Source of the DNA: an uncultured virus (IMG/VR IMGVR_UViG_3300027712_000027)
Taxonomy: Duplodnaviria > Heunggongvirae > Uroviricota > Caudoviricetes
Strand: one strand, 5' to 3'
Virus record (IMG/VR): IMGVR_UViG_3300027712_000027
Length of the DNA: 64,000 bases
A program made the translations under genes and the position numbers. Within the stretch, counting starts at the first letter, position 1, and the number at the start of each line of letters is the position of its first letter. Shown here one piece after another: positions 1 to 64,000 of the stretch. The notes under the pieces are model-generated. The model was not told the DNA's origin. It made no database searches and saw only the letters and a list, made by a program, of their open reading frames with translations.

Positions 1-147
1 TGGACCATTAGTGAGTGTGCCATTATTACCATTACCACTTAAGTCGGACCATGTAGTGCCAGAACCCGGATAAGACTTTGCATTAGCTGCATCGAGGTCG
101 AGTACGAGGCCGCTGGTGATAAGTTTAGGTCCACCATATACGCTCAT
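1..147 (-). CDS. LamG/concanavalin-A-like lectin virion protein, paralogue 3 (runs off the window)
   Basis: Hand translation MSVYGGPKLITSGLVLDLDAANAKSYPGSGTTWSDLSGNGNNGTL; same N-terminus as the two adjacent ORFs; ATGA overlap with the stop of 144..794. Confidence 0.8.
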   Translation of the reverse strand, partial: MSVYGGPKLITSGLVLDLDAANAKSYPGSGTTWSDLSGNGNNGTLTNGP

Positions 148-794
148 ATGCCGTATCTTCCTCTGAGTGCATTGAAGTTCTGTAGGACTTCTGTTGCTGA
201 TAATGCTCTGTTATAGATTGATACGTTTGATATATTACCATTAACATAATTAACTGATGCTGATGGATGTTTTCCAATTATAAAATTAGTATTTGTATTA
301 TTATATGAGCTTGCAAAGTTTAATACTGGAGACGGATTATCGTTAACGTATAGTAAAAAGTTTGTTGAAGTCTTTACTACATTCATATTATACCAAGCCC
401 CTATTGTTGTAGTAAAACTATAATAATGATTTGCTCCGTCCCATATATTAAGTTGATTTGTTTGATCTACTAGTAACTCAAAAGTAGGAGAACCTTGAAA
501 ATTTAATGGATTTCCCACATTATTATTGTTTTTCTTGAACCAAACAGAAATACTAAATTGTGTTCCTAAAGAGGAAGATAGGGAAGAAGTGACATGGTCA
601 TCCACACCATCAAACACTATTGAACCAGCATTGTTAGAACTAAACGTAGGTCCATTAACTAGTGTGCCGGTATTGTTTAAACCACTCATATCAGTCCAAG
701 TAGTACCTGATCCCGGATAAGACTTTGGATTAGCCGCATCTAGAACAAGCACAAGACCGTTAGTGACGATGCGAGGTGAGTGTGAGAGACCCAT
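144..794 (-). CDS. LamG/concanavalin-A-like lectin domain protein (putative tail-associated)
   Basis: GLVLVLDAANPKSYPGSGTTW...FDGVDD...W..NGNISNVSIYNRALSATEVLQNFNA pattern typical of phage LamG-like proteins. Confidence 0.8.
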   Translation of the reverse strand: MGLSHSPRIVTNGLVLVLDAANPKSYPGSGTTWTDMSGLNNTGTLVNGPTFSSNNAGSIVFDGVDDHVTSSLSSSLGTQFSISVWFKKNNNNVGNPLNFQGSPTFELLVDQTNQLNIWDGANHYYSFTTTIGAWYNMNVVKTSTNFLLYVNDNPSPVLNFASSYNNTNTNFIIGKHPSASVNYVNGNISNVSIYNRALSATEVLQNFNALRGRYGI

Positions 795-1489
795 CAGATA
801 CCATACCTTCCACGTAGTGCATTGAAGTTCTGTAGGACTTCTGCTGCTGATAGTGCTCTGTTGTATACATGTATCGCTGGTATATTCCCATTAAAAGAAT
901 ACTTTAATTGAACACCATCAAAAGTACCTATCTCTAAATTATTATTTGTAACGTTAGGAGTTCCTGTAATAGTAATTGTGCTTTGTATAACGCCATCGAT
1001 ATATAAAGTAAGCGAAGGTGACACATACGTTACTACTATATTATGCCAAGCTCCTGTTAAGTCTGAAACAGTCCAAGCATAATCATTGGCGTAAAACCAA
1101 TGTAAAACTTGAGGATTACCAGAACCATCGGTTTGCAAAGCTAAACCATTTTTTTGATTGGTACCATTGGTACCCCATGATATTATATTTGGATGATCGT
1201 TTGTGCTACCTTTATAATTGCTATATAACCATGCTGATTTAGTAAATGGATTATTACCTGTGACTAGTGATGGTGTAGTATTTGTAATTGACGTTATACT
1301 TGTGTTAACAAAACTAAAATAACCATTTTTAAGAGTAGAATATGTTGCATTATTTACTATACCATGATTACTAAGACCACTCATATCGGTCCATGTAGTA
1401 CCACTACCGGGATAAGACTTCACATTAGCCGCATCAAGTGCAAGAACTAATCCATCAGTCACGATCTTTGGATTATATGCAACGGCCAT
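794..1489 (-). CDS. LamG/concanavalin-A-like lectin domain protein
   Basis: Paralogue of 144..794; WHNIVVTY...LYIDG...YNRALSAAEV. Confidence 0.8.
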   Translation of the reverse strand: MAVAYNPKIVTDGLVLALDAANVKSYPGSGTTWTDMSGLSNHGIVNNATYSTLKNGYFSFVNTSITSITNTTPSLVTGNNPFTKSAWLYSNYKGSTNDHPNIISWGTNGTNQKNGLALQTDGSGNPQVLHWFYANDYAWTVSDLTGAWHNIVVTYVSPSLTLYIDGVIQSTITITGTPNVTNNNLEIGTFDGVQLKYSFNGNIPAIHVYNRALSAAEVLQNFNALRGRYGI

Positions 1490-1491
1490 TT

Positions 1492-2826
1492 TTAAAACTC
1501 AACCAAAAGCTTATCAACATCTTTACGTTCAGCAAAGATATGATAAAAGTAGTTTAACTTACTAACACTACCTTTGATATACACCTTGTTATCAGCTACT
1601 GCGCCGACACGTGGAATTACTGAATTACCAATTGGTGTGAGAGACACTGTGATGCTATCTTCATAAACAAGATTTACCCAATATTCCGGCAATTCAATTA
1701 CGTTAGAATTTGATTTGCCACGGATATAAACGCCATTTTCTGGACCTTCTAAAGACCCATAGCGAAGAGTCATATTTGGTTTGGTTGGATGTTTTATAAC
1801 GAACGACTTAGTTGTTGCTGCGAAACTTCCGGTTACTTCAAGTTTATACCCCGGAGATGCTGTACCAATACCTAAGTTACCATTGGAAACAAAATAACTC
1901 GCAGTGCCAACAGTAAATGTATTTGTTACAGAAGAATTAGCATAAGTTGCTGAGTTAGAAGCAATAGTAGCAATATATGCAGCGTTGACAAATACACCAG
2001 TAGAATTAGCGACAATACCAGTATTAGCAAGAACAGAAACTGTACCTGTGGTCGTAATAGGACCACCCGTCATACCATTACCAGTGGCAACAGATGTTAC
2101 TGTGCCTGACCCGCCACCACCACCTGATACTGTTGACCAATATACTGTTGTGCCATTAGTTGTTAATACTTGACCAGCAGTGCCAAAAGAACCATTTGCG
2201 TAAATAGAGTTTGCTGTAAATGAATTAACAACAAGATTTCCGTAATTTCCAACCGTACCATTGCTAACATAAACTATACCCGGTGATAATTTAAAGATCG
2301 CCGTATCGATTACTGGAGATGCTTGATCTGAACCTACGTTAGCTGATGTCCAGCCATAACCACCGTTAGCAGTCAGCGCAAAAATCGTGCTATTAGTAAA
2401 CCCACCCGTAGTACTACCGGCGCTATTAAAACTACCAAATGGCAACGCCCAACCATTAGTTCCATTATTTAAAAAATATCCGGTATGTGTTTTTAATTTT
2501 GAAAAAATTGCAATAGTATCACCAGAACCGATACCACTTGAGTTAGCACTCAATCTTATAGAAGAGTTACCAAGAGCAAATGAGGTCGAATTGATGGCAG
2601 TATTAACAGTAGAATTACCAACAGTCAATGTAGAAGTGATATTGACATTTATGTTATTGGCACCGACTGTGATGAGTGCAGAACCATTTGATGAGTAAAG
2701 AATACCATCAGTCATATTGAGGGCTAATTCGCCCGCTGCAATATACTGTGTATTTGCTATATCTGTGGTATTAGCAGTGCGCCCAGTCGTACTGGTACGC
2801 TTGACTTGAATTCTATTATTAGCCAT
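1492..2826 (-). CDS. Tail fibre-like protein
   Basis: N-terminal IQVKR...GELALN module, GNLGIGTASP fibre motif, C-terminal KSFVIKHP...LEGPENGVY domain. Confidence 0.7.
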   Translation of the reverse strand: MANNRIQVKRTSTTGRTANTTDIANTQYIAAGELALNMTDGILYSSNGSALITVGANNINVNITSTLTVGNSTVNTAINSTSFALGNSSIRLSANSSGIGSGDTIAIFSKLKTHTGYFLNNGTNGWALPFGSFNSAGSTTGGFTNSTIFALTANGGYGWTSANVGSDQASPVIDTAIFKLSPGIVYVSNGTVGNYGNLVVNSFTANSIYANGSFGTAGQVLTTNGTTVYWSTVSGGGGGSGTVTSVATGNGMTGGPITTTGTVSVLANTGIVANSTGVFVNAAYIATIASNSATYANSSVTNTFTVGTASYFVSNGNLGIGTASPGYKLEVTGSFAATTKSFVIKHPTKPNMTLRYGSLEGPENGVYIRGKSNSNVIELPEYWVNLVYEDSITVSLTPIGNSVIPRVGAVADNKVYIKGSVSKLNYFYHIFAERKDVDKLLVEF

Positions 2827-2860
2827 ATGGCATCCTCATCAATCGGCATGTACCGAGGTA

Positions 2861-3067
2861 TTAAAATTCAGAAGTATCTACTTCTGGTTTCTTTTTTTTA
2901 TTTTGTTTTTCTAACTGTTTTTCTAATTCTTCTATTTTAATTAATAGCTTTTTATTAGCAGCATCAATATACTGATTTCTAGCTTCGTTGAGGAGCCGAC
3001 TTTTGGTTAGCTCCTCAATTTCTTTCACCAATCTTTCAATATACATATTTACAAATTCAATTTCCAT
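2861..3067 (-). CDS. Small coiled-coil hypothetical protein
   Basis: 68-aa ORF co-oriented with the operon. Confidence 0.6.
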   Translation of the reverse strand: MEIEFVNMYIERLVKEIEELTKSRLLNEARNQYIDAANKKLLIKIEELEKQLEKQNKKKKPEVDTSEF

Positions 3068-3086
3068 AATAATTATCTTTCAGTAA

Positions 3087-3401
3087 TTATGAAATCCATG
3101 GCGGAGATAAAGAAACCATTGTCACTTGCAATTGATTATTAATGTTATTTATAATTTTATTTTTAATAGAAATTATGTCCTCGTATTTCGTAACCCACTC
3201 AATTGCAATTTCCTCCGTTAAATCTTCAAATTGCATAAAATTAGCTGGGTTTGGATCTTCTGTTGACGTCACACCATAAACCGTATGCGCTGCAGCGCCG
3301 CTGGAACCGGTTAAGTCCCAGCGGATAATTTTAATAACATTTTTTAATTCATCAATATCGACACAATCAAAAGTTTCGAATTTCCATGTATAATTTATCA
3401 T
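3087..3401 (-). CDS. Hypothetical protein (fibre-associated family)
   Basis: YTWK...F..FEDLTEE..IEWV...PPW pattern; 104 aa. Confidence 0.6.
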   Translation of the reverse strand: MINYTWKFETFDCVDIDELKNVIKIIRWDLTGSSGAAAHTVYGVTSTEDPNPANFMQFEDLTEEIAIEWVTKYEDIISIKNKIINNINNQLQVTMVSLSPPWIS

Positions 3402-3411
3402 ATTATTTACC

Positions 3412-3440
3412 TTGACTTAATCGTTGAAACACAGTATAAT
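3412..3440 (+). promoter_or_regulatory. Sigma70-type promoter antisense to the late tail operon
   Basis: TTGACT-17 bp-TATAAT, the same form as the early promoters at 37-51 kb. Confidence 0.55.
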
Positions 3441-3460
3441 CATATATGTTGTGATGATGT

Positions 3461-6181
3461 TTAAAACGTTCCACCGTCAAGAGTGTTCCAAGATACTGTT
3501 GTTCCATTAACCTGAAGAACATAACCATCAGTACCAATACCCAACTTGGTCAGAGCATTACCGGAGTTAGCAATAAGAATATCACCAGAAGTATAAGTGT
3601 TATATCCTGTACCACCGGATGTGGCTGGAAGAGCAGTGGATAATGACAGAGAATTAGCAGTAATATTTACGTTAACCGTAGCATTTGCAGTAAGAGTGAC
3701 AGCAGTTGAGTTAGCAACGAAAGCCACACCAGTTCCATAAGGAGACAAGTATGCTTGAAGAGTACCAGTCGAGCTATTTGCTGTAGTATCAACAGTTGTT
3801 GCAGTATTTGGATTAGTGTTAGAAGCGAAAAGCCAGAAGTAAGGATTACTGTTCGAAGACTTTGCAGCCTGACGAACCATACCTGAATACCAAATATTTG
3901 TAGCATTACCTGATGGATTAAACCAACCGCTATCGACAACGTCCGTTGTAAGGTTATTGTCAGCTAGCTGGATAATGTTATCGTTGATCATTAACTGTGA
4001 AGTGTTCACAGAAACAACAGTACCGCCGACAATTAAGTTACCACTGGCAACGATATCACGAATACGAAGTAGCGATGAAGTAGCGTCGATATTAGCACTA
4101 GTGAACGTTACATTCGAAGTAATAGAGGTGTTTGTACCACCAAACGAGTTAAGAGCGCCTGTAAGTGTTAGGTTAGCTCCGATGCTAGTATTAACAGAAG
4201 AGTTAACAACAGTCGAGTTAACCGTTAGATACGTTCCAACGTTAGCCGAAGTAGTTACATAAAGAGTACCAGTGTTAACTTGTCCAGAAACGTTAGCATA
4301 TGTTGCTGATAAGTTACCAGTAAGAGTGGTTGCAACAACAGCGATAGTATTAACGACTGTTGTGGCGCCGATATTTAGACCAGTAGCAGTTAAGTTAGCG
4401 GTTGCAGTTGAGTTCGAAACCTGAACCAACGATGCAGTCATTGTTGAGTTGACTGTTGAGTTGGTATAAGCCTGAATACCAGCAGCTGTTACGTTGGCAG
4501 TTGTTGTACTATTGGCAACCTGCATAACTGCAGAAGTATGAGTAGTATTAACTGTAGAATTACCAACAGTTAATGCCGAAGTTGTTAACTGTACGTTAGC
4601 ACCAACGTTTGCAGATGTTGTGGCAGTAAAGGTAGCTGTATTTGTCGAACCCGTAGTGCTGAAACCAGAAGCATTTACATAACCAGTGAAGAAACCACCG
4701 GCAAGATTAGCAACGAGTCCATTGGCGTTCAATACAGTTGTATTAGCAAGGAATGTGGTACCAACAGAAATAGTTGCACCATTAACAGTTCCAGTAGTCC
4801 AAACACCAGTAGCATTAGCTTGAACAGCTGATGCAATGTTAGCAGAGGTAGTAGCATAAAGTGTGGCAGTATTTGTAGAACCAGTGGTGTTAAAGCCAGA
4901 AGCGTTAGCATAACCAGTTAAGAAACCACCAGTTGAGTTAACAACGAGCCCGTTTGCGTTTAATGTTGTAGTATTGGCGATGAAAGTAGTGCCGACCGAA
5001 ATTGTCGCACCATTGACCGTACCGGTAGTCCAAACGCCAGTCGAGTTTGCTTGTACAGCAGAAGCGATGTTTGCGGAAGTAGCAGCATAAAGTGTGGCAG
5101 TGTTAACTTGTCCGGAAATATTAGCATAAGAAGCTGATAAGTTACCAGCAAGAACAGTCGCTGTAATTTGAGAAGAGTTAACAACTGTAGTCGCACCAAT
5201 TTTAAGATCAAGTGCGGTAAGGTTGGCAGTCGAAGTGCTATTCGAAACTTGAACTAATGAAGCAGTAATGGATGAGTTAACAGTCGAGTTAGTATAAGCT
5301 TGAATACCTGTGGCTGTTACGTTAGCACTCGAAGTACTGTTTGAAACCTGAACCAATGAAGATGTAACTGTTGAGTTAACAGTTGAGTTAGTTTGAGTTG
5401 TTATAGAAGTTGGAACAATTTGAACGTTACCAACAGAGTTAGCAACCGAAATAATTGATGTCGTTTGTGTGGTAGTACTATTACCAATAGTTAATGCACC
5501 ACTGTTTGCAAAAGTTACAGTTGGGGAAGTAGTGGTATTACCAACCCATCTAACAGATGTGGTGTCAACTACAAGGTTAGAGCCAAAGGTTATAGTGTTT
5601 TGGAATGTATGAGTATTAGTCCATACGTATTGCGCATTAACATTTACAGAAAATGTGGCTGGATTGACCCAGTATACGTTACCATTACCACCAGAAGCAA
5701 GAACATAACCCGAAGTACCATTAGAACCGTTGGCCGAAATAGCGTTTGTGGTTACTAATGCACCGTTGAATGTGATGGTGTTTGAATACGATTGAGTGTT
5801 TGTCCATGTGTATTGTGCAGTAACGTTTACGCCATAGGCAGCGGCTGAGAGCCAATAGACGTTCGATCCAGCGCCGCCAGTAGCAAGAATGTACCCTGCG
5901 GTACCAACAGAACCGTTGGCGGTAATTCCTTGTGGCTGTAAGTTGGCAACGATAAGTTGGTCTATACCAGATGTGGCATTGACAACAACCGCTTGGTTCG
6001 CTGTAAGCGTACCTGGGTACTGTCTACCACCGATACGAATATTACCGGTGCTACCGTCCGGATGACCAATATAAAGTATATTACCATTGGCAGTAAAAGC
6101 CAATTCACCGTTCGAAAGAGCTGGTACTGTTGAGTTAGTTGTCGAGCGTTTAATTTGGATTTTATTATTAGCCACGGCCAT
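3461..6181 (-). CDS. Long tail fibre-like protein, Asn/Ser/Thr-rich with internal duplications
   Basis: IQIKRS...LSNGELAF N-terminal module, repeated blocks, C-terminal LDGGTF. Confidence 0.75.
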   Translation of the reverse strand: MAVANNKIQIKRSTTNSTVPALSNGELAFTANGNILYIGHPDGSTGNIRIGGRQYPGTLTANQAVVVNATSGIDQLIVANLQPQGITANGSVGTAGYILATGGAGSNVYWLSAAAYGVNVTAQYTWTNTQSYSNTITFNGALVTTNAISANGSNGTSGYVLASGGNGNVYWVNPATFSVNVNAQYVWTNTHTFQNTITFGSNLVVDTTSVRWVGNTTTSPTVTFANSGALTIGNSTTTQTTSIISVANSVGNVQIVPTSITTQTNSTVNSTVTSSLVQVSNSTSSANVTATGIQAYTNSTVNSSITASLVQVSNSTSTANLTALDLKIGATTVVNSSQITATVLAGNLSASYANISGQVNTATLYAATSANIASAVQANSTGVWTTGTVNGATISVGTTFIANTTTLNANGLVVNSTGGFLTGYANASGFNTTGSTNTATLYATTSANIASAVQANATGVWTTGTVNGATISVGTTFLANTTVLNANGLVANLAGGFFTGYVNASGFSTTGSTNTATFTATTSANVGANVQLTTSALTVGNSTVNTTHTSAVMQVANSTTTANVTAAGIQAYTNSTVNSTMTASLVQVSNSTATANLTATGLNIGATTVVNTIAVVATTLTGNLSATYANVSGQVNTGTLYVTTSANVGTYLTVNSTVVNSSVNTSIGANLTLTGALNSFGGTNTSITSNVTFTSANIDATSSLLRIRDIVASGNLIVGGTVVSVNTSQLMINDNIIQLADNNLTTDVVDSGWFNPSGNATNIWYSGMVRQAAKSSNSNPYFWLFASNTNPNTATTVDTTANSSTGTLQAYLSPYGTGVAFVANSTAVTLTANATVNVNITANSLSLSTALPATSGGTGYNTYTSGDILIANSGNALTKLGIGTDGYVLQVNGTTVSWNTLDGGTF
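4640..5101 (-). repeat. Tandem 231-nt (77-aa) duplication inside the fibre gene
   Basis: TATLY.TSANIASAVQAN.TGVWTTGTVNGATISVGTTF.ANTT.LNANGLV occurs twice, 231 nt apart. Confidence 0.85.
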
Positions 6182-6213
6182 TTCCTTTTCCTATTTTTAG
6201 ATTATTTTTATTG

Positions 6214-6221
6214 TATTTATA
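6214..6221 (-). promoter_or_regulatory. T4-type late promoter
   Basis: TATAAATA upstream of the fibre gene. Confidence 0.75.
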
Positions 6222-6233
6222 AAAAACAAAAAA

Positions 6234-6515
6234 TTAAAAAGTTCCGCCATCTAATGATCCAGTTACATTAGTGATATCTAATTTTTGAGCTACCCATTGT
6301 TTAGTAGTAGAATTATATACTAATGTATCGCCTGTCGTTTCATTTGTTGATACTACGTCAGTTAAAGATTCTAAAGTCGTTGCACCACCGCTAATTATTG
6401 TTGGAATTGCTTTAAGCGTTACTGGTACTGTAGTATCGATAATTCCAGCTGTTGCATTGGTTGAAATTTTTACATTTCTTTTTTTTGATACGATAACATT
6501 TGTTACAGTTACCAT
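6234..6515 (-). CDS. Small virion-associated hypothetical protein
   Basis: 93 aa; LTDV...GDTLVYNSTTKQW fibre-type repeat; ends LDGGTF. Confidence 0.65.
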   Translation of the reverse strand: MVTVTNVIVSKKRNVKISTNATAGIIDTTVPVTLKAIPTIISGGATTLESLTDVVSTNETTGDTLVYNSTTKQWVAQKLDITNVTGSLDGGTF

Positions 6516-6517
6516 TT

Positions 6518-6901
6518 TTAACCACCCGAATAACCGTTAGCGAACCATGTATTGTTTGTTGAAAATATACCAGCAGTAACTGATGGAGTTACTGTAATAA
6601 TTCCTTCAACAACTCTTGAAACTGAATTTGATGCATTTTCTTTAATATTAACATCATATACATATCTACCAGTTTGCAAATTAGAAGAAGTATTAGCATC
6701 TAACTCTAAAGTAATAATACCTGCCGAAGCATTAATAGATACATTAAATGGTATTGAAGTTTGTGAAGTATACCATTTTTTAATTAAAGAATTGGCCTGA
6801 TAGCCATAAAGGTTTAAAGGATCTCCGTTATCGTCTAACAGCGAGAGATCAGTTGAAAAAGTAGCGCCTTGATCAATGACTAAGTTAGCTTTACTAGAAA
6901 T
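6518..6901 (-). CDS. Conserved T4-like virion protein with an apparent ATT start (absent from the ORF track)
   Basis: 127-codon open frame (I/M)SSKANLVIDQGATFSTDL...GRYVYDV...SRVVEGIITVTPSVT; GGAGG 5 nt before ATT; in-frame TAG just upstream. Confidence 0.75.
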   Translation of the reverse strand: MSSKANLVIDQGATFSTDLSLLDDNGDPLNLYGYQANSLIKKWYTSQTSIPFNVSINASAGIITLELDANTSSNLQTGRYVYDVNIKENASNSVSRVVEGIITVTPSVTAGIFSTNNTWFANGYSGG

Positions 6902-6928
6902 ATCAGCCTCCTATTTTTTCTTTTGACA

Positions 6929-7618
6929 TTAGACAGTTACCCTAGTAAATTTACCCGATGTACTTGATGAAACTGGTGTAAATACAAGCTGTAAACTTGT
7001 GCCATCTGTTGATGTCGAAAACACTCCCAATGAAGTACCAGTGGTAGTTACAGCGGCATATTCTGTAGAATATACGGCCGAACCATTATGCGCCGTTAAA
7101 ATTTTAGAAGTATAATGGTTATTGGCATTATTATCAGAAATATTAACGAGATATTCTGCCGAAGTATACGACGCCATAAGATAGCTATCTATTGTTTGGG
7201 AGCTTGTACCAGTTGTTGTAAACGATCCATTAGTAACAGGAGTTGTCTGTTGTGTAATTAGAGCCCAAGAACCGTTAGCATTATGGTAATATTGACCATT
7301 TGAAACCTGAGCTGCAGTTGGTACTGACAGTATCATAGAAGCTGTAGAGTTGGAAATTTTCAATACAGTTGAATTGGCCGATGTATTAACTGTTGAATTT
7401 CCAACAGAAATAGCATTAACAGTAAGATTAGCGTTAATCGTAATATTATTAGTAACAAGTGTATTACAATTAATAGACCCATTAACTGTAATTGCACCTG
7501 TAACAGCATTTCCGGTGGTTACCGCTGCAGTTGAAATGGCATTGACAACATAGTTAGTTGTGTCAAGCCATTTTTGAAATGTGTCGGTATTTGCGATATT
7601 AGTAATTTGCCAAGTCAT
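6929..7618 (-). CDS. Putative virion structural protein
   Basis: NTDTFQKWLDTTN N-terminus; S/T-rich; C-terminal SAEYLV...TEYA domain seen in T4-like tail proteins. Confidence 0.65.
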   Translation of the reverse strand: MTWQITNIANTDTFQKWLDTTNYVVNAISTAAVTTGNAVTGAITVNGSINCNTLVTNNITINANLTVNAISVGNSTVNTSANSTVLKISNSTASMILSVPTAAQVSNGQYYHNANGSWALITQQTTPVTNGSFTTTGTSSQTIDSYLMASYTSAEYLVNISDNNANNHYTSKILTAHNGSAVYSTEYAAVTTTGTSLGVFSTSTDGTSLQLVFTPVSSSTSGKFTRVTV

Positions 7619-7840
7619 TTATTGTCTCTTTAGTATCTGTTGCAACATTTGCTTAATATCGTTAATGTCATTTTCTAACTTAGCGATTTTTTCCGCCGAA
7701 GATTTAGAAGTTTCAAAAGCAGCTTTCTGTTTTCTATATGCTTCTAAACCAACGTTATCAACACTAAGCACAGCACCAGAATTCGGATCTTTAACCAAAC
7801 CTTCAATATCTGTTACTAGATATTTATTGTTTATACTCAT
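7619..7840 (-). CDS. Conserved small T4-like protein
   Basis: GLVKDPNSGAVL...LENDINDIKQML, typically found after the DUF4815 gene. Confidence 0.7.
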   Translation of the reverse strand: MSINNKYLVTDIEGLVKDPNSGAVLSVDNVGLEAYRKQKAAFETSKSSAEKIAKLENDINDIKQMLQQILKRQ

Positions 7841-10581
7841 AGCTGCATCGCCAATGCTCTAAGATCGTTAAGTAATGGAGCTGCCGAACTATCATCCGAC
7901 TGCAAAATAATTTTAATTTGGAAACGTTTAAAATTCGTATACAGGTTGTTATTTTTATTAAGATAAGTTAAACCGCCTGTTGTGCGAATATATGCATTAG
8001 CACCAGAAGCAGTAGAAGACCATGGTGTACCAACACTGAGTGATGTAGAGTTAGTTATGTTAGTAATTTTTTGTTCATCACCATTAACCAAAATAGTAGT
8101 TCTTGGAAGAAGAACAGTGAAGTTGGTATTAGTTCCAGTGATAATATTAGAAACATTACTTACGCTCACTGTGGCATTTGAACCATTGGCAGCAAAAAGC
8201 TGTTTCTGATTATTTGCTGCCATATACGCAGTAGTTGGTGGTGGCACAAGAAAGTAAGCGTTTGTAGTATAGTTACCATTAAATGCAGAATCAAGAACAA
8301 GAGAAGTGCTATTTGTAATAGAAACAACTTGACGAGTGGTTTCACTGAATGTCGCATTAGCTCTCATGTTAATGAACCAGCCTGGAGATAATTCAGTCGT
8401 AAAATTAGTTCCAATACCGGTAACTGTTGTTGTGCTATTCGCAACTGTGATAGTGCCAGTTGTTGGTATCATACCAAAACCGATTGGTGTTGTGAATACA
8501 TATTCTCTAAAATCATCTGGATTGCTTGGATCACTATACAGCGTATTGCTTTTGTTGATCAAAGGAGTCCAAGTTTTTTGTGAAATAGGATCAGTATCTT
8601 CACCGTTAAGAAATTTTACCCAAACTTGGATATCTGTTGAATTTGGGCGGAAAGCAGTAAGAATAACCTGAAGATCCTGAGCGTCTTGACCATCAGCTAG
8701 TGTAACAATTTGTGAAATATATTTTGTTTTTGCAGGACCATTTGATAAAAATTCTTGGTAATTGAACTCAACAGGATCAATTTCATTACCAATAACAAGC
8801 TGATTATATTTTACCAAGTCTATCAATGGCGATAGGTAATCAGAGTCAGTTGTCATAGTCGCATGAATCGTCATAGATTTGGCATTCGCCATTAAAGCAT
8901 TTTCAATAGAACGACTTGCAACTATTCTTTCTGAATCAAGAAACTCGGTGTCATAACCTGGAGTTATTTTATATTCTGAACTATTGACAACATATGCATT
9001 AGAAGTTCCAGTATAATTGAATGTTAAACTTGTACCACCCGGAACAAGAGTAGCAAATTGCGGAACTAAAGCATTAACACGTGGATTGTGAAGAGCCAAC
9101 GTATTAGCCCATGCAACTATTGTAGCAGCGTTTGGAGTAATAGCGGTCGCATTAACGAATCTGTGAACCTGGATAAACGAATTATTTGTAAAATTACCAG
9201 TCGAATTATCAATGTATAAAATACCTTTATCAGTGTTATAGTAATTTAAAATTCCACTGATGCTAGTATTTACCGTTGCAATTGAATTACTTGTTGCCTG
9301 AAAAATATAATCTCCTGGCAAAATACCCATTGAAGTATTAGAATAAGCAATATTATATGGTGTTAAATAATCAGTGTTTGAATTATAAAAATATGCTTCA
9401 CCGCTATTGTTAGCGAATTTTGCTCTATTCAAACGAAATTTAATATATTCAGTTTGTAGAGCGGTCCACTGGCTCATAGTGGCGCCATAAAATGCAGTAC
9501 CGATTGTTGGTTGGCTGAATACTTGATAACCAGTCGCTAAATCGATATCGCCTAAATTTGCACTGTAAACATAATAGTCTGGGTCATTTGCATCTGGCTT
9601 AACAATGAAAGCGTATTCTTTTCCATTATTTAAAAATACTGGCGATTCAAATTTAAAATTAGTTGCAACCGAAGAATCTTCACTAACATTAATACTACCA
9701 TAATTTAAGTGTACTGTTGAAAATGGAAGAATAGCATTACCATTTGGATAACCATTATCGATTTCACAAAGATAAACTGTAACACCATTTGTACCAATTA
9801 ATGATTTTTGTTTAAAGAAAATATCAAGCGATGTTGCATAAATACCAGCTTCACCTTCTGGTGTATTGATAGTAAGACCCTGTGCGATAGGTTCGTAAAA
9901 TGCTGTAACATCAATAATATCTTTTATACGTGTGATGGTTACATTGGTGTTTGTGGTAACAACTGTATTAGAAATAGGTACATATGAAAGTACTGGATTA
10001 ACAGTAGTCATTGTAACTGTTTTTTTAGTAACATTTAAGTTAGATGCAGTAAAATGTGCCGAAGAAATCGTTGAAAATGCATCATTACCAAGGGCTAAAC
10101 TTTCAACATCGGATATTTGAAGTAAACGATCGCCCGATTTGAAAGTAGCGGCTGGAATATTAAACCAACCAGAAACTTGGCCATTATCATCCGTATTGAT
10201 AGGGTCGCCATAATTACCATTTTTAGCAATAGAGCGATAATCAGAAGTATCCGCAACAGAAGCAGGGATAATACCAGGAGCACAATATTGATCAACATTT
10301 ACGCCATCAAAAAAGATATGCATCTGATGATTCGGGCGCATATTATATGCATAAAATGCAATAATTCGCGGAGCAATGTATGGTTGAATTGATACGTCAG
10401 TAACAAAATCGCCAATAGCAATAGTATTGGCCTGAGTATCAACAACTATTTTTGTGCCAGTTTGCGTCGCAACCGTAGTTGAAACAGTAGTCGTCGTGTT
10501 TGTGCCCGTACCTGTTGCTGCTGGAAGCTGGTCATTTTGGTCCTGATCTTTGTTGGGACCATTGTTATCTAATTTAGCCAA
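7837..10581 (-). CDS. DUF4815/VrlC-like virion structural protein, C-terminal part
   Basis: PIAQ...TSLDIFF...NGYP...ATNFKFESPVFL...EYAF; ends FKRFQIKIIL...LRALAMQL; TTG start with AGGAG. Confidence 0.75.
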   Translation of the reverse strand: MAKLDNNGPNKDQDQNDQLPAATGTGTNTTTTVSTTVATQTGTKIVVDTQANTIAIGDFVTDVSIQPYIAPRIIAFYAYNMRPNHQMHIFFDGVNVDQYCAPGIIPASVADTSDYRSIAKNGNYGDPINTDDNGQVSGWFNIPAATFKSGDRLLQISDVESLALGNDAFSTISSAHFTASNLNVTKKTVTMTTVNPVLSYVPISNTVVTTNTNVTITRIKDIIDVTAFYEPIAQGLTINTPEGEAGIYATSLDIFFKQKSLIGTNGVTVYLCEIDNGYPNGNAILPFSTVHLNYGSINVSEDSSVATNFKFESPVFLNNGKEYAFIVKPDANDPDYYVYSANLGDIDLATGYQVFSQPTIGTAFYGATMSQWTALQTEYIKFRLNRAKFANNSGEAYFYNSNTDYLTPYNIAYSNTSMGILPGDYIFQATSNSIATVNTSISGILNYYNTDKGILYIDNSTGNFTNNSFIQVHRFVNATAITPNAATIVAWANTLALHNPRVNALVPQFATLVPGGTSLTFNYTGTSNAYVVNSSEYKITPGYDTEFLDSERIVASRSIENALMANAKSMTIHATMTTDSDYLSPLIDLVKYNQLVIGNEIDPVEFNYQEFLSNGPAKTKYISQIVTLADGQDAQDLQVILTAFRPNSTDIQVWVKFLNGEDTDPISQKTWTPLINKSNTLYSDPSNPDDFREYVFTTPIGFGMIPTTGTITVANSTTTVTGIGTNFTTELSPGWFINMRANATFSETTRQVVSITNSTSLVLDSAFNGNYTTNAYFLVPPPTTAYMAANNQKQLFAANGSNATVSVSNVSNIITGTNTNFTVLLPRTTILVNGDEQKITNITNSTSLSVGTPWSSTASGANAYIRTTGGLTYLNKNNNLYTNFKRFQIKIILQSDDSSAAPLLNDLRALAMQL

Positions 10582-10607
10582 TTAACTCTCCTGAATTATT
10601 TAATAAT

Positions 10608-13600
10608 TTAACCATCGCCCCATTTTAACGATAAATTACCTATGGTGTAATCATTTGGTGAATATCCAGCATTTTTAAGATAAGACCAGATATCAGCCCT
10701 GACTGCAGCTTCAGTTGTACCACCAGCAACTTTACCAAGATTTACAGCTTTACGAACTTGATTAACCACTGAATTACTTTGCGAAGTAGTAGTTGTTCTC
10801 CAGTCACCCCAAACAGAACCAAATGGACTATTTGCGAAATCTTTCCATGGTGTAGAATTATCGATAGTAATATTGAGCGAACCGGTATTAACAGTATCAC
10901 CATGGTTATCAAAAGATGGGAATAGATATAGAGTACCGTTCCAAGCAAATGCTACCAGAGCCGCACTTCTATATTTAGTAGCATACGGTTGAACTAAAAA
11001 TGCCTGTTCTGTATATGGAAGAGTTACAGATCGACCGGTCTGTTGTGTCGTTGCATTATTTGCGAACTGAATTTTTACAACTTCACGTGTAATTCGAGGT
11101 CTTGCAACACCTTTAGTGCTATCAATTGCGATAGTGTATTCTGCATCTGTTACATCGCTTAATTCAAAATTGCTAAACGGATCGACAAAAATACCGTTTT
11201 TAAATCTATCAAGACCATAAGCATCTGTAACTTTAAGGTCAGAAGCTTTCTTTTCGAGTAATGAGAGCGAAGTATAATATTCAAGATTTGTAATACGCTG
11301 ATCAAGTTTACCAATATCTTTCATGCTATAACGACGATTGGTGACAATAGTGCAGTTTATTGAAGAAGAAGTATCACGAACGAGGTTTTTTGAAAGTTTA
11401 TTGATGTTCATCATAGCATCTGTTTGATCAGAAGATAATGATGGATATGGAGGAACATTAAGAACCGCAACTGCCATCGAATTTTCAGGATATAATGGAG
11501 TTTGTGGTGAAAGTGAAGAAAGACCTTCTTTTACCTTAACAATATTATTAGGTGTAATATAAATTAAATCTTTTCTTGGAAGATAAACAGTGTAATCTGC
11601 CTGAAAATTTTGTCCATATGAAGGAACGTTTAATCCAGATCCAGTTATAAACTGTAAAGTATTGGCTGGATTAATTGATGCAGCAGCAACAGCTGCTGTA
11701 ATCGAAGCTGAGGTTGGAACATTATTTGCATCGTATGATAAATTGCCGGTATCAGTTGCCTGATTATTGGCCGATGTTCTGAAATCTACATAATCTTTAA
11801 GAGCAATTTTATTACCAGCTTCGTCAACATAAAGCGGAATATCTTTAGTTTGGATAGCAGTATTATTAGCTGTATTAGCATCGTCAATTGGATACGATTC
11901 AATAGTGAAGAACCCGATACCAGGAGCAGTATTGACGGCAAAATAATCTAATTGTACAAGAAGATATGGATTTGTTGTAGAAGTATAACTTGATTTAGGA
12001 TAGATATATCCAAGATCGTAATGTGTATCTTTCTGACCTGTATCGAAAACGAATTGCGATGTAATATCTGCATTGTTTGCGCTGTATCCAGATGATCCGC
12101 CATAAATTTTCTTAACTTGATGAATATCGCTAAACCCAAGGCACCATGGGCCGCTTGGGTTTGATGAAGTATTAATTTTTACGAAACGATCTTTCTTAAT
12201 ATCTTTTTTGGCCGGAACTGCCTGTTTTCTTTCGGTGTCGAATATAACATCGACAGGCATATTGGCGCTAGGAGCATAACCAGATACAATAGTAAAAGAT
12301 GTAGAATTGGTCACATTGACATATCCCGATGTACCAGAAGTACTCTGAATAATTGGTAAAATTTTACCTGCCAAAAAAGTTTTCTTATACTGATTACCGC
12401 TAGAGTTAGCACTGAATGCAGCATCGACTGACATAAATGTAGAATTGGTAATTGAAGTGACAGTACGAACATCAGCCCCAACTAAAATTTGATCACCAAG
12501 ACTGTATTGTGTTACGAAATTTGTACCAGCTGAACCAAGAACTGCAGTATTAGTATTATATACAGTTACAGTGTTTACACCACCACCAAGATCAGCAGTA
12601 TTTGTATTTGATGTAACAATAAGATTAAAAGTTGCTGCATTAAGATCAGATAAAATACCTGAACCATATGGAAGTTGATCTCCATTAGTTAAAGTAAATG
12701 TTACCTGGCCTGATGTATTCATATTGTTTGAATATTTTGTACGATAGGTATACTGCGTATTATTTGTATTAGAAGCGTCACGAAGATTTTTTAAACCCTT
12801 GACACCGAAACTATACAGCTGATCCTGACTACTAGTACCAAGAAGACCAGAAGAGACAACGTCAGCTACTGATTTTTTTGTACCATTATAATATATCGAT
12901 TTAATTTTGTTGGTATTGTACCCAGCATTCATTTTAATATTAAATAAATGCAAATTATACTGTGCGGCGTTCGAACCAACAGTGCCATTTTTATATGTGA
13001 AACAACGTACAGAAGCAGTACCGATAGAATTACCAGTTGGTGTCAATGAAGAAAAAGTTCTGTTAGTAATAGCTTTCTGTGGCACATCATATAAAGTAAC
13101 TGTTTGCGCCTGTGTAAAATCTGGACTACCAGCGACTTCGTTAATAACAAGATAACCACCATAATTAAAAGTGATGATCTGTTCTTTGTTTACTTGTGTA
13201 TCAACACCACGGCGCATGTCGATGTAATATGTATTAAGAAGCTCAACACGCTGTCCTTGTGCATATCCAACGCCTGGATTAATACGACCGAATACGCCAT
13301 TGGCACCAAGGGATGGAGTTGACCCATCACCACGATCTGATACAGAATCTACAGCGAATGGATTAACTACGTAATTACCTGATTCTTCATATACACGTTT
13401 AGCGATTGCATCGCCTACGATAGAATATAAGTTAGATGAAGATAATGATTTAGTAACCATATTACCCATATTATATGTGGAAATAGGATTAAAATTATTA
13501 GCGTATGTATTTGCTTGTATCGTATTGGCAGGATCGAAAGAAACAAGAGTAGGAATAATTTTTAAACGATGTGCACCGGGAGCATTTTCATTCGAATATC

Positions 13601-14363
13601 CCAAAGCGTTATCAGCAAGAGTAGGATCTTGATTTTCAGTAACGATTGATTCAACGCCCTGGAAACCAATAACATTGTTACCAGCATTTGTTCCGAAATT
13701 ATTGACAACACCAAACGTTGGTGTCAGAACTTTTACGAAATTACCATTAAGAAAAACTACGCCTTCCGAAACAGAAATACCATGAGCGTTACCACATGTA
13801 GTTTGATTTGCAACACTGTTAGCATATGTCTTGATAACCGCAACAGTATCAGCAGTAGCATTACCAGTTTGTGGAACTTTATAAAAAGTTAGTGATTCGT
13901 TATTCGAGAATGATGTAATATTATTTGTTGTGGCATTCGAACCTGTACCAAGATACTGTACGTATATAACCATAGTATTTGGATAGTTGGTTGAAAGACC
14001 TGGAGCCGCGAAAAGAACACGAGCATTAAGACCAGAATTAGAAACTGCCTGTGTGCCAACTAGATTAGCAATATCGTATCCACCGATACTAGTAGCAATA
14101 CCAACGCTATTCGATGCGAAATCAGCAAGTCGAATATATGGAAGAATTGGCACGTCGCTGATTGAACAACCAGAAACAATATCACCATTACGGAACGCCC
14201 AATTACCAAAGCTTTCAATTTGATTTTGAAGAGTCGATTGAACCTGTGTTAGTTCTCGAGCCTGAATAGCCGTTGCTGGTCTGAAAAGGATACGATAATA
14301 CTGATTATTGGCATCGAAATCGTCAAAATAGGGAGTTGTATTTAAATCTGTATTAAGTGGCAT
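10608..14363 (-). CDS. DUF4815/VrlC-like virion structural protein, N-terminal part
   Basis: DLNTTPYFDDFD...YRILFRP..IQARELTQ; APGAHRLKI; RRYSMKDIGKLDQRITNLEYYTSLSLLE; DRFKNGIFVDPF. Confidence 0.8.
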   Translation of the reverse strand: MPLNTDLNTTPYFDDFDANNQYYRILFRPATAIQARELTQVQSTLQNQIESFGNWAFRNGDIVSGCSISDVPILPYIRLADFASNSVGIATSIGGYDIANLVGTQAVSNSGLNARVLFAAPGLSTNYPNTMVIYVQYLGTGSNATTNNITSFSNNESLTFYKVPQTGNATADTVAVIKTYANSVANQTTCGNAHGISVSEGVVFLNGNFVKVLTPTFGVVNNFGTNAGNNVIGFQGVESIVTENQDPTLADNALGYSNENAPGAHRLKIIPTLVSFDPANTIQANTYANNFNPISTYNMGNMVTKSLSSSNLYSIVGDAIAKRVYEESGNYVVNPFAVDSVSDRGDGSTPSLGANGVFGRINPGVGYAQGQRVELLNTYYIDMRRGVDTQVNKEQIITFNYGGYLVINEVAGSPDFTQAQTVTLYDVPQKAITNRTFSSLTPTGNSIGTASVRCFTYKNGTVGSNAAQYNLHLFNIKMNAGYNTNKIKSIYYNGTKKSVADVVSSGLLGTSSQDQLYSFGVKGLKNLRDASNTNNTQYTYRTKYSNNMNTSGQVTFTLTNGDQLPYGSGILSDLNAATFNLIVTSNTNTADLGGGVNTVTVYNTNTAVLGSAGTNFVTQYSLGDQILVGADVRTVTSITNSTFMSVDAAFSANSSGNQYKKTFLAGKILPIIQSTSGTSGYVNVTNSTSFTIVSGYAPSANMPVDVIFDTERKQAVPAKKDIKKDRFVKINTSSNPSGPWCLGFSDIHQVKKIYGGSSGYSANNADITSQFVFDTGQKDTHYDLGYIYPKSSYTSTTNPYLLVQLDYFAVNTAPGIGFFTIESYPIDDANTANNTAIQTKDIPLYVDEAGNKIALKDYVDFRTSANNQATDTGNLSYDANNVPTSASITAAVAAASINPANTLQFITGSGLNVPSYGQNFQADYTVYLPRKDLIYITPNNIVKVKEGLSSLSPQTPLYPENSMAVAVLNVPPYPSLSSDQTDAMMNINKLSKNLVRDTSSSINCTIVTNRRYSMKDIGKLDQRITNLEYYTSLSLLEKKASDLKVTDAYGLDRFKNGIFVDPFSNFELSDVTDAEYTIAIDSTKGVARPRITREVVKIQFANNATTQQTGRSVTLPYTEQAFLVQPYATKYRSAALVAFAWNGTLYLFPSFDNHGDTVNTGSLNITIDNSTPWKDFANSPFGSVWGDWRTTTTSQSNSVVNQVRKAVNLGKVAGGTTEAAVRADIWSYLKNAGYSPNDYTIGNLSLKWGDG

Positions 14364-14376
14364 CTTTTGTCCCTAA

Positions 14377-15897
14377 TTAAATTTGGATTATCAGCTTAAA
14401 GGCTTCATTTTGAGTGTTAGTTCTTGTAACAGTGTCAATAGTTTGCACATAAAGCGGTTTTATATTTTTGGTATAAACATCGCCAAGTGTATTTATAACT
14501 AATGTCGTAGTAACTGAACCATTGCTACTAGTGATATATTCGTTATTAGAAAAATTCTTATCGCCAGTTAAATATACTGTAGACGTGTTACAAAATACGA
14601 CTGTACCAATTGCACCGCTTGTATTACCATTAACAGTATCACCGACAGCAAATAAAGAACTTAATACTGGCGATAAAGTAGCTTTCAAAACTTCACTAAA
14701 AACGTTTGCTGAATATCTAGTGCTTTTGGCACCAGTCGTAGTCATACTGTAAGGATTTTTAATTAACCCAATTCTATTGTATGAAGAATTCGTAATAATA
14801 GTATTTGATTCAGAATTTGCAAACCTAAAATTGATTGCCATACCTTGAACAAACAATTCACTGGCGGGATCAGAACCATGACCACCGATAGGTGGAACAA
14901 TAGCCTGAAGATTTGCACCAGTTCCATAATTAGAATTACTCACAACGGTAACATTTGCCCATGTAATATTCGAGCCACTAGTGATAATAATAACATTCGC
15001 AATACTATTTGAAAATGTATTCATTACTGCATATGCTTGTGGGTCATTTGTGCCATCAGAATTAAATTTAATTCTTGGAGAAATAATATAATTTGTTACA
15101 CCTGCCTGGACAATTGAAGTATTTGGTACACCATCAACATATATCCATCTACCGGAACTATTTGATACGTAATTATTAACTATTAATAATTGAGAAGAAG
15201 ATGGTGTATTGTTATTTATGAGGTAAATAGCATTGTCGTTATAATATGTATTTGTTGCAACAGCTGTTGAATCAATTTGAATTAAACTGGTATTTACAAA
15301 TTGTACAATGCCGTTATGATATGCATTATATCCTACACCACTATTAGAAATTATGACATTGTCGACACCACTATTAATAGTAGCTGATGCCACTATAGAA
15401 TTATTTGGATAAATTGGGAAATATTTTTCAGTTGCAAACCGATTATATACTGCCGAGCTTATTGTTGTGATATATTTCCATTTATAGTTATCTGCTGTTT
15501 GGAATGTTTCTGCCTGAGTTGGTAATGCTACCGAACTTGGATTTGAAATAGAACTCGAACCATTTGCATTATCCATACATTTATAGATATGATAATACCC
15601 ACCAGTTTGGGCGATAGCATAAAAATCAGAATTAGCAAGATTTGTATGATTATCATAAATGTCATATACGGTATTTGTAGTCCACATTTTGGTAGAAATA
15701 ACGGGAATAACATCACCAGCGCCGAGCTTTTTACCAAAAACAGTTTGCCATCCATTAATAAAATTGTCATCAGACGTTATAGAAGGCGTATTTCCAGAAA
15801 ACGCAGCGAATGCATAATATTGAGAAGTGTTACTACTGATGCTAGTAGTAATTTCATCAATAATAGCAGTTTTAAAAGTTGGTAATAATTTTCCCAT
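14377..15897 (-). CDS. Baseplate wedge subunit (gp8-like)
   Basis: W...TVYD.YD, YKCMDN, DNYKWKY, PIGGHGSDP motifs. Confidence 0.8.
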   Translation of the reverse strand: MGKLLPTFKTAIIDEITTSISSNTSQYYAFAAFSGNTPSITSDDNFINGWQTVFGKKLGAGDVIPVISTKMWTTNTVYDIYDNHTNLANSDFYAIAQTGGYYHIYKCMDNANGSSSISNPSSVALPTQAETFQTADNYKWKYITTISSAVYNRFATEKYFPIYPNNSIVASATINSGVDNVIISNSGVGYNAYHNGIVQFVNTSLIQIDSTAVATNTYYNDNAIYLINNNTPSSSQLLIVNNYVSNSSGRWIYVDGVPNTSIVQAGVTNYIISPRIKFNSDGTNDPQAYAVMNTFSNSIANVIIITSGSNITWANVTVVSNSNYGTGANLQAIVPPIGGHGSDPASELFVQGMAINFRFANSESNTIITNSSYNRIGLIKNPYSMTTTGAKSTRYSANVFSEVLKATLSPVLSSLFAVGDTVNGNTSGAIGTVVFCNTSTVYLTGDKNFSNNEYITSSNGSVTTTLVINTLGDVYTKNIKPLYVQTIDTVTRTNTQNEAFKLIIQI

Positions 15898-15906
15898 TTT
15901 TAATCC

Positions 15907-16890
15907 TTACGAGCCAATCGCTGTCCAGTTTACAAGAGCGCCAGTTGTGGCGTTTGCTGATCTAATAGAAATAACTGTGCTATTGACACCATTAATATAT
16001 GCAATGCTACCATTCGTTGCAGCTGTGCTGTTTGCTGCAGTTAAACTGATACTATATGCGTTAGTAGTATATGGAACAGTAAATGTTACGTTTGCGGATG
16101 AAGTATTGGCAATAACTTGACCCCATTGCATAATCAAACCATTTGGCAAATATGTATAACCGTTATTGGCAACTTTTGATGAAGATCCAAGATTTAAATT
16201 GGTATTTGCAATGTAAACATTAGCAGAAACAGAAAAAGTTCCTGTGACGGATAACGTATTAGCAGGAGTAGTGTTACCAATACCGATATTACCGTTTCCG
16301 GAAATACGCATTCTTTCATTGGCTGCTAATGTTCCATTACTATGGAAAATTACAGAACCGTTATTGGCAGCAGTACCAATAATTAAATTGCTATTAGATG
16401 AGTAAAGATAAGCATCTAATGCACCAGAAATAGTATAATTTGTATTAGAATATGTTGAACTGTTAATACCTAGGTCTACGTAATTAACAGAATCGTTACC
16501 AGTATCAGCAGTAATTACCAAATCGCCAGTGGCTTGAACTCCACTATTTGCATTTTGAATTACAGATTGCACATAAGTGTTTTGCGATGCATCAATTTCG
16601 ATAGATGCGAGCGAACCAAAATTATAGCCAACAGCATTTCCGACCTGCAATTTTGTCGTTATATTAATATTATTAACAGTAGCGTTTGATGTAACAGTAA
16701 GGTTATTCGATGTCGTATTTGCCGCAACAGTAAAATTATTAACTGCCGTAGCGTTGTTAGACGCTAGTGTGAAAGACAAGCCCGAATAAACTTCGGCAAA
16801 ATTGTTTACCACTTTCGTCATGGCTGTGCGAAGTGGATCGCCTGTTCCGTCATTTGGACTAGTACCGATATTAATGATTTGCTGCGCCAT
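15907..16890 (-). CDS. Baseplate/tail-fibre connector-like protein (gp9/gp10-type N-terminus)
   Basis: INIGTSPNDGTGDPLRTAMTKVVNNFAEVY; C-terminal GYTYLPNGLIMQWG fibre-tip domain. Confidence 0.7.
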   Translation of the reverse strand: MAQQIINIGTSPNDGTGDPLRTAMTKVVNNFAEVYSGLSFTLASNNATAVNNFTVAANTTSNNLTVTSNATVNNINITTKLQVGNAVGYNFGSLASIEIDASQNTYVQSVIQNANSGVQATGDLVITADTGNDSVNYVDLGINSSTYSNTNYTISGALDAYLYSSNSNLIIGTAANNGSVIFHSNGTLAANERMRISGNGNIGIGNTTPANTLSVTGTFSVSANVYIANTNLNLGSSSKVANNGYTYLPNGLIMQWGQVIANTSSANVTFTVPYTTNAYSISLTAANSTAATNGSIAYINGVNSTVISIRSANATTGALVNWTAIGS

Positions 16891-16905
16891 AGTAAGTTAA
16901 ATCCT

Positions 16906-19170
16906 TTAGTATGTTGTTAAATCTGATCTGTAAAGAGTACTATCTGCGGTTAGGTATGTGCTGTCAGAAGTAATCATTGGGTCATAGAGATCATCAACAG
17001 TAATTAATGTGTTATCCGAAGTATATAATGTACTATCGGACATGATATTGAATATTGCAGCAGATGACTCGTTCAATATTCCAACTAAAGATGATTCACG
17101 AATTGTTTTGAAGAACTCGCCAAATAATTCAGAACCGGCAGTGTGGAAAGTAGTATATAAAATGTTTTTATATTTATCAAGAGTTGATGCAGTACGAATT
17201 TGATACGAATAATCTTGGTAAAAATAGCTATCCTGTATATATTTATCCGAGTTCATAAACCCTCTGGTTGTTGACCAGTAACCTACGTCTCTACCAATAC
17301 CAGATTTTACCACTTTACCTTGAATAAGATTGGTTGTATCAAATTCTTGAATAGTTGAAGTTAATGATGCACCAGTACCATTTGTCGTATTAACAGTTAT
17401 TGTTGGGATATTAAAATACCCCGATCCAGTGTATGTTAACACTGATGCTGTAATACCACCTATACTATTTGTAGTTACATACCCAACGGCGATAGAATTA
17501 TAACCACCACCGGTAAATACTAATTTATCGTTATTGGCATACCCTAAACCACCAGATAATATTTCTGGTGTCGTTAATACATTATAACGATAAGCATTAA
17601 CAAATTCATTGTCGATATACCCTTTACCTGAACCAATAGCAGTTACTGCTGCAACAATATTATTACCACTAGACGGTAAAGCTGTGATAATTTCATTTTT
17701 ACCATTAATAGTAGCATCAGAACGAACCATTTCAGGATCGTAAAGAGCAAAATTAGAAGGTAATATTACAGGGGCTGCTTTAAAAGCAGCTACTGTATTC
17801 GAATATTTTGGTGGTCCGTAAAGAATAATACTAGTTGAATTGGTAACTGATTTTATAACTTGATAATCAGTCGTAATACTATTTGCTTGTAGAGCAATAA
17901 CATCGTTTGCAGAAAAATAATAATTGAAATTAGTTCCCGTTCCTGTAATAGTATTAGAGCTTGTTGACATATTAACTGTGCCCGTCAAAGTTTTTGAAAG
18001 TTGTGTTGAACGAACAAAAACGTACGGAGCTTGTGAATAACCATTACCTGTGAATATATCTGTTAATGTTGCGATAGTACCAAATGCACCATTAGTATAT
18101 GCTAAAGAAGGAACAATTCGAGAAGCTGAATTTGCAGAAGTATTTGATGGTAATCCATAAGTGGAAGAGTTAATTGGCAAACTAGCATAATCGCAAATTA
18201 AATCAGTATTATATGATATGTTTCTGATGTAAGATCTATTTCCTACTGAAAACAAAGCCCCATTACCAGTCGTATCACCAGTACCATTATACACAAAAAC
18301 TTTAGTATTACTTAAATATCCAAATCCACCTTCGACAAGGTTAAAATTAATTGATCCTTGACCACGTGCTACTTGTGTAACTCTTAATCTTCCATTTGTA
18401 CCAGTTGCAATTATTTGAGAAACATTTGATACGCTATAATGCGCAATTTTAAGAATATCACCTTGTTGAAAATTTTGACCACCATTTTCAATTTTAAGAT
18501 AATCTAATGATCCAAGAATAACGGGTGCTGTAGAAATATCATTTGCTGATCTTTTTCCATCGACGATAATTTTTTCGCCTTGGATAAACAAACCTCCAAA
18601 TGGCGAGATATTAGTAATCGTAAAAGTAGAAACAATTCCTTGGTTAATTGGTTCTTTTACGAAATTTTCAACAATAGCCGATGTGCCCGATGTGACACCG
18701 AAAATTTTATTACCAACAAAAGATTCGAGATTACCATTATCGTTAATTTCAAGATATTTTGGCTGCACCCATGTTCCATCAGAAGCTTTAAGTATATCTT
18801 CGCCAGGAAGATATACTTCAACATCTTGATTATATATAAGTTTGAATAATAGTTTATAACACTGTATAGAACCTTTTGATCGATAAACGTCAAGTATATG
18901 TTTTAATAGAAATCGTTTGTTAACGATAACATCGAATGGTATACCGTACAAATATTTGGTTTGAAAATGCTCAAGAAAATCATCGAGAGTAGAGTCGATA
19001 TCTCTATAATCTAATAATGTACGAGCTTCCCCAACAGGACCACCTGAAGATTCCATCCACTCATAATATGCTTTGGCAAATAGAATAAAGTTTTCACCTT
19101 CCTCATGGTAAAATTGAGGAAACTGATTCGCAATAAAATTCGAAATCTTTTTTTCTATGGAAAAATGCAT
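16906..19170 (-). CDS. Baseplate wedge initiator (gp7-like)
   Basis: QFPQF...F.KAYYEWME, YRSKGS, IQDSYFYQDYSY...H.AG motifs. Confidence 0.75.
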   Translation of the reverse strand: MHFSIEKKISNFIANQFPQFYHEEGENFILFAKAYYEWMESSGGPVGEARTLLDYRDIDSTLDDFLEHFQTKYLYGIPFDVIVNKRFLLKHILDVYRSKGSIQCYKLLFKLIYNQDVEVYLPGEDILKASDGTWVQPKYLEINDNGNLESFVGNKIFGVTSGTSAIVENFVKEPINQGIVSTFTITNISPFGGLFIQGEKIIVDGKRSANDISTAPVILGSLDYLKIENGGQNFQQGDILKIAHYSVSNVSQIIATGTNGRLRVTQVARGQGSINFNLVEGGFGYLSNTKVFVYNGTGDTTGNGALFSVGNRSYIRNISYNTDLICDYASLPINSSTYGLPSNTSANSASRIVPSLAYTNGAFGTIATLTDIFTGNGYSQAPYVFVRSTQLSKTLTGTVNMSTSSNTITGTGTNFNYYFSANDVIALQANSITTDYQVIKSVTNSTSIILYGPPKYSNTVAAFKAAPVILPSNFALYDPEMVRSDATINGKNEIITALPSSGNNIVAAVTAIGSGKGYIDNEFVNAYRYNVLTTPEILSGGLGYANNDKLVFTGGGYNSIAVGYVTTNSIGGITASVLTYTGSGYFNIPTITVNTTNGTGASLTSTIQEFDTTNLIQGKVVKSGIGRDVGYWSTTRGFMNSDKYIQDSYFYQDYSYQIRTASTLDKYKNILYTTFHTAGSELFGEFFKTIRESSLVGILNESSAAIFNIMSDSTLYTSDNTLITVDDLYDPMITSDSTYLTADSTLYRSDLTTY

Positions 19171-19179
19171 TTTATTACT

Positions 19180-21003
19180 TTACGCAAGAGTTTCGATCAT
19201 AGTGATTGTAACATCGTTAGGATCAATTATCAATATTTTATTATTATTGATTACAATATCTTTATTCATCGGAAGCATATATAAAGAAATATAATTTCCA
19301 TAAGAAGATGTTAACAAATTATTGATTTTCACATCACCAGTCGTATAATTAATAGAACCTATATTTTCGTTTAAAATAGTAAATACGCCATTAATAACCG
19401 TATATACTAATAACAATCCAAAATTATTATCTCGAATATAAGACAATGGATAGTTCGTTCCATCAGAAGTTACGTAAGTAAATGGTGAAGATGTTATGGC
19501 TGGTTCGTCCGATAATGGATTTCTTTTACTATATCCAGCAAACTCTTCTTCTTGATCTGATGCATTATTAAAACTAAAACTGAAAGAAGTTGCATAATTT
19601 ATTTTAGGTGATAATCTTTTAATAATTTTAATACCAGTATCATTACTTGTGATACTAACATCGCTGTTATCGATATGAGCAACAATTTTAGAATATCGAA
19701 GATCTGAACCAAATGTTTCAATATGGTCTGTACTAAATTGTGTAATCGCCGATAAAATAAAAGTTTGCAATTGCACAGGAGAGCTTGTTGTGATGTTTTT
19801 ATTATATTGAACTGTGGTATTAAGTTTAACGTATAGATAATCTGGGTCAGTAATTATGAGTCTATTGGGAAGAGCAATATAAGGTTTCAGGAAACTAGAG
19901 ATTTCATTTTTAACAAAATCAGAAGCAATCGTAGCGCCAGATGGTTTAAGTGCAAGTACAACTCTACCATATTGTTTCGGCTCGAGTAATTCACCACCAT
20001 AAACATTAACGTCTGAAATAATACCACCAAAGTTTGAAAGAACAAGCGACGAATAATCATCTGATGCAACAGCTCTTTGCTGAGTTGCAAAATATCTTGG
20101 GGCTGCAAATTTGATGGAATCTATAGATTCGGCGTTTGATCCACCGGAAGAATTTGAAGTAACATTAATCGTATCGATAGTGGCTTCGCCATTATTCATT
20201 ACACCCAGATCTTCATCACAGATAAAAGAAATAATGCCATCGGCGTCAGTACCGTTTGTTATTCTATAATTGATAGTAACTGTTGATAAATTATTTGGTA
20301 TACGTCCAAAATTGCCATCGCCAAAAACAATTTCATATTTTGAATTTTGAGCGGCTTGAAGAAAATATACCGAAGAGGTGTTTATTAAATTATAAAGTGT
20401 TTCTGCTTTTGTAAAAGTAGTGTTTACTGAACTTTCAGTAACAATCACTTCGATGCTATCAGTATCAACATTTGGGTTCGAAAGAATAAATCTTTGAGCC
20501 TCATTGTTAATATCATAGATAAAACTATCAGTTGTGTATTTGCCTTCATATACAGTTAATTCTGGAATAACGTATACGTTATTTGATGATGTATATGCAT
20601 AGTCTCTATCTGTAATAAATGTAAAATTACCATTAGAGTTTGTGCCACTAAACATCGAACCTTTTTTAATAATGAAAGGCGAAGTTGTTCCGTATCCAGT
20701 TACATTAAATCCGAAACTAGCCTCTGATGATTTTGATGATCTTGGAACATAATTTAACTCTTTTGCATGTGAAACGACAGAATCAAGTTTCTGCGCCGAA
20801 TCCATAAACATTTCAGATGAAATCATATTCAAGTAAAATGAATTCAAATATGAGTTATAAGATAAAACATCAAGGAGAACATTGATATTTGAACCACTAA
20901 AATTATAATCTTTAAAAATAGTCTGATTCGACAAATACGATTTAAGATTATTTTTAAGTGTGTCGAAATCTAATGAAGAAAGCTGTATAGAGCTATTGGC
21001 CAT
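19180..21003 (-). CDS. Baseplate wedge subunit gp6
   Basis: LDFDTLKNNLK...DYNFSGS..LLDVLSYN; FGDG..G; ESIDSIKFAAP...Q.RAV...DY. Confidence 0.9.
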   Translation of the reverse strand: MANSSIQLSSLDFDTLKNNLKSYLSNQTIFKDYNFSGSNINVLLDVLSYNSYLNSFYLNMISSEMFMDSAQKLDSVVSHAKELNYVPRSSKSSEASFGFNVTGYGTTSPFIIKKGSMFSGTNSNGNFTFITDRDYAYTSSNNVYVIPELTVYEGKYTTDSFIYDINNEAQRFILSNPNVDTDSIEVIVTESSVNTTFTKAETLYNLINTSSVYFLQAAQNSKYEIVFGDGNFGRIPNNLSTVTINYRITNGTDADGIISFICDEDLGVMNNGEATIDTINVTSNSSGGSNAESIDSIKFAAPRYFATQQRAVASDDYSSLVLSNFGGIISDVNVYGGELLEPKQYGRVVLALKPSGATIASDFVKNEISSFLKPYIALPNRLIITDPDYLYVKLNTTVQYNKNITTSSPVQLQTFILSAITQFSTDHIETFGSDLRYSKIVAHIDNSDVSITSNDTGIKIIKRLSPKINYATSFSFSFNNASDQEEEFAGYSKRNPLSDEPAITSSPFTYVTSDGTNYPLSYIRDNNFGLLLVYTVINGVFTILNENIGSINYTTGDVKINNLLTSSYGNYISLYMLPMNKDIVINNNKILIIDPNDVTITMIETLA

Positions 21004-21429
21004 TTATCGGACTCTTTTTAGTGTAAAATTGAGCGTTATAGGATCGCTGTTATTTATTAGATTATAAATAATAGTTATTAAAAATGTGTGATCATCGGAA
21101 TTTGGTCTAATATATATGTCTCTAATAGAAACTCTTGGTTCATTATTGTTAATAGTGTTTCTAATTAGAAAATCTATATTACCGGCTAATATCTGATCAT
21201 TCATTTCAAAAAGGCTATTTGTTATACTACACCCAACATAAGGTTGGAATAGTCTTTCTCCCAAATTAGTAAAAATTAAATTTTTAAGAGATTGGTTAAC
21301 CGCTTGAACGTCAGTAACTTTTCCAAGTTGATTGCCGAATGGAGTCATGGCAAAGCTATCCAGGAAATCAGAGAAATCTTCTCTTTTACCTCTGGCATTG
21401 ATTATAACATCTGCCCTTGTAACCGCCAT
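21004..21429 (-). CDS. Baseplate wedge subunit gp25
   Basis: AVNQSLKNLIFTNLGERLFQP..G...EPRV. Confidence 0.9.
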   Translation of the reverse strand: MAVTRADVIINARGKREDFSDFLDSFAMTPFGNQLGKVTDVQAVNQSLKNLIFTNLGERLFQPYVGCSITNSLFEMNDQILAGNIDFLIRNTINNNEPRVSIRDIYIRPNSDDHTFLITIIYNLINNSDPITLNFTLKRVR

Positions 21430-21444
21430 TTTATTTCTTTCTTA

Positions 21445-22350
21445 TTATGGGAAATGAGCTTTTGGAGACGCTGTTCCTGTTTGTTCACCAATTTTGTCTT
21501 GACCAACCCATGTTGTTTTAGTTATAGAAACACCATCAGATGTTATTTTAATTCCTTTGGCGGCGTCACCGGTGCCGACTTTTAAAATTATACTGGTAGC
21601 ATCCATAATAATTTGTGGTCCAGAATCTCCTGCTAATTGCAAAATTATTTTATTTAAGCTTTGTAAATTGATAATGCCTACACCAGCATCAGCGTTTAAA
21701 TTAATTTGATCGTGACTTAGTATTGATATGTTTTCAGCCACATCAAATCTAAGTTTACCATCATTTATTTTTGTATCAAAATTACCCTTTTGTACATTAG
21801 TGCCACATTCACCAACGACTGTTTGATAATATGTGCCAATTACTGTGGCTAAACTATCTCCATCGGTACTGCTGTGTTTGTTTCCTTTGTGAGTTTTAAC
21901 TTCATTGCCCTTTGTAGTTTTAAAAACATCGCCATCTGTGCCACTATAACTGCCTTCTTTGGCGCCGCCGATTTCTTTACCACCCTGACCTTTATAAAGA
22001 TTACCACCAGTTGATTGGCCCGTATCTAAATCTGCATCTACAACTACATTAGATCCTGATTTTACCGAATTATTGCCATCGCTGTGTACACTTTTACCAC
22101 CGCAAACATATTCTCTGCATTGTTTTATAAGACTATTAAGAAGACCATTTGCTTCTTTATTTGTAAAAGTACCGTCATGATGAACTTCTTCTACAAAAGC
22201 TTTAGCCTGATCTTTTGCTTCACGAGGTTCATAACGTATAAGCTTTCGGCCAGCGAGGCTACTTTCTCCGTAAATGTCCGGATACTTTGGTTCAGAACGA
22301 TCACGTGGATCTGTTTCCAAAACTTTATTAAACTTATCTCCAATACTCAT
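21445..22350 (-). CDS. gp5 C-terminal beta-helix/spike-like protein
   Basis: EVHHDGTF motif and short Gly-spaced beta repeats; occupies the gp5 position next to gp25. Confidence 0.55.
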   Translation of the reverse strand: MSIGDKFNKVLETDPRDRSEPKYPDIYGESSLAGRKLIRYEPREAKDQAKAFVEEVHHDGTFTNKEANGLLNSLIKQCREYVCGGKSVHSDGNNSVKSGSNVVVDADLDTGQSTGGNLYKGQGGKEIGGAKEGSYSGTDGDVFKTTKGNEVKTHKGNKHSSTDGDSLATVIGTYYQTVVGECGTNVQKGNFDTKINDGKLRFDVAENISILSHDQINLNADAGVGIINLQSLNKIILQLAGDSGPQIIMDATSIILKVGTGDAAKGIKITSDGVSITKTTWVGQDKIGEQTGTASPKAHFP

Positions 22351-22351
22351 A

Positions 22352-23797
22352 TCATAACACCTTATTTAAAATGTTTAATGTGGCAGCAGCAGCTACAACT
22401 GAAGAACCAGAATTTGTCAATACAGATGCAATTCCGGCGGCTGATGATGTTGCATTAAGTGCAGTAACTGCTAATTCAGATGGCGATACACCTAAACTTT
22501 CAAGAGCGCCCGAAGAAGATAAAGCACTAGTAATAGAACCAATTGAACCCAATGATTCAATATTTGGTAAACTGATATTGGGAATAGAAATACCAAGTGC
22601 ACCTAATGCACCTGCCATAGAAGCAATATTACCAAGACTTGATAAACTTGATGGAATATCAAATGCACCGGCGGATTTAGCTTCCATCAATTTAGCCATG
22701 GCAATGTTTTTTGCAAATTTTTTCTGCGCTTCTTTAACTACACCAACATCTAAAACAGAATTTGGTAGATGCAATTGTTGTGAAAGATTCAATGCTGTAC
22801 CTGCCAATCCCATTAACTGTGGTAATAGACTCATCAGATTAGCGGCTGAATTTTTACCTAAATTCTTTTCCATACCATTATCTTGTACACTTGTACTTGC
22901 TGCTGCTAATATGTTATTTATAACTGAAGGTGTAAGAATCATAACTTTATTAGCAATATAAGGTTCAAAGTCGGCTGCAATTTCAATCTCAGCTGTTTTT
23001 TGGATATCTTCATCAGCTGATTCATATGGATATTGAGTTGGTATTCTTTGCGAATAATACGAATCACCATCTGGTCCCAACCATTGGATGTACCCTGGAT
23101 ATGGATCTTCATCAACAGCATAATATTGTTGTATGTAAAGATCTGGTATTGCCGATAAATTTAAAAGTAATGATGCTGGTGGTAATGTTGACCCATATAC
23201 GATTGGAGGAATAACAGATTTTGGAATAGCATTTTCACCATATAGGATAGCATCTTTAATAAGATCGGCCAAACCCTCTTTAACAGTTTGTTGATATAAT
23301 GGATCAATTTGCTGAATGCCGAAATTATCTAATGCTGAATTAAATACCGTTATTACTTTCGAATACCCATATTCATGTGCTAGTATTTTAAGAGCGCCAG
23401 CAAATCCTTTGGTAACTGTTTTTGTTTGAGACGCTGAACTTGCACTGTTCATCACACTCCCAACTAACGACAAAAGCTTATACACATTTTTTAATGACAG
23501 AGCAACTCCCATAGGATCTACTTTGGCAATAGCAGCTGGAAGTTTCATACCAGGATCTGCCGATGCAGGTGTTGGATTATCAGCCTTTGGTGCAAATTTA
23601 GAACGTGATGTTGGTATCGCTGATTTACCATTATCAACAACCGGAGCTTCATTATATTTTGGTGTAGGATCTACACCAACCCCGCCCAGAGTAATATTAT
23701 GTGGAATTAAACTATTGTCTTTTGCTTTACCATTATGATCTATTCCTTTTTTATTTGGATCAATTATTTCCGAATCTGATGTTTTAGAAACAGCCAT
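22352..23797 (-). CDS. Hypothetical protein between the gp5 fragments
   Basis: 481-aa ORF translationally coupled to its neighbours; Ser/Ala/Leu-rich C-terminus. Confidence 0.6.
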   Translation of the reverse strand: MAVSKTSDSEIIDPNKKGIDHNGKAKDNSLIPHNITLGGVGVDPTPKYNEAPVVDNGKSAIPTSRSKFAPKADNPTPASADPGMKLPAAIAKVDPMGVALSLKNVYKLLSLVGSVMNSASSASQTKTVTKGFAGALKILAHEYGYSKVITVFNSALDNFGIQQIDPLYQQTVKEGLADLIKDAILYGENAIPKSVIPPIVYGSTLPPASLLLNLSAIPDLYIQQYYAVDEDPYPGYIQWLGPDGDSYYSQRIPTQYPYESADEDIQKTAEIEIAADFEPYIANKVMILTPSVINNILAAASTSVQDNGMEKNLGKNSAANLMSLLPQLMGLAGTALNLSQQLHLPNSVLDVGVVKEAQKKFAKNIAMAKLMEAKSAGAFDIPSSLSSLGNIASMAGALGALGISIPNISLPNIESLGSIGSITSALSSSGALESLGVSPSELAVTALNATSSAAGIASVLTNSGSSVVAAAATLNILNKVL

Positions 23798-24114
23798 TAT
23801 ACACCAACTCCATCTTTTGGTACACCGCCACGATGAAAGGATCCAAATATAATTGGATACTGTTGCGCCGTGTCATTTTTTAAAAATGAAATAATAACTC
23901 TTGATCCTACAATAAGGCCTGTGGGTATAACACCAACTTTAGCTGTTGATGCTGATGTTGATGGCATGAGAGGCATTGCCCATGGAAGATTTTCATCTTT
24001 GATAGCTTTCTCATCATCATGAAGACCATATATTCTAATTTGCACTCGTCCAGATTCCAAAGGATCCATAACGTTACGTACTTCTGCTGCATGAAACTCA
24101 GCCATTTTCACCAC
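23797..24114 (-). CDS. gp5 N-terminal OB-fold as a stand-alone protein
   Basis: DPLESGRVQIRIYGLH...LPWAMPLMP.TSAS...GS.V...F......Q.PII.GS. Confidence 0.8.
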   Translation of the reverse strand: MVKMAEFHAAEVRNVMDPLESGRVQIRIYGLHDDEKAIKDENLPWAMPLMPSTSASTAKVGVIPTGLIVGSRVIISFLKNDTAQQYPIIFGSFHRGGVPKDGVGV

Positions 24115-25327
24115 CTTCTTTATATGAGCCTTTAACGACTCTTAATACCATTGTGTACCTTGGTTGTTGACCAAAAGGTTTAATTTTATGTCTAATAGCA
24201 ACAACTAGAGCTTTACCATTAATTTGTGGCTCGCCTTTTTCATTATCAGTATTAGCTTTTTTAGGAATATTTAATTCAATCATACTACCGAGTTTAATTT
24301 TCGTATTACCAGGAACTTCTAACTCTGCTGAATTTTGTGATAAATATGCAAGGAAAGCTGCACGATTTTTTTTAGCATCGGCAACTTTAGTAGCTTCTTT
24401 ATTATTAGATGGGTCATTAACTGTATAAGAAGGTACAGATTTGGTTTTTTCTGGTGCTGCCGAAAATTGAGGTTTTGAATCTGCCACATCATATTTTACT
24501 GGTTCTTTTGGCGGAACACTATGTGCTTTACCGGTAACCAAATTATATGTTGTTTCGTTTGATTTTACCAAAGATCTAATGGGTGTAAAAAATGTAGACG
24601 ATGGCTTAAACCACATAATAGAATTTAAACGATCACTGTCAGATGCACCACCGACCGATAAAGTTGTTGTCTGTTTTAATTTTACAACTGTACCTTTTTT
24701 AAACAATTTTTCAAATGTAGTAAATATGTATTTTTGAGATGCCCCACTTTCTACATAAGTTACATAACATGAAGATTTACTAGAAGAAGATACATGTTCA
24801 TGGTTTAATATTTCATAAGCTTTTGTAAAATGTTGATTATGAAACACTAATCGTCTTTTGCCTTTAGTTTGTTCTTGAATGTCAATAGATTTTTCAGTTT
24901 TTATAAAATCTTTAAGCATCTGTTTAACCATTTCACTGGTTTGGGTATTATAATCTTTTTCGATAAAATTGCCCTGTGCATTTAATAGTTCTGGTGATAT
25001 GAATTGTAAATCATACATTTTGCTATGCATAGATCCTGTGGCCTGTACAGAACCATCTTGGCCATTGACATTATTATGTAGTTTAAATTTAAAAGTAATT
25101 CGTTCGCCATCAATAGGACCGAATGTTAGAACAACATCTTCTTTACCACTTATTTTATTCACACCAATAGCGTCATTAAAATCGTTAACACGTGCTTCGC
25201 CTACTGGACCGAGAGGATTTAAAATATCTTCGTAAATATTAAATCCGACCAAGCTTACTACACCAGGATCGTTAATATCCATACCACCAACAGTAAATGT
25301 GCTTATATTAACTTCACCAGCTGCCAT
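24098..25327 (-). CDS. Baseplate hub protein (gp27-like)
   Basis: NIYEDI...; VPGNTKIKLG...GKALVVAIRHKI; lies between gp53 and gp5. Confidence 0.6.
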   Translation of the reverse strand: MAAGEVNISTFTVGGMDINDPGVVSLVGFNIYEDILNPLGPVGEARVNDFNDAIGVNKISGKEDVVLTFGPIDGERITFKFKLHNNVNGQDGSVQATGSMHSKMYDLQFISPELLNAQGNFIEKDYNTQTSEMVKQMLKDFIKTEKSIDIQEQTKGKRRLVFHNQHFTKAYEILNHEHVSSSSKSSCYVTYVESGASQKYIFTTFEKLFKKGTVVKLKQTTTLSVGGASDSDRLNSIMWFKPSSTFFTPIRSLVKSNETTYNLVTGKAHSVPPKEPVKYDVADSKPQFSAAPEKTKSVPSYTVNDPSNNKEATKVADAKKNRAAFLAYLSQNSAELEVPGNTKIKLGSMIELNIPKKANTDNEKGEPQINGKALVVAIRHKIKPFGQQPRYTMVLRVVKGSYKEGGENG

Positions 25328-26205
25328 TATGTTGTTCTCAATAAATCTGTTAAGTTGCTAACGACTAAAGGTGAATATCTATTATCTAATAGACGAACCG
25401 TTTTATTGTATTCGTTTTTTTGTCTTTCAAATTCATAATATGTAATCGGTTCGTAAAATTCTTCCTCTTCCTGTTCAATTGGATTTGATATAAGAGTAGA
25501 ATTTGCGAAAGCAGTATTTACATTGCTCTCGGTGCCATAGATATAGCTAGAACCGGTTATAGGATTTGCAGTATTAGCCAATACATAACCTGATACATTT
25601 TTAATATAGAGCACACCATTATTAGACAATACTTGCCCAGTTCCAGTATAATTAACATTAAACACAATATTTACAATTTCATCGAAAATAAAATTCGTAT
25701 TAGAAACACCATAAGAAATAATTCTATTGGTATTAATCGTCCAATCTTTTCTTTTTCTTGAATACGCAGAAACTGCATTATTAAAACCGTATACCGGCTC
25801 GTAATAACCTTTTTGTTTAATAGTCAAAGAATTGTATCTTGAAACGCTTATGTTTTCTTGACCAGCCCAATTATTCATGTAATTTGAAATTTTAGTTGAT
25901 GCAGCTTCGACGGAAGAATATTTACTGGCAATAAAACTATCAAATTCATCTTGCTGAAGGTACCATTCATAGTATGGATCTATAATTTTATTAGATAGAT
26001 ACACCATCCAACTTTTGTAAGAATCATCATAATAATGCGAGCTTATCTGATCAGGTCTTTCAGAGTCACCGATATCGTATGGATAAAAAACATAAGGGTC
26101 ATTATACACAATATCTTTCATAACAACACGGGCTGTTATATCAACAGCTGTTGTATTGCTATATTGAATAATAGGAAATTTATCGAAATATTTGTCTTGT
26201 GACAT
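25327..26205 (-). CDS. Baseplate wedge protein gp53
   Basis: YFDKFPIIQY...ERPDQIS..YY.D...W.V.LSN.IIDPYYEW...YYEFE...NE. Confidence 0.85.
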   Translation of the reverse strand: MSQDKYFDKFPIIQYSNTTAVDITARVVMKDIVYNDPYVFYPYDIGDSERPDQISSHYYDDSYKSWMVYLSNKIIDPYYEWYLQQDEFDSFIASKYSSVEAASTKISNYMNNWAGQENISVSRYNSLTIKQKGYYEPVYGFNNAVSAYSRKRKDWTINTNRIISYGVSNTNFIFDEIVNIVFNVNYTGTGQVLSNNGVLYIKNVSGYVLANTANPITGSSYIYGTESNVNTAFANSTLISNPIEQEEEEFYEPITYYEFERQKNEYNKTVRLLDNRYSPLVVSNLTDLLRTT

Positions 26206-27080
26206 TATTGAGCAATCCCCATAGTGCCAAATGCTGGTACTGAAATATCTCCAATAGCACCACGTATTGCTTCGTCTGCTTGTGCTGGATCAATAAATTT
26301 ATCAATTGGGTCAAACATAGATTTACCACCCCCATCATAATTGTCTTGAGTCCAAACTTCAATTTCTCTAAATCCAACAGATAAATTAATTACGGTTGGT
26401 GCACCATTTTTAAAGAACGAAGGCGACCCACCACCAGTATAATCGACTTGTACAGAAACAACAGCACAAGGTTTAAGTTTAAAAGTAAATACATCATCTG
26501 GCTTAAACTTTATTAAAGCTATTAATGGGTATCCATAAGCTATCCCAAGTTTTACATCTGGTAATGAATTGAATTTCATATAACGGATAATCGCCCGAAT
26601 CGTATCAGATTCTTTGGCGTTACTTGGTGTAAAGGTCCACGAAAATGTATGTTCTTTAAAATTTGGTTGGGTGAACAACATCCATAAGAATGGATTTGGC
26701 GCAACGCCTGCCATAGCTCCAAGGATACCTTTGGCGACCATACCACCAGCCATTCCTATTCGAGCAGCCAAATTTCCTGCACCTGCAGAAACTCCACTCA
26801 TACCAGATAATATTAGTCCGCCTTGTGCAGCAGCTGCTGTTGCTGAAACAGCTTCCCAGTTTAAAGTTTGGGCTTCGTTAATTTTTTTAGGTAAAGGTAA
26901 TATGAACCCACCTTTTGGTTCTGCATTATTTCCATCAGTAGCATAAGTGTAATGATATTTTACAAAATGTATTTGGGTATAATACTCTCTACCGTCAGCT
27001 ATTAAATCGCCCGGATATGATAACATCGAATACCCAGCAGTGGGTTTTTTTGGCAGTTGTGGTAATGGTATCGTAGCCAT
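26205..27080 (-). CDS. Baseplate tail-tube cap (gp48-like)
   Basis: NPF..MLF..PNFKEHTFSWTFTP.N.KES..I..II; VDYT; L...F.EIE. Confidence 0.8.
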   Translation of the reverse strand: MATIPLPQLPKKPTAGYSMLSYPGDLIADGREYYTQIHFVKYHYTYATDGNNAEPKGGFILPLPKKINEAQTLNWEAVSATAAAAQGGLILSGMSGVSAGAGNLAARIGMAGGMVAKGILGAMAGVAPNPFLWMLFTQPNFKEHTFSWTFTPSNAKESDTIRAIIRYMKFNSLPDVKLGIAYGYPLIALIKFKPDDVFTFKLKPCAVVSVQVDYTGGGSPSFFKNGAPTVINLSVGFREIEVWTQDNYDGGGKSMFDPIDKFIDPAQADEAIRGAIGDISVPAFGTMGIAQ

Positions 27081-27099
27081 TTAATTCCTTATAATCTAC

Positions 27100-27122
27100 T
27101 AAATATGTGCAACATGTATTTA
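27100..27122. promoter_or_regulatory. Face-to-face pair of late promoters for the two structural operons
   Basis: TAAATA on + at 27100-27105 and on - at 27117-27122. Confidence 0.6.
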
Positions 27123-27138
27123 TTATGGAAATTGAAAT

Positions 27139-27579
27139 ATGTTGTATCAAGGCAAATATAAACCAAAAAATCCAAAAAAATACAAAGGTGATCCATCAAA
27201 TATTATTTATCGTTCCGGATGGGAACTTAAATTAATGATTCGACTAGACGAAGATGCACAAATTATTTCTTGGGGATCCGAAGAAATTGCGATCCCGTAT
27301 ATATCTCCTTTGGATAACAGAATACATAGATATTATCCTGATTTTCTTGTTACTAAAATAAATAAGAATGGTATAAAAGAAACGATGGTAATCGAAATAA
27401 AACCTTCAAAACAAACCAAACCTCCTAAATCAAGAAGTCGAGTTACCAAACAATTTATTGCCGAGGTTAAAACATGGGGTGTAAATGAAGCTAAATGGAA
27501 ATCAGCCGTTGAATATTGTAAAGACAGAGGCTGGCTATTCGTCATATTTACCGAGAAAGAATTGGGAATAACATACTGA
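27139..27579 (+). CDS. Head completion nuclease (gp4)
   Basis: GKYKPKNPKKYKGDP..I.YRSGWE; W.SEE..IPY.SP.D.RIHRYYPDF; EIKP; VNEAKW. Confidence 0.92.
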   Translation: MLYQGKYKPKNPKKYKGDPSNIIYRSGWELKLMIRLDEDAQIISWGSEEIAIPYISPLDNRIHRYYPDFLVTKINKNGIKETMVIEIKPSKQTKPPKSRSRVTKQFIAEVKTWGVNEAKWKSAVEYCKDRGWLFVIFTEKELGITY

Positions 27580-28151
27580 TGTACAATTTTCAACAAATGA
27601 ACGAATCTAATAAAAATATAACTTCTCGTGATATTAATGACGCTAACAAATGGTTTGCTGATCAGGCAGGTCAATTAAACAGCACAGAGACAGATCCGTT
27701 TAAAATGTTCAAAGATGTTGGAGCTCCCACCATTGGTAAAATGTACCTTTTTATATATGATCCAAAACATAAAGCGAAATTACCATTTTATGATATGTAC
27801 CCATTGACATTTCCATTTGAATTTAAAAAAGAGGGGTTTTTGGCACTTAACCTCCATTATCTACCACCAAGAGCAAGAGCAAGTCTTATGCAAGCTCTAC
27901 ACACTATCGCCAACAATGATAAATATAATGATTCTACAAAACTTAATATTTCATATGGACTTTTGAAACAATCAGCAAGTCGGTTTTCTGGATTCGAAAA
28001 TTGTATTAAAAGTTATTTGTTTGGACAGTTAAAAAGTTCATTTCGCTATGTTAAACCTGCCGATTGGGATAAAGCTTTATTATTGCCACTTCAAAGATGG
28101 GTTGTGAACCCAGATAAAAAATACTCATCTAAAGCTTCTCCTCCTTACTAG
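27579..28151 (+). CDS. DNA end protector (gp2)
   Basis: GKMYLFIYDPKHK..LPFYD.YPL.F; GFL.LNLHYLPP..R. Confidence 0.9.
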   Translation: MYNFQQMNESNKNITSRDINDANKWFADQAGQLNSTETDPFKMFKDVGAPTIGKMYLFIYDPKHKAKLPFYDMYPLTFPFEFKKEGFLALNLHYLPPRARASLMQALHTIANNDKYNDSTKLNISYGLLKQSASRFSGFENCIKSYLFGQLKSSFRYVKPADWDKALLLPLQRWVVNPDKKYSSKASPPY

Positions 28152-28159
28152 GAATAGTT

Positions 28160-28852
28160 ATGCGTGCATTTAATATAGCTACTTTTAAAACATCTATAAA
28201 CAGTAACGGTTATTTACCGACTAATAAATTTGAGGTGTTTATTACGCCACCACCTATACTGTCAGGTAGTGCAATCAATAATATCGGTACTCCAGAATTA
28301 GTCAATAACATAGTTCGTGATCTTTGTTATCGTATCGATACAGTGAGAATTCCTGGTGTAACTTTATTAACAGCTGATAATGCACCATATGGTATTGGAC
28401 CAACACAGAAACAACCGGTCAATGCACAATATAGCGAAACTAGTTTTAGCATGTTATCTGATGGTTATGGTAATATTTGGCAATTTTGGCACAATTGGTT
28501 AAGATCTGTATTTGAATTTACCGGAACATCTGCATCTAGAGTAAATACTGCTAATAGAGTTCCAACGTATACATCGAATTATAAACATGACTATTCTACA
28601 ACGATGCAAATAGTAATGTATGATATGTTCGGTAATGCTATTCAAAAAATTAATCTGTTTGAAGTTTTTCCAGTAGCTATGAGAGAAACGCCTATGAGTT
28701 GGGCAGATAATGGGAACCTTTTAAAAATTAATATCAATTTATCATATTCTGAATATAATATAGAAGGTTCAGATATACAAGATAGATTAAATAAACAACA
28801 ATTAAATTTGATAAACGCTACACCAGCTGGCGCAACAACCATCACACCATGA
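28160..28852 (+). CDS. Tail tube-like / tube initiator protein (gp54/gp19 fold)
   Basis: NKFEVFI..P; IPG; FW..W; Y..DY; L.EVFP..; position before gp26. Confidence 0.65.
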   Translation: MRAFNIATFKTSINSNGYLPTNKFEVFITPPPILSGSAINNIGTPELVNNIVRDLCYRIDTVRIPGVTLLTADNAPYGIGPTQKQPVNAQYSETSFSMLSDGYGNIWQFWHNWLRSVFEFTGTSASRVNTANRVPTYTSNYKHDYSTTMQIVMYDMFGNAIQKINLFEVFPVAMRETPMSWADNGNLLKININLSYSEYNIEGSDIQDRLNKQQLNLINATPAGATTITP

Positions 28853-28873
28853 ACATTATAATGGAGTTATAAT

Positions 28874-29584
28874 ATGTCTTTACCTAAAATCGACTATCCT
28901 TTACATAATATCAAAGTACCTTCTCTTAATAAAGTTTTCAAATTCAGACCATTTTTAGTTAGAGAAGAGAAAATTCTTCTTATGGCAAAAGAAAGCGAAA
29001 ATGAAGCCGATATTCTTTCTGCTATTAAACAGATCGTAAATAACTGCAGCAGCGATAAGGGATTTGATGTAAATAAAATAGCCGTCTTTGATCTTGAATA
29101 TATCTTTTTAAAGCTTCGTGCAGTTTCTGTAGATAATATTGTTAAGCTAACATATAAAGATTATGAAGACGAAAAGGATTACACTTTTAATATTGATTTA
29201 AATGATGTTAAAATTGTTAATCCAGATAAAATTGAAAACGATATTAAGATATCAGACAAATCTGGTATTGTTATGAAATATCCACCAGCTTCTCTTTATG
29301 AAGATGAAGAATTTCTTAAGCTCGATAAAGATTATATGTTTGAATTAATTATTCGATGTATCGATAAAATTTACTACGAAGACAATGTGTACGAGTCTAA
29401 AAATTATAAGAAAGAAGAGTTGACTGAATTTCTAGAAAGTATGAATATTAAAATATTCGAAGCAATTCAAACTTTTTTAATCAATTCTCCAAAAATTCAA
29501 TACAAAATTGAATACAAAAATGAACTGGGGAATGATAGACAAATTGTCCTCAGCTCGTTAAATGATTTTTTTACATGGCGCTAA
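28874..29584 (+). CDS. Baseplate hub assembly protein gp26
   Basis: MSLPKI..P; FRPFLVREEKILLMAKES; FDLEYIFLKLRAVSV; ends LNDFF. Confidence 0.9.
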   Translation: MSLPKIDYPLHNIKVPSLNKVFKFRPFLVREEKILLMAKESENEADILSAIKQIVNNCSSDKGFDVNKIAVFDLEYIFLKLRAVSVDNIVKLTYKDYEDEKDYTFNIDLNDVKIVNPDKIENDIKISDKSGIVMKYPPASLYEDEEFLKLDKDYMFELIIRCIDKIYYEDNVYESKNYKKEELTEFLESMNIKIFEAIQTFLINSPKIQYKIEYKNELGNDRQIVLSSLNDFFTWR

Positions 29585-29754
29585 ACCATAATTCTTTACA
29601 GAATTATTATGCGACTAACTTCTCTTTAATTCAACATCATAAATATTCGATTAGCGATATCGAAAATCTTATACCTTTTGAAAGAGACATTTATGTTGAG
29701 ATGTTACTAAAATATCTACAAGAAGTAGAAGATGCTAAGAGAAGGCAAGAGTAA
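29575..29754 (+). CDS. Baseplate hub assembly protein gp51 (absent from the ORF track; -1 frame relative to gp26)
   Basis: MALNHNSLQNYYATNFSLIQHHKYSISDIENLIPFERDIYVEMLLKYLQE. Confidence 0.88.
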   Translation: MALNHNSLQNYYATNFSLIQHHKYSISDIENLIPFERDIYVEMLLKYLQEVEDAKRRQE

Positions 29755-32244
29755 ATGGCTGGTGCAGAATTATCCCAAATCGCAAGATCTATTAGTAATT
29801 TTGGTTCTACTGTAAGCCAATTTAGACAAGCTTCGACACAACATAACGAAAATGTTAAAGGAATTCTTAAAGACGTTCATAATGTCTTTAAGAATCAAAG
29901 TCAATCTATCAATAGTATGAGTACTTCGATTGAGAATGCTATTTCTGATTCTCAAGACCAAGTTACTGGTAAAATAAACACAACAAATAGTTTACTTGAA
30001 AACTCCGTGCAAGTTCAAAACATGATGCTGCAGCAGCTTGGCATGATGACTAACCTTATGAAACAAGTTGCACAAAATACTATGATGATGATGTATAACG
30101 GAGGTGGTGGCGGTGGATCTGGAAATGATACAGAGCGTTTAACAAATATTCAAAAAAATAAAGAGTTTAGCGCCCAAAAAATAGATAACGTAAAAAAAGC
30201 TAGTGTAAGACCAGGAGGCGGTGGACGTCTCGGTACTGCATTGAAGTGGATGCTAGGTATTGGTGCTGCTGGTGCTGCTGTTTATGGCGGAAATGAAGCA
30301 TTAAATAATTTACCCGGTGGTAAGCTGCCCAGCGCTGGAGCGGCTGGCGAAGGAACTTTTGGAGGTAAAGTACCAGCTGATGGATCAGCATATCCATCTT
30401 CGGGTGGTTTACCTTCGAGGAGCGGTGGAAATATAGATACAGTACCCGGTGGAGCTCCTGAAAATAGTGCTAGTGGTGGACCTGTCGGTGGTACTGGCGG
30501 TAGTACCGGAGGTGTAAAAGCAGCAGGACAAAGAGGTTCTGCTTCGGAGGCTATGCAATTCTTTAGATCTAAAGGATGGTCAAAAGAGCATGCTGCTGGT
30601 ATCGTCGGTAATTTACAACACGAGTCTGTAAATTTTGCTGCAGATGTAATATCAGGAAAAAGAAAAGGAGATAATGAATCTGCGGTCGGTATAGCTCAAT
30701 GGCATGCACCTAGACAAAAACAGTTTAAACAATTATACGGAAAAGATTTAATAGGATCTACATTCCAAGAACAATTAGAATTCGTACAATGGGAATTGAC
30801 TCATACATATAAAAAAGCCGGTGATGCATTAAAAGGTGCTAAAACAGCAGATGCAGCTGCAATACTAATTGATGAAATGTATGAAAAATCAGATGGTACT
30901 AAACGAAGAGAAAGAGTAAATAATGCTGTTTCGCTTTCTGGAGTACCGGATGCAAAACCAGCGAATAGTACTAACGTTATTACATCTCCTCCTACACCTA
31001 TATCAGGAGCTGGTGCTGCACAACCAACTGGTGGTGCCAGTGTTGCACCACAAACTAGTCCACAAACTAGTCCAACGAGTCCACAAACTAGTCCAACGAG
31101 TCCACAAACTAGTCCAACGAGTCCGGCTGCTGGTGGCGAACAACAACCAACTGCACCACAAACAAATGGTACAGGGTTAACACCACAGGGTGGTGCACCA
31201 CAGGGTGGTGAATCAACAAAAAGAGATGAAGTCGTTCCTAGAGGCGGAAACGTTCGACAAGAACAATCTGGAATTCGAAGTGGCAAAATTAGCCCAAGTC
31301 TTCTTTCTCTTTTACAAAAATCAGCTGCAGCTGCTGGTGTTGATGTAGTTGTAAAATCAGGAGGACAACCATCTCAAGGTGGTGGACGAAGAACTGGCTC
31401 CACAAGACATGATAATGGTAATGCTGCTGACTTAGATTTATATCAAGGCGGTAAAAGATTAACACCAAAAACTAATGCTGATATATTTAAGAAATTTGTA
31501 ATGAAAGCTAAGTCCGAAGGGGCGACAGGTTTCGGCGCTGGTGAAGAATATATGGATCCTGATGGAGCAAGAATACACGTTGGATATGGTAAAGAAGGTA
31601 TTTGGGGTAAAGATAAAACTAATGCTACTGCCGCAGATTGGTTAAGAGAAGCAACACAATCCAGTGATAACAATAGAGCTCCTGGCCATCCATTTGATCA
31701 AGGTGGCCAAGGCCAATCTAGTATGGGAGCTGGTGGTAAACAAAATCAAGATGGAAATGAAGGGTTGAATACTGGAAATACAGATCCATATTCAAACGGA
31801 TATCAGGGCGGAAGAAGAATGAGATCTGATCCGTTTGATGGTAATGTATTAGGTGGAATTGGCCAGATGTTTGGTGGACGTGCTGGGGGCTTAATTGGCA
31901 CGGTACTGAATCAATTACTCAGTGGTTTGTCTAACAGTGGTTCTGAAAATAACAGAACACAAGCAACTATGATGTCTCAAAATCAAAATCAGAATCGTGC
32001 TTCGGCGTTAAACCAAACTGCTGCACAACAAGATGCATTGAGAGAAAGAGCTGCACAACAAACTGCTATGCAGCAACCAACACAGCAACAACAAGTTGCA
32101 GATCAAGTGCCAACATCAAATCGTTCTGATAGTGCTATGGATCCTCAAACTGCAGCTTTCTTTGCTGGTGGCGTAGATGTCAGCTGGTATGAAAAATTAA
32201 AACAAGCATATCCACACGATCTTACAAACGTGAGATTTGCATAA
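29755..32244 (+). CDS. Tape-measure/hub-like protein with tail-lysozyme and M15-type peptidase domains
   Basis: Helical N-terminus; GWSKEHAAGIVGNLQHES...GIAQW...Q..F..WEL (phage tail lysozyme); STRHDNGNAADL...IHVG (Zn-peptidase-like). Confidence 0.7.
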   Translation: MAGAELSQIARSISNFGSTVSQFRQASTQHNENVKGILKDVHNVFKNQSQSINSMSTSIENAISDSQDQVTGKINTTNSLLENSVQVQNMMLQQLGMMTNLMKQVAQNTMMMMYNGGGGGGSGNDTERLTNIQKNKEFSAQKIDNVKKASVRPGGGGRLGTALKWMLGIGAAGAAVYGGNEALNNLPGGKLPSAGAAGEGTFGGKVPADGSAYPSSGGLPSRSGGNIDTVPGGAPENSASGGPVGGTGGSTGGVKAAGQRGSASEAMQFFRSKGWSKEHAAGIVGNLQHESVNFAADVISGKRKGDNESAVGIAQWHAPRQKQFKQLYGKDLIGSTFQEQLEFVQWELTHTYKKAGDALKGAKTADAAAILIDEMYEKSDGTKRRERVNNAVSLSGVPDAKPANSTNVITSPPTPISGAGAAQPTGGASVAPQTSPQTSPTSPQTSPTSPQTSPTSPAAGGEQQPTAPQTNGTGLTPQGGAPQGGESTKRDEVVPRGGNVRQEQSGIRSGKISPSLLSLLQKSAAAAGVDVVVKSGGQPSQGGGRRTGSTRHDNGNAADLDLYQGGKRLTPKTNADIFKKFVMKAKSEGATGFGAGEEYMDPDGARIHVGYGKEGIWGKDKTNATAADWLREATQSSDNNRAPGHPFDQGGQGQSSMGAGGKQNQDGNEGLNTGNTDPYSNGYQGGRRMRSDPFDGNVLGGIGQMFGGRAGGLIGTVLNQLLSGLSNSGSENNRTQATMMSQNQNQNRASALNQTAAQQDALRERAAQQTAMQQPTQQQQVADQVPTSNRSDSAMDPQTAAFFAGGVDVSWYEKLKQAYPHDLTNVRFA
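31048..31122 (+). repeat. 21-bp tandem repeat x3 plus a partial copy (PQTSPTS linker)
   Basis: ccacaaactagtccaacgagt repeated. Confidence 0.9.
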
Positions 32245-32245
32245 T

Positions 32246-32274
32246 AAAAAAGGGGAGCTGAAAAGCTCCCCTTA
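32246..32274. terminator. Intrinsic terminator between convergent genes
   Basis: A-run, then GGGGAGCT-GAAA-AGCTCCCC hairpin (U-tail on the minus strand). Confidence 0.85.
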
Positions 32275-32277
32275 ATC

Positions 32278-33198
32278 TTAACGTGCAAGGCTCTTAAAGT
32301 GAGCCATCAAATCATCATCTTCATCATCAGACGCTGTTGCAATAGTTCCTGCAACAGCTGACTTAAACTTAGGAGTTTCCTCCTCGCGAGCCCAAGGAGC
32401 ATCTTCCTCAATTGCACGAGCAACCTTATTCTTAGGTGTTGAAGCATCATCAAGAACCTTGAGTAAACGAGATTGAAGTTCGTCGTAGCTCTTGAAGTTA
32501 GAAGGTGCAAGGAATTCCTGAAGCGAATATTCCTTTTTCCAAATAGTTTCTAGTGCTTCATCATCATCAAGAAGAGGCTTTGCCTTATCAAATTCAGACT
32601 TATCGTAGTTACGATAACCTTCAACATTACGAATTTTGAGCTTGAAGTTCGCACCTGCCCAAAGATCAAAAGGATTCATTGCCTGTTCGTCTGCGAACTG
32701 AGGATTCATAGCCTCATTAAGCTTATCAAAGATTTTCTTGCCGTACTTATAGAGGAAAACTTTACCTTCATTGGCAGGATTACCCTGATCACTAACGACA
32801 TAAATGTTAGAGATAAAGTGAAGTCGACGCTTCTGCTTACGTACCTGAGTACGTTCCGGACCCTTATCGTCAGTCGACGAGTTCCAGAGCTTTGAATTAT
32901 ACTCGGAAACAGGATCCTGCTTGCCGATTGTAGTCAAAGAATTTTCGATGTACCAAAGACCAGTCGAACCCTGGAAACCATGGTCAAACATACGAATAAA
33001 AGGAACATCTTCATCTGAAGGAGCGGGAAGGAAACGAATAACAGCGTAACCATTACCAGCCTTATCGACTGTGGCAGTCCAAAAGCGATCATCAGATCCC
33101 TTTGACTCCTGATTACCTGTAAGCTTGGTAAGCTCTGCACTAAGTGCATCGAGAGACTTCTTACCAGACTGAGACTTGAGCTTAGAAAAATCTACCAT
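32278..33198 (-). CDS. Single-stranded DNA-binding protein gp32
   Basis: DDRFW...DKAGNGYAVIRFLPAP; WYIENSLTT; YGKKIFDK; NPFDLW.GANFKLKIR; acidic tail. Confidence 0.95.
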   Translation of the reverse strand: MVDFSKLKSQSGKKSLDALSAELTKLTGNQESKGSDDRFWTATVDKAGNGYAVIRFLPAPSDEDVPFIRMFDHGFQGSTGLWYIENSLTTIGKQDPVSEYNSKLWNSSTDDKGPERTQVRKQKRRLHFISNIYVVSDQGNPANEGKVFLYKYGKKIFDKLNEAMNPQFADEQAMNPFDLWAGANFKLKIRNVEGYRNYDKSEFDKAKPLLDDDEALETIWKKEYSLQEFLAPSNFKSYDELQSRLLKVLDDASTPKNKVARAIEEDAPWAREEETPKFKSAVAGTIATASDDEDDDLMAHFKSLAR

Positions 33199-33265
33199 GT
33201 GTATTCTCCGTATTGATTGTATGACAATGTATGTTATGTATAGAGCTGTATAAGTCGCTCAACAT

Positions 33266-33299
33266 TATTTAGTATACTACTATTCTTCGAAATAGTCAA
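33266..33299 (-). promoter_or_regulatory. Overlapping early and late promoters for gp32
   Basis: TTGACT-17-TATACT followed by TAAATA. Confidence 0.7.
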
Positions 33300-33861
33300 G
33301 GGCTATCTTTACCAACTTGTCTTTTTCATATTTGATGAATGGTAAGTACTTCTCAATTTTGGTTTTGAATGATTCCCAAACCAAATCGTATTCCATCTTA
33401 GTGTCCCACATTGCCTTGGCGCCGGAAAACTCAAGAAGGATGCAAAGTGTCTCAAGGCTAATTTCTTTACCAAGAAACTTTTTAAGAAGAAGAGGATGTT
33501 CTCCTGATTTGCATGTGAAATTGTTTTTTAAAACTCGATCTAATTTTTCCAGATCGTTCTGAAAAATATATGTTAGAGACTGTTGACGCTTGATCCAAGC
33601 CTTATATGTTTTCTCGGCAGATTCACTATATGCCAACTCTTTAATCCAAGCTTTATCATTCTCGGATAAGTTTGCTACTAGAAAATTGGTAACATCTGGA
33701 TGTTTAGCGAGTTTCTGAAAGAAAAGCTTATCTTTACGTGCATCAAATGTGGCAGCATTAACTTTAACTTTGCCATTGTATTTGAAATAATCATAGTTCG
33801 GTTTCGAGAAATGCTGCTTGATAGCAAGGTACTGTTGATAACATTCGAGCGCTGACATCAA
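33280..33861 (-). CDS. Helicase loader gp59
   Basis: YLAIKQHF...YDYFKYNGK...F..RKDK.FF.KL; HP.LLK..L...IS.ET. Confidence 0.85.
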   Translation of the reverse strand: MMSALECYQQYLAIKQHFSKPNYDYFKYNGKVKVNAATFDARKDKLFFQKLAKHPDVTNFLVANLSENDKAWIKELAYSESAEKTYKAWIKRQQSLTYIFQNDLEKLDRVLKNNFTCKSGEHPLLLKKFLGKEISLETLCILLEFSGAKAMWDTKMEYDLVWESFKTKIEKYLPFIKYEKDKLVKIALDYFEE

Positions 33862-34157
33862 GGTTTCAACCCGTTCTCGATAAAAATTTGTTCAAGCTGT
33901 TTCTTAAACTGCTCTGGTGTATCAAGTAGATATGACTGATAAATTTGAAATGGAATATCTGTTTTCTTATAGTAGATAACATAGCCACGAGCCTGAAGTG
34001 CATCAACTAGTTCGTCATCACTCAATTCATCAATTTTTTTAAAGCTTTCAGGATCAGAACTTACTGAGTAGCCACGAGACTCAAGTTCATCTTTCAATTC
34101 CAATTCGTCGAAATCACTAAGATCTACATCGATCTCGGTTGTATATGTAGCCATCAC
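33858..34157 (-). CDS. Hypothetical protein
   Basis: 99 aa with a duplicated D.EL..EL..RGY motif. Confidence 0.6.
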   Translation of the reverse strand: MMATYTTEIDVDLSDFDELELKDELESRGYSVSSDPESFKKIDELSDDELVDALQARGYVIYYKKTDIPFQIYQSYLLDTPEQFKKQLEQIFIENGLKP

Positions 34158-34162
34158 AACTC

Positions 34163-34390
34163 CTACAGTGGCAAGCGTGCACCACGTTTAAGAACATTAA
34201 GATTTTCTGCTTCGGCTTGAATTTTAGCTCTCATTGCCGGATCTTTGCGAATCCAGTATGCAGCAGTTTCAACTTCTAGCTTATTCTTATCGCACCACAT
34301 AACAACAGCGTCGATATACTCAATGTTTTTGGTTCGACAAAGTTTTTCGATGTCAGAAACAAATGTATTATTCTTCAAAACTGTTTCCAC
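34163..34390 (-). CDS. Late-transcription coactivator gp33
   Basis: IE......IEYIDAVV.WC..N.LEVE...KIQAEAENLN.LK...RLPL. Confidence 0.85.
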   Translation of the reverse strand: METVLKNNTFVSDIEKLCRTKNIEYIDAVVMWCDKNKLEVETAAYWIRKDPAMRAKIQAEAENLNVLKRGARLPL

Positions 34391-34562
34391 AAGAACCTCA
34401 TTGTTAAAAGCTCACTCGATAAAATAATTAGCTTCGGTTTCCATATTGCTTATTCCACATCCAAGAGCTAAAACGAACAGCTTTTTGGGCGATAAAATTA
34501 GCTAATTTACTATTCCATAGCCAGTGGCTATAACATTCATTCATAATTTAACTCCTGTAAAA

Positions 34563-34654
34563 TGGTAGGCGTGCTAGGATTTGAACCTAGTCAAGAACAC
34601 CCGTCCGGTGCTAAAGAGTTTATAAATCTCTCCCGTGTACCAACACCCACGCCC
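34563..34654 (-). tRNA. Non-canonical tRNA, anticodon UAU (nominally Ile/AUA), long variable arm
   Basis: GGGCGTG/CACGCCT-ACCA acceptor; CTAGG-TTCAAAT-CCTAG T arm; TT-TAT-AA loop; minimal D arm. Confidence 0.75.
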
Positions 34655-34657
34655 AAT

Positions 34658-34734
34658 TGGCGGTCCCTGAGGGATTCGAACCCCCGACATACGGAGTAGA
34701 AATCCGTTGTTCTATCCAGCTGAACTAAGGAACC
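34658..34734 (-). tRNA. tRNA-Arg(UCU)
   Basis: Canonical cloverleaf; ACGGA-TTTCTAC-TCCGT anticodon arm; encoded CCA. Confidence 0.95.
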
Positions 34735-34794
34735 AGAAACTCTTAATAGATTCACACCATACACGGTATAAGATATATGGTGTGAACATATTCA

Positions 34795-34905
34795 TTACAT
34801 ACCACCAAATAGCTTGGTGTAAATTTTAGCAATAAAAGTTGGCTGTGGAAGTGCATTCCAACCAACAACAACACCAACTGCAAATCCTATAATAAGTTCA
34901 AACAT
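34795..34905 (-). CDS. Small membrane peptide (36 aa)
   Basis: MFELIIGFAVGVVVGWNALPQP...; AGGAG ribosome-binding site. Confidence 0.6.
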   Translation of the reverse strand: MFELIIGFAVGVVVGWNALPQPTFIAKIYTKLFGGM

Positions 34906-34957
34906 ATTAATCTCCTATGAAAAATTAGATGAGGGGATAAGCTCCCCTCTGGCTTTA

Positions 34958-35161
34958 TTACTTCTTATCTGTAAAGTCTTTGATCTGTTCGGCAAGAGCA
35001 AAGATATCTTGCCGACTAGGATACTTTAAGGAAGAAAATCGTTTATTCTTTTCTTCTTTATCTTCACAATACTGAATTTCTGCAAAATTAGCCTGATACT
35101 CACCGATAAGCAAATCACGGGCAGCATGGAAATAGTTAAAACGCATTTCATACGGGTTCAT
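34958..35161 (-). CDS. Conserved small T4-like hypothetical protein
   Basis: MNPYEMRF...YPS..DI..LAE.IKDF; ACACAGGAG ribosome-binding site; GAGGGG hairpin downstream. Confidence 0.65.
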   Translation of the reverse strand: MNPYEMRFNYFHAARDLLIGEYQANFAEIQYCEDKEEKNKRFSSLKYPSRQDIFALAEQIKDFTDKK

Positions 35162-35206
35162 TTTTAGTCTCCTGTGTGTTTGTGCATTATGCACTGTGTG
35201 TTAATA

Positions 35207-35465
35207 GGTCCGTTCTGTTTCTAGGTGGAACCCATACCCAAGGTGATTACGCTGCTAGAGCGAATTCCTGTGCAAAGTTATCGTTTGCATTTATATCAGC
35301 CTTGGTCTACTCGTACCTTTACTATCAATAATCGAGCCTATTTCGCCCCCATCATATGTGGTCTGACTTCACAGACTGTAGAGTGAACTATCTCTAGCAC
35401 ATATGGTGGAGGCGTTGGGTACTGCCCCCAAGTCTTACTGATTTATTCTTTACGTCTCAACAACC
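35207..35465 (-). ncRNA. ssrA: Circularly permuted two-piece tmRNA (alphaproteobacterial type)
   Basis: Acceptor piece ending TTGGGGGCAGTACCCAACGCCTCCACCA (35404), 53-nt spacer, then coding piece starting GGGGGCGAAATAGGCTCGA (35350) with tag ANDNFAQEFALAA* at 35288-35247; outer ends approximate. Confidence 0.92.
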
Positions 35466-35474
35466 TTAGCATAG

Positions 35475-35508
35475 TATTTATTATACTACAAAAGTTTACA
35501 TTCGTCAA
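35475..35508 (-). promoter_or_regulatory. Dual early/late promoter for the tmRNA
   Basis: TTGACG-17-TATAAT overlapping TAAATA. Confidence 0.7.
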
Positions 35509-35740
35509 GTGTTTTCTTGATATAATCTTCAGCTTCAGCAACAGGCATGTAATACTTAAGAAGAATTTCCATAGCTTTTTTAAGAACACAATCTTGGATA
35601 AGATCTTCATGAAGATGCGGTGGAAGATCAGTTCGATTTTTCAATGAAGCGATATCTTTACAAATCAAAGTATAATCATCTTTAATTGTGGAAAGAACCA
35701 TCTCTTCTTTAACTTCTTGGGTAATCTTAATCATATACAT
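35486..35740 (-). CDS. Hypothetical protein
   Basis: 84-aa ORF coupled to the upstream gene. Confidence 0.55.
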   Translation of the reverse strand: MYMIKITQEVKEEMVLSTIKDDYTLICKDIASLKNRTDLPPHLHEDLIQDCVLKKAMEILLKYYMPVAEAEDYIKKTLDECKLL

Positions 35741-36165
35741 TACAGAATCTCCAGCTTATCTTTAACAACCTTAAAATTCACCAGTTTGATATTATCATTA
35801 CCACCATATCGAAGATAGTCACGTCCGCCGTCGATAAAGGTACCACATCCAGTGCCACGATAGTCATGACGGTATCGAGAATATGTTACCTCGCTATTGC
35901 ACTCGATACCAGTATATGTAACATCTTCAACTCCTGACAAAGCATCGGTAACGTACATATATCCATCACGGTTATATGCTCCCATATAGTTCGAACCCTG
36001 TGGATGTGGTTCCTCACTATAGAAGATAGCAATGGGGAAATTAACCCAACTACCTTCTGTATTCTTAAGACAGGACTCAAACACATATTTAACGTTGAAC
36101 TTCTCTTCAATCAACTTGACTGTTTCATCGGTAAAAATAGAGCATTCATTTAGGATCTTCATCAC
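35740..36165 (-). CDS. Conserved phage hypothetical protein
   Basis: YSRYRHDY...IDGGRDYLR motif. Confidence 0.7.
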   Translation of the reverse strand: MMKILNECSIFTDETVKLIEEKFNVKYVFESCLKNTEGSWVNFPIAIFYSEEPHPQGSNYMGAYNRDGYMYVTDALSGVEDVTYTGIECNSEVTYSRYRHDYRGTGCGTFIDGGRDYLRYGGNDNIKLVNFKVVKDKLEIL

Positions 36166-37280
36166 ACCACCCTCATAATAACAGTATTCTCGTTAATACG
36201 CTCCTGAAGAACCTTATCGGTTTTCATCTCATCCATAAGTTTACGCAGAACGAGTTTACCACTCGACTGAATTTTCTGGATAATCGCCTCCGCAGAACGT
36301 CCGGCACTCTTACTAAAGCTAGTATTAGGATCAAATCCAGTAATACTAGCACGCTTTACCTGAAGCCCACCACGATCAATCGCACGAAATACTGTGACAA
36401 TTTTATATTTCGTGTTGAACGTCCAGAGTTCCTGTGCTCCGATAATCTTTTCGGGATTAACCGAGGCGATCTTGAACGTATTATCTTCCTTCTGATAACG
36501 GAAGTTCTTGAGAATTTTTTCCTTTGAAAGAGGACGAGCCTTACGGGGAGCACGAGTTTTCTTGGCGACACCAGCATACTTTTCGGCGTCTTCAAGAAGA
36601 GAGTTGATGAAGTCAATACGCTCCTTCAACTGTTTCTTAGTCATATATGAGTATGCTTCCTTAAGCTGAGGGCATTTACCATCATACGCCTCGAGAAGTT
36701 CACCAAGCCATGGAGCATAATAATTAACAATAGAAGTGCAATATGTGGCAGGAATACTACGACCTTTCAACCAATCATAGAGGGAAAATTTTTCATCAGA
36801 ATCAATAGCTTGTTCAATATCGCCGATAATATCCTGAGTTTTTTCACGAATACGATCTTGAATAGAAATCACATTCGTCTTATTTTCTCTCTTTTCGACC
36901 GGAGCCGTAGAGTGAGAGAGCATCATCTTGATTTTTGATTCAAGAAATGTTTTACCAGTTTCAGGAATAACATACCCTTTGGACAGCAATCGTGAAATTG
37001 CAGCGGCAGAAACATTAAACCATGAATCCGGAACAGAGTTGATACGCTTGGCTTCGACAAAACGATTAGAGTTCTTAAGGTAGGTGTCAAGAAACTCCCG
37101 ACACTCCTTAAGATCACACATGGTATTATACCAATTCAGAGCCTTGGCATAATCGAGATTGTCGAGAGGCTTGGTGAAAACAGGCTCGTCACCCATGTAC
37201 TTGAAATTGACAAGGAAAGTCTCGTTACGTGTAACACGAGTCTTTTTCTTCTTCATAACAATAAGTGAACGCTTTGCCAT
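36162..37280 (-). CDS. Conserved T4-like hypothetical protein
   Basis: ALNWYN...; QLKEAYS; S.NPEKIIGAQELWTFNTKY; RINENT; has its own early promoter at 37304-37332. Confidence 0.8.
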   Translation of the reverse strand: MAKRSLIVMKKKKTRVTRNETFLVNFKYMGDEPVFTKPLDNLDYAKALNWYNTMCDLKECREFLDTYLKNSNRFVEAKRINSVPDSWFNVSAAAISRLLSKGYVIPETGKTFLESKIKMMLSHSTAPVEKRENKTNVISIQDRIREKTQDIIGDIEQAIDSDEKFSLYDWLKGRSIPATYCTSIVNYYAPWLGELLEAYDGKCPQLKEAYSYMTKKQLKERIDFINSLLEDAEKYAGVAKKTRAPRKARPLSKEKILKNFRYQKEDNTFKIASVNPEKIIGAQELWTFNTKYKIVTVFRAIDRGGLQVKRASITGFDPNTSFSKSAGRSAEAIIQKIQSSGKLVLRKLMDEMKTDKVLQERINENTVIMRVV

Positions 37281-37338
37281 CTCGACTCTCCAATTTAGAA
37301 CCTATTGTACCTTAATTTTCAAAAGAAGTCAATAGATA

Positions 37339-38298
37339 TTACGCAGCCTCCGCCATTTCAACAGCGAGTTCAAGAGCCTTAGTTTTAAGACCCTTATTGT
37401 AACCATACCAGGCAGAGGCAAGACGAGTATCTGCCGTACGGCCGACGAGATGGTCAGTAATATAAGTGATGGCATTAAAAGGCTGCCACCAAGATCCTTC
37501 GGCAAAACCAGCTCCTGGCTGAGTATGGAGGATATCCATAGCCATAAGAGCATTCTTTGAGATTTCCTTCTTCTTAATAGTAGAAGAACCAGTCACGGGG
37601 AAAATACGAGTGAAGTAATCGACGATATCCTCATCCTTGGCTTTCTTAGAACCGAGGAAGCTAGCCATCTCCTTGTACTTCTGAAGCTTATCAGTTGCGA
37701 TACCGAGCATTTCCTTGACATTACCTGGCTCAAAGATCTTTCGGTGAGAGATCTTTGCCATACGCTCCACCTTACTATTCAGTGAAAGAGTAAGGGTGTT
37801 ATTACAAACCACACGGATCGGAGTAAACCGAACGTCCGTGGAGAAACCGTACTTATGGAAGTTAGAGAAAAGCAGGTAAGAGTCGATCTGGTCACCCTTG
37901 AAGAGTTCGAAACTCTCCTTGACCTTGGCAAGTCCCCAAACGATCTGACCTTCCTTGAGAGAACCAGCCGTATGCATTTCCATATCACCGGCAGCAACGA
38001 AATCATTGAAGAACTCGAAGGCTTCCTGATTTTGAACTGGATTCCAGTCGTTAGAAACAACGTCAAGAATTTTATCATCACGTGAACGAACAAGGGCCGA
38101 CTGACCAATATTCACTTGCTTACCTGCGATATTAGCAAAGGCAGGAATCTTTTCCACAGTCCAGTCAAGACCGGCAGCTTCGAGCATCTGTTCCGGGGTA
38201 AGATCATTCGGAACCTTAGTACCGAGACCGTGCCAAGGAAGAGCTCCGGCATATGCCATCTGAGCAACACCATCAATTTCTTCAATCATATGAGCCAT
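37339..38298 (-). CDS. DUF932 (phage/plasmid-like TIGR03299) protein
   Basis: MAYAG.LPWHGLG...AGLDW.V; QN.EAF.FF; TPIRVVCNNTL; start moved to MAHMIE, downstream of the promoter at 38348-38376. Confidence 0.85.
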   Translation of the reverse strand: MAHMIEEIDGVAQMAYAGALPWHGLGTKVPNDLTPEQMLEAAGLDWTVEKIPAFANIAGKQVNIGQSALVRSRDDKILDVVSNDWNPVQNQEAFEFFNDFVAAGDMEMHTAGSLKEGQIVWGLAKVKESFELFKGDQIDSYLLFSNFHKYGFSTDVRFTPIRVVCNNTLTLSLNSKVERMAKISHRKIFEPGNVKEMLGIATDKLQKYKEMASFLGSKKAKDEDIVDYFTRIFPVTGSSTIKKKEISKNALMAMDILHTQPGAGFAEGSWWQPFNAITYITDHLVGRTADTRLASAWYGYNKGLKTKALELAVEMAEAA

Positions 38299-38386
38299 AA
38301 CAAAGATCCTTTTATCGGGTCGCGACCAGCTCGCCAACCATATACATAGTATACCTTAGATTTAATAACAAGTCAACAGTTATTTT

Positions 38387-38413
38387 AAAAAAAGAGGGAC
38401 CCGAAGATCCCTC
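38387..38413 (-). terminator. Intrinsic terminator
   Basis: AGAGGGATC-TTCG-GGTCCCTCT followed by a T-run on the minus strand. Confidence 0.8.
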
Positions 38414-38429
38414 TAATCGTAAAACGTTC

Positions 38430-38696
38430 TTACTTACCGAAGTAAGCACCAGTACCGACACCAACACCGGCACCGATAGCAGCAGAGGTACCGACTGTGG
38501 TAGCAAAGGTAGCAGTACCAAGAGCGGAAGCGAGACCACTACCAGCACCGGCAAGACCACCAACACCACCACCAACGAGAGTACCGACGCCAGCACCCTG
38601 AAGAGCAGTACCGACAACGGGAAGTTCTGGCTTAACAACAGTGCCAGCGCCAAAGAGAGTAGTAGCAACAACGGCTACGATAAGAAGAGGTGCCAT
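38430..38696 (-). CDS. Glycine-zipper membrane protein, late-expressed
   Basis: Hydrophobic GxxxG repeats; TAAATA at 38774-38779; followed by a terminator. Confidence 0.65.
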   Translation of the reverse strand: MAPLLIVAVVATTLFGAGTVVKPELPVVGTALQGAGVGTLVGGGVGGLAGAGSGLASALGTATFATTVGTSAAIGAGVGVGTGAYFGK

Positions 38697-38784
38697 AATA
38701 TTTCCTTTCATGACATAATGTGGTTAGATGAAGAAGCCCATGCAATAACCACCAACTGCAGGGCAAGCAAATTTATTTAGCTAG

Positions 38785-40024
38785 TTATGCGACCATTTCT
38801 TGAATAACTTTCTCAAGGTAGGTATTGGCCACAGTAATGGCCATTGAAGGTTCTAGCTGAGTTTTGGTAATAAAAGAATCAATAACAATCCATTCATCAT
38901 GGTGTCGTTGATAGAGAACATCAAACTTATTTGACTTATCCCAGATAATTTTAAGATCAAGCCACTTGTCGTAACCAACAGTCTGCATTAGTTGTCCTCC
39001 ATTACATGATCTATTATACTATACTACGAAATTAAGTCAAGTTAAATCACACCATCATATGCATAATAAGTATCTACCATTTTACGAAGATCGTCTTCTA
39101 GTTCGGCGTAATACTCTGGATCCATAATACCAAGAACGACAGCCTCATAGTCTTCCTTTTCAAGGAAACGTTTGAGGTACATCTGATAGTCCATGGCATC
39201 ATCGATTTCCTCGAGAATAGCCTCGTGTTCGTCGAATAGTTCTCTGGCCACTGCCTGAAGATCTTCGACAAGCTCTTTAACTTCATCGGGTGTCTTATCA
39301 ACACCCGATTTGCTCTTAAAGGGTATTACGTTACTCACCAAATACTCCTCTATAATGATCTAAAGTTTTTTGCATGTTTGCAATTTTAGCTTCTTTATCG
39401 GCGATAGTCTGCTTCATTTCCATAATACCACCAGGACCAGATTCAAGCATCTTCACTCTTTGCTTAAGAGCGAGCCACTTGTCGTAGTACATATCTAGCT
39501 CGTTTTCGTATTCTATATCCATCACTTATTCTCCAATGGAGGTAGTCCGGCTTCTTCCATCAACTGTTTGTATATTTTTTTTACTCTAACTGGATTCATT
39601 CCACCACCAGATTTTTCCATCAAGCAACTAACAAACATATGCTCGCTTATTTGATATATATCGCAATATGTCAACATATGTCCGACATGTCTATATTCAG
39701 CATGCAATGGACAAATTGTTCTGGGAATTCGGTCCATTACTCAACCTCGATACAGTGCCAAACATATGAGCCGCTAACAATAGTTTTATGAACAGTTCCG
39801 ATGTACTTACCATCATACTCCATCCCAGTACCAACAAACGTTAGAGTATGCCACTCGACCTGAGCATCAGCTTCCTCTGTATTAGGAAGAATTGCCCATC
39901 CAGGATCTACTTCTGTCCAAACGAATAGATCCCCGTTCTGCATACCGACATGAACTGGTCTTCCCATTACCTTCATTCTCTGTGCACCAAAGAATGGACC
40001 ATGTTTCCATATAGCCTTCATCAA
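38785..40024 (-). other. Run of five small hypothetical CDSs (38785-38988, 39042-39341, 39331-39525, 39522-39737, 39737-40024)
   Basis: Abutting or overlapping start/stop codons; early promoters at 39013-39040 and 40057-40085. Confidence 0.6.
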
Positions 40025-40324
40025 TTATCTCCTAACGTTTCATAGTCAACAGTACTATTATACTGGGTAACGAACAATAAGTCAACACCAAAGTAGTGTT
40101 TGTCAACATATATCTGAACCTCTCGCACTGATTTTTGGTCGGCGGAAAAATTTTTGAAACACGTTGATGAAAAAATTTGGGAAATTTGAATTCGGAATTG
40201 AGATTGTGCGATTCCGTGCGACTTTGTGCTGACCTTCTACTGCTGTGTGCTGGATCGCTTGAGTCAAGGCCAACGGGTCCCCCGGCCAAGATTCATGGAT
40301 TCTCTACAGGTCACCTTTTCAGAC

Positions 40325-40361
40325 AAAAACCCACCCCCAGCAAAAACATGAGGGTGGGTAT
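40325..40361 (-). terminator. Intrinsic terminator
   Basis: ACCCACCCTC...GGGGGTGGGT-TTTT on the minus strand. Confidence 0.7.
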
Positions 40362-40368
40362 AAAACAT

Positions 40369-40473
40369 TTACCTCAGTAGTATAAGAGCTCCGACACCGA
40401 CGAGTATACCGAGAATAACCTCGATTAATATCCAAACCAGAGCTATACTACCGACAACTTTGAAGAGCTGCAT
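40369..40473 (-). CDS. 34-aa single-pass membrane peptide
   Basis: MQLFKVVGSIALVWILIEVILGILVGVGALILLR; GAGGT ribosome-binding site. Confidence 0.6.
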   Translation of the reverse strand: MQLFKVVGSIALVWILIEVILGILVGVGALILLR

Positions 40474-40476
40474 CGT

Positions 40477-40516
40477 ATTACCTCGAATTACCTCGAATTA
40501 CCTCGAATTACCTCGA
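40477..40516. repeat. 10-bp tandem repeat x4
   Basis: attacctcga x4. Confidence 0.95.
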
Positions 40517-40642
40517 GAGCGAGTATGTGCAGGTATCGCGAGAATGCTTCTCCATGCACTTAGCCATTGCCGCACGATTGTCGAACATATACGCAGAGAA
40601 TGCGACGACGAGCGACAGAACGACGAGAAAACGAACGTACAT
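40508..40642 (-). CDS. 44-aa membrane-anchored peptide
   Basis: MYVRFLVVLSLVVAFSAYMFDNRAAMAKCMEKHSRDTCTYSLSR; AGGAG ribosome-binding site. Confidence 0.6.
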   Translation of the reverse strand: MYVRFLVVLSLVVAFSAYMFDNRAAMAKCMEKHSRDTCTYSLSR

Positions 40643-40689
40643 GAGATACTCCTGTGTTTGTGTGTTATTGATGCTGTATACTATATCCG

Positions 40690-40738
40690 TTGGTCAACAG
40701 TTGGTGGTCACTATTCTTGGTCAACAGTTGGTGGTCAC
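40690..40738. repeat. 22-bp direct repeat x2
   Basis: ttggtcaacagttggtggtcac at 40690 and 40717. Confidence 0.9.
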
Positions 40739-41072
40739 AGTAGGCGACACGATGCGTGTATGGTCCAGTTGACCGAATGGACATTCAGTAGGTCCATATC
40801 TGATTGGTACATCTTGTAAATAGCCTTCGTCTCCTTAAGAGAATCGAAGTAGTACTTACCAGTGGAGCCGTCACGATATACAACAACGACGAGATACTTA
40901 CCCATTAGAGCACCATCATATAAGAGAGAGAAGGGCCATCAGTCGAATTAACCGAGTAGCAGACGAAGCCGACCTCGCCCCACATCTCGCGTATGTCGGC
41001 GAACGAGGAGAGGTAGTCACCAGAGAGATCCACGAAGTAAGTCATAACAACCTCCATTCCAACCATAGACCC

Positions 41073-41197
41073 AGTATAGCCCAGATCCTGTCGAAAGTCA
41101 ACACTAATCGACGATACGAACGTAGCTATCTCAGAAACAAAATAGGGCAACCATCGCAGATCGCCCTATTGACTTTTTCATCTATCAGAGGTATACT
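41073..41197. promoter_or_regulatory. Divergent promoter pair with central palindromic sites (cassette 1)
   Basis: Minus promoter 41073-41101; GATAC-GAAC-GTAGC at 41113; half-site GAAAC at 41134; plus promoter TTGACT-17-TATACT at 41169-41197. Confidence 0.7.
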
Positions 41198-41822
41198 AGA
41201 GAATTACCGCCAATTCCGACTTAGTCAGGAACCGAGGAGTTTCATTCAATGCTTCGTCGTTACCAGCGTTATACTCGTCGACCATTTTCTTGGCGAGAGC
41301 AGCATCGAAATCAACAATACCCGGACCTTCCGGACGAGCGACATTCGTATAAGTCTTACGCTTCGAAGTAACTTCCTTCATACGAGCGAGATTAGCTGCC
41401 TTGATACGCTCGACTTCAACCGGATCCTTGGCGACTGCCTTTTCGGCAGCGAGAGCATCCAGCATCGACTTATTACGCTTGGCCGTGAAAGCCTTATTAG
41501 TCGCAGTGATAACAGTCGAGAGTTTGACCGTTTTGGCCTTGGCAGCCGCATATTCGCGACCTTCACGTTTCGCAGCTTCGACGAGCTTGTCGCGTTTAGG
41601 AGCCTTCGGCTTTGCAACAGTAACAGCCTTCGGGCCTTTACCGAGGATTACACCGGAAGCGACGCCCTTATTAACGCACCAGCGATACGCACCACGAGCG
41701 ACAGTCTCAGTAACCGAATTGGCCTTAGCGATAAGCTTGACGACCTCGTCCATAGGCTTCTCGGCATTGGCGTTCATCACAGAGATCGTGATCGCAGTCT
41801 TTGTCATCTTTACCATTTTCAT
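41196..41822 (-). CDS. Lys/Ala-rich early protein, possibly DNA-binding
   Basis: 208 aa, basic, helical N-terminal domain; GAGGAG ribosome-binding site; promoter at 41844-41872. Confidence 0.7.
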   Translation of the reverse strand: MKMVKMTKTAITISVMNANAEKPMDEVVKLIAKANSVTETVARGAYRWCVNKGVASGVILGKGPKAVTVAKPKAPKRDKLVEAAKREGREYAAAKAKTVKLSTVITATNKAFTAKRNKSMLDALAAEKAVAKDPVEVERIKAANLARMKEVTSKRKTYTNVARPEGPGIVDFDAALAKKMVDEYNAGNDEALNETPRFLTKSELAVIL

Positions 41823-41891
41823 CTCCTCATCAACTTAGAACCAATCATACCCCGGATCCTGTCGAAAGTCAACAGGAGATTTGTATCAAAA

Positions 41892-42104
41892 TTAGAAACC
41901 TACATCATCAAACGAGTAACGATAGTCCATACCATCTTCATCGATTACCGTTACGTTCGTTCCGTCAAGAACTACCGTATAGCCGTCAACCGGAAAGGAG
42001 ATCAGAGCATCGTCGCTCGCGCCTTCAAAGGCATCAAGATCCTTATCAATCCGAGTAAACCCACCACGAGCGATGAGCGAGAGAGCGAAGGAAACATTCA
42101 TCAT
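41892..42104 (-). CDS. Small acidic early protein
   Basis: 70 aa; GGAG ribosome-binding site; promoter at 42150-42178. Confidence 0.6.
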   Translation of the reverse strand: MMNVSFALSLIARGGFTRIDKDLDAFEGASDDALISFPVDGYTVVLDGTNVTVIDEDGMDYRYSFDDVGF

Positions 42105-42222
42105 TTTTCTCCGTATCAGCGGGGCGATTCCCCTTCAACCTATAGACCCAGTATAGCCCGTTTCTCGAGGAAAGTCAAGGGGAAAATTGTATCCCCTTGA
42201 GATACAAACGTAACCGAAACAG

Positions 42223-42513
42223 TTACAGGGTTTCACCGCAAATTTCAAATTCACCGCCGAGAGCACTTTCAACGGGGAGATAATATACAGTAGAACCTTC
42301 AACAATATAGAAGTCACCATCATCACCCATAATAAAGCGACGATCATCATAAGTAATCACCGAGTTAAAATATTCAAGAACGAAGTCTAGATCATCAGGA
42401 TCAGAGTTAAACCGAGTAACAATAGCAGTATCAGCTTCAGAAAGATCATGGCGATCGCCATGCCGGCAGGCGGCGAGCGCGAGGGTTTCAGCGACGGTAT
42501 TAAGCATTTTCAT
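42223..42513 (-). CDS. Small acidic early protein
   Basis: 96 aa; GGAG ribosome-binding site; promoter at 42539-42567. Confidence 0.6.
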   Translation of the reverse strand: MKMLNTVAETLALAACRHGDRHDLSEADTAIVTRFNSDPDDLDFVLEYFNSVITYDDRRFIMGDDGDFYIVEGSTVYYLPVESALGGEFEICGETL

Positions 42514-42538
42514 TTTCTCCGTTTCAACCTAGAAGACC

Positions 42539-42884
42539 AGTATAGCCCGTTTCTCGGGGAAAGTCAAGGGGAAAATTGTTTCGTTATGCGATACGAACGT
42601 AACCAAAATGGTTACCTTTGTAAGGCATTTTAGGGCTTGTTTTTTGCTGCTACTGAGGTATACTAAGGATGATTCGGTCGGGGCGATAGCCCGTTTCGTG
42701 CCTTGAAGTAAATTCCATGCCCTGCTGCGCTCATGAGATATATGTGCTGAAATCAAAACGATTCCCTAATTCTACCGCGAATCCGTGCGAAAGTCAAGCC
42801 ATATAATGCGATACGTTTGTATCGATTACCGTTACGTTCGTTTCGTCGAATATAGCTTGACTTTCTGCCCTGTTGAGGTATACT
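42539..42884. promoter_or_regulatory. Two tandem divergent-promoter cassettes with phased palindromes (cassettes 2 and 3)
   Basis: Minus promoters 42539-67 and 42769-97; sites at 42569/42590/42611 and 42810/42831; plus promoters 42637-64 and 42857-84. Confidence 0.7.
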
Positions 42885-43153
42885 TATAATTCAGCCTTAA
42901 ATCTGAGGCTCCGCCCGATCAGCGCGACACAGCACGAGACGTGCGGCACCGACTGAAATGTGCGACGAGCACTATCTCGTGCGATGGCACAAATCGAGCG
43001 ACACGACCCACGACGAGCGACACCTCTCGACACAAATCCATAACGATCAAACCACGCTCACATTTAATTATTAAGGATTTAAATCGATTATAAAAATTAA
43101 TCATTACCACACATATTAACACGATTTACCAATCGCCGAAGGTTTTCCTACGC

Positions 43154-46100
43154 CTACGTTTTCCCATCGCCGAATGGCTCCAACTCCTCTAACTCCTCCT
43201 TGGTAGCGCCAGTCCTAATAAACTCCAGCGCCATTCTACTCAGATCAGGGAATACTTCCTCAATGGTAAACTCACCACGCCTCCACATAAGATATCGACG
43301 CTCAAAGTCAATATCCTCATACTGTGGTATTCTTAGTGTTCTTACCTTACCAGTATATAATGATGTTTTGGTTATATGTGCCATGTGTTAGTTATTTTCG
43401 TTGGTCACTAATGTTGGTCCGGCTTATTGGTAACGGAGTTGGTCGGAAAGCTGGTCTCTCTGTATACATCAAAGAAGAATTCCCCAATGAAGTATACTAG
43501 CCAAAGAATAGCAACAGCCATTATAATGTGAATGGTGAGTACGATATCGATCATACATTAAACTCCACTTTAACATTAACAGTATCCAGAGGAGGATGTA
43601 AATTATATCCCCTCAGAGGATCATTAGTATGAACTACCATAACGCCATTAGGATAGAGACTAATCCAGATATCCTTCTTAATCTTAGTTTTGGCTGGGAC
43701 TAGATCATACGAGGTATCACCTCTCCAATTGTTACGCCATGCAATACAAACACCATCAACCAAATTCCACTTACAAGATTGCCAATCGTCATCAGTATGG
43801 TAATACCCATAAACGATATTACCATCAATATGAGACAACTTAACCTCAGCGTCGGTGTTACCGACAATTGTATACTTCTTATTAAGATCAATCACAGCCC
43901 ATGTCCTTCTTCACAGTCGATCTCAACCTTGATGCAAGCGATGCGGGTTTTTGCAGCTTGCCGGTCCGCCTCTTCTTTTGTCGTAGGGTGACCTTCGCCC
44001 TTGTAGATGTTGAGCCACACCGTCCGCTTAATACGTGGCTTCACTTCGATAAGGTCTGCGAATTCTTTATTCCCTCTGAGCGAATAACCATTTATATCCC
44101 ATGTTGCCAAAAACCACCCAGGTAAAACCTTATCAAGGATTGCACCATGAATTGGGTAGATACCACCACCATCAGTCGAATAGATACGGACCTGTCGCCC
44201 ATCACGGGTACGATATGTCTTATTAATATCAATCATTGAAAAAGTCTTTCCAAGCCAAGCGACAAACGACAACTGCAGCAACCCAAGCCATTACCACAAA
44301 TGGGGCCATGATAAGCAAACTGATATATTCAATCATTAATTTTCTCCATAATATGTCTAAGCTCTAGAGCGGCAACCCTATCATATTTCTCTTCGGTAGT
44401 ATGACCGTCCCACTCGCCTTCATATCGTGGCAAATGCGTAAACATCCATGCCTCACTGTCATGATAATGCCATGACGCCTGACCAGTCGGTAGATCAATA
44501 TATACGCAGCCGTGCCACTCTTTATCCCATTCAGGAATATCTGTCTTCTTAATACCCGAAGGATATAAACTCGCAATGAAAGCTACCAAACGATTACGCT
44601 CAGTATATGCCGAGTTTGTTTGTTCCTGTAAAAGCTCTATCTTACTTGCCGCTGCGATAAGATGAATAGCACAGTTATCTGACTGTGGACACATTTCGTC
44701 AGTCATTGACAGGCTCCTTAGCGAAAGCTGCGAGGATCTTGTCTTTAAACCAGCCGGGCAGACCGAGCGTAGTTTCACACTGCCTGACCACCGCGACAAC
44801 AGCCGCGAGCCTTTGATCGCGGTCGTGCGCGATCTCCGCCCGCAGCCGCTCAATCTCGTCGGCGGCTTCCTCCATAACAACAGTGTCATGTTCATAATCT
44901 GCACCTTCGCGCAGCTTTTCCACAATATCAGTCATGCCACTCTCCAATACATATCATCCTCAGTTTCGATAGATTCATACCCATCATACTCCTCAATACG
45001 ATATCGGGTGCCAGCCTCTAACTCTACGATTTGAAGATTAGAAAAGCCAGTATCAGCCTCGGCACCGAGCTCTTCAACTACCTGAACAAGAATAGGATCT
45101 GTGCGGTCAAGATCACCAGTATACCAGTATTCCGGACCCTTTTCGCCCTTCAATTCCCAATATCGATTGATGGCCTTTTCAGAAAGTCCGAAACCACCAT
45201 AGCATGAATTATATACGATCTTAGTCATCATTCAACTCCAAAACGTGCCTTAATCTCATTACGAGCATTCCAAATAGCAGAACTCTGTGGTGGCATTGAC
45301 ATGAGCGAATTAGTATTCATCAACTCATTCAGCATAATATCTAGACACTCTTGAAGAACTAGCTCGGTATATGCCATTAGCTCATCGTTGATTGGCTCTG
45401 ACACATCACCATATATCTCACCACTTTCAATATTAAATCCTGCCTTATCCGCAAGATTGATATACAACTTATTCATTGCAAATTCCTCTCCGAATTTTCG
45501 AGCCAATAAACATAAAATTGGCAATCAATAGGAAAAGCAATACCACACCCACCGCATGCTCAATCTCGGTCATTCTAATACTGTTAAGGTATGAGACATA
45601 TTGAACAAAAAAGAATATAATGCCAAAGGCAGTGGCCCCGATAATGAAATCAAATAGTCCAGTAATAAATGAATTAAACATCTGCAGTTTCCTTTTCAAG
45701 ATATCGAAGCGCCAGAAACCCACTAACCGACGCTCGACACGCCCGAGTATAATCGCCGCTAGTATCGTAGGCAGTAAGGCAGAAGCCACCAGTCGAGAAA
45801 GAGTTTGACGCATAACAATATGCATTGGCCATCTCAATCATAAACTCACGGAGATCTTCCCAGGTAGCATGACGCTCACGGGCAGATTCATTCATGATAT
45901 ATACCGCACGGGCAGTATTCTCAAAGTCATATTCATCGATCTTCATCATATCACAGATCCTTGATAATATCGTTGATTCCGTTATCAATCTCGATTTGCT
46001 CGTCAAGAGCGTCATTGAAACCTATCTCCCATGCAACGAACAGAATGGGAGATATAATGTTATTGTATGGATTACCGGGATACTTATCATGGCGAAAATC

Positions 46101-46522
46101 ACCAAACTCCATGGCCGTTCGCCCCATGAAGTAGGCGTCACGCTCTTCCCTATTCATACAGCTTCGCCACGAGTTTGGAAAGTATGAAGGTGTTCTCTGA
46201 CACGACTATCTTCATCGAAATAGAAAACCCAATCGCCTACCTCGGTGCGATAATCCTTATCGACATATTCGAAACCACCGTAATACTGAAGTGAATTATC
46301 GCGATGCTTAGGAACAGCAATGCAGTCATTGCTGATATAAAGAGCGCCACAACGACGATCAAGACCGAGCTCCTCGGCCTTCACTACTGTCATAATATCA
46401 GTGAAATTTTGAACCATGTTGTTTATCGACTGGATCATATCCATTGCCGAAGCGAAAACTGTATCATTCATATCAGCGACCTCTCCAACCATAAACATAT
46501 TATACTCCTCTTTTGATATCAA
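43154..46522 (-). other. Cluster of small early hypothetical CDSs (e.g. 43154-43384, paralogues 43551-43895 and 43892-~44236, 44699-44947, 44932-45231, 45674-~45946, 45951-46157, 46154-~46442)
   Basis: Coupled ORFs; MID(L/I)NK.Y paralogue pair; YGGFGLS...EYDG.E family at 44932-45231; promoter at 46499-46527. Confidence 0.6.
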
Positions 46523-46530
46523 GTCAACAC

Positions 46531-46905
46531 TTATCTGGCGGCGATTTCCTTGACGTGGCTACACGTACGACGGTACGAGAAACCAGTGCAGTTACAGGAA
46601 AGCTTATCTCCGGCGTCTCGTGTCACTACGTAGCTTGACTTGGCGCCTTGAACGATATATGATTGTGGGTTGAACGCTTTTGGCGTAGCGTCGACGCCTA
46701 ACTCATACCCGTCGACGATCCTATCTTTATCGATAACACGGAAAGGAAATTGCGGATTACCCGTGGTAAGACAGAACTGATCGTCCTTAACCCAGCTTGG
46801 GCGTGGGTATACGTCCCCAGTGAACGTGAGGAATTCCGGAATAGGATAAGCGTAGAAAGAACGACGCTCATACATAGAATTTCTAACACGAACCTGGAGA
46901 CGCAT
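46531..46905 (-). CDS. SWIM-type zinc-finger protein
   Basis: C-terminal CNCTGFSYRRTCSH; GGAGG ribosome-binding site; promoter at 46931-46959. Confidence 0.75.
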   Translation of the reverse strand: MRLQVRVRNSMYERRSFYAYPIPEFLTFTGDVYPRPSWVKDDQFCLTTGNPQFPFRVIDKDRIVDGYELGVDATPKAFNPQSYIVQGAKSSYVVTRDAGDKLSCNCTGFSYRRTCSHVKEIAAR

Positions 46906-47035
46906 ATTATTACCTCCCAACCATAAACGAATTATACCACACCACATACAGGAAGTCAAGTACTAAATACAAATGCCTATCGCGGGACGGCAATCCCCAT
47001 AGGCTCTAGATGAAACAACAGAAAGGATCCAGCTA

Positions 47036-47413
47036 ATGGATATTTATGACCCAATCGCCGAAGCTCTCGGTATTAATCCGACGCCTCATCTCGTTAATAA
47101 TGAATTTGTTTTTAAAATTGCTACTAACTGGAACCGTATTCCATGGAATATCGGCAAAACGTATACTCTCGGAAAAGCTCCTCCGGAAAGAGGATTAGCT
47201 ATCTCTAAAGCTAAAAAGGGAAAGCCGATCAATATGCGTGGCGAAAAACATCCCAATTCTAAACCATTATACTGTGTAAATACTGGAGAACATTTTGCAA
47301 GTGGTGGTGATGTGATAAGAAAATATCCCAATATACTGAGACAAAATTTATCACATCACCTTAAAGGTAAACAAAAAACTGTCGGTGGATTAGTGTTTAC
47401 CTACAGCAGGTAA
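47036..47413 (+). CDS. NUMOD3/NUMOD1-type DNA-binding protein (homing-endonuclease-like, no obvious nuclease domain)
   Basis: PWNIGK, ISKAKKGKP and GEKHPNSKP motifs, then CVNTGEHF...LKGKQKTVGG.VF; late promoter TAAATA at 46964. Confidence 0.7.
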   Translation: MDIYDPIAEALGINPTPHLVNNEFVFKIATNWNRIPWNIGKTYTLGKAPPERGLAISKAKKGKPINMRGEKHPNSKPLYCVNTGEHFASGGDVIRKYPNILRQNLSHHLKGKQKTVGGLVFTYSR

Positions 47414-48254
47414 CCTTAGCAAGACGTTCCCAATTAGCATTGTTTTTACGAAGAGCGCCGAGTTTCAAAGCCATACGAAGCGAAAGCTCGCGGAGTTTCT
47501 CATGGTTTTTCTCAATGAAAGCAATAACATCTTTGCGCTCAGAAACCGTAAGATTATCTAGCAGACCTTGCTTTATGACTTGGCGAATACGGATAAGATA
47601 GTCACGCTTGGATTTGAGGGACAAATCAATATAATGGCTACGCGAAACCAGAGCCGTAAGATGCGGAGCAAGCTTATGGCCACGGTCAATCATGGCGTCC
47701 ATATCCATATTCGTGATAAAGATAATGGTGCCATCAAAGTCAAACGAACGGGGAATAAGAATAGCAGTTTCCTCGTCAACCAGCTTACCTTCGGAAAGCC
47801 AAGAAACACGACGACGCTCGGTAGTATCGCAAACTGCCTTAAGGAGATTGAGCGAGACATCGTCAAAGAAAATGCTATCGGCATCGTCGAAAACAATAAC
47901 CTGGCCAGCTTCACGATACTGATACAGAAGCTTGACGAGGCCAGTCGCACGAACGTAGCCTTTCACGATAGTATGATTAATCTCGTTCGGATCCCACTCA
48001 TTAAGACGCTTTTCGATCGTATAAGACTTGCCGAGACCAGCCGGACCAGAAACGATAAGAGCGCGAGCATTACCGACCGTACAAGCTTCGGCAAGCACAT
48101 CAAGAATTTCGAAACGCTCGCCAAGCCGAGCTTCAATCTCGGCGTCAGTTTCATTAGAGACCGGAGCGGCGTAAGACACCTTAACAGCGGAAAGCTTCTC
48201 AGCCGCCGAACGACGAGGAGCACGGAAACCATTGGAAGGGACACCACGAGGCAT
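47397..48254 (-). CDS. P-loop (AAA+-like) ATPase
   Basis: Walker A GPAGLGKS; Walker B VIVFDD; IIFITN. Confidence 0.85.
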   Translation of the reverse strand: MPRGVPSNGFRAPRRSAAEKLSAVKVSYAAPVSNETDAEIEARLGERFEILDVLAEACTVGNARALIVSGPAGLGKSYTIEKRLNEWDPNEINHTIVKGYVRATGLVKLLYQYREAGQVIVFDDADSIFFDDVSLNLLKAVCDTTERRRVSWLSEGKLVDEETAILIPRSFDFDGTIIFITNMDMDAMIDRGHKLAPHLTALVSRSHYIDLSLKSKRDYLIRIRQVIKQGLLDNLTVSERKDVIAFIEKNHEKLRELSLRMALKLGALRKNNANWERLAKVTCCR

Positions 48255-48320
48255 ATTTTATCTCCTATTGAATTGTACAGATAGTATACCGTAGTTTTTG
48301 ATAGAAGTCAACAGCTCATT

Positions 48321-48485
48321 TCACCAATCGATGGTGAACCCATCGGATGCCGGATACTGGAAACGAAGGTAGTGAGCTTCGTCCATCATCGCCGTTCCGC
48401 TCATTCCCGTATACTCAACGGTCTTAACGAGGACGCCGTTTTTGGAAACGGTAAGAGTGTAAGAGCCCCAGACATAGTCAGACAT
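48321..48485 (-). CDS. 54-aa early protein (absent from the ORF track)
   Basis: MSDYVWGSYTLTVSKNGVLVKTVEY...; AAGGA ribosome-binding site; promoter at 48515-48543. Confidence 0.55.
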   Translation of the reverse strand: MSDYVWGSYTLTVSKNGVLVKTVEYTGMSGTAMMDEAHYLRFQYPASDGFTIDW

Positions 48486-48585
48486 TTCATTTCCTTTCAA
48501 CCAACCATAGACATATTCTACCCCATCACAGGGTAGAAGTCAAGCCTAATCGGCGATACGATTGTTTCGAAATGAGTTACGTTCG

Positions 48586-49603
48586 TTACTCGCAAAATGG
48601 CTTCATGTCTCGGAATTCGACATATGTGCCATTCTTAAGAGACTTACGCTCAAGAATATCGAGCATATCCATTGCGTCAATATAATCGTCAAACTTGTAA
48701 ATGTTAACAGTTTTACGGTCTTTGATAACCTTGATAATGAAACGCATTTGATTTCTCCTAGTATTCAGCCCAGATAGTACCATTGACCATATAACGAAGG
48801 TATACATGCGACGAACCAAATTCATTTGAATTGTCGTCGTGCCAAAGAGTTTTATAAACTGCATCGCCACGATCATTCGTTCTAAGGTATTCGGCGTCAA
48901 GAATTCCGTCGGAGTTATATCCGTTTGCTTCTAGAATCTCGGCAACTTGGACTTCGTCCAGTTTCGTAAGATTAAGCATCATCATTTCCTCAGTTACGTT
49001 CTGACCAAAAAACCATATTTTCTTTGCTGATGCTCTTGATGACTGGCTTAGAATGAGGCTTCTGGATCTCATCGATAAGAGCTTCAATCCAAGCCAATTC
49101 TCGCTTAAGAACACCAACACGACCCTGCCAGTGACCCGAAGCATAATCATGAGGATTATACCAATCCGGTGCAGCCAATGCCAATTCGGCACGATAAGCA
49201 CCTTCACGCTCATAAAGAGCTAGCAAAACCTTATCCATAGTCATTTCAATTCCTCCGAAGTATCATACCAGTTATCAGTTTCGAGCCGAGAATCAGAGTC
49301 GAAATCGCTACGGTGCTCGCCGTAGAAACCATAATACTCTTCATCGGTCATGAGTTTTTCGCATACAGCCCAAAGATCACCGTCCTGATGAAGATTCCAC
49401 GTATTACCATGAGAGTCGGTATATGCCGCATTATCACATACATCAGACCACGCATCCCAATATTCTTCGCGATGCGGACCGGTCATGATAATCTCGAGAT
49501 TCTCGGGGCGAATGTTAGTCCATTCAGAACTATATTGCTCGGCGAAATGCTGAGGAATATAAACACCGCGATTATCAGACATCAGAAGCTTCATACCAGA
49601 CAT
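48586..49603 (-). other. Run of small early CDSs (48586-~48747, 48758-~48986, 48990-~49244, 49241-49603)
   Basis: Coupled ORFs downstream of the promoter at 49631-49659. Confidence 0.55.
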
Positions 49604-49655
49604 AGTCATCTCCTCTTCAACCATAGACATATTCTACCGTAGTTTTTGATAGAAG

Positions 49656-50117
49656 TCAACATCTTTTTTCAGCTTTTTTGAGGACCAGCTGAATCTCCAT
49701 ATAGAAACGCTGATACTTGGCAATACGCTCGATATCTTTCTCGGTAACACCTTTCAACCTACGGATATCAGTATTATGACGCAGATCGCACAATTTAACC
49801 TTCATGGCATCAGTATTGGCGAATACTTTCGACTGATACTCAAAGTATGTCTCGCCTTTCTGCTTTGTGAGAGCAGCAATGCCATTGATTACACGATCAC
49901 TGATACCAGCTTCACGAAGTTCAGCGTAAGTAACGTCAGTGTCCTCAACAACGTCGTGACCGAGAGCGATGCACTGAAGCTCTTCGTCTTCGCTCTTGAG
50001 GTAGTGCATAACCTTAAGAGGATGGAGAATATACGGAGCGCCGCCACGATCAAACTGTCCAGCATGGGCGTTCGTTGCGATCAGAAGCATTTTCCCGAGC
50101 ATTTCACCACGTTTCAT
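49656..50117 (-). CDS. HD-domain small alarmone hydrolase-like protein (SpoT/Mesh1-type)
   Basis: AHAGQFDRGGAPYILHP..V; ALGHDVVEDT; VKLCDLRHN. Confidence 0.85.
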   Translation of the reverse strand: MKRGEMLGKMLLIATNAHAGQFDRGGAPYILHPLKVMHYLKSEDEELQCIALGHDVVEDTDVTYAELREAGISDRVINGIAALTKQKGETYFEYQSKVFANTDAMKVKLCDLRHNTDIRRLKGVTEKDIERIAKYQRFYMEIQLVLKKAEKRC

Positions 50118-50172
50118 TGTGTTCTCCTTATCGTATTACCATTATACCTCTCTTATGAGAAAAAGTCAATCC

Positions 50173-50930
50173 CTAATGTTGGATACGATCGTTACCATTT
50201 TGGTTACGTTTCTCAAGAAACTCCTCGACTTCCATACAGGCGTCCGTAAGAACATCCAGTAATGATATTTCGTCCGGATCCGTGGCTTCCATATATTGAT
50301 CGATAACTTCAAGTAGAAGTTCATTCAGTTCAATAAGATGGGTCATATTAGTCATCACTTAGTTCCTTTCATCAGTCAATGCCGCATGATCCACTCAAGA
50401 CGATCAATCTCTTCTCGAAGCTCAGCCTTTTCGTCGATTGCCTTACCAAGATCTATTATAAAGGTTGTGCAGCTAGTTTTCAACTCTATAATCTCTTCTC
50501 GCAGTTGTTTAATATCAGCAATAGCATCCATCAAATCATTATCAATGTCTGCATCACCAATATTAATACCAACCAGCTTTTCAAGTCGTTCGATAATATC
50601 CATCACTTACGCCCTTTCATAAACAAAAGCAGAGAAGCTACACCAAACCCAATATAGAAGTTAGTGCCCAGACTCAGCAGAACAGCGCCACCAATAAGCA
50701 GGGCAGTGTTCAGCATAATCGATGCCAGTGCATCACGTTCATTATCAGTCATATCAATCAGCTCCATATCTAGCAACATCACGGCCAATAGTTTGACCAG
50801 CATTCCAACCCTTGAGCCATTCATTATAACCAAATGACTCAGTTACTGGATCAAATGGGTTATCAGTGACAGGCTGACCTTTATGGCCAGCATAGCAACC
50901 ATCATTATATGCCTTTTGAGCGTTTTTCAT
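50173..50930 (-). other. Run of four small early CDSs
   Basis: Coupled ORFs downstream of the promoter at 50958-50986. Confidence 0.55.
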
Positions 50931-50957
50931 TTCGTTTCCCTCTTCAACCATAGACAC

Positions 50958-51082
50958 ATTATACCTCAGTTTTTGATAGAAGTCAACACTAATCGACGAA
51001 ATGTTTGTATCGAAAAAAGATACAATCGTTCCGCAGATTTGCCTAAATCAAGTGTTGACTTTTTTTACGAGACGAGTATAAT
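50958..51082. promoter_or_regulatory. Divergent promoter pair with phased palindromes at the coding-strand switch (cassette 4)
   Basis: Minus promoter 50958-86; GAAAT-GTTT-GTATC at 50998; GATAC-AATC-GTTCC at 51019; plus promoter TTGACT-16-TATAAT at 51055-82. Confidence 0.8.
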
Positions 51083-51108
51083 CAGTACTGTCGCTTTGAA
51101 GGAACAAG

Positions 51109-51228
51109 ATGATGAACAGGAAAATTAATCCTATAGCACGAGATCTCGCCTCTGGGAAATTCAAACAGCGTATCGTCCGGCCGAAAAAAGGTCGTGGTAG
51201 CTATAAGAGAAAGCGTAAAAACGCTTGA
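51109..51228 (+). CDS. ArfA-like alternative ribosome-rescue peptide (39 aa; absent from the ORF track)
   Basis: MMNRKINPIARDLASGKFKQRIVRPKKGRGSYKRKRKNA resembles the ArfA core (F.QR....KKG.GSY.RK); AAGGA ribosome-binding site; own promoter. Confidence 0.7.
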   Translation: MMNRKINPIARDLASGKFKQRIVRPKKGRGSYKRKRKNA

Positions 51229-51277
51229 CTTATTTTGATATCTAAGGTATAATCGTAATATGATAAGGAGAACGAAA

Positions 51278-51457
51278 ATGGTTGAACGATACAAGGTTAC
51301 GTATACGGTAAAGCAAGCCGAAAATGGTGGTTTGCTCACGGATTACAGCAAGAAGTTCAATACTTTTTCAGAAGCTGTTAAGTATATCCGTGCGGTTCGT
51401 TCTGGTCCTCTCTCTTATCAGATGGTCGGTAATCCTATTTTGGAGAATGCACGATGA
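51278..51457 (+). CDS. Hypothetical protein
   Basis: MVERYKVTY...; AAGGAG ribosome-binding site; promoter at 51225-51253. Confidence 0.6.
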   Translation: MVERYKVTYTVKQAENGGLLTDYSKKFNTFSEAVKYIRAVRSGPLSYQMVGNPILENAR

Positions 51458-51714
51458 GAAATATATTAATTGGTCTTATACTGGCAAGTATTTCTGTGCC
51501 GGCTCTTGCCCATGATCGTCGACATTATCATCAACGCCATCACTATAATCATCAACGTAATAATAATGTTGGTGTCGGTGTTGGTTTAGGTATTCTTGGC
51601 TTGGGTATTCTCGGTGCTACAATTTATAACCAGCGCCAGCGTATACCCGATGTATGTATTATAGGATATGATCGGTATAATCGTCCGGTGTATGATCAGG
51701 AATGTTTCGAATAG
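51454..51714 (+). CDS. Small exported/membrane protein, His/Arg-rich with a Gly-zipper
   Basis: Signal peptide ...VPALA; HDRRHYHQRHH; GVGVGLGILGLGILG. Confidence 0.65.
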   Translation: MRNILIGLILASISVPALAHDRRHYHQRHHYNHQRNNNVGVGVGLGILGLGILGATIYNQRQRIPDVCIIGYDRYNRPVYDQECFE

Positions 51715-51720
51715 GAGAAC

Positions 51721-51873
51721 ATGATGGTAAAGATTCTGTTAGCTTTTCTTATGATAGCATTATGTGTGACTGTTGCGTTTTATTCAGAAATTCCTTTTAT
51801 ATCTGCACTTTGGGGATTCTCTGCGGGTATTTGGTTTATGATCACTGGTATTTTGATTGAAAGGAAACTCTAA
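51721..51873 (+). CDS. 50-aa two-helix membrane protein
   Basis: MMVKILLAFLMIALCVTVAF...; AGGAG ribosome-binding site. Confidence 0.55.
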   Translation: MMVKILLAFLMIALCVTVAFYSEIPFISALWGFSAGIWFMITGILIERKL

Positions 51874-52217
51874 TGAATTATCCTAATAGCTGGGTGATTT
51901 TAAAGATTACCGGTCCTGAAACTGAAAATAAAGATCCAACTGTATATGCATACAAGGTTCTTGCTGGTTGGTCAGGTAGCTACCTTAATGGTACTTCATG
52001 GCAGCTTAATAGTGGTATCGTTGATGTAGAAGAGGATAAAGAACATTTCCTTTTCTCGAGTCATTCTGGTTCAGTTTATATCTGCCATAAAGATACTTAT
52101 GGTATTAGTATGGCCACTGCTGAGGTTTGGGATACGTTGCAAACTAGATATCCTGGTCAAGTTGAACTTATGCCGGAGAATACCGACTGGTCGAAACTTA
52201 TTATGGAGAAAGTGTGA
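51873..52217 (+). CDS. Conserved phage hypothetical protein
   Basis: YKVLAGWSGSYL.G.SW.LNSGI...SGS.Y.C. Confidence 0.75.
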   Translation: MNYPNSWVILKITGPETENKDPTVYAYKVLAGWSGSYLNGTSWQLNSGIVDVEEDKEHFLFSSHSGSVYICHKDTYGISMATAEVWDTLQTRYPGQVELMPENTDWSKLIMEKV

Positions 52218-52429
52218 TGGAAAAGTATAAGGCATTGGTGGCTAGATATCTTCCGGCATTTGGTATCTACGAGGGTAAAGAAATGGCGAAGAAAGAGAGG
52301 ATTAACGAACTCATTCTTGAAATTGAATTCCCTAAAGATGACGCTCAAATGAAAATTATTCAGAAACAAATTGCAGATATCACTACCGTTCTAAAGCTTA
52401 TGGCAAAGGATAAGTATGATGTTGATTGA
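52214..52429 (+). CDS. Hypothetical protein
   Basis: 71-aa coupled ORF. Confidence 0.5.
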   Translation: MMEKYKALVARYLPAFGIYEGKEMAKKERINELILEIEFPKDDAQMKIIQKQIADITTVLKLMAKDKYDVD

Positions 52430-52754
52430 AACCAAATATGATGTTGGCCATACGTTCTGGGTTCCTCGTTCACGTAAAGTTTTTGAACAGGAGGAACTCA
52501 ATTATGAAGGCGAAACTTGATATCGCGATATCGAGGTTCTTGAACCATTAGCTAAATTGAAGAAAATCGTCTGTATCGATGTGCATGTTGGTCGGGTTTC
52601 TTCAACTAAATATGGCGTCAAGAATATCGATGATGGTGATAAAATGTTAACTTCTTTCTATCCAGAAGAAAACATTACGAATTATACCGAAGAGGAAGCT
52701 CTTGCAATTGCCAAGGGATATACCGAGGCAGGTAAAACGTACTACGGTAATTGA
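52419..52754 (+). pseudogene. 111-codon gene interrupted by an in-frame TGA at 52518-52520
   Basis: MLIETKYDVGHTFWVPR...EGET*YRDIEVLEPLAKLKKIVCID... reads continuously in one frame. Confidence 0.6.
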
Positions 52755-52758
52755 TCAT

Positions 52759-52832
52759 TGGGGAATAGTATAATGGTAGTACAGCGGACTTTGAATCCGT
52801 GAATCTTGGTTCGAGTCCAGGTTCCCCAGCCA
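52759..52832 (+). tRNA. tRNA-Gln(UUG)
   Basis: TGGGGAA/TTCCCCA acceptor; GCGGA-CTTTGAA-TCCGT anticodon arm; encoded CCA. Confidence 0.95.
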
Positions 52833-52851
52833 AATAACACAGGAGATTAAT

Positions 52852-53043
52852 ATGAATGTTGGTGATATTGTTGAATTGATTGACGAGAGCGTTTATGAAG
52901 GTAGATGGGCAGGTCGTATGACTGTGATTGATGTTTATTCAAGAGACATTATTGAAGGTAATTACGTTAGATGCATTCACCCAAGTATGGGTGTTACTGA
53001 TCTCGAAATTGATGACTTGGTAGTTATGGAAGAGGCCGAGTAA
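52852..53043 (+). CDS. Small SH3-like hypothetical protein
   Basis: MNVGDIVEL...; AGGAG ribosome-binding site. Confidence 0.55.
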   Translation: MNVGDIVELIDESVYEGRWAGRMTVIDVYSRDIIEGNYVRCIHPSMGVTDLEIDDLVVMEEAE

Positions 53044-53316
53044 TTATTTCTCGATATTAGCTTTGGCTTTATCAAGATACTGTTTGATAGCTGCCATTGA
53101 CGATGCACAGGTTAAATTGTTTTGATATAGTTTAACCATTGTTTGTGCTACCTGAATATCAGTTAGTGTTTCTACTTTTGGGAATGATTTTAATGTTGGG
53201 CATTTATACATCGATGCATCCGGAATCACTACCTGATATTTGGTTTGTATAAGATTTGGCTGTACTGAAGCACATCCACCAAGAATTAGTAAAGTAGGAA
53301 TTATTAAGTATTTCAT
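53044..53316 (-). CDS. o-spanin (Rz1-like lipoprotein)
   Basis: Lipobox LGGC, Pro-containing body; overlaps the upstream membrane gene. Confidence 0.7.
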   Translation of the reverse strand: MKYLIIPTLLILGGCASVQPNLIQTKYQVVIPDASMYKCPTLKSFPKVETLTDIQVAQTMVKLYQNNLTCASSMAAIKQYLDKAKANIEK

Positions 53317-53669
53317 TGCGACTCCATTAACTTTTTGACAGTGTTTTTCAATATAATTGAAGAGTTCCTATCTGTTTTCTGCGCCTCTTCAGAAACTAGA
53401 TAAGTTTGAATGTTGGTAATTTTATTTGCTAAAATAGCATTGTCATAATTTATCTGCTGAATAATTTTATCTTTATCAATGGCCAATTGTTTCATTTCTT
53501 CAAGATGTTTTGCTTGTTCTATTAAAGTGATTTGTAACTGCTGTTTATCAAAAGTTAACTTAGCATTAACTTCAATTTCGTGTTTCCACATTAATACGAA
53601 TGTAGAGAATGCTCCTATTATTATAGAAGCAATGACACCATAGATAGTATATTTGTTTAAACCGAACAT
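53313..53669 (-). CDS. i-spanin (Rz-like)
   Basis: N-terminal TM helix plus coiled coil; late promoter TATAAATA at 53692-53699. Confidence 0.7.
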   Translation of the reverse strand: MFGLNKYTIYGVIASIIIGAFSTFVLMWKHEIEVNAKLTFDKQQLQITLIEQAKHLEEMKQLAIDKDKIIQQINYDNAILANKITNIQTYLVSEEAQKTDRNSSIILKNTVKKLMESQ

Positions 53670-53698
53670 CGAAACCTCCATCTTATAAGGTTATTTAT

Positions 53699-54358
53699 AT
53701 GCGTGTATATATCGGACCATACAAAAACTGGATCGGACCTTATCAGATTGCTGATAAAATCTTTTTCTGGGTTGATCATAAAGGATACTGCAGCGACGAA
53801 AAGTATGAACAAAAAATGACTCGCTGGGATTACAAAATGCACAGTCGTTTTGGTGATTGGCTTGCCGAAACTTGGGTATATGATATCTGTGAGTGGATTC
53901 ACTCTAAGAAGAAACGTGAGATTCGAGTTGAAATTGATGAATATGATACGTGGAGTATGGATAATACTCTTGCCTTGATCATTGTTCCTATGCTTAAGCA
54001 GCTTCGCGATACCAAACACGGCTCTCCCTACGTTTATCCTGAAGATTGTCCCCATATCGGTAAAGGTCAAGAGACTGATTTCGGTAATTCCGATGATAAA
54101 GTCCATGATCGTTGGCATTGGGTTCTCAATGAGATGATCTATGCTTTCGAAGCCGAAGCAAATGAAGATTGGGAAAATCAGTATTATTCTGGCGAACATG
54201 ATATTTACTTTGAGAAAAACGACGATGGCAACTCTACTATGAAGCGTGGCCCTAAAGATACATTCAAGGTTGACAGAGAAGCAATGGATAAAGATGCTAA
54301 ACGTCGTGAAAATGGTCGTAGGCTTTTTGCCAAATATTACAGAGGTTTGTGGGATTAA
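53699..54358 (+). CDS. Conserved T4-like hypothetical protein
   Basis: MRVYIGPY; DTWSMD.TLA.II.PMLKQL...KHGSP; W.WVL.EMI.AF; FAKYYRGLWD. Confidence 0.8.
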   Translation: MRVYIGPYKNWIGPYQIADKIFFWVDHKGYCSDEKYEQKMTRWDYKMHSRFGDWLAETWVYDICEWIHSKKKREIRVEIDEYDTWSMDNTLALIIVPMLKQLRDTKHGSPYVYPEDCPHIGKGQETDFGNSDDKVHDRWHWVLNEMIYAFEAEANEDWENQYYSGEHDIYFEKNDDGNSTMKRGPKDTFKVDREAMDKDAKRRENGRRLFAKYYRGLWD

Positions 54359-54591
54359 TGAAAACACCATACATAGTAATTCCAGAACACATCGTTCGCA
54401 ATGCCGCTGAAGTTTTCGCAAAGGAAGTTTTCGCAAAGGAAGAAAACTCAAAAGTTAACACATTTCAAAAGATGCTTCTTGTTGGTGAAGAGTATAAACA
54501 GGCCGGTATGACGCCAATTTATCTTTATAATCCTACCACTGCCGAAGTTTTTGTTCAAACTGAGGAACAATTGAAAAATAAAATGCACTAA
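54358..54591 (+). CDS. Hypothetical protein
   Basis: TAATG coupling to the upstream gene. Confidence 0.55.
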   Translation: MKTPYIVIPEHIVRNAAEVFAKEVFAKEENSKVNTFQKMLLVGEEYKQAGMTPIYLYNPTTAEVFVQTEEQLKNKMH

Positions 54592-54618
54592 CTGTTTGTG
54601 AATTGACTATATAATAAT

Positions 54619-54670
54619 GCATCGCCTAATGGGATGCTATTTCAAACTCGCTTAATAGGAGAAAACTATG
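54619..54670 (+). promoter_or_regulatory. ROSE-like RNA thermometer in the hsp20 leader
   Basis: GCATC/GATGC hairpin, then CTCGCT-TAAT-AGGAG pairing the SD with a bulged G. Confidence 0.6.
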
Positions 54671-55117
54671 ACTGACATTTTTACATTTAATACATCTAAC
54701 ATCGACAAGTATTATGTTGGTGTTGATAAGATCGCAAAGAACCTTGCAAGAGTTCATGCTGCTGCCTGTAAGGCAATTCCCGGATATCCACCATATAATA
54801 TTATGAAGGTCGACGAAAACAAGTACGTCATTGAAATGGCTGTTGCTGGTTTCGCTAAACAGAACCTTGAAATCGAAGTTGCCAATAGTGTACTCACCAT
54901 TAAGGGTGGACTTACTGTTGATGATATGGCACAGGAATCTGTTGCTAATACACAGTACATTTATAAGGGTATTGCCGATCGTGCATTTACACGTAAGATG
55001 CAGTTGGCCGATACTGTTGTGGTCCAAAATGCAGAGCTTATCAATGGAATGCTTAGAGTATTTTTGGAAAACATTATTCCTGAAAGTCAAAAGCCCCAAA
55101 AGGTTAATATCAAGTAA
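54668..55117 (+). CDS. Small heat-shock protein (Hsp20/IbpA family)
   Basis: YPPYNI....NKY.IEMAVAGF; YKGIA.RAFTR..LAD; A.L.NGML. Confidence 0.95.
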   Translation: MTDIFTFNTSNIDKYYVGVDKIAKNLARVHAAACKAIPGYPPYNIMKVDENKYVIEMAVAGFAKQNLEIEVANSVLTIKGGLTVDDMAQESVANTQYIYKGIADRAFTRKMQLADTVVVQNAELINGMLRVFLENIIPESQKPQKVNIK

Positions 55118-55121
55118 TACT

Positions 55122-55146
55122 GAGGGGCGAAAGCCCCTCTTTTCTT
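55122..55146 (+). terminator. Intrinsic terminator
   Basis: GAGGGGC-GAAA-GCCCCTC-TTTTCTTT. Confidence 0.85.
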
Positions 55147-55158
55147 TGGAGAAATACT

Positions 55159-55314
55159 TTGTTTAATATATTCGATAACATCATGCGTTCTATTAGATTT
55201 TATAAAACTGTACATGAACTATCGCTTTTGAACGATAAAGAGCTAGCTGATATTGGTCTTAATCGTTTCGAAATACCTGTTATAGCGCTGAAAGCTAACT
55301 TATTGCCTAAATAA
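55159..55314 (+). CDS. DUF1127 (YjiS-like) small protein (absent from the ORF track)
   Basis: MFNIFDNIMRSIRFYKTVHELSLLNDKELADIGLNRFEIP...; EL..L.D..L.DIG..R.EI signature; GGAG plus TTG start. Confidence 0.8.
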   Translation: MFNIFDNIMRSIRFYKTVHELSLLNDKELADIGLNRFEIPVIALKANLLPK

Positions 55315-55363
55315 TTTGTGAATTTCTTCTATATTATGATTGAATTTAATATAGGAGGGCAAT

Positions 55364-55981
55364 ATGGCTTTGGTAACTTTTAATCAATTAAATAGTTTTT
55401 TCGAAAACACAAATGAAGATATTATTCAGAAATATGTTGATCCTTTAAACGCTGTTTTAGAGTTTTATCAAATCAACAATAAACAAAGAATTTCTATGTT
55501 CCTTGCCCAAGTTGGTCACGAATCCGGTGGTTTGAGAACAATTAAAGAAAATTTAAACTATTCTGCTGATAGATTAAAAGTTGTTTTTCCAAAATATTTT
55601 CGTGGTGTTGATACCAGCGAATATGCTAGAAATCCAGAAAAGATTGCTAATCGTGTATACTCCAGTCGCATGGGTAATGGCGATGAAGCTTCCGGTGATG
55701 GATATCGTTACTGTGGTCGTGGGTTAATTCAGCTTACAGGCAAAAGTAATTATATAGCTTTCGCAGCTGATATGGCAATTTCTCTTGAAGAAGCAACTGT
55801 ATGGTTAAACACCGAAGAAGGTGCAGCTTGGTCTGCTGGTTGGTTTTGGGATTCACGTGAATTAAATCAGTGGGCAGACAAGGGCGATGTTTTAACAGTC
55901 ACAAAGAAAATCAACGGCGGAACTAATGGTTTGGCAGATCGTCAGGCTCATTATGCTGAAGCTTTAGAAATATTTGGGTAA
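55364..55981 (+). CDS. Endolysin, glycoside hydrolase family 19
   Basis: FLAQVGHESGG...ENLNYS; GDGYRYCGRGLIQLTGKSNY; TKKINGGTNGL; late TAAATA at 55308. Confidence 0.9.
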   Translation: MALVTFNQLNSFFENTNEDIIQKYVDPLNAVLEFYQINNKQRISMFLAQVGHESGGLRTIKENLNYSADRLKVVFPKYFRGVDTSEYARNPEKIANRVYSSRMGNGDEASGDGYRYCGRGLIQLTGKSNYIAFAADMAISLEEATVWLNTEEGAAWSAGWFWDSRELNQWADKGDVLTVTKKINGGTNGLADRQAHYAEALEIFG

Positions 55982-55991
55982 TCGTACCGAT

Positions 55992-56486
55992 ATGGCTAAA
56001 TTTGATGTAGCTAACCCAGACGATGATGCATCAGTATTAAAACCAGCAATGGATCAAATACCAGCTGCAACTAAAGGTGCAGCTGTTGCTATTCCTACAA
56101 TGTATAATAGTAATTCTCCTGGATTCTCTATTCCATCTCCATTTTCTACATCGTCTTCCCCGCAGTTATCTCCGGAAGCTCAATTAGCTAAAATAGAATT
56201 AGAAACTAAACAATGGGAAAAAGAATTCGGAAAACAAGAAGAACATTGGATGAAAACATATTGGCGGCCAGGAATGGCTTGGCTTTATATGATTATATGT
56301 TTCGTCGATTTTGTTGTTTTTCCTGTTGTTGCAATGTTTCTTCCTATTATGACTAAACTTCCATATGTTCCATGGCAATCACTGTCGCTATCTAATGGTG
56401 GATTGATTCATATGGCATTTGGTGCTATTCTTGGTATTTCTGCCTATGGTAGAACACAAGAAAAAGTTGCAACTAGACAATACTAA
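55992..56486 (+). CDS. Holin-like membrane protein
   Basis: WRPGMAWLYM..C..DF..FP; GGLIHMAFGAILGISAYGRTQEK; directly follows the endolysin. Confidence 0.7.
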   Translation: MAKFDVANPDDDASVLKPAMDQIPAATKGAAVAIPTMYNSNSPGFSIPSPFSTSSSPQLSPEAQLAKIELETKQWEKEFGKQEEHWMKTYWRPGMAWLYMIICFVDFVVFPVVAMFLPIMTKLPYVPWQSLSLSNGGLIHMAFGAILGISAYGRTQEKVATRQY

Positions 56487-56571
56487 TAACTTGACTTTTC
56501 AGTAGAGCATAGTATAATACATTATTGGCGTTTGTGCGACATTTTGTCCGGAACGCATACAGGAGTATTTC

Positions 56572-59031
56572 ATGGCTTTTTATACAAATGTATTTCAACG
56601 TGGTGACAAAATTTATGTTCGTGGATTCGATAAGGGAACACGAACAAAGGAAGTAGTGGCATATAAGCCGTATATGTTTATCCATAAGCCAGAGGGTAAG
56701 TATCGTACTCTTGATGGTAAGCCAGTTGCAAAGCTCGACTTTGATGGTATTAAGGACGCCAAGGATTTCATTGAGCGTTATTCCGATGTCTCCAATATGG
56801 AGATTTATGGACTCACAACTTTCCCCTACCTTTATATTTTTGATACATTTAAGGGCGACATCAATTATGATCCGTCGCAGGTTAGCATTGGCACAATTGA
56901 TATTGAGTGTGCTGCTGACGAAGGATTTCCCGACATTCAAAAGGCAGATAAGCCTCTGACTGCGATTACTGTTCGTTGTCGGAAACGTAATTACGTATTT
57001 GGTTGTGGTGAGTTTTTCACTACCGATCCAAATACATATTATGTCAAGTGTAAAGATGAGTATGAGTTGATTCAGAAGTTTCTTCAGGCCTGGGAAGCTC
57101 TTGATCTTGATATTATCACCGGCTGGAATATTGAGTTTTTCGATATCCCATACTTGGTAAATCGTATTGTTAAACTGTTTAATGTTACAGAGGCCAAACG
57201 TCTTTCACCATGGCGTATTCTTGATGAAAAAACTATCGAGTTTCGTGGTAAAGAAAATCAGAGTTATGCACCTGCCGGCATCGCAGTTATGGATTACTAC
57301 CAGCTTTATCGTAAATTCAGTTTCGGTAATCAGGAGAGTTATAAGCTCGACTATATCGCTCAAATTGAACTCGGCGAGAAAAAGTTAGATTATTCCGAGT
57401 ATGGATCTTTGCTTGAGCTTTACCGTAATAATCATCAGAAGTTTATTGAATATAACATTCTCGATTGTGTTCTTGTTGAACGACTTGATGAGAAAATGAA
57501 GTTCATTGAACAGGTGATGGCTCTGGCATATGATGCCAAGGTAAATTATAACGATACCATGACTACGGTTCGTTCATGGGATGTCATTATCCATAATTAT
57601 CTGCTCGAACAAAATATCGTAATTCCTCAGTTTAAAAGCTCGAAAGAGCAGTTTGAATTGGTCGGCGGTCATGTTAAGGAAGTTAAGCCAGGATTGAGTA
57701 AGTGGGTTGTTTCTTTTGACTTGAACTCGCTGTATCCTCATCTTATCATGCAATATAATATCAGCCCGGAAACACTTGTTGGTAGAACTCAGTTTCCAAG
57801 TATTGATTATTTGCTAGAAGGTCACTGGGAATATCGTGACAGTTCGGTAGCGTATGCTGCCAATGGTTGCACTTATCGGAAAGATAAGCAAGGGTTTCTC
57901 CCAGCTCTTATGGAAAAGCTCTATAATGATCGAGTTGTTTATAAGAAAAAGATGATCGAGGCAAAGCAGCGTTATGAACTTACCAAAAGCAAAGACGACG
58001 AAATGCTTATTGCACGATACCATAATATGCAAATGGCTCGTAAAATTCAATTGAACTCGGCTTACGGTGCACTCGGCAATAGGTATTTCCGTTGGTTCAA
58101 TTTCAATAATGCCGAGGCGATTACTATGTCTGGTCAGCTTTCCATTCGTTGGATTGAAAAAAAAATGAATATCTTTATGAATAAGGTATGTAAAACAACT
58201 GATATTGATTATGTTATTGCGGCGGATACAGATTCGATTTATGTGACTTTTGAAAAGCTTATACCTGATGGTTCTAATGAACTCGACGCTGTCAATTTAA
58301 TTGATAAGTTTTGTGAGAGTAAAATACAGCATTATATTAACAGCTGTTATGACGAGCTAGCAGGTATGATGAATGCATATCAACAGAAAATGCAAATGAA
58401 GCGTGAAACCATTGCCAATAAAGGTATTTGGAAAGCGAAGAAAATGTATATTCTTAATGCCTGGAACGTTGAAGGTGTGCAGTATGATAAGCCAAAGCTG
58501 AAGATTCAGGGTATCGAGGCAGTTCGTTCATCAACTCCGCATGTTTGTCGTGAAAAGATTAAACAGGCTCTGACTATTATTATGAATCAAAATGAAAGCG
58601 ATCTTATCAAGTTTAACGAGAAATTTCGCGAAGAGTTTATGTCACTTCCTTTTGAAGATGTTGCTTTTCCCCGTGGTGTTAAAGGCATAAGTAAATATTC
58701 AGATAAAAATAGTATTTATGGTAAAGGAACTCCTATTCAGGTTCGTGGAGTTCTTCTATATAATCATTTGATCAAGCGTCATGGTATTGGTAACCTTGCA
58801 CCAATTCAAGATGGCGATAAGATTAAGTTTGTTTATTTGAAAACACCTAATCCTATTAATGAAACTGTTATCGCCGCAATAGATACTCTACCAAAAGAAT
58901 TTGGTTTAGATTCATATATCGATCGAGATACCCAGTTCAATAAGTCTTATCTTGAACCACTTCGTTCAATTGCGGATTGTATTGATTGGAAAATAGAACA
59001 ACTAGCAACATTGGAGGATTTCTTTGGCTAA
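56572..59031 (+). CDS. DNA polymerase, family B (gp43)
   Basis: DIE exonuclease motif; SFDLNSLYP; KIQLNSAYG; DTDS; KKMY; promoter at 56491-56518. Confidence 0.97.
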   Translation: MAFYTNVFQRGDKIYVRGFDKGTRTKEVVAYKPYMFIHKPEGKYRTLDGKPVAKLDFDGIKDAKDFIERYSDVSNMEIYGLTTFPYLYIFDTFKGDINYDPSQVSIGTIDIECAADEGFPDIQKADKPLTAITVRCRKRNYVFGCGEFFTTDPNTYYVKCKDEYELIQKFLQAWEALDLDIITGWNIEFFDIPYLVNRIVKLFNVTEAKRLSPWRILDEKTIEFRGKENQSYAPAGIAVMDYYQLYRKFSFGNQESYKLDYIAQIELGEKKLDYSEYGSLLELYRNNHQKFIEYNILDCVLVERLDEKMKFIEQVMALAYDAKVNYNDTMTTVRSWDVIIHNYLLEQNIVIPQFKSSKEQFELVGGHVKEVKPGLSKWVVSFDLNSLYPHLIMQYNISPETLVGRTQFPSIDYLLEGHWEYRDSSVAYAANGCTYRKDKQGFLPALMEKLYNDRVVYKKKMIEAKQRYELTKSKDDEMLIARYHNMQMARKIQLNSAYGALGNRYFRWFNFNNAEAITMSGQLSIRWIEKKMNIFMNKVCKTTDIDYVIAADTDSIYVTFEKLIPDGSNELDAVNLIDKFCESKIQHYINSCYDELAGMMNAYQQKMQMKRETIANKGIWKAKKMYILNAWNVEGVQYDKPKLKIQGIEAVRSSTPHVCREKIKQALTIIMNQNESDLIKFNEKFREEFMSLPFEDVAFPRGVKGISKYSDKNSIYGKGTPIQVRGVLLYNHLIKRHGIGNLAPIQDGDKIKFVYLKTPNPINETVIAAIDTLPKEFGLDSYIDRDTQFNKSYLEPLRSIADCIDWKIEQLATLEDFFG

Positions 59032-59242
59032 AGATAAAGAATATGATTTCGGATTTACTTTTGCAAATGAAGATGAATTGGTAACAGATACATCACGTGA
59101 AAAGTTAATTCAGCTTCGTGATATGATCATGCCACTTCTTAATAATTTAAAAAAAAATCCCGATAAAGAAATGATTAAGTGGCCCAATAGAATAACATCT
59201 ATTGATGCTATGATCGCTAAAATTAACACTCTTGTAGAATAG
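59024..59242 (+). CDS. Conserved small protein downstream of gp43
   Basis: DFGFTF...IMPLLNNLKKNP.K..I.WPNR. Confidence 0.7.
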   Translation: MAKDKEYDFGFTFANEDELVTDTSREKLIQLRDMIMPLLNNLKKNPDKEMIKWPNRITSIDAMIAKINTLVE

Positions 59243-59250
59243 GAAATAAA

Positions 59251-60294
59251 ATGTCACTTAAGGAAAAGCTTATCAAGAACAGTACCATCGATTTGACAGC
59301 AAGCTTGCTTGACTCGAAAATTTTCACCAAGAAAGATATGATTCCCACATCTGTTCCAATGATTAACGTTGCTTTGTCCGGCTCTGTTGATGGTGGTATT
59401 ACTCCTGGTCTTACTATGTTGGCCGGTCCATCAAAACACTTTAAGTCAGGTTTCTCGCTCCTGTTAGCAGCTGCCTTTCTAAAGAAGTATAAGGATGGTA
59501 TTATCCTTTTCTATGACTCTGAGTTTGGTACTCCTCAGTCATACTTTACTACTTTCGGTATTGATCTTGAATCTGTTGTTCATACTCCTATTACTGACGT
59601 TGAAGAACTGAAGTTTGATATTATGACACAGTTGAAGAGCATTGATCGTGGTGACCATGTTATGATTTTGGTTGACTCGATTGGTAACTTGGCTTCGAAA
59701 AAAGAAATTGAAGATGCGCTGAATGAAAAGTCAGTTGCGGATATGACTCGTGCCAAGCAGCTTAAGTCTCTATTCCGTATGATTACACCTCATCTTTCGC
59801 TTAAAAACATTCCAATGGTTGCTATCAATCATACCTATATGGAAATTGGTATGTTCCCCAAAGCTATCGTCAGTGGTGGTACTGGTGCATATTATGGTGC
59901 TGATAATATCTGGATTATCGGTCGTCAGCAAGATAAGGATGGTACTGAAATTGCCGGATATCATTTCGTTATTAATGTTGAGAAGTCTCGTTTTGTTAAA
60001 GAAAAGTCAAAAATTCCGATTACGGTTTCATTTGATGGTGGTATTAATCGTTGGTCTGGTCTTCTGGATGTGGCGATTGAAGGTAACTACATTGTTAAGC
60101 CAAAGGTTGGTTGGTATGCTACGGTTGATAAGGAAACTGGTGAAGTACGTCAGCCAAGCAAGAGAGCCGCTGATATTGTGGACAATAAAGAGTTTTGGAT
60201 GGATATGTTCAAAAACACTGATTTTGCCCAGTACATCGAAAGTAAGTACAAGATGGCGATGGGTCCTATAATGGATAATGACGATGAAGAATAA
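59251..60294 (+). CDS. uvsX: RecA-like recombinase UvsX
   Basis: AGPSKHFKS; FYDSEFG; DSIGNLASKKE; VADMTRAK. Confidence 0.95.
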   Translation: MSLKEKLIKNSTIDLTASLLDSKIFTKKDMIPTSVPMINVALSGSVDGGITPGLTMLAGPSKHFKSGFSLLLAAAFLKKYKDGIILFYDSEFGTPQSYFTTFGIDLESVVHTPITDVEELKFDIMTQLKSIDRGDHVMILVDSIGNLASKKEIEDALNEKSVADMTRAKQLKSLFRMITPHLSLKNIPMVAINHTYMEIGMFPKAIVSGGTGAYYGADNIWIIGRQQDKDGTEIAGYHFVINVEKSRFVKEKSKIPITVSFDGGINRWSGLLDVAIEGNYIVKPKVGWYATVDKETGEVRQPSKRAADIVDNKEFWMDMFKNTDFAQYIESKYKMAMGPIMDNDDEE

Positions 60295-60484
60295 AGTAAT
60301 CTCCACTTTCTACTCTGATGACCTACGAAAGCAAGTGGATATTGTTGAAATTGGCAATGGCGATATTTTCGCCCTTGACTACTACTATGATAAAGAGTAT
60401 ACTAATTCTAGAATATTGGCCGAGTGTTCAATAAAGGAAGCAGAACTGGCAGCACAAGAATATGTATTAGAAAAATCTATTTGA
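60278..60484 (+). CDS. Hypothetical protein
   Basis: 68-aa ORF between uvsX and gp41. Confidence 0.55.
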   Translation: MTMKNKVISTFYSDDLRKQVDIVEIGNGDIFALDYYYDKEYTNSRILAECSIKEAELAAQEYVLEKSI

Positions 60485-60497
60485 TGAGGGAAATAGC

Positions 60498-61904
60498 ATG
60501 GCAATCGAACGGACCATTTTTAGCAATTTATTATACAATGAAGATTATGGTCGTAAAGTTATTCCTTTTCTTAAGGAAGAATATTTCACGGATTATTGTG
60601 ATAAAGTCGTTTTCGAACTCATCAGTGAATACGTAAAGAAATATAATGCATTCCCATCTAAGGAAGCTATGGCCATTGACCTAACTAACAAGAGTGGTTT
60701 GGGTGAGGAAAGTTTTCGAAATATTGCAGATACTATTTCTAAATTTGATCGCGATGAAGATACTAAAATCGAGTGGTTGCTTGATCAAACTGAAAAGTTT
60801 TGTCAGGAAAAAGCCGTTTATAATGCTATCATGTCATCAATTCAAATCCTTGATGATAAAACTGGTAAAACTTCCAAGGGTGGTATTCCTCAAATTTTGA
60901 GCGACGCTCTTGGTGTATCTTTTGATACACATATCGGCCATGACTTTCTTGAAGATGCCGAGGCTCGTTTTGAGTTTTATCATATGAAGGAATCACGTGT
61001 TCCTTTTGATATTGAATATATGAATAAGATCACACAGGGCGGCTTGCCTAAAAAGACATTGAATATCGCTCTTGCCGGTACTGGTGTTGGTAAGTCTCTC
61101 TTTATGTGTCACTGTGCTGCTGCTAATATGACAGCTGGTCTGAATGTTCTTTATATTACGCTAGAAATGGCCGAAGAAAAGATCGCAGAACGTATTGATG
61201 CTAATTTGCTGAATACTCCGGTACAAGAGCTTATCAGTATGCCCAAGGAAATGTATGATAATAAAGTTGCTCGTATCCGTAAAAAAACTACTGGTAAAAT
61301 TATTATCAAGGAATATCCGACCACATGCGCTGGGTCGGCAAACTTTCGCCATCTTCTAAATGAGTTGAAGCTCAAGAAAAATTTCGTTCCGGACATCATA
61401 TATATTGATTACCTGAACATTTGTATGTCATCGAGGTTAAAACATGGAACCGGAGTCAATTCTTATACCCTTGTCAAAACGATCGCAGAAGAACTACGAG
61501 GACTTGCAGTGGAGTTCAATGTTCCTGTCGTCTCTGCGACTCAAACAACTCGAAGCGGATATTCGAACAGCGACGTGGGACTGGAAGATACAGCAGAATC
61601 CTTTGGACTCCCGGCCACAGCTGATTTTATGTTTGCACTCGTCACGTCCGAAGAACTGGAAGAACTCAATCAAATTATGGTTAAGCAGCTCAAGAATCGC
61701 TATAATGATCCAGGGCTTCATCGTCGCTTTGTTGTTGGTGTGGATCGCAGCAAGATGCGGCTTTACGATGTAGAACAATCAGCACAGGATGAGCTTATGG
61801 ACGACAAGCCTGTGATGGATAAGGGAAAGTTCATGTCCGAAGATATGGAACGTAATATGCCCCGTAAGAAGTTTGATAAAGGAAAGTTTGAGGGCTTCAA
61901 GTGA
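60498..61904 (+). CDS. Replicative DNA helicase gp41 (DnaB-like)
   Basis: LAGTGVGKS; YITLEMAEE; IDYLN; SATQTTR; ESFGLPATAD; KQLKNRY. Confidence 0.96.
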   Translation: MAIERTIFSNLLYNEDYGRKVIPFLKEEYFTDYCDKVVFELISEYVKKYNAFPSKEAMAIDLTNKSGLGEESFRNIADTISKFDRDEDTKIEWLLDQTEKFCQEKAVYNAIMSSIQILDDKTGKTSKGGIPQILSDALGVSFDTHIGHDFLEDAEARFEFYHMKESRVPFDIEYMNKITQGGLPKKTLNIALAGTGVGKSLFMCHCAAANMTAGLNVLYITLEMAEEKIAERIDANLLNTPVQELISMPKEMYDNKVARIRKKTTGKIIIKEYPTTCAGSANFRHLLNELKLKKNFVPDIIYIDYLNICMSSRLKHGTGVNSYTLVKTIAEELRGLAVEFNVPVVSATQTTRSGYSNSDVGLEDTAESFGLPATADFMFALVTSEELEELNQIMVKQLKNRYNDPGLHRRFVVGVDRSKMRLYDVEQSAQDELMDDKPVMDKGKFMSEDMERNMPRKKFDKGKFEGFK

Positions 61905-61962
61905 AAATAGTTGTTGACTTTTGTTATCAACTGGGGTATAATATGTTTTTGGATAGGAGCTT

Positions 61963-62205
61963 TTGATGAAGCGTGAAATTGATAACGAGACGCTAATGGT
62001 TCATCTTCAAAATTATATGTGTCAAGATCACATTCGACTCGTTGACAATCAACTGGGAGAAAGCTTGATTAATCCTACTTATTTGTTTAAACTTTGTATG
62101 AATGTTATTGAACTACAAACCCAAGAACTAACTATTCTTCGTGATCAAAATCGAGATTATCAAAATGAATTGCGTTTTGTTGGACGTCGTTTGGAGGCTT
62201 TATGA
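61963..62205 (+). CDS. Hypothetical protein
   Basis: AGGAG ribosome-binding site; promoter TTGACT-17-TATAAT at 61914-61942. Confidence 0.6.
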   Translation: MMKREIDNETLMVHLQNYMCQDHIRLVDNQLGESLINPTYLFKLCMNVIELQTQELTILRDQNRDYQNELRFVGRRLEAL

Positions 62206-62384
62206 ATTATAAAATTGTCGAAAAAGATAAGAAGTTTTTGGTCATTGAAACTAAAACTGATCAGATCATTGATCAGTATAACACTCGTCAAGAGGCAAAA
62301 GAACGGCTACGGTTTCTAAATTTAGGTGGCGCTTTTGATGGATTTTCTCCATCTTTTATTCTAAAAAAGAATTTTTTATACTGA
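62202..62384 (+). CDS. Conserved small T4-like hypothetical protein
   Basis: FLNLGGAFDGFSP.FIL. Confidence 0.65.
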   Translation: MNYKIVEKDKKFLVIETKTDQIIDQYNTRQEAKERLRFLNLGGAFDGFSPSFILKKNFLY

Positions 62385-62414
62385 AAAAGTTGAACAGCTG
62401 ACTAAATAATATAT

Positions 62415-62518
62415 ACGATTAAAATATGTATTGCGCACAGTCGCAAGAGGCACGAGTCCAGGAGACACGGAATAGTTGGGAGCAAATGGTGGGGTTCCAC
62501 CCAACCATATTTTATCGT
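62415..62518 (+). ncRNA. Candidate structured late ncRNA
   Basis: Lies between TAAATA (62403) and a terminator; 13-bp closing stem; internal hairpins; no ORF or RBS. Confidence 0.6.
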
Positions 62519-62521
62519 TAC

Positions 62522-62551
62522 AGGCGGGTCCGAAAGGGCTCGCCTTTTTTT
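62522..62551 (+). terminator. Intrinsic terminator
   Basis: AGGCGGGTCC-GAAA-GGGCTCGCCT-TTTTTT. Confidence 0.9.
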
Positions 62552-62597
62552 ATGGTTTAAGTTTAGATAAATACTTAAAATTATTCGGAGATTTTTC

Positions 62598-64000
62598 ATG
62601 CTATCATTCAATACTTTCTGTATCATAAATTATATCCCATCAAGTTATGGCGACATAACAGAAGAATTGAATGATGCACAAAAAGCTGCTGTTGATAAAT
62701 GGACAAAAACAAATCGTGCACAAGAAATATCAAGTCATGTAATTCCCCCAGGACAAGATAGAATTTCAATACCATTGGGCGGTGGCGAAGCTGATACAGC
62801 AGTTCCACACCCAGATGTTCAACAACATCTTGAAAATAATGGATATAAGATATCTGATTATAAAGCAGGACTTGTACAGGATCCGAAATACCCAAATAGA
62901 TCTTTAAAAATTGGTGGTGTACTTCAGAAAACTGGTGCATCTCCAAATCTTATGAAAACATATCAAAACGATCCTGCCAGAAGCGCATCTAGAGTTGGTA
63001 GCGGTGGTTTGCATGTAGTTATTTCACGTCATCCACATGATGTTGCTGGTATGTCAACAAATCAAGGTTGGAGATCATGCATGGCTTTGGATCCAAGAGG
63101 TAGAGTAGGAAACGGTAATGATGGCTTTGATACTTTGGATAATGCTGGTCAATTTAGTCATTATCTTAAAGCTGATGTTCAGCATGGAACTCATGTTGCA
63201 TACCTTGCTCATGCTGATGATCCAGAGGCTAAAAATCCAATAGCAAGAATTGCTCTTAAACCATTCGAACCTGAAGATAAAACAAAATCAACTATTTTAA
63301 GCCCCGAAGAAAAAATATATGGTACTTCGGATAATATATTTGGAGATACAGTTAGAAAATGGGCTGCAACTAATTTTCCTCCAGACCCAAATACTGTATA
63401 CAATAAAAATCCAAAATTATATGATGATGATAAAAGAAGTAGTATCGCATCATCACCTGACCCATTGTTAAATTCTAAAAATTCAATAACTAGAGCAAAA
63501 GCTTTTGATCCAAATCAAGAGGGTGTTACCGCAAATCATATATCAAGAGGTCTTAAAGATAAAGATAGAAAGGTCAGATTGGCTGCTATTACACATGCTA
63601 ATGCGAATCAAGAACATATTGCCACAGCTTTAAAAGATGATGATGGTGGCGTTGTCACAGCCGCAATACAACATCGTAATGCATCTGCAGAGCAAGTTAA
63701 TTTTATTGTGGATCATCCAAATCCACAAGCTAAATTGGCTGTGGCTAAAAATCCTAATTTAACTTCAGATCAAATTAGTAGATTATTAAAAGATAAAACT
63801 AAAGGTGATTACGGTGATTTAATTGTGGCACAGGCAGCAGCTGAACATCCGAATTTAAATTCGGATCATATCAGTTATATATTAAAAACAAAAAATTCAA
63901 AACTTAAACATATTGCTCTGCAACATCGTAATGTTTCAGAAGATAATATTAATGAAGCGTTGCAAGATACAGATTATGTTACTAGAGCTACCGCCATACA
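62598..64000 (+). CDS. Late protein with C-terminal HEAT/LRV-like repeats (3'-truncated by the window; absent from the ORF track)
   Basis: Open frame MLSFNTF...ITEELNDAQK...ISRHPHDVAGMST..GWRSCM...LKDKDRKVRLAAITH...; TAAATA at 62568 and GGAG ribosome-binding site. Confidence 0.8.
   Translation, partial: MLSFNTFCIINYIPSSYGDITEELNDAQKAAVDKWTKTNRAQEISSHVIPPGQDRISIPLGGGEADTAVPHPDVQQHLENNGYKISDYKAGLVQDPKYPNRSLKIGGVLQKTGASPNLMKTYQNDPARSASRVGSGGLHVVISRHPHDVAGMSTNQGWRSCMALDPRGRVGNGNDGFDTLDNAGQFSHYLKADVQHGTHVAYLAHADDPEAKNPIARIALKPFEPEDKTKSTILSPEEKIYGTSDNIFGDTVRKWAATNFPPDPNTVYNKNPKLYDDDKRSSIASSPDPLLNSKNSITRAKAFDPNQEGVTANHISRGLKDKDRKVRLAAITHANANQEHIATALKDDDGGVVTAAIQHRNASAEQVNFIVDHPNPQAKLAVAKNPNLTSDQISRLLKDKTKGDYGDLIVAQAAAEHPNLNSDHISYILKTKNSKLKHIALQHRNVSEDNINEALQDTDYVTRATAI

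Follow-up and report, generated by a model that had tools for sequence, protein, structure and literature searches.

A predicted 39-codon ArfA-family gene with an ordinary stop codon in a T4-like freshwater phage, and its short-form relatives in alphaproteobacterial phages and Pelagibacterales

The gene described here lies at 51109..51228 (+) in a 64,000-nt stretch of DNA from an uncultured virus (IMG/VR IMGVR_UViG_3300027712_000027), referred to below as the window, and by its sequence it is a short-form member of the ArfA family, with 39 codons followed by TGA. The assignment draws on a match to the Pfam family PF03889, on profile matches to solved structures and on codon-level conservation. 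The predicted peptide appears to be a minimal member of the family, equivalent to residues ~8-46 of E. coli ArfA, and short, stop-terminated forms are common both in the phages of Alphaproteobacteria and in SAR11 chromosomes. The window copy is one more of the catalogued but little-studied short ArfA peptides of phages and SAR11, for which this is the ordinary and correct annotation, and the interest lies more in the short-form pattern than in the copy itself.

Read from the sequence, 51109..51228 (+) translates as MMNRKINPIARDLASGKFKQRIVRPKKGRGSYKRKRKNA and then ends in TGA, in agreement with the 39-aa ORF of the original prediction. Another in-frame TGA lies 9 nt 5' of the first ATG, so the 39-codon frame is bounded and is no part of a longer gene. 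A Shine-Dalgarno-like motif, GAAGGA (51098..51103, +), is placed 5 nt before the first ATG and is the same in the relative L013. The UGA stop at 51226-51228 comes 7 residues past Y32, the last residue of the KKGRGSY core, leaving a tail of KRKRKNA, so that the earlier description of the peptide as 'pre-truncated' by a real stop just past the core also holds. The ORFs up to 50957 all lie on the - strand and 51109..51228 is the first on the + strand, as had been claimed when it was called the first gene after a strand switch; given this arrangement, the peptide gene opens a rightward, early-type unit.

A strong promoter had been proposed to drive the gene, and a sigma-70-type sequence, TTGACT-16-TATAAT (51055..51082, +), does agree with the consensus at 11/12 positions, a call made by consensus match only; L013 keeps this promoter with one spacer change. 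The window has 12 sequences of the form TTGACN-N15-17-TATAAT, where shuffles lead one to expect 0.42. A divergent member of this class, likewise a consensus match, is found at 50958..50986 (-), and the next promoter, TTGACT-17-TATAAT (51225..51253, +), would serve a downstream gene of 59-65 aa and has a -35 box that overlaps the TGA stop of the arfA-like ORF. To the left, a 67-aa gene at 50754..50957 (-) is weakly RMF-like, scoring 25.3 bits with PF04957 where the cut-off is 27.9 (profile positions 7-49 of 53), and two of six relatives carry PF04957. This gene and the arfA-like gene are divergent and have promoters of one class, and an RMF-like gene beside an ArfA-like one would make a translation-directed early module.

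By codon-level comparison the ArfA-like ORF is a genuine gene under purifying selection. A degenerate DNA pattern matched 11 viral contigs, in three of which the peptide is present: an identical copy, a close relative and a version at 61 % GC. Against this high-GC viral relative (L014), 25/28 core residues and 55/84 nt are identical and there are 19 synonymous codon differences, and the near relative L013 differs at 5 nt, of which 3 are synonymous changes. A spurious ORF lying between two promoters was also considered, and is ruled out by the codon-level conservation seen with L013 and L014.

The claim that the peptide is ArfA-like, together with the search against the ArfA family that had been proposed as its check, is borne out by PF03889, which the window peptide matches with 33.4 bits (cut-off 25.5; E 3.1e-8). 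The alignment spans peptide residues 17-38 only, that is, the tail half, and corresponds to profile positions 22-43 of 44. Other collections were less informative for the window peptide: a scan of NCBIfam, including its ArfA models, returned 0 families at E <= 10, PHROGs gave weak matches to families of unknown function (best E 0.0012), and DUF7230 (PF23876) gave no match at E <= 10. The nearest proteins, P0001, P0002 (95 % identity) and P0003, are 38-40 aa long and all three carry PF03889; P0003 is 89 % identical over the aligned 70 % of the query and 70 % identical over the full alignment, and the near-identical P0001 and P0002 have already been called in public collections with PF03889. A profile built from four close sequences drew 404 proteins at E <= 0.001 from 1.84 billion representatives, and the consensus of 65 short members reads xxKRNPIAKxLxxxKYxxRIVKPKKGKGSYxRK. 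The profile of these 65 matches six distinct sequences in the PDB, each an E. coli ArfA (E 1.6e-12 to 1.2e-11), so that ArfA chains are the only solved structures matched; the next match among 177,635 PDB sequences is a capsid protein at E 0.87. The alignment with E. coli ArfA runs gap-free over residues 12-51 (E 1.6e-12). On this combined evidence from sequence profiles the gene is taken to belong to the ArfA family. The string of E. coli ArfA quoted in the original prediction is seen in part, 21 of its letters being present in the PDB ArfA chains.

Residue correspondences were taken from the printed alignment of the subfamily profile with E. coli ArfA and applied to the window peptide. The residues kept (E. 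coli = phage) are N14 = N7, I16 = I9, L20 = L13, F25 = F18, Q27 = Q20 and R28 = R21, together with the block K33-Y39 = K26-Y32, and the common core of the two proteins can be written as N-x-I-x-x-x-L ... F-x-Q-R ... KKG-G-SY-x-R-K. Replaced are A18 by R11, L19 by D12, P23 by G16 and L24 by K17, and in place of the first 13 residues of E. coli ArfA the phage peptide has 6 unrelated ones. These 13 residues contact h44 and S12 in the E. coli protein, and it is only on the ribosome that ArfA becomes ordered.

Phage residues 18-38 align to E. coli residues 25-45, which places the end of the peptide at E. coli-equivalent residue 46. In the truncation experiments described in part of PMC5378476, E. 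coli ArfA truncated at N47 is active and ArfA cut after M40 is inactive. Five basic residues of the phage peptide fall within the interval equivalent to M40-N47, and a KKGKGSY block followed by at least ~5 further basic residues is present in the sequence, as KKGRGSY plus KRKRKNA; by the E. coli truncation data (PMC5378476) the basic tail would be just sufficient in length. Matters are less clear for the contact with RF2. Sections of the same study describe L19, L24 and F25 of E. coli ArfA as a hydrophobic patch that binds RF2 residues W319, V198 and F217, and P23 as packing against A1492/A1493 (PMC5378476). Of the three hydrophobic residues of the patch, the window peptide keeps one (F25 as F18), along with the neighbouring L20 (as L13). 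Proline is kept at the P23 column by most subfamily members, judging from the 65-member consensus, and the window peptide has G16 there. The alignment suggests that the ribosome-docking tail and the A-site segment are whole, and that the known RF2 interface is only partly kept.

E. coli ArfA itself (YhdL; PF03889; PDB 5H5U, 5MDV, 5U4I and others) is 72 aa long, compared with 39 aa for the window peptide, and is carried by E. coli rather than by a phage with a presumed alphaproteobacterial host. The window gene ends in a real stop and lacks the C-terminal extension that bears the RNase III site in E. coli ArfA. BrfA of Bacillus subtilis and ArfT of Francisella are likewise described, in sections of the sources, as small rescue factors that depend on a release factor and have basic tails (PMC11633108; for ArfT, PMC6299226), but BrfA, unlike the window gene, is made from a non-stop mRNA (PMC11633108). 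No sequence match between the window peptide and either BrfA or ArfT was found here.

Among cultured phages, tblastn with the short and repetitive 39-aa peptide gave no match at E <= 10, and the less repetitive relatives P0003 and P0036 were used as queries. With P0003, 24 records were recovered at E <= 10, several of them GenBank/RefSeq duplicates, and in 21 the phage takes its name from an alphaproteobacterial host (Sinorhizobium 7, Pelagibacter 3, Roseobacter 3, Brevundimonas 3, Caulobacter 2, and Citromicrobium, Erythrobacter and Ochrobactrum 1 each); the remaining three are phages of Microcystis, Ralstonia and Escherichia. In the second search, 69 of 97 records were Acinetobacter phages matched in the N-half only, at E about 1, and these were left out of the counts. 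All ten of the cultured-phage homologues that were examined, most of them from phages with alphaproteobacterial hosts, have an in-frame stop, and of the nine in which the core is kept, eight have a tail of 5-12 residues, that of RXM gp10 being 28. PF03889 is matched over its cut-off by Cr30 (29.2 bits), Kabachok (38.8), Bajun (31.4), HTVC034P (25.7) and CRP-212 (33.3), and below it by HTVC027P (20.2); phiM12 gives no match.

Several of these genes already have a name. Gp10 of Citromicrobium phage vB_CbaS-RXM and the genes of the Brevundimonas phages (Kabachok, Papperlapapp and Kikimora) are annotated as alternative ribosome-rescue factors, RXM g10 being named ArfA in a passage of PMC8953757, and gp30 of pelagiphage HTVC027P is named ArfA in part of PMC12753301, where it is given as highly expressed in both the early and the late stages of infection, at 3 hpi and 12-15 hpi. 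They belong to the same family as the window gene and likewise have alphaproteobacterial hosts, and the Kabachok peptide resembles that of the window in its 39 aa and in its stop 7 residues past the aromatic, but their phages are of other groups (sipho-, podophages and jumbo phages) than the T4-like phage of the window. In the sections of PMC8953757 and PMC12753301 that concern them, these copies are known from annotation only, with transcript levels in addition for HTVC027P. A full-text search, with subscription journals outside its range, found no papers on the function of phage ArfA, on the short stop-terminated form or on SAR11 ArfA, and no experimental work with a phage or short-form member.

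Tail length was counted over the best 150 of the 404 proteins together with P0001 and P0002, 152 proteins in all, two of which lack the core motif and were left out; of the 150 with the motif, 67 have a tail of <= 12 residues after the aromatic, the median being 14. Pattern searches of viral contigs gave 121 matches, of which 26 were confirmed, three with the KKGRGSY core and 23 with KK-Y in place of KKGKGSY. This GKGS-less sister group (L015-L037, and Sinorhizobium phage phiM12 gp363, L040 1501-1641) retains the N-half, NPIARDL..KY.QRI. Its peptides resemble that of the window in N-half and length but have a three-residue deletion and no ArfA Pfam match. DUF7230 is weakly matched by two of eight representative GKGS-less viral peptides and by phiM12 gp363 (15-18 bits, cut-off 27), and an alignment of eight viral sequences matches the short-form ArfA profile with an hhalign probability of 98.3 % (E 1.4e-14).

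The same form is found on cellular chromosomes. The pattern PKKG[KR]GS[YF]xR matched at least 600 stretches of cellular genomes, of which 391 were confirmed among the matches listed and 80 loci were kept. By their titles, and among the matches listed, 78 of these 80 belong to Pelagibacter, Pelagibacteraceae or Pelagibacterales, the other two being an 'uncultured Alphaproteobacteria bacterium' and Phyllobacterium. Among the matches listed, an in-frame stop is present in 80/80, the tail is <= 12 residues in 79/80, and it is 5 residues in 51/80, compared with 7 in the window peptide. The Pelagibacterales short forms (L055 3989-4111 and loci L048-L127) show 46-77 % identity over the best aligned segment (80 loci, among the matches listed), and at 33-50 aa with a real stop they resemble the phage copy, but they are cellular and have a conserved chromosomal setting. 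In a complete Pelagibacterales chromosome the gene and the stop of a photolyase-related gene overlap (ATGA), and a pfkB kinase gene converges on it from the other side; the setting is that of core chromosome rather than of a prophage. The original prediction had implied that a 'pre-truncated' form would be rare, and this did not survive the comparison, for it is standard in a large subfamily, chromosomal in Pelagibacterales and frequent in phages.

Of 201 Pelagibacterales genomes sampled, 107 matched PF03889 in a six-frame search at E <= 0.01, a count that includes one unpublished genome (G115), and 49 did so over the cut-off. In a sample taken across the class, 10/401 genomes matched at E <= 0.001 and 7/401 over the cut-off, three of the ten being small genomes already counted. 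In 7/401 sampled genomes, from Alphaproteobacteria other than SAR11, PF03889 lies in longer open frames, with tails of ~20-70 residues in L139 and L141 (1288-1767), two larger genomes; such genes may belong to prophages or be ArfA genes of canonical style. Among 14 control genomes PF03889 was found in E. coli alone, and Caulobacter vibrioides was present among the controls of the RF01849 and PF00472 searches. Only two RF-1-domain genes occur in each of four Pelagibacterales genomes, so ArfB is apparently absent from them; Phyllobacterium has a third such gene, in a 150-aa frame. Sections of PMC4235212 place arfA in many Gammaproteobacteria and in some of the Betaproteobacteria and give C. crescentus as lacking any homologue, and a passage of PMC11633108 reports arfA in 0/2,376 alphaproteobacterial genomes by a nucleotide HMM (nhmmer). 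The homologue in Caulobacter phage Cr30 scores over the PF03889 cut-off though the hosts appear to be without the gene.

The window is from a T4-like phage of freshwater. Among its 35 large ORFs, PHROGs identified T4-type baseplate wedge and hub proteins, a tail tube and a gp2-like end protector, as well as replication genes of T4 type, including a gp32-like SSB, a gp59-like helicase loader, a gp43-like DNA polymerase, UvsX and a gp41-like helicase. The DNA polymerase is at most 50.1 % identical to that of any cultured phage, its best matches being cyanomyophages, and the public runs in which half or more of the sampled words of 49500-53000 occur carry the label of freshwater metagenomes (X1, possibly the source run, X2 and X3), none of the runs listed being of RNA. 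The phage has a tmRNA gene of its own, an alpha-type, two-piece gene at 35203..35512 (-) with the tag ANDNFAQEFALAA, called by Rfam and by ARAGORN (as a permuted tmRNA). It scores 111.7 bits with RF01849 (alpha_tmRNA; gathering score 50), against 221-307 bits for five cellular genes, and 94.3 bits with RF04321 (tmRNA_permuted). A promoter of the same class as that of the arfA-like gene, TTGACG-17-TATAAT (35480-35508, -), overlaps the 5' end of the Rfam and ARAGORN calls, so that the 5' end as called is provisional. A tRNA-Arg(tct) at 34658-34734 adjoins the tmRNA, and a tRNA-Gln(ttg) is also present in the window. A general co-occurrence of tmRNA with phage arfA was considered and rejected, RF01849 being absent from Cr30, phiM12, G001 and G007 and reaching 46.8 bits in Kabachok (<50).

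The alpha-type, two-piece tmRNA and the hosts of the cultured phages with homologues both favour the alphaproteobacterial host that had been thought probable from the start. Four Pelagibacterales genomes have tmRNA tags (ANESYAIAA, ANESYALAA, ANQKFALAA) unlike that of the phage, and a BLAST search with the phage tmRNA yielded only a 32-nt match in two of five genomes. Because of the tag mismatch, SAR11 or LD12 is not an obvious host, and compatibility with the RF2 of the host is not arguable from the Pelagibacterales genomes that hold the most similar chromosomal copies. Judging from these sequences, the host would be an alphaproteobacterium, and probably not SAR11.

As to function, it is somewhat favoured here that the peptide acts in rescue, through the RF2-dependent release, early in infection, of ribosomes stalled on broken mRNAs. 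By analogy with E. coli ArfA, the lysine/arginine-rich tail (KKGRGSY-KRKRK) would enter the mRNA entry channel, left empty in ribosomes that have stalled at truncated mRNA 3' ends, the middle part (F18-Q20-R21) would lie in the A site and recruit host RF2, and RF2 would then hydrolyse the peptidyl-tRNA so that the ribosome is freed. Canonical ArfA accumulates only upon tmRNA overload. Since the gene has a consensus promoter to itself and ends in an ordinary UGA, the phage peptide should be made constitutively, and from the gene layout its synthesis would be early and ungated by tmRNA capacity. The benefit would lie in recycling ribosomes held up on damaged mRNAs or on degraded ones of the host, in parallel to the phage's own tmRNA. 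Ribosome binding, the use of RF2, the timing and the benefit to the phage are all inferred. The main argument for a working rescue factor rather than an inhibitor is the retention of the gene on the chromosomes of streamlined Pelagibacterales that have no ArfB; the main counter-argument is that L19, L24 and P23 are not conserved, which makes a simple equivalence to E. coli ArfA doubtful. A complex prediction for Caulobacter RF2 with the peptide alignment gave a score of 0.29 (mark 0.32), which speaks for neither side.

The same replacements could mean that the peptide binds the ribosome without rescuing it, the tail docking while the altered N-half fails to activate RF2. It would then compete with SmpB-tmRNA or ArfB, or occupy vacant 30S/70S, and the outcome could be that phage products are shielded from tagging or that host ribosomes are idled. 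Of the three hydrophobic residues that touch RF2, two are replaced, as is P23 (contacts as given in part of PMC5378476), and a single change at A18 of E. coli ArfA is discussed in that study as allowing RF2 binding but not catalysis (PMC5378476). Pointing the same way are the weak likeness of the divergent neighbour to RMF, a ribosome-silencing family, and the 23 sister viral loci that keep the N-half without GKGS, which imply that the tail is plastic. An inhibitor is hard to square, however, with a single chromosomal gene in many streamlined, ArfB-less Pelagibacterales, and since the phage tmRNA carries a degradation-type tag, blocking trans-translation would hurt the phage's own gene; a non-rescuing binder is on the whole considered unlikely. 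Further removed is the notion that the likeness to ArfA is one of composition only, and that the peptide is a small, basic, nucleic-acid-binding one with a role unrelated to the ribosome. The peptide is indeed short and K/R-rich, and a low-complexity filter or its short length left it with no cultured phages found by tblastn, but N7, I9, L13, F18, Q20, R21 and KKG-G-SY align column by column with E. coli ArfA and only ArfA chains do better than the capsid protein in the PDB search, so that a purely compositional likeness is scarcely credible.

Whatever its activity, the gene could be controlled as E. coli arfA is, with the message cut or terminated before the stop to give a non-stop mRNA that is repressed through tmRNA. 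A weak hairpin over the last codons, followed by UUU at the 3' end of the ORF (51203..51233, +; -9.1 kcal/mol, z -2.18), would suit such a control. The UGA stop, however, sits within the 3' arm of this hairpin, so termination after the stem would still retain it, and in the closest relative, L013, the same hairpin collapses to -2.4 kcal/mol (z +0.27) through a synonymous G-to-A change, and it is therefore not conserved. Over its full 150 nt the arfA-like message is no more stably folded than its shuffles are (z 0.17), and a search for a conserved hairpin inside the ORF frame, comparing the window with L013, found none. Nor does the frame, which ends at E. coli-equivalent residue 46, have an extension that might hold a processing site, and stops at the equivalent place are the rule across the short-form subfamily. 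Where canonical family members have a non-stop mRNA and repression by tmRNA, the window gene has, at the DNA level, a real UGA and no conserved in-frame hairpin, and for these two reasons non-stop synthesis or tmRNA-coupled control of this gene appears unlikely, a message cut or terminated ahead of the stop being very improbable.

In passages of PMC4235212 and PMC11633108, the non-stop mRNA of ArfA and its feedback through tmRNA are treated as a hallmark. In contrast, a version of 35-45 aa with an ordinary stop is widespread, being found in many alphaproteobacterial phages and in a large fraction of the Pelagibacterales genomes sampled. Should the window peptide prove active, it would rank as the smallest ArfA in nature, and tmRNA feedback would be dispensable for the ArfA family. 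An active peptide would also give a handle on why phages invest in ribosome rescue, 39 residues being synthesisable and Cr30 offering a genetic system. It might be speculated, tentatively and with rather more doubt than confidence, that these peptides represent an undescribed branch of ArfA that provides backup or co-primary rescue in SAR11, where there is no ArfB, that has been spread by phages to Alphaproteobacteria without ArfA (e.g., Caulobacter), and that, together with the tmRNA and the RMF-like protein, would form part of an always-on early takeover in which ribosomes are stripped from decaying host messages.

Some other genes near the ArfA-family members may be mentioned. In Caulobacter phage Cr30 the ArfA-family ORF (L038 2435-2599) lies between two annotated CDSs and is itself unannotated, and the 5-kb stretch around it has annotated RNA ligase genes ~0.4 kb downstream and ~2.1 kb upstream. 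In the window, an 86-aa ORF at 51454-51714 (+) has a signal-like N-terminus, a histidine-rich part, HDRRHYHQRHHYNHQR, and a glycine-rich hydrophobic segment, and matches no Pfam or PHROGs family. About 1 kb from the arfA-like gene is a gene for a 153-aa HD-domain phosphohydrolase (49656-50117, -; phrog_990, E 1.4e-60; Pfam HD_4 22 bits, below cut-off), and in phiM12 a gene of the RelA/SpoT family lies ~0.9 kb downstream of the ArfA-like gp363. The phosphohydrolase and RelA/SpoT neighbours hint at a link to alarmone metabolism.

Follow-up and report, generated by a model that had tools for sequence, protein, structure and literature searches.

What does the short GC-rich stretch on the downstream side of the gp41 helicase gene of an uncultured T4-like myovirus encode, and how could its product act? 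The stretch was found in IMG/VR record IMGVR_UViG_3300027712_000027, of which 64,000 nucleotides (hereafter the window) were analyzed. PHROGs profiles place baseplate wedge and hub genes, a gp32-like SSB and the gp59 helicase loader on the window, and a scan of its 46 larger ORFs returned T4-like baseplate genes, gp32, gp59, gp43, uvsX and gp41, with a late sigma not among them. The nearest GenBank phage shares only ~68% identity across uvsX and gp41, and a covariance-model search of its locus found the RNA element described below to be absent. The small-RNA unit lies shortly past gp41 at 62401-62551, behind the following features:

56572-59028: gp43 DNA polymerase (PHROGs profile)
59251-60294: UvsX (PHROGs profile)
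60498-61904: gp41-type helicase (PHROGs profile)
61914-61942: strong sigma-70-like promoter after gp41, matching at 11 of 12 positions
61963-62205: small ORF between gp41 and the RNA unit
62202-62384, + strand: the upstream neighbor, a 60-aa ORF whose small protein belongs to a conserved family, outside the RNA but linked to it

GC content rises to 0.53 at 62450-62549, compared with 0.24-0.35 in the flanking DNA, and the + strand folds with a minimum free energy of -44.2 kcal/mol (z = -3.4 versus shuffles). A sequence-only reading had proposed a stand-alone late transcription unit here, making a structured phage RNA of no described class (a regulator, a polymerase decoy or a ribozyme-like RNA were named as options), and had tied this proposal to conservation in related phages. 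As one sequence alone proves little, conservation was taken as the test. The parts of the unit, as now delineated, are:

62401-62408, + strand: predicted late promoter of T4 type, ACTAAATA, with the core TAAATA at 62403-62408
62415-62551, + strand: predicted RNA of ~135 nt, with an inferred start at ~62414-62416 and the last U of the tract as its end
62421-62428, + strand: 5' strand of P1, pairing with 62506-62513 (8 pairs)
62431-62446, + strand: P2 hairpin UUGCG-CACAGU-CGCAA, stem 62431-62435 / 62442-62446
62447-62452, + strand: J2/3 strand GAGGCA, with a near-invariant GGCA at 62449-62452
62456-62466, + strand: P3 hairpin GUC-CAGGA-GAC, its loop differing in size between phages
62469-62474, + strand: J3/4 strand GGAAUA, with an invariant GGAA
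62475-62505, + strand: P4 arm, made of P4a, a hinge bulge, P4b and a loop
62475-62480 / 62500-62505, + strand: P4a, GUUGGG/CCCAAC, 100% paired, 6 of 6 pairs covarying
62481-62486, + strand: hinge bulge AGCAAA on the 5' side of P4
62487-62489 / 62497-62499, + strand: P4b, UGG/CCA, 99.1% paired, 3 of 3 pairs covarying
62490-62496, + strand: invariant 7-nt loop UGGGGUU, kept in 75-76 of 76 sequences at each position
62523-62551, + strand: intrinsic terminator, stem 62523-62531 / 62536-62544, loop GAAA, U tract 62545-62551
62566-62573, + strand: second predicted late promoter, GATAAATA, with TAAATA at 62568-62573, for the next gene and outside the RNA

Homologues were collected by two routes. For the gp41-anchored set, the best 80 of 600 viral-contig relatives were taken as loci; nhmmer with the window element retrieved 17 loci at E < 0.01 in this set, and a first covariance model (R1), built from three sequences and a hand-drawn structure, gave 34 matches in 82 sources around gp41 (from the same best 80 of 600), all with E ≤ 0.0024. 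These 34 matches always lie just beyond gp41, 25 on the gp41 strand and nine on the opposite one. The second route was a scan of the viral collection for a core motif (GGAANAG, 8-20 bases, GGTGGGGTTCC), which yielded at least 119 stretches; 80 of them were fetched and 67 of these 80 contain the complete RNA. Pooled, the searches amount to at least 76 distinct homologous sequences, all from uncultured viral contigs. The window itself matches the models at 62415-62550 with 151.5 bits (R1) and 120.3 bits (R2). The RNA is single copy, as no other R1 match occurs in the 64-kb window, and a strong copy likewise occurs once in each of five larger phage records, of which one is 99% complete, with nothing else above noise of 20-22 bits.

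Beyond these contigs the element was searched for in GenBank phages and in cellular genomes. Neither the window element nor two divergent members found a homologue by blastn among 50,697 GenBank phage records. The record closest to this phage's own genome (G001, an 18%-complete fragment) does not match the RNA. A 21-base core pattern was scanned across 185,579 bacterial and archaeal species genomes, yielding at least 120 stretches, of which 80 were fetched. Among these 80, a single real copy was recognized (L228, 78.6 bits), located on a 1,756-bp contig of a metagenome-assembled genome, probably a mis-binned phage fragment; the runner-up reached 22.5 bits, and the 80 fetched stretches (of at least 120) gave no sign of a cellular counterpart. 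As far as seen, the RNA family is limited to a clade of T4-like phages, uncultured and aquatic.

Sequence variation within this family supports the proposed fold. In the 76-sequence alignment, which was fitted to the covariance-model structure and thereby favors that structure, 93.9% of helix cells are paired compared with 61.0% after shuffling, and the covariation score of 0.854 (0.222 for shuffled alignments) was reached by none of 500 shuffles. Sliding the registers by 1-3 columns lowered the score to 0.065-0.110. Changes on both sides were found at 35 of 36 pairs, and when all column pairs were ranked by MI-APC the top 27 places were all taken by helix pairs. RNAalifold on a plain MAFFT alignment, a less model-dependent check, recovered P4a, P4b and the terminator unaided, backed by compensatory changes. 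Covariation thus backs P1, P2, inner P3, P4a, P4b and the terminator. Mutual information gave no additional pseudoknots, the method being blind to invariant positions. Conservation in related phages, on which the sequence-only reading had staked its proposal, was therefore found, in the form of 76 distinct covarying homologues.

Collectively, the comparison describes a predicted four-helix junction, closed by P1, with P2 and P3 as variable hairpins and P4 as a hinged arm. In P1, all eight pairs show both-side changes and 93.6% of cells are paired. The window has a longer closing helix, ACGAT-T-AAAATATG (62415-62428) with CATATTTT-ATCGT (62506-62518), exactly as had been read from the sequence, but only its inner 8 bp are conserved; the outer ACGAT/ATCGT pairs (62415-62419 / 62514-62518) are specific to this phage. 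The TTGCG/CGCAA hairpin (62431-62435 / 62442-62446), also recognized earlier, is P2, whose five pairs all show both-side changes and are 94.2% paired around a loop of variable sequence. In P3, the inner three pairs covary and are 86.5% paired, and the outer pairs (62453-62454 / 62468-62469) were rejected at 49.6% paired. P4 enters the 3' strand of P1 directly, with no linker, and its hinge is A-rich and 5-7 nt long, distant members having an additional hairpin in its place. The GTTGGG/CCCAAC helix of the sequence-only reading is present and covarying as P4a, but the competition with GGTGG-GGTT-CCACC assumed there was not borne out: covariation backs only the inner 3 bp of the latter, which form P4b, coexisting with P4a and stacked on it. 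The GGAA/TTCC pseudoknot suggested in the same reading also fails, as the GG of P4b and the CC of TTCC change together (CG/CG, AG/CU, AC/GU) and GGAA is invariant.

All helices vary freely in sequence, and invariance is confined to GGCA, GGAA and UGGGGUU. Within the 76 sequences, the four positions of GGCA are kept in 76, 74, 75 and 71, and those of GGAA in 75, 76, 75 and 76. As 61 of the 76 sequences were retrieved by requiring GGAANAG and GGTGGGGTTCC, the search itself accounts in part for the invariance of GGAA and of the loop among the 76, and the fair figure is that of the gp41-anchored set (from the best 80 of 600), for which the pattern was not required. Among its 30 distinct sequences, GGAA is kept in 30, GGCA in 28 and UGGGGUU in 28, and all three elements occur together in 28. 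The two outliers, one of which is a weak 25-bit match, are without UGGGGUU and also without GGCA.

The unit is framed by transcription signals. A TAAATA, noted before at 62403-62408, lies ≤40 nt upstream of the RNA in 75 of 76 homologues; the upstream motif is TATAAATA in 52 of them and [AG]CTAAATA in 17, the window being among the 17, and the distance from the end of the TAAATA motif to the first P1 pair is 5-16 nt in 73 of 75. The homologue motifs agree with the TATAAATA-like motif that PMC3037559 quotes for T4 late promoters. Of the eight positions of the T4 octamer, the window's ACTAAATA agrees at six. T4 late promoters lack a -35 element and start transcripts a few bases downstream of the motif. 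The TATAAATA octamer is not enriched in the 64-kb window (6 found, 9.2 expected), so the promoter call rests on the motif and its positional conservation: by its TATAAATA-like sequence and its constrained distance to P1, the upstream element is classed as a putative T4-type late promoter. At the other end, the strong terminator of the sequence-only reading was confirmed, with a stem at 62523-62544 and seven T at 62545-62551; in the window it has 10 pairs, 7 of them G-C, ahead of the seven T/U. It is kept in all homologues with U tails of 4-7, and in the 76-sequence alignment all 9 pairs covary and 99.6% of cells are paired. The next gene has a late promoter motif of its own, as had been seen (TAAATA at 62568-62573, ATG at 62598), and a second TAAATA follows ≤30 nt past the terminator in 48 of the 74 homologues with enough flank.

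Genes downstream of the RNA unit belong to several unrelated families, and in three loci (L023, L027 and L028) exactly the promoter-RNA-terminator cassette is missing between the same two genes, so that TATAAATA comes immediately after the small upstream ORF, with a homologue of the window's downstream gene next. Given the flanking late promoters, this exact absence and the inversion in 9 of 34 loci (from the best 80 of 600), the unit, as judged from its sequence, behaves as a cassette bracketed by two predicted late promoters that can be lost and inverted. One metatranscriptome run (share of words 0.06) gave four contigs, which cover only parts of the gp41 genes of relatives (85-99% likeness), and none falls on 61909-64000. 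With 76 homologues, covariation, TAAATA in 75 of 76 and a terminator in all, the proposal of a stand-alone, predicted late unit for a structured phage RNA of no described class holds up well, and we are highly confident that this is a real, free-standing structured RNA gene.

This arrangement bears on two ways in which the element might serve its neighbors. It could merely close the upstream replication operon as a 3' module, a stabilizing structure plus terminator with no RNA function of its own, since it stands at the end of the polymerase-uvsX-gp41-small-ORF run and provides the first strong terminator after those genes. However, the invariant nucleotides and the four-helix fold far exceed what a terminator needs, a conserved promoter motif of its own precedes the unit in 75 of 76 homologues, and at the 9 of 34 loci (from the best 80 of 600) where the unit is inverted, it cannot form the 3' end of the operon; we regard this account as barely credible. 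Alternatively, the element could be a cis-acting leader, a riboswitch or attenuator whose aptamer decides on read-through into the downstream late gene, and the order in the window, where a junction with conserved nucleotides is followed by a terminator and a gene on the same strand, fits such a leader. A covarying aptamer-like domain was indeed found, but neither an antiterminator nor a constant class of downstream gene, and a terminator riboswitch was rejected as a candidate. Over the 76 sequences, the duplex of the aptamer with the 3' arm of the terminator is as stable as with shuffled arms (-9.16 versus -9.15 kcal/mol), and that with the 5' arm is significantly weaker (-7.5 versus -8.3 kcal/mol, p about 4e-7). 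No aptamer-terminator column pairs occur among the top mutual-information pairs, and the linker between junction domain and terminator differs in length among homologues. A separate late promoter motif between terminator and gene in 48 of 74, downstream genes from unrelated families, and a unit oriented toward gp41's 3' end at 9 of 34 loci (from the best 80 of 600) likewise speak against a leader. Control in cis is largely refuted and very unlikely.

Known classes of RNA, and a protein product, were considered as well. An Rfam search, which the sequence-only reading had suggested as a check, found no family matching the RNA: no Rfam 15 model (4227 models) matched the element at gathering thresholds when the whole window was scanned, nothing fell on the junction domain at E ≤ 10 in 62330-62620 (291 bases), and nothing fell on the RNA element at E ≤ 1 in twenty homologous loci. 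Overlapping weak matches are a Y_RNA hit on the terminator, at chance level with 15 bits against a gathering threshold of 38, and an rRNA hit of 12 bits. Elsewhere in the window, Rfam 15 identifies one tmRNA and two tRNAs at gathering thresholds; the phage's tmRNA is of the alpha type, a lead to its host. A tRNA was rejected, as ARAGORN places three genes elsewhere in the window and none here and the Rfam tRNA model does not match; a 7-nt UGGGGUU loop moreover falls outside the T-loop and anticodon-loop consensus. The statement that no plus-strand ORF is present needs correction, because a 44-aa ATG ORF exists at 62426-62560, but this ORF is not conserved. A protein-coding gene was rejected: across the 76 homologues the longest ATG ORF has a median length of 14 aa, eight have no such ORF, and length differences between homologues are spread evenly modulo 3 (25/25/26).

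A self-cleaving or otherwise catalytic, ribozyme-like RNA, in which the invariant junction nucleotides would form the active site, was also weighed. Small ribozymes share the compact multi-helix junction with few invariant purines. However, no Rfam 15 ribozyme matches even at E ≤ 10, a conserved candidate cleavage context was not noticed, and the neighborhood needs no RNA processing, which makes catalysis highly improbable.

A base-pairing regulatory sRNA would use UGGGGUU, GGAAUAG and GAGGCA as seeds for host or phage mRNAs or stable RNAs, with the terminator and U tail as chaperone module. The unit has the usual sRNA layout, with its own promoter motif and a rho-independent terminator carrying a tail of 4-7 U, and the invariant nucleotides sit in regions drawn as unpaired. 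Against pairing, AACCCCA, the complement of the loop, has no site in the 64-kb window. In three phages, ORF start regions (214, 143 and 97, or 454 in all) pair with the three conserved strands no better, and indeed more weakly, than random genomic 50-mers, and these 454 regions contain no top antisense target shared across the three phages. In addition, the seeds would be buried in the compact junction. We consider a seed-pairing regulator unlikely; an antisense role against RNAs of the host is possible.

The 60-aa neighbor deserves separate attention as a candidate partner. Its family of 45 sequences carries the C-terminal motif LN-L-GGGFDGWTPxF, and AF2 models the window protein as three strands and one helix with a pLDDT of 84. 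No family was found for it in Pfam or PHROGs, a profile search against PDB sequences gave an uninformative best E of 0.021, Foldseek of the model against the PDB gave no informative relative (best E about 1), and a word-indexed homologue search returned six close relatives, all "hypothetical". In a small RNP of RNA and adjacent protein (62202-62384), the invariant loop and the junction would be the protein's binding site. The motif occurs, next to the RNA, in 32 of 35 RNA-positive sources compared with 5 of 47 RNA-negative ones (from the best 80 of 600). Inversion of the RNA gene, seen at five loci (L062, L063, L064, L068 and L080), leaves the protein adjacent, and the protein has a conserved, confidently modeled small fold. 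However, RNA-positive loci are the closest gp41 relatives, so that co-occurrence follows phage relatedness and is confounded. The linkage is also broken both ways, since three loci carry the protein and exactly lack the RNA cassette, and three RNA-positive loci are without the protein nearby. The protein's gene further belongs to the replication-gene operon upstream and does not follow the predicted late promoter, and its fold has no RNA-binding relative in the PDB, Pfam and PHROGs searches. We treat the 60-aa protein as a lead rather than as evidence, and the RNP as a doubtful option.

With moderate confidence, we favor a free-standing non-coding RNA gene whose predicted late RNA of ~135 nt would act in trans as a folded, partner-binding molecule. 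Freely varying helices, three invariant elements and variable P2 and P3 loops are what is expected of a tertiary pocket or surface that receives a constant partner and not of a seed-pairing sRNA; likewise, the confinement of invariance to the junction strands and the loop, and the joint loss of UGGGGUU and GGCA in the outliers, were counted for a partner-binding surface. The phage late-promoter machinery would make a discrete, stable RNA of ~135 nt late in infection, with a constitutive terminator ending the unit. The RNA would then act in trans through its shape, as a folded molecule. The purine-rich GGCA and GGAA strands and the UGGGGUU loop on the hinged P4b arm may converge into one pre-organized surface, and this surface could bind a conserved partner, either a protein (from the host, or the neighboring 60-aa protein) or a small ligand. 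A partner-binding RNA of this kind would involve neither antisense pairing nor cis control of the downstream gene. One speculative and rather improbable version is a late decoy or sponge, a natural aptamer whose pocket would sequester a host factor or a small signaling molecule in the last phase of infection. The hinged UGGGGUU and the G-rich strands (GG + GG + GGGG), possibly as an irregular G-rich core, would form this pocket, and the RNA might work either on its own or with the 60-aa neighbor in a small RNP. If true, such a decoy would found a new class of phage RNA, one whose effect on the host depends on shape and not on base pairing.

Several known systems resemble the RNA in part. Comparative genomics has yielded orphan classes of structured non-coding RNA, some of them borne by phages or prophages, such as GOLLD, ROOL, raiA and OLE. 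The present RNA shares with these a complex covarying fold, conserved nucleotides in junctions and loops, and a free-standing gene, but it is much smaller (~135 nt), has a late-promoter motif and occurs in a clade of lytic T4-like phages, and none of their models matched it in the Rfam scan. The SAM-I riboswitch has a four-way-junction aptamer followed by an intrinsic terminator. The resemblance extends to the four-helix junction, the invariant junction nucleotides, the closing P1 and a terminator few bases downstream, but here there is no antiterminator pairing, promoters lie on both sides, downstream genes vary and either orientation occurs.

Among phage RNAs, StxS of the lambdoid Stx phages is, in the available part of PMC7547250, a short trans-acting RNA from a late promoter ended by tR', and a by-product of late-operon antitermination control. 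A phage late promoter (here the motif only), a short RNA and a terminator directly downstream are common to both; unlike StxS, our RNA has an elaborate conserved fold and the next gene has its own promoter. To our knowledge, T4-type late transcription does not use antitermination. For T4-like cyanophages, the accessible text of PMC9602691 lists the CfrI antisense RNA, PhotoRC-II, wcaG and a glutamine riboswitch. These are also carried by aquatic T4-like phages, but they are antisense RNAs or cis leaders of metabolic genes, whereas the RNA studied here is free-standing and predicted to be late; the PhotoRC-II, wcaG and glutamine riboswitch families of Rfam do not match it.

Full-text literature searches found no published description of the RNA, with the alignments of PMC10690425 outside this comparison. 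That study (Fremin, Bhatt and Kyrpides 2023) draws on IMG/VR and lists, without naming them, 8,495 candidate structured RNAs of DNA viruses that show covariation, 1,241 with a predicted terminator. Data source and kind of object are the same, and our family may be one of those 8,495. It matches no described Rfam class and, as predicted from conserved sequence and structure, is a new late small RNA of T4-like phages.

The T4-like group comprises the best-studied lytic phages, and we know of very few phage small RNAs with a complex conserved fold. With a conserved four-helix junction, a late promoter motif, occurrence in dozens of uncultured aquatic T4-like phages, and gain, loss and inversion as a cassette, the RNA offers a clean and tractable case in which experiments could look for a new RNA function during infection. 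Mutagenesis, probing and pull-downs can start from its three short invariant elements and freely covarying helices. Should the RNA turn out to bind a metabolite or a host factor, the means by which phages take over or disarm the cell would come to include an RNA.

The RNA gene, whose product is a predicted structured RNA, lies downstream of the gp41 helicase gene among the following features (window coordinates).

61914-61942, plus strand, near-consensus sigma-70-type promoter (TTGACT, 17 nt, TATAAT; 11/12)
62202-62384, plus strand, small ORF with the family motif LN-L-GGGFDGWTPxF
62385-62395, AAAAAGTYG element just past the small ORF stop
62598-64000, plus strand, downstream late gene (>467 aa, continuing beyond the window end)

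The sigma-70-type promoter starts straight after the gp41 stop codon and probably drives the two small ORFs that follow gp41. The small ORF belongs to a family with 63 more distinct members among the comparison loci (L001-L160), ranging in size from 50 to 108 aa, with invariant residues E16, N40, G42, P50, and F52 and a predicted fold of three strands and one helix. No relatives of this family were found in Pfam, PHROGs, or PDB. Its gene nearly always directly adjoins the RNA gene in these loci, inverted RNA genes included. The AAAAAGTYG element is kept at the equivalent place in L007, L009, L011, L014, L020, L021, and L057, with ~10-25 nt separating it from the late promoter that follows.

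The downstream late gene of the window has no PHROG match, and its C-terminal half yields LRV and HEAT repeat matches, all sub-threshold. A recurrent late gene is found 3' of the RNA in several loci (e.g., L106, L157, L131, L082, L138, L008, and L011). Its product starts with M-x-x-F and has the N-terminal motif FD(M/I)DETLFAHD, which resembles the DxDxT signature that marks HAD-type phosphatases.

In more distant phages (L048, L056, L062-L064, L068, L069, L078, and L080), the RNA is located on the strand opposite gp41, and an extra small hairpin replaces the A-rich hinge of the P4 arm, resulting in a three-way junction inside P4. The P4b stem of these copies varies (CCG/CGG, CAG/CUG, or CAC/GUG), whereas the UGGGGUU loop stays the same. 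A complete RNA copy was also identified in the bacterial and archaeal genome scan (L228:1010-1160, minus strand, 78.6 bits). The contig that carries it, 1,756 bp long, was assigned to a Pseudobdellovibrionaceae MAG but is most likely a mis-binned phage fragment.

Elsewhere, the phage encodes:

34658-34734, minus strand, tRNA-Arg(TCT)
35156-35512, minus strand, two-piece (permuted) tmRNA gene of alpha-proteobacterial type (111.7 bits)
52759-52832, plus strand, tRNA-Gln(TTG)
54668-55114, plus strand, Hsp20-type small heat-shock protein gene (PHROG 432, E = 3e-34)

The tmRNA, with tag peptide ANDNFAQEFALAA, is of a type that hints at an alphaproteobacterial host.

Three relatives lack exactly the promoter-RNA-terminator cassette: in L023 (4472-4570), L027 (4472-4570), and L028 (3213-3310), the small ORF is directly followed by TATAAATA and a homolog of the window's downstream gene (MLSFKEY...). 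This precise absence suggests that the cassette was gained or lost when the late promoters on its two sides recombined.
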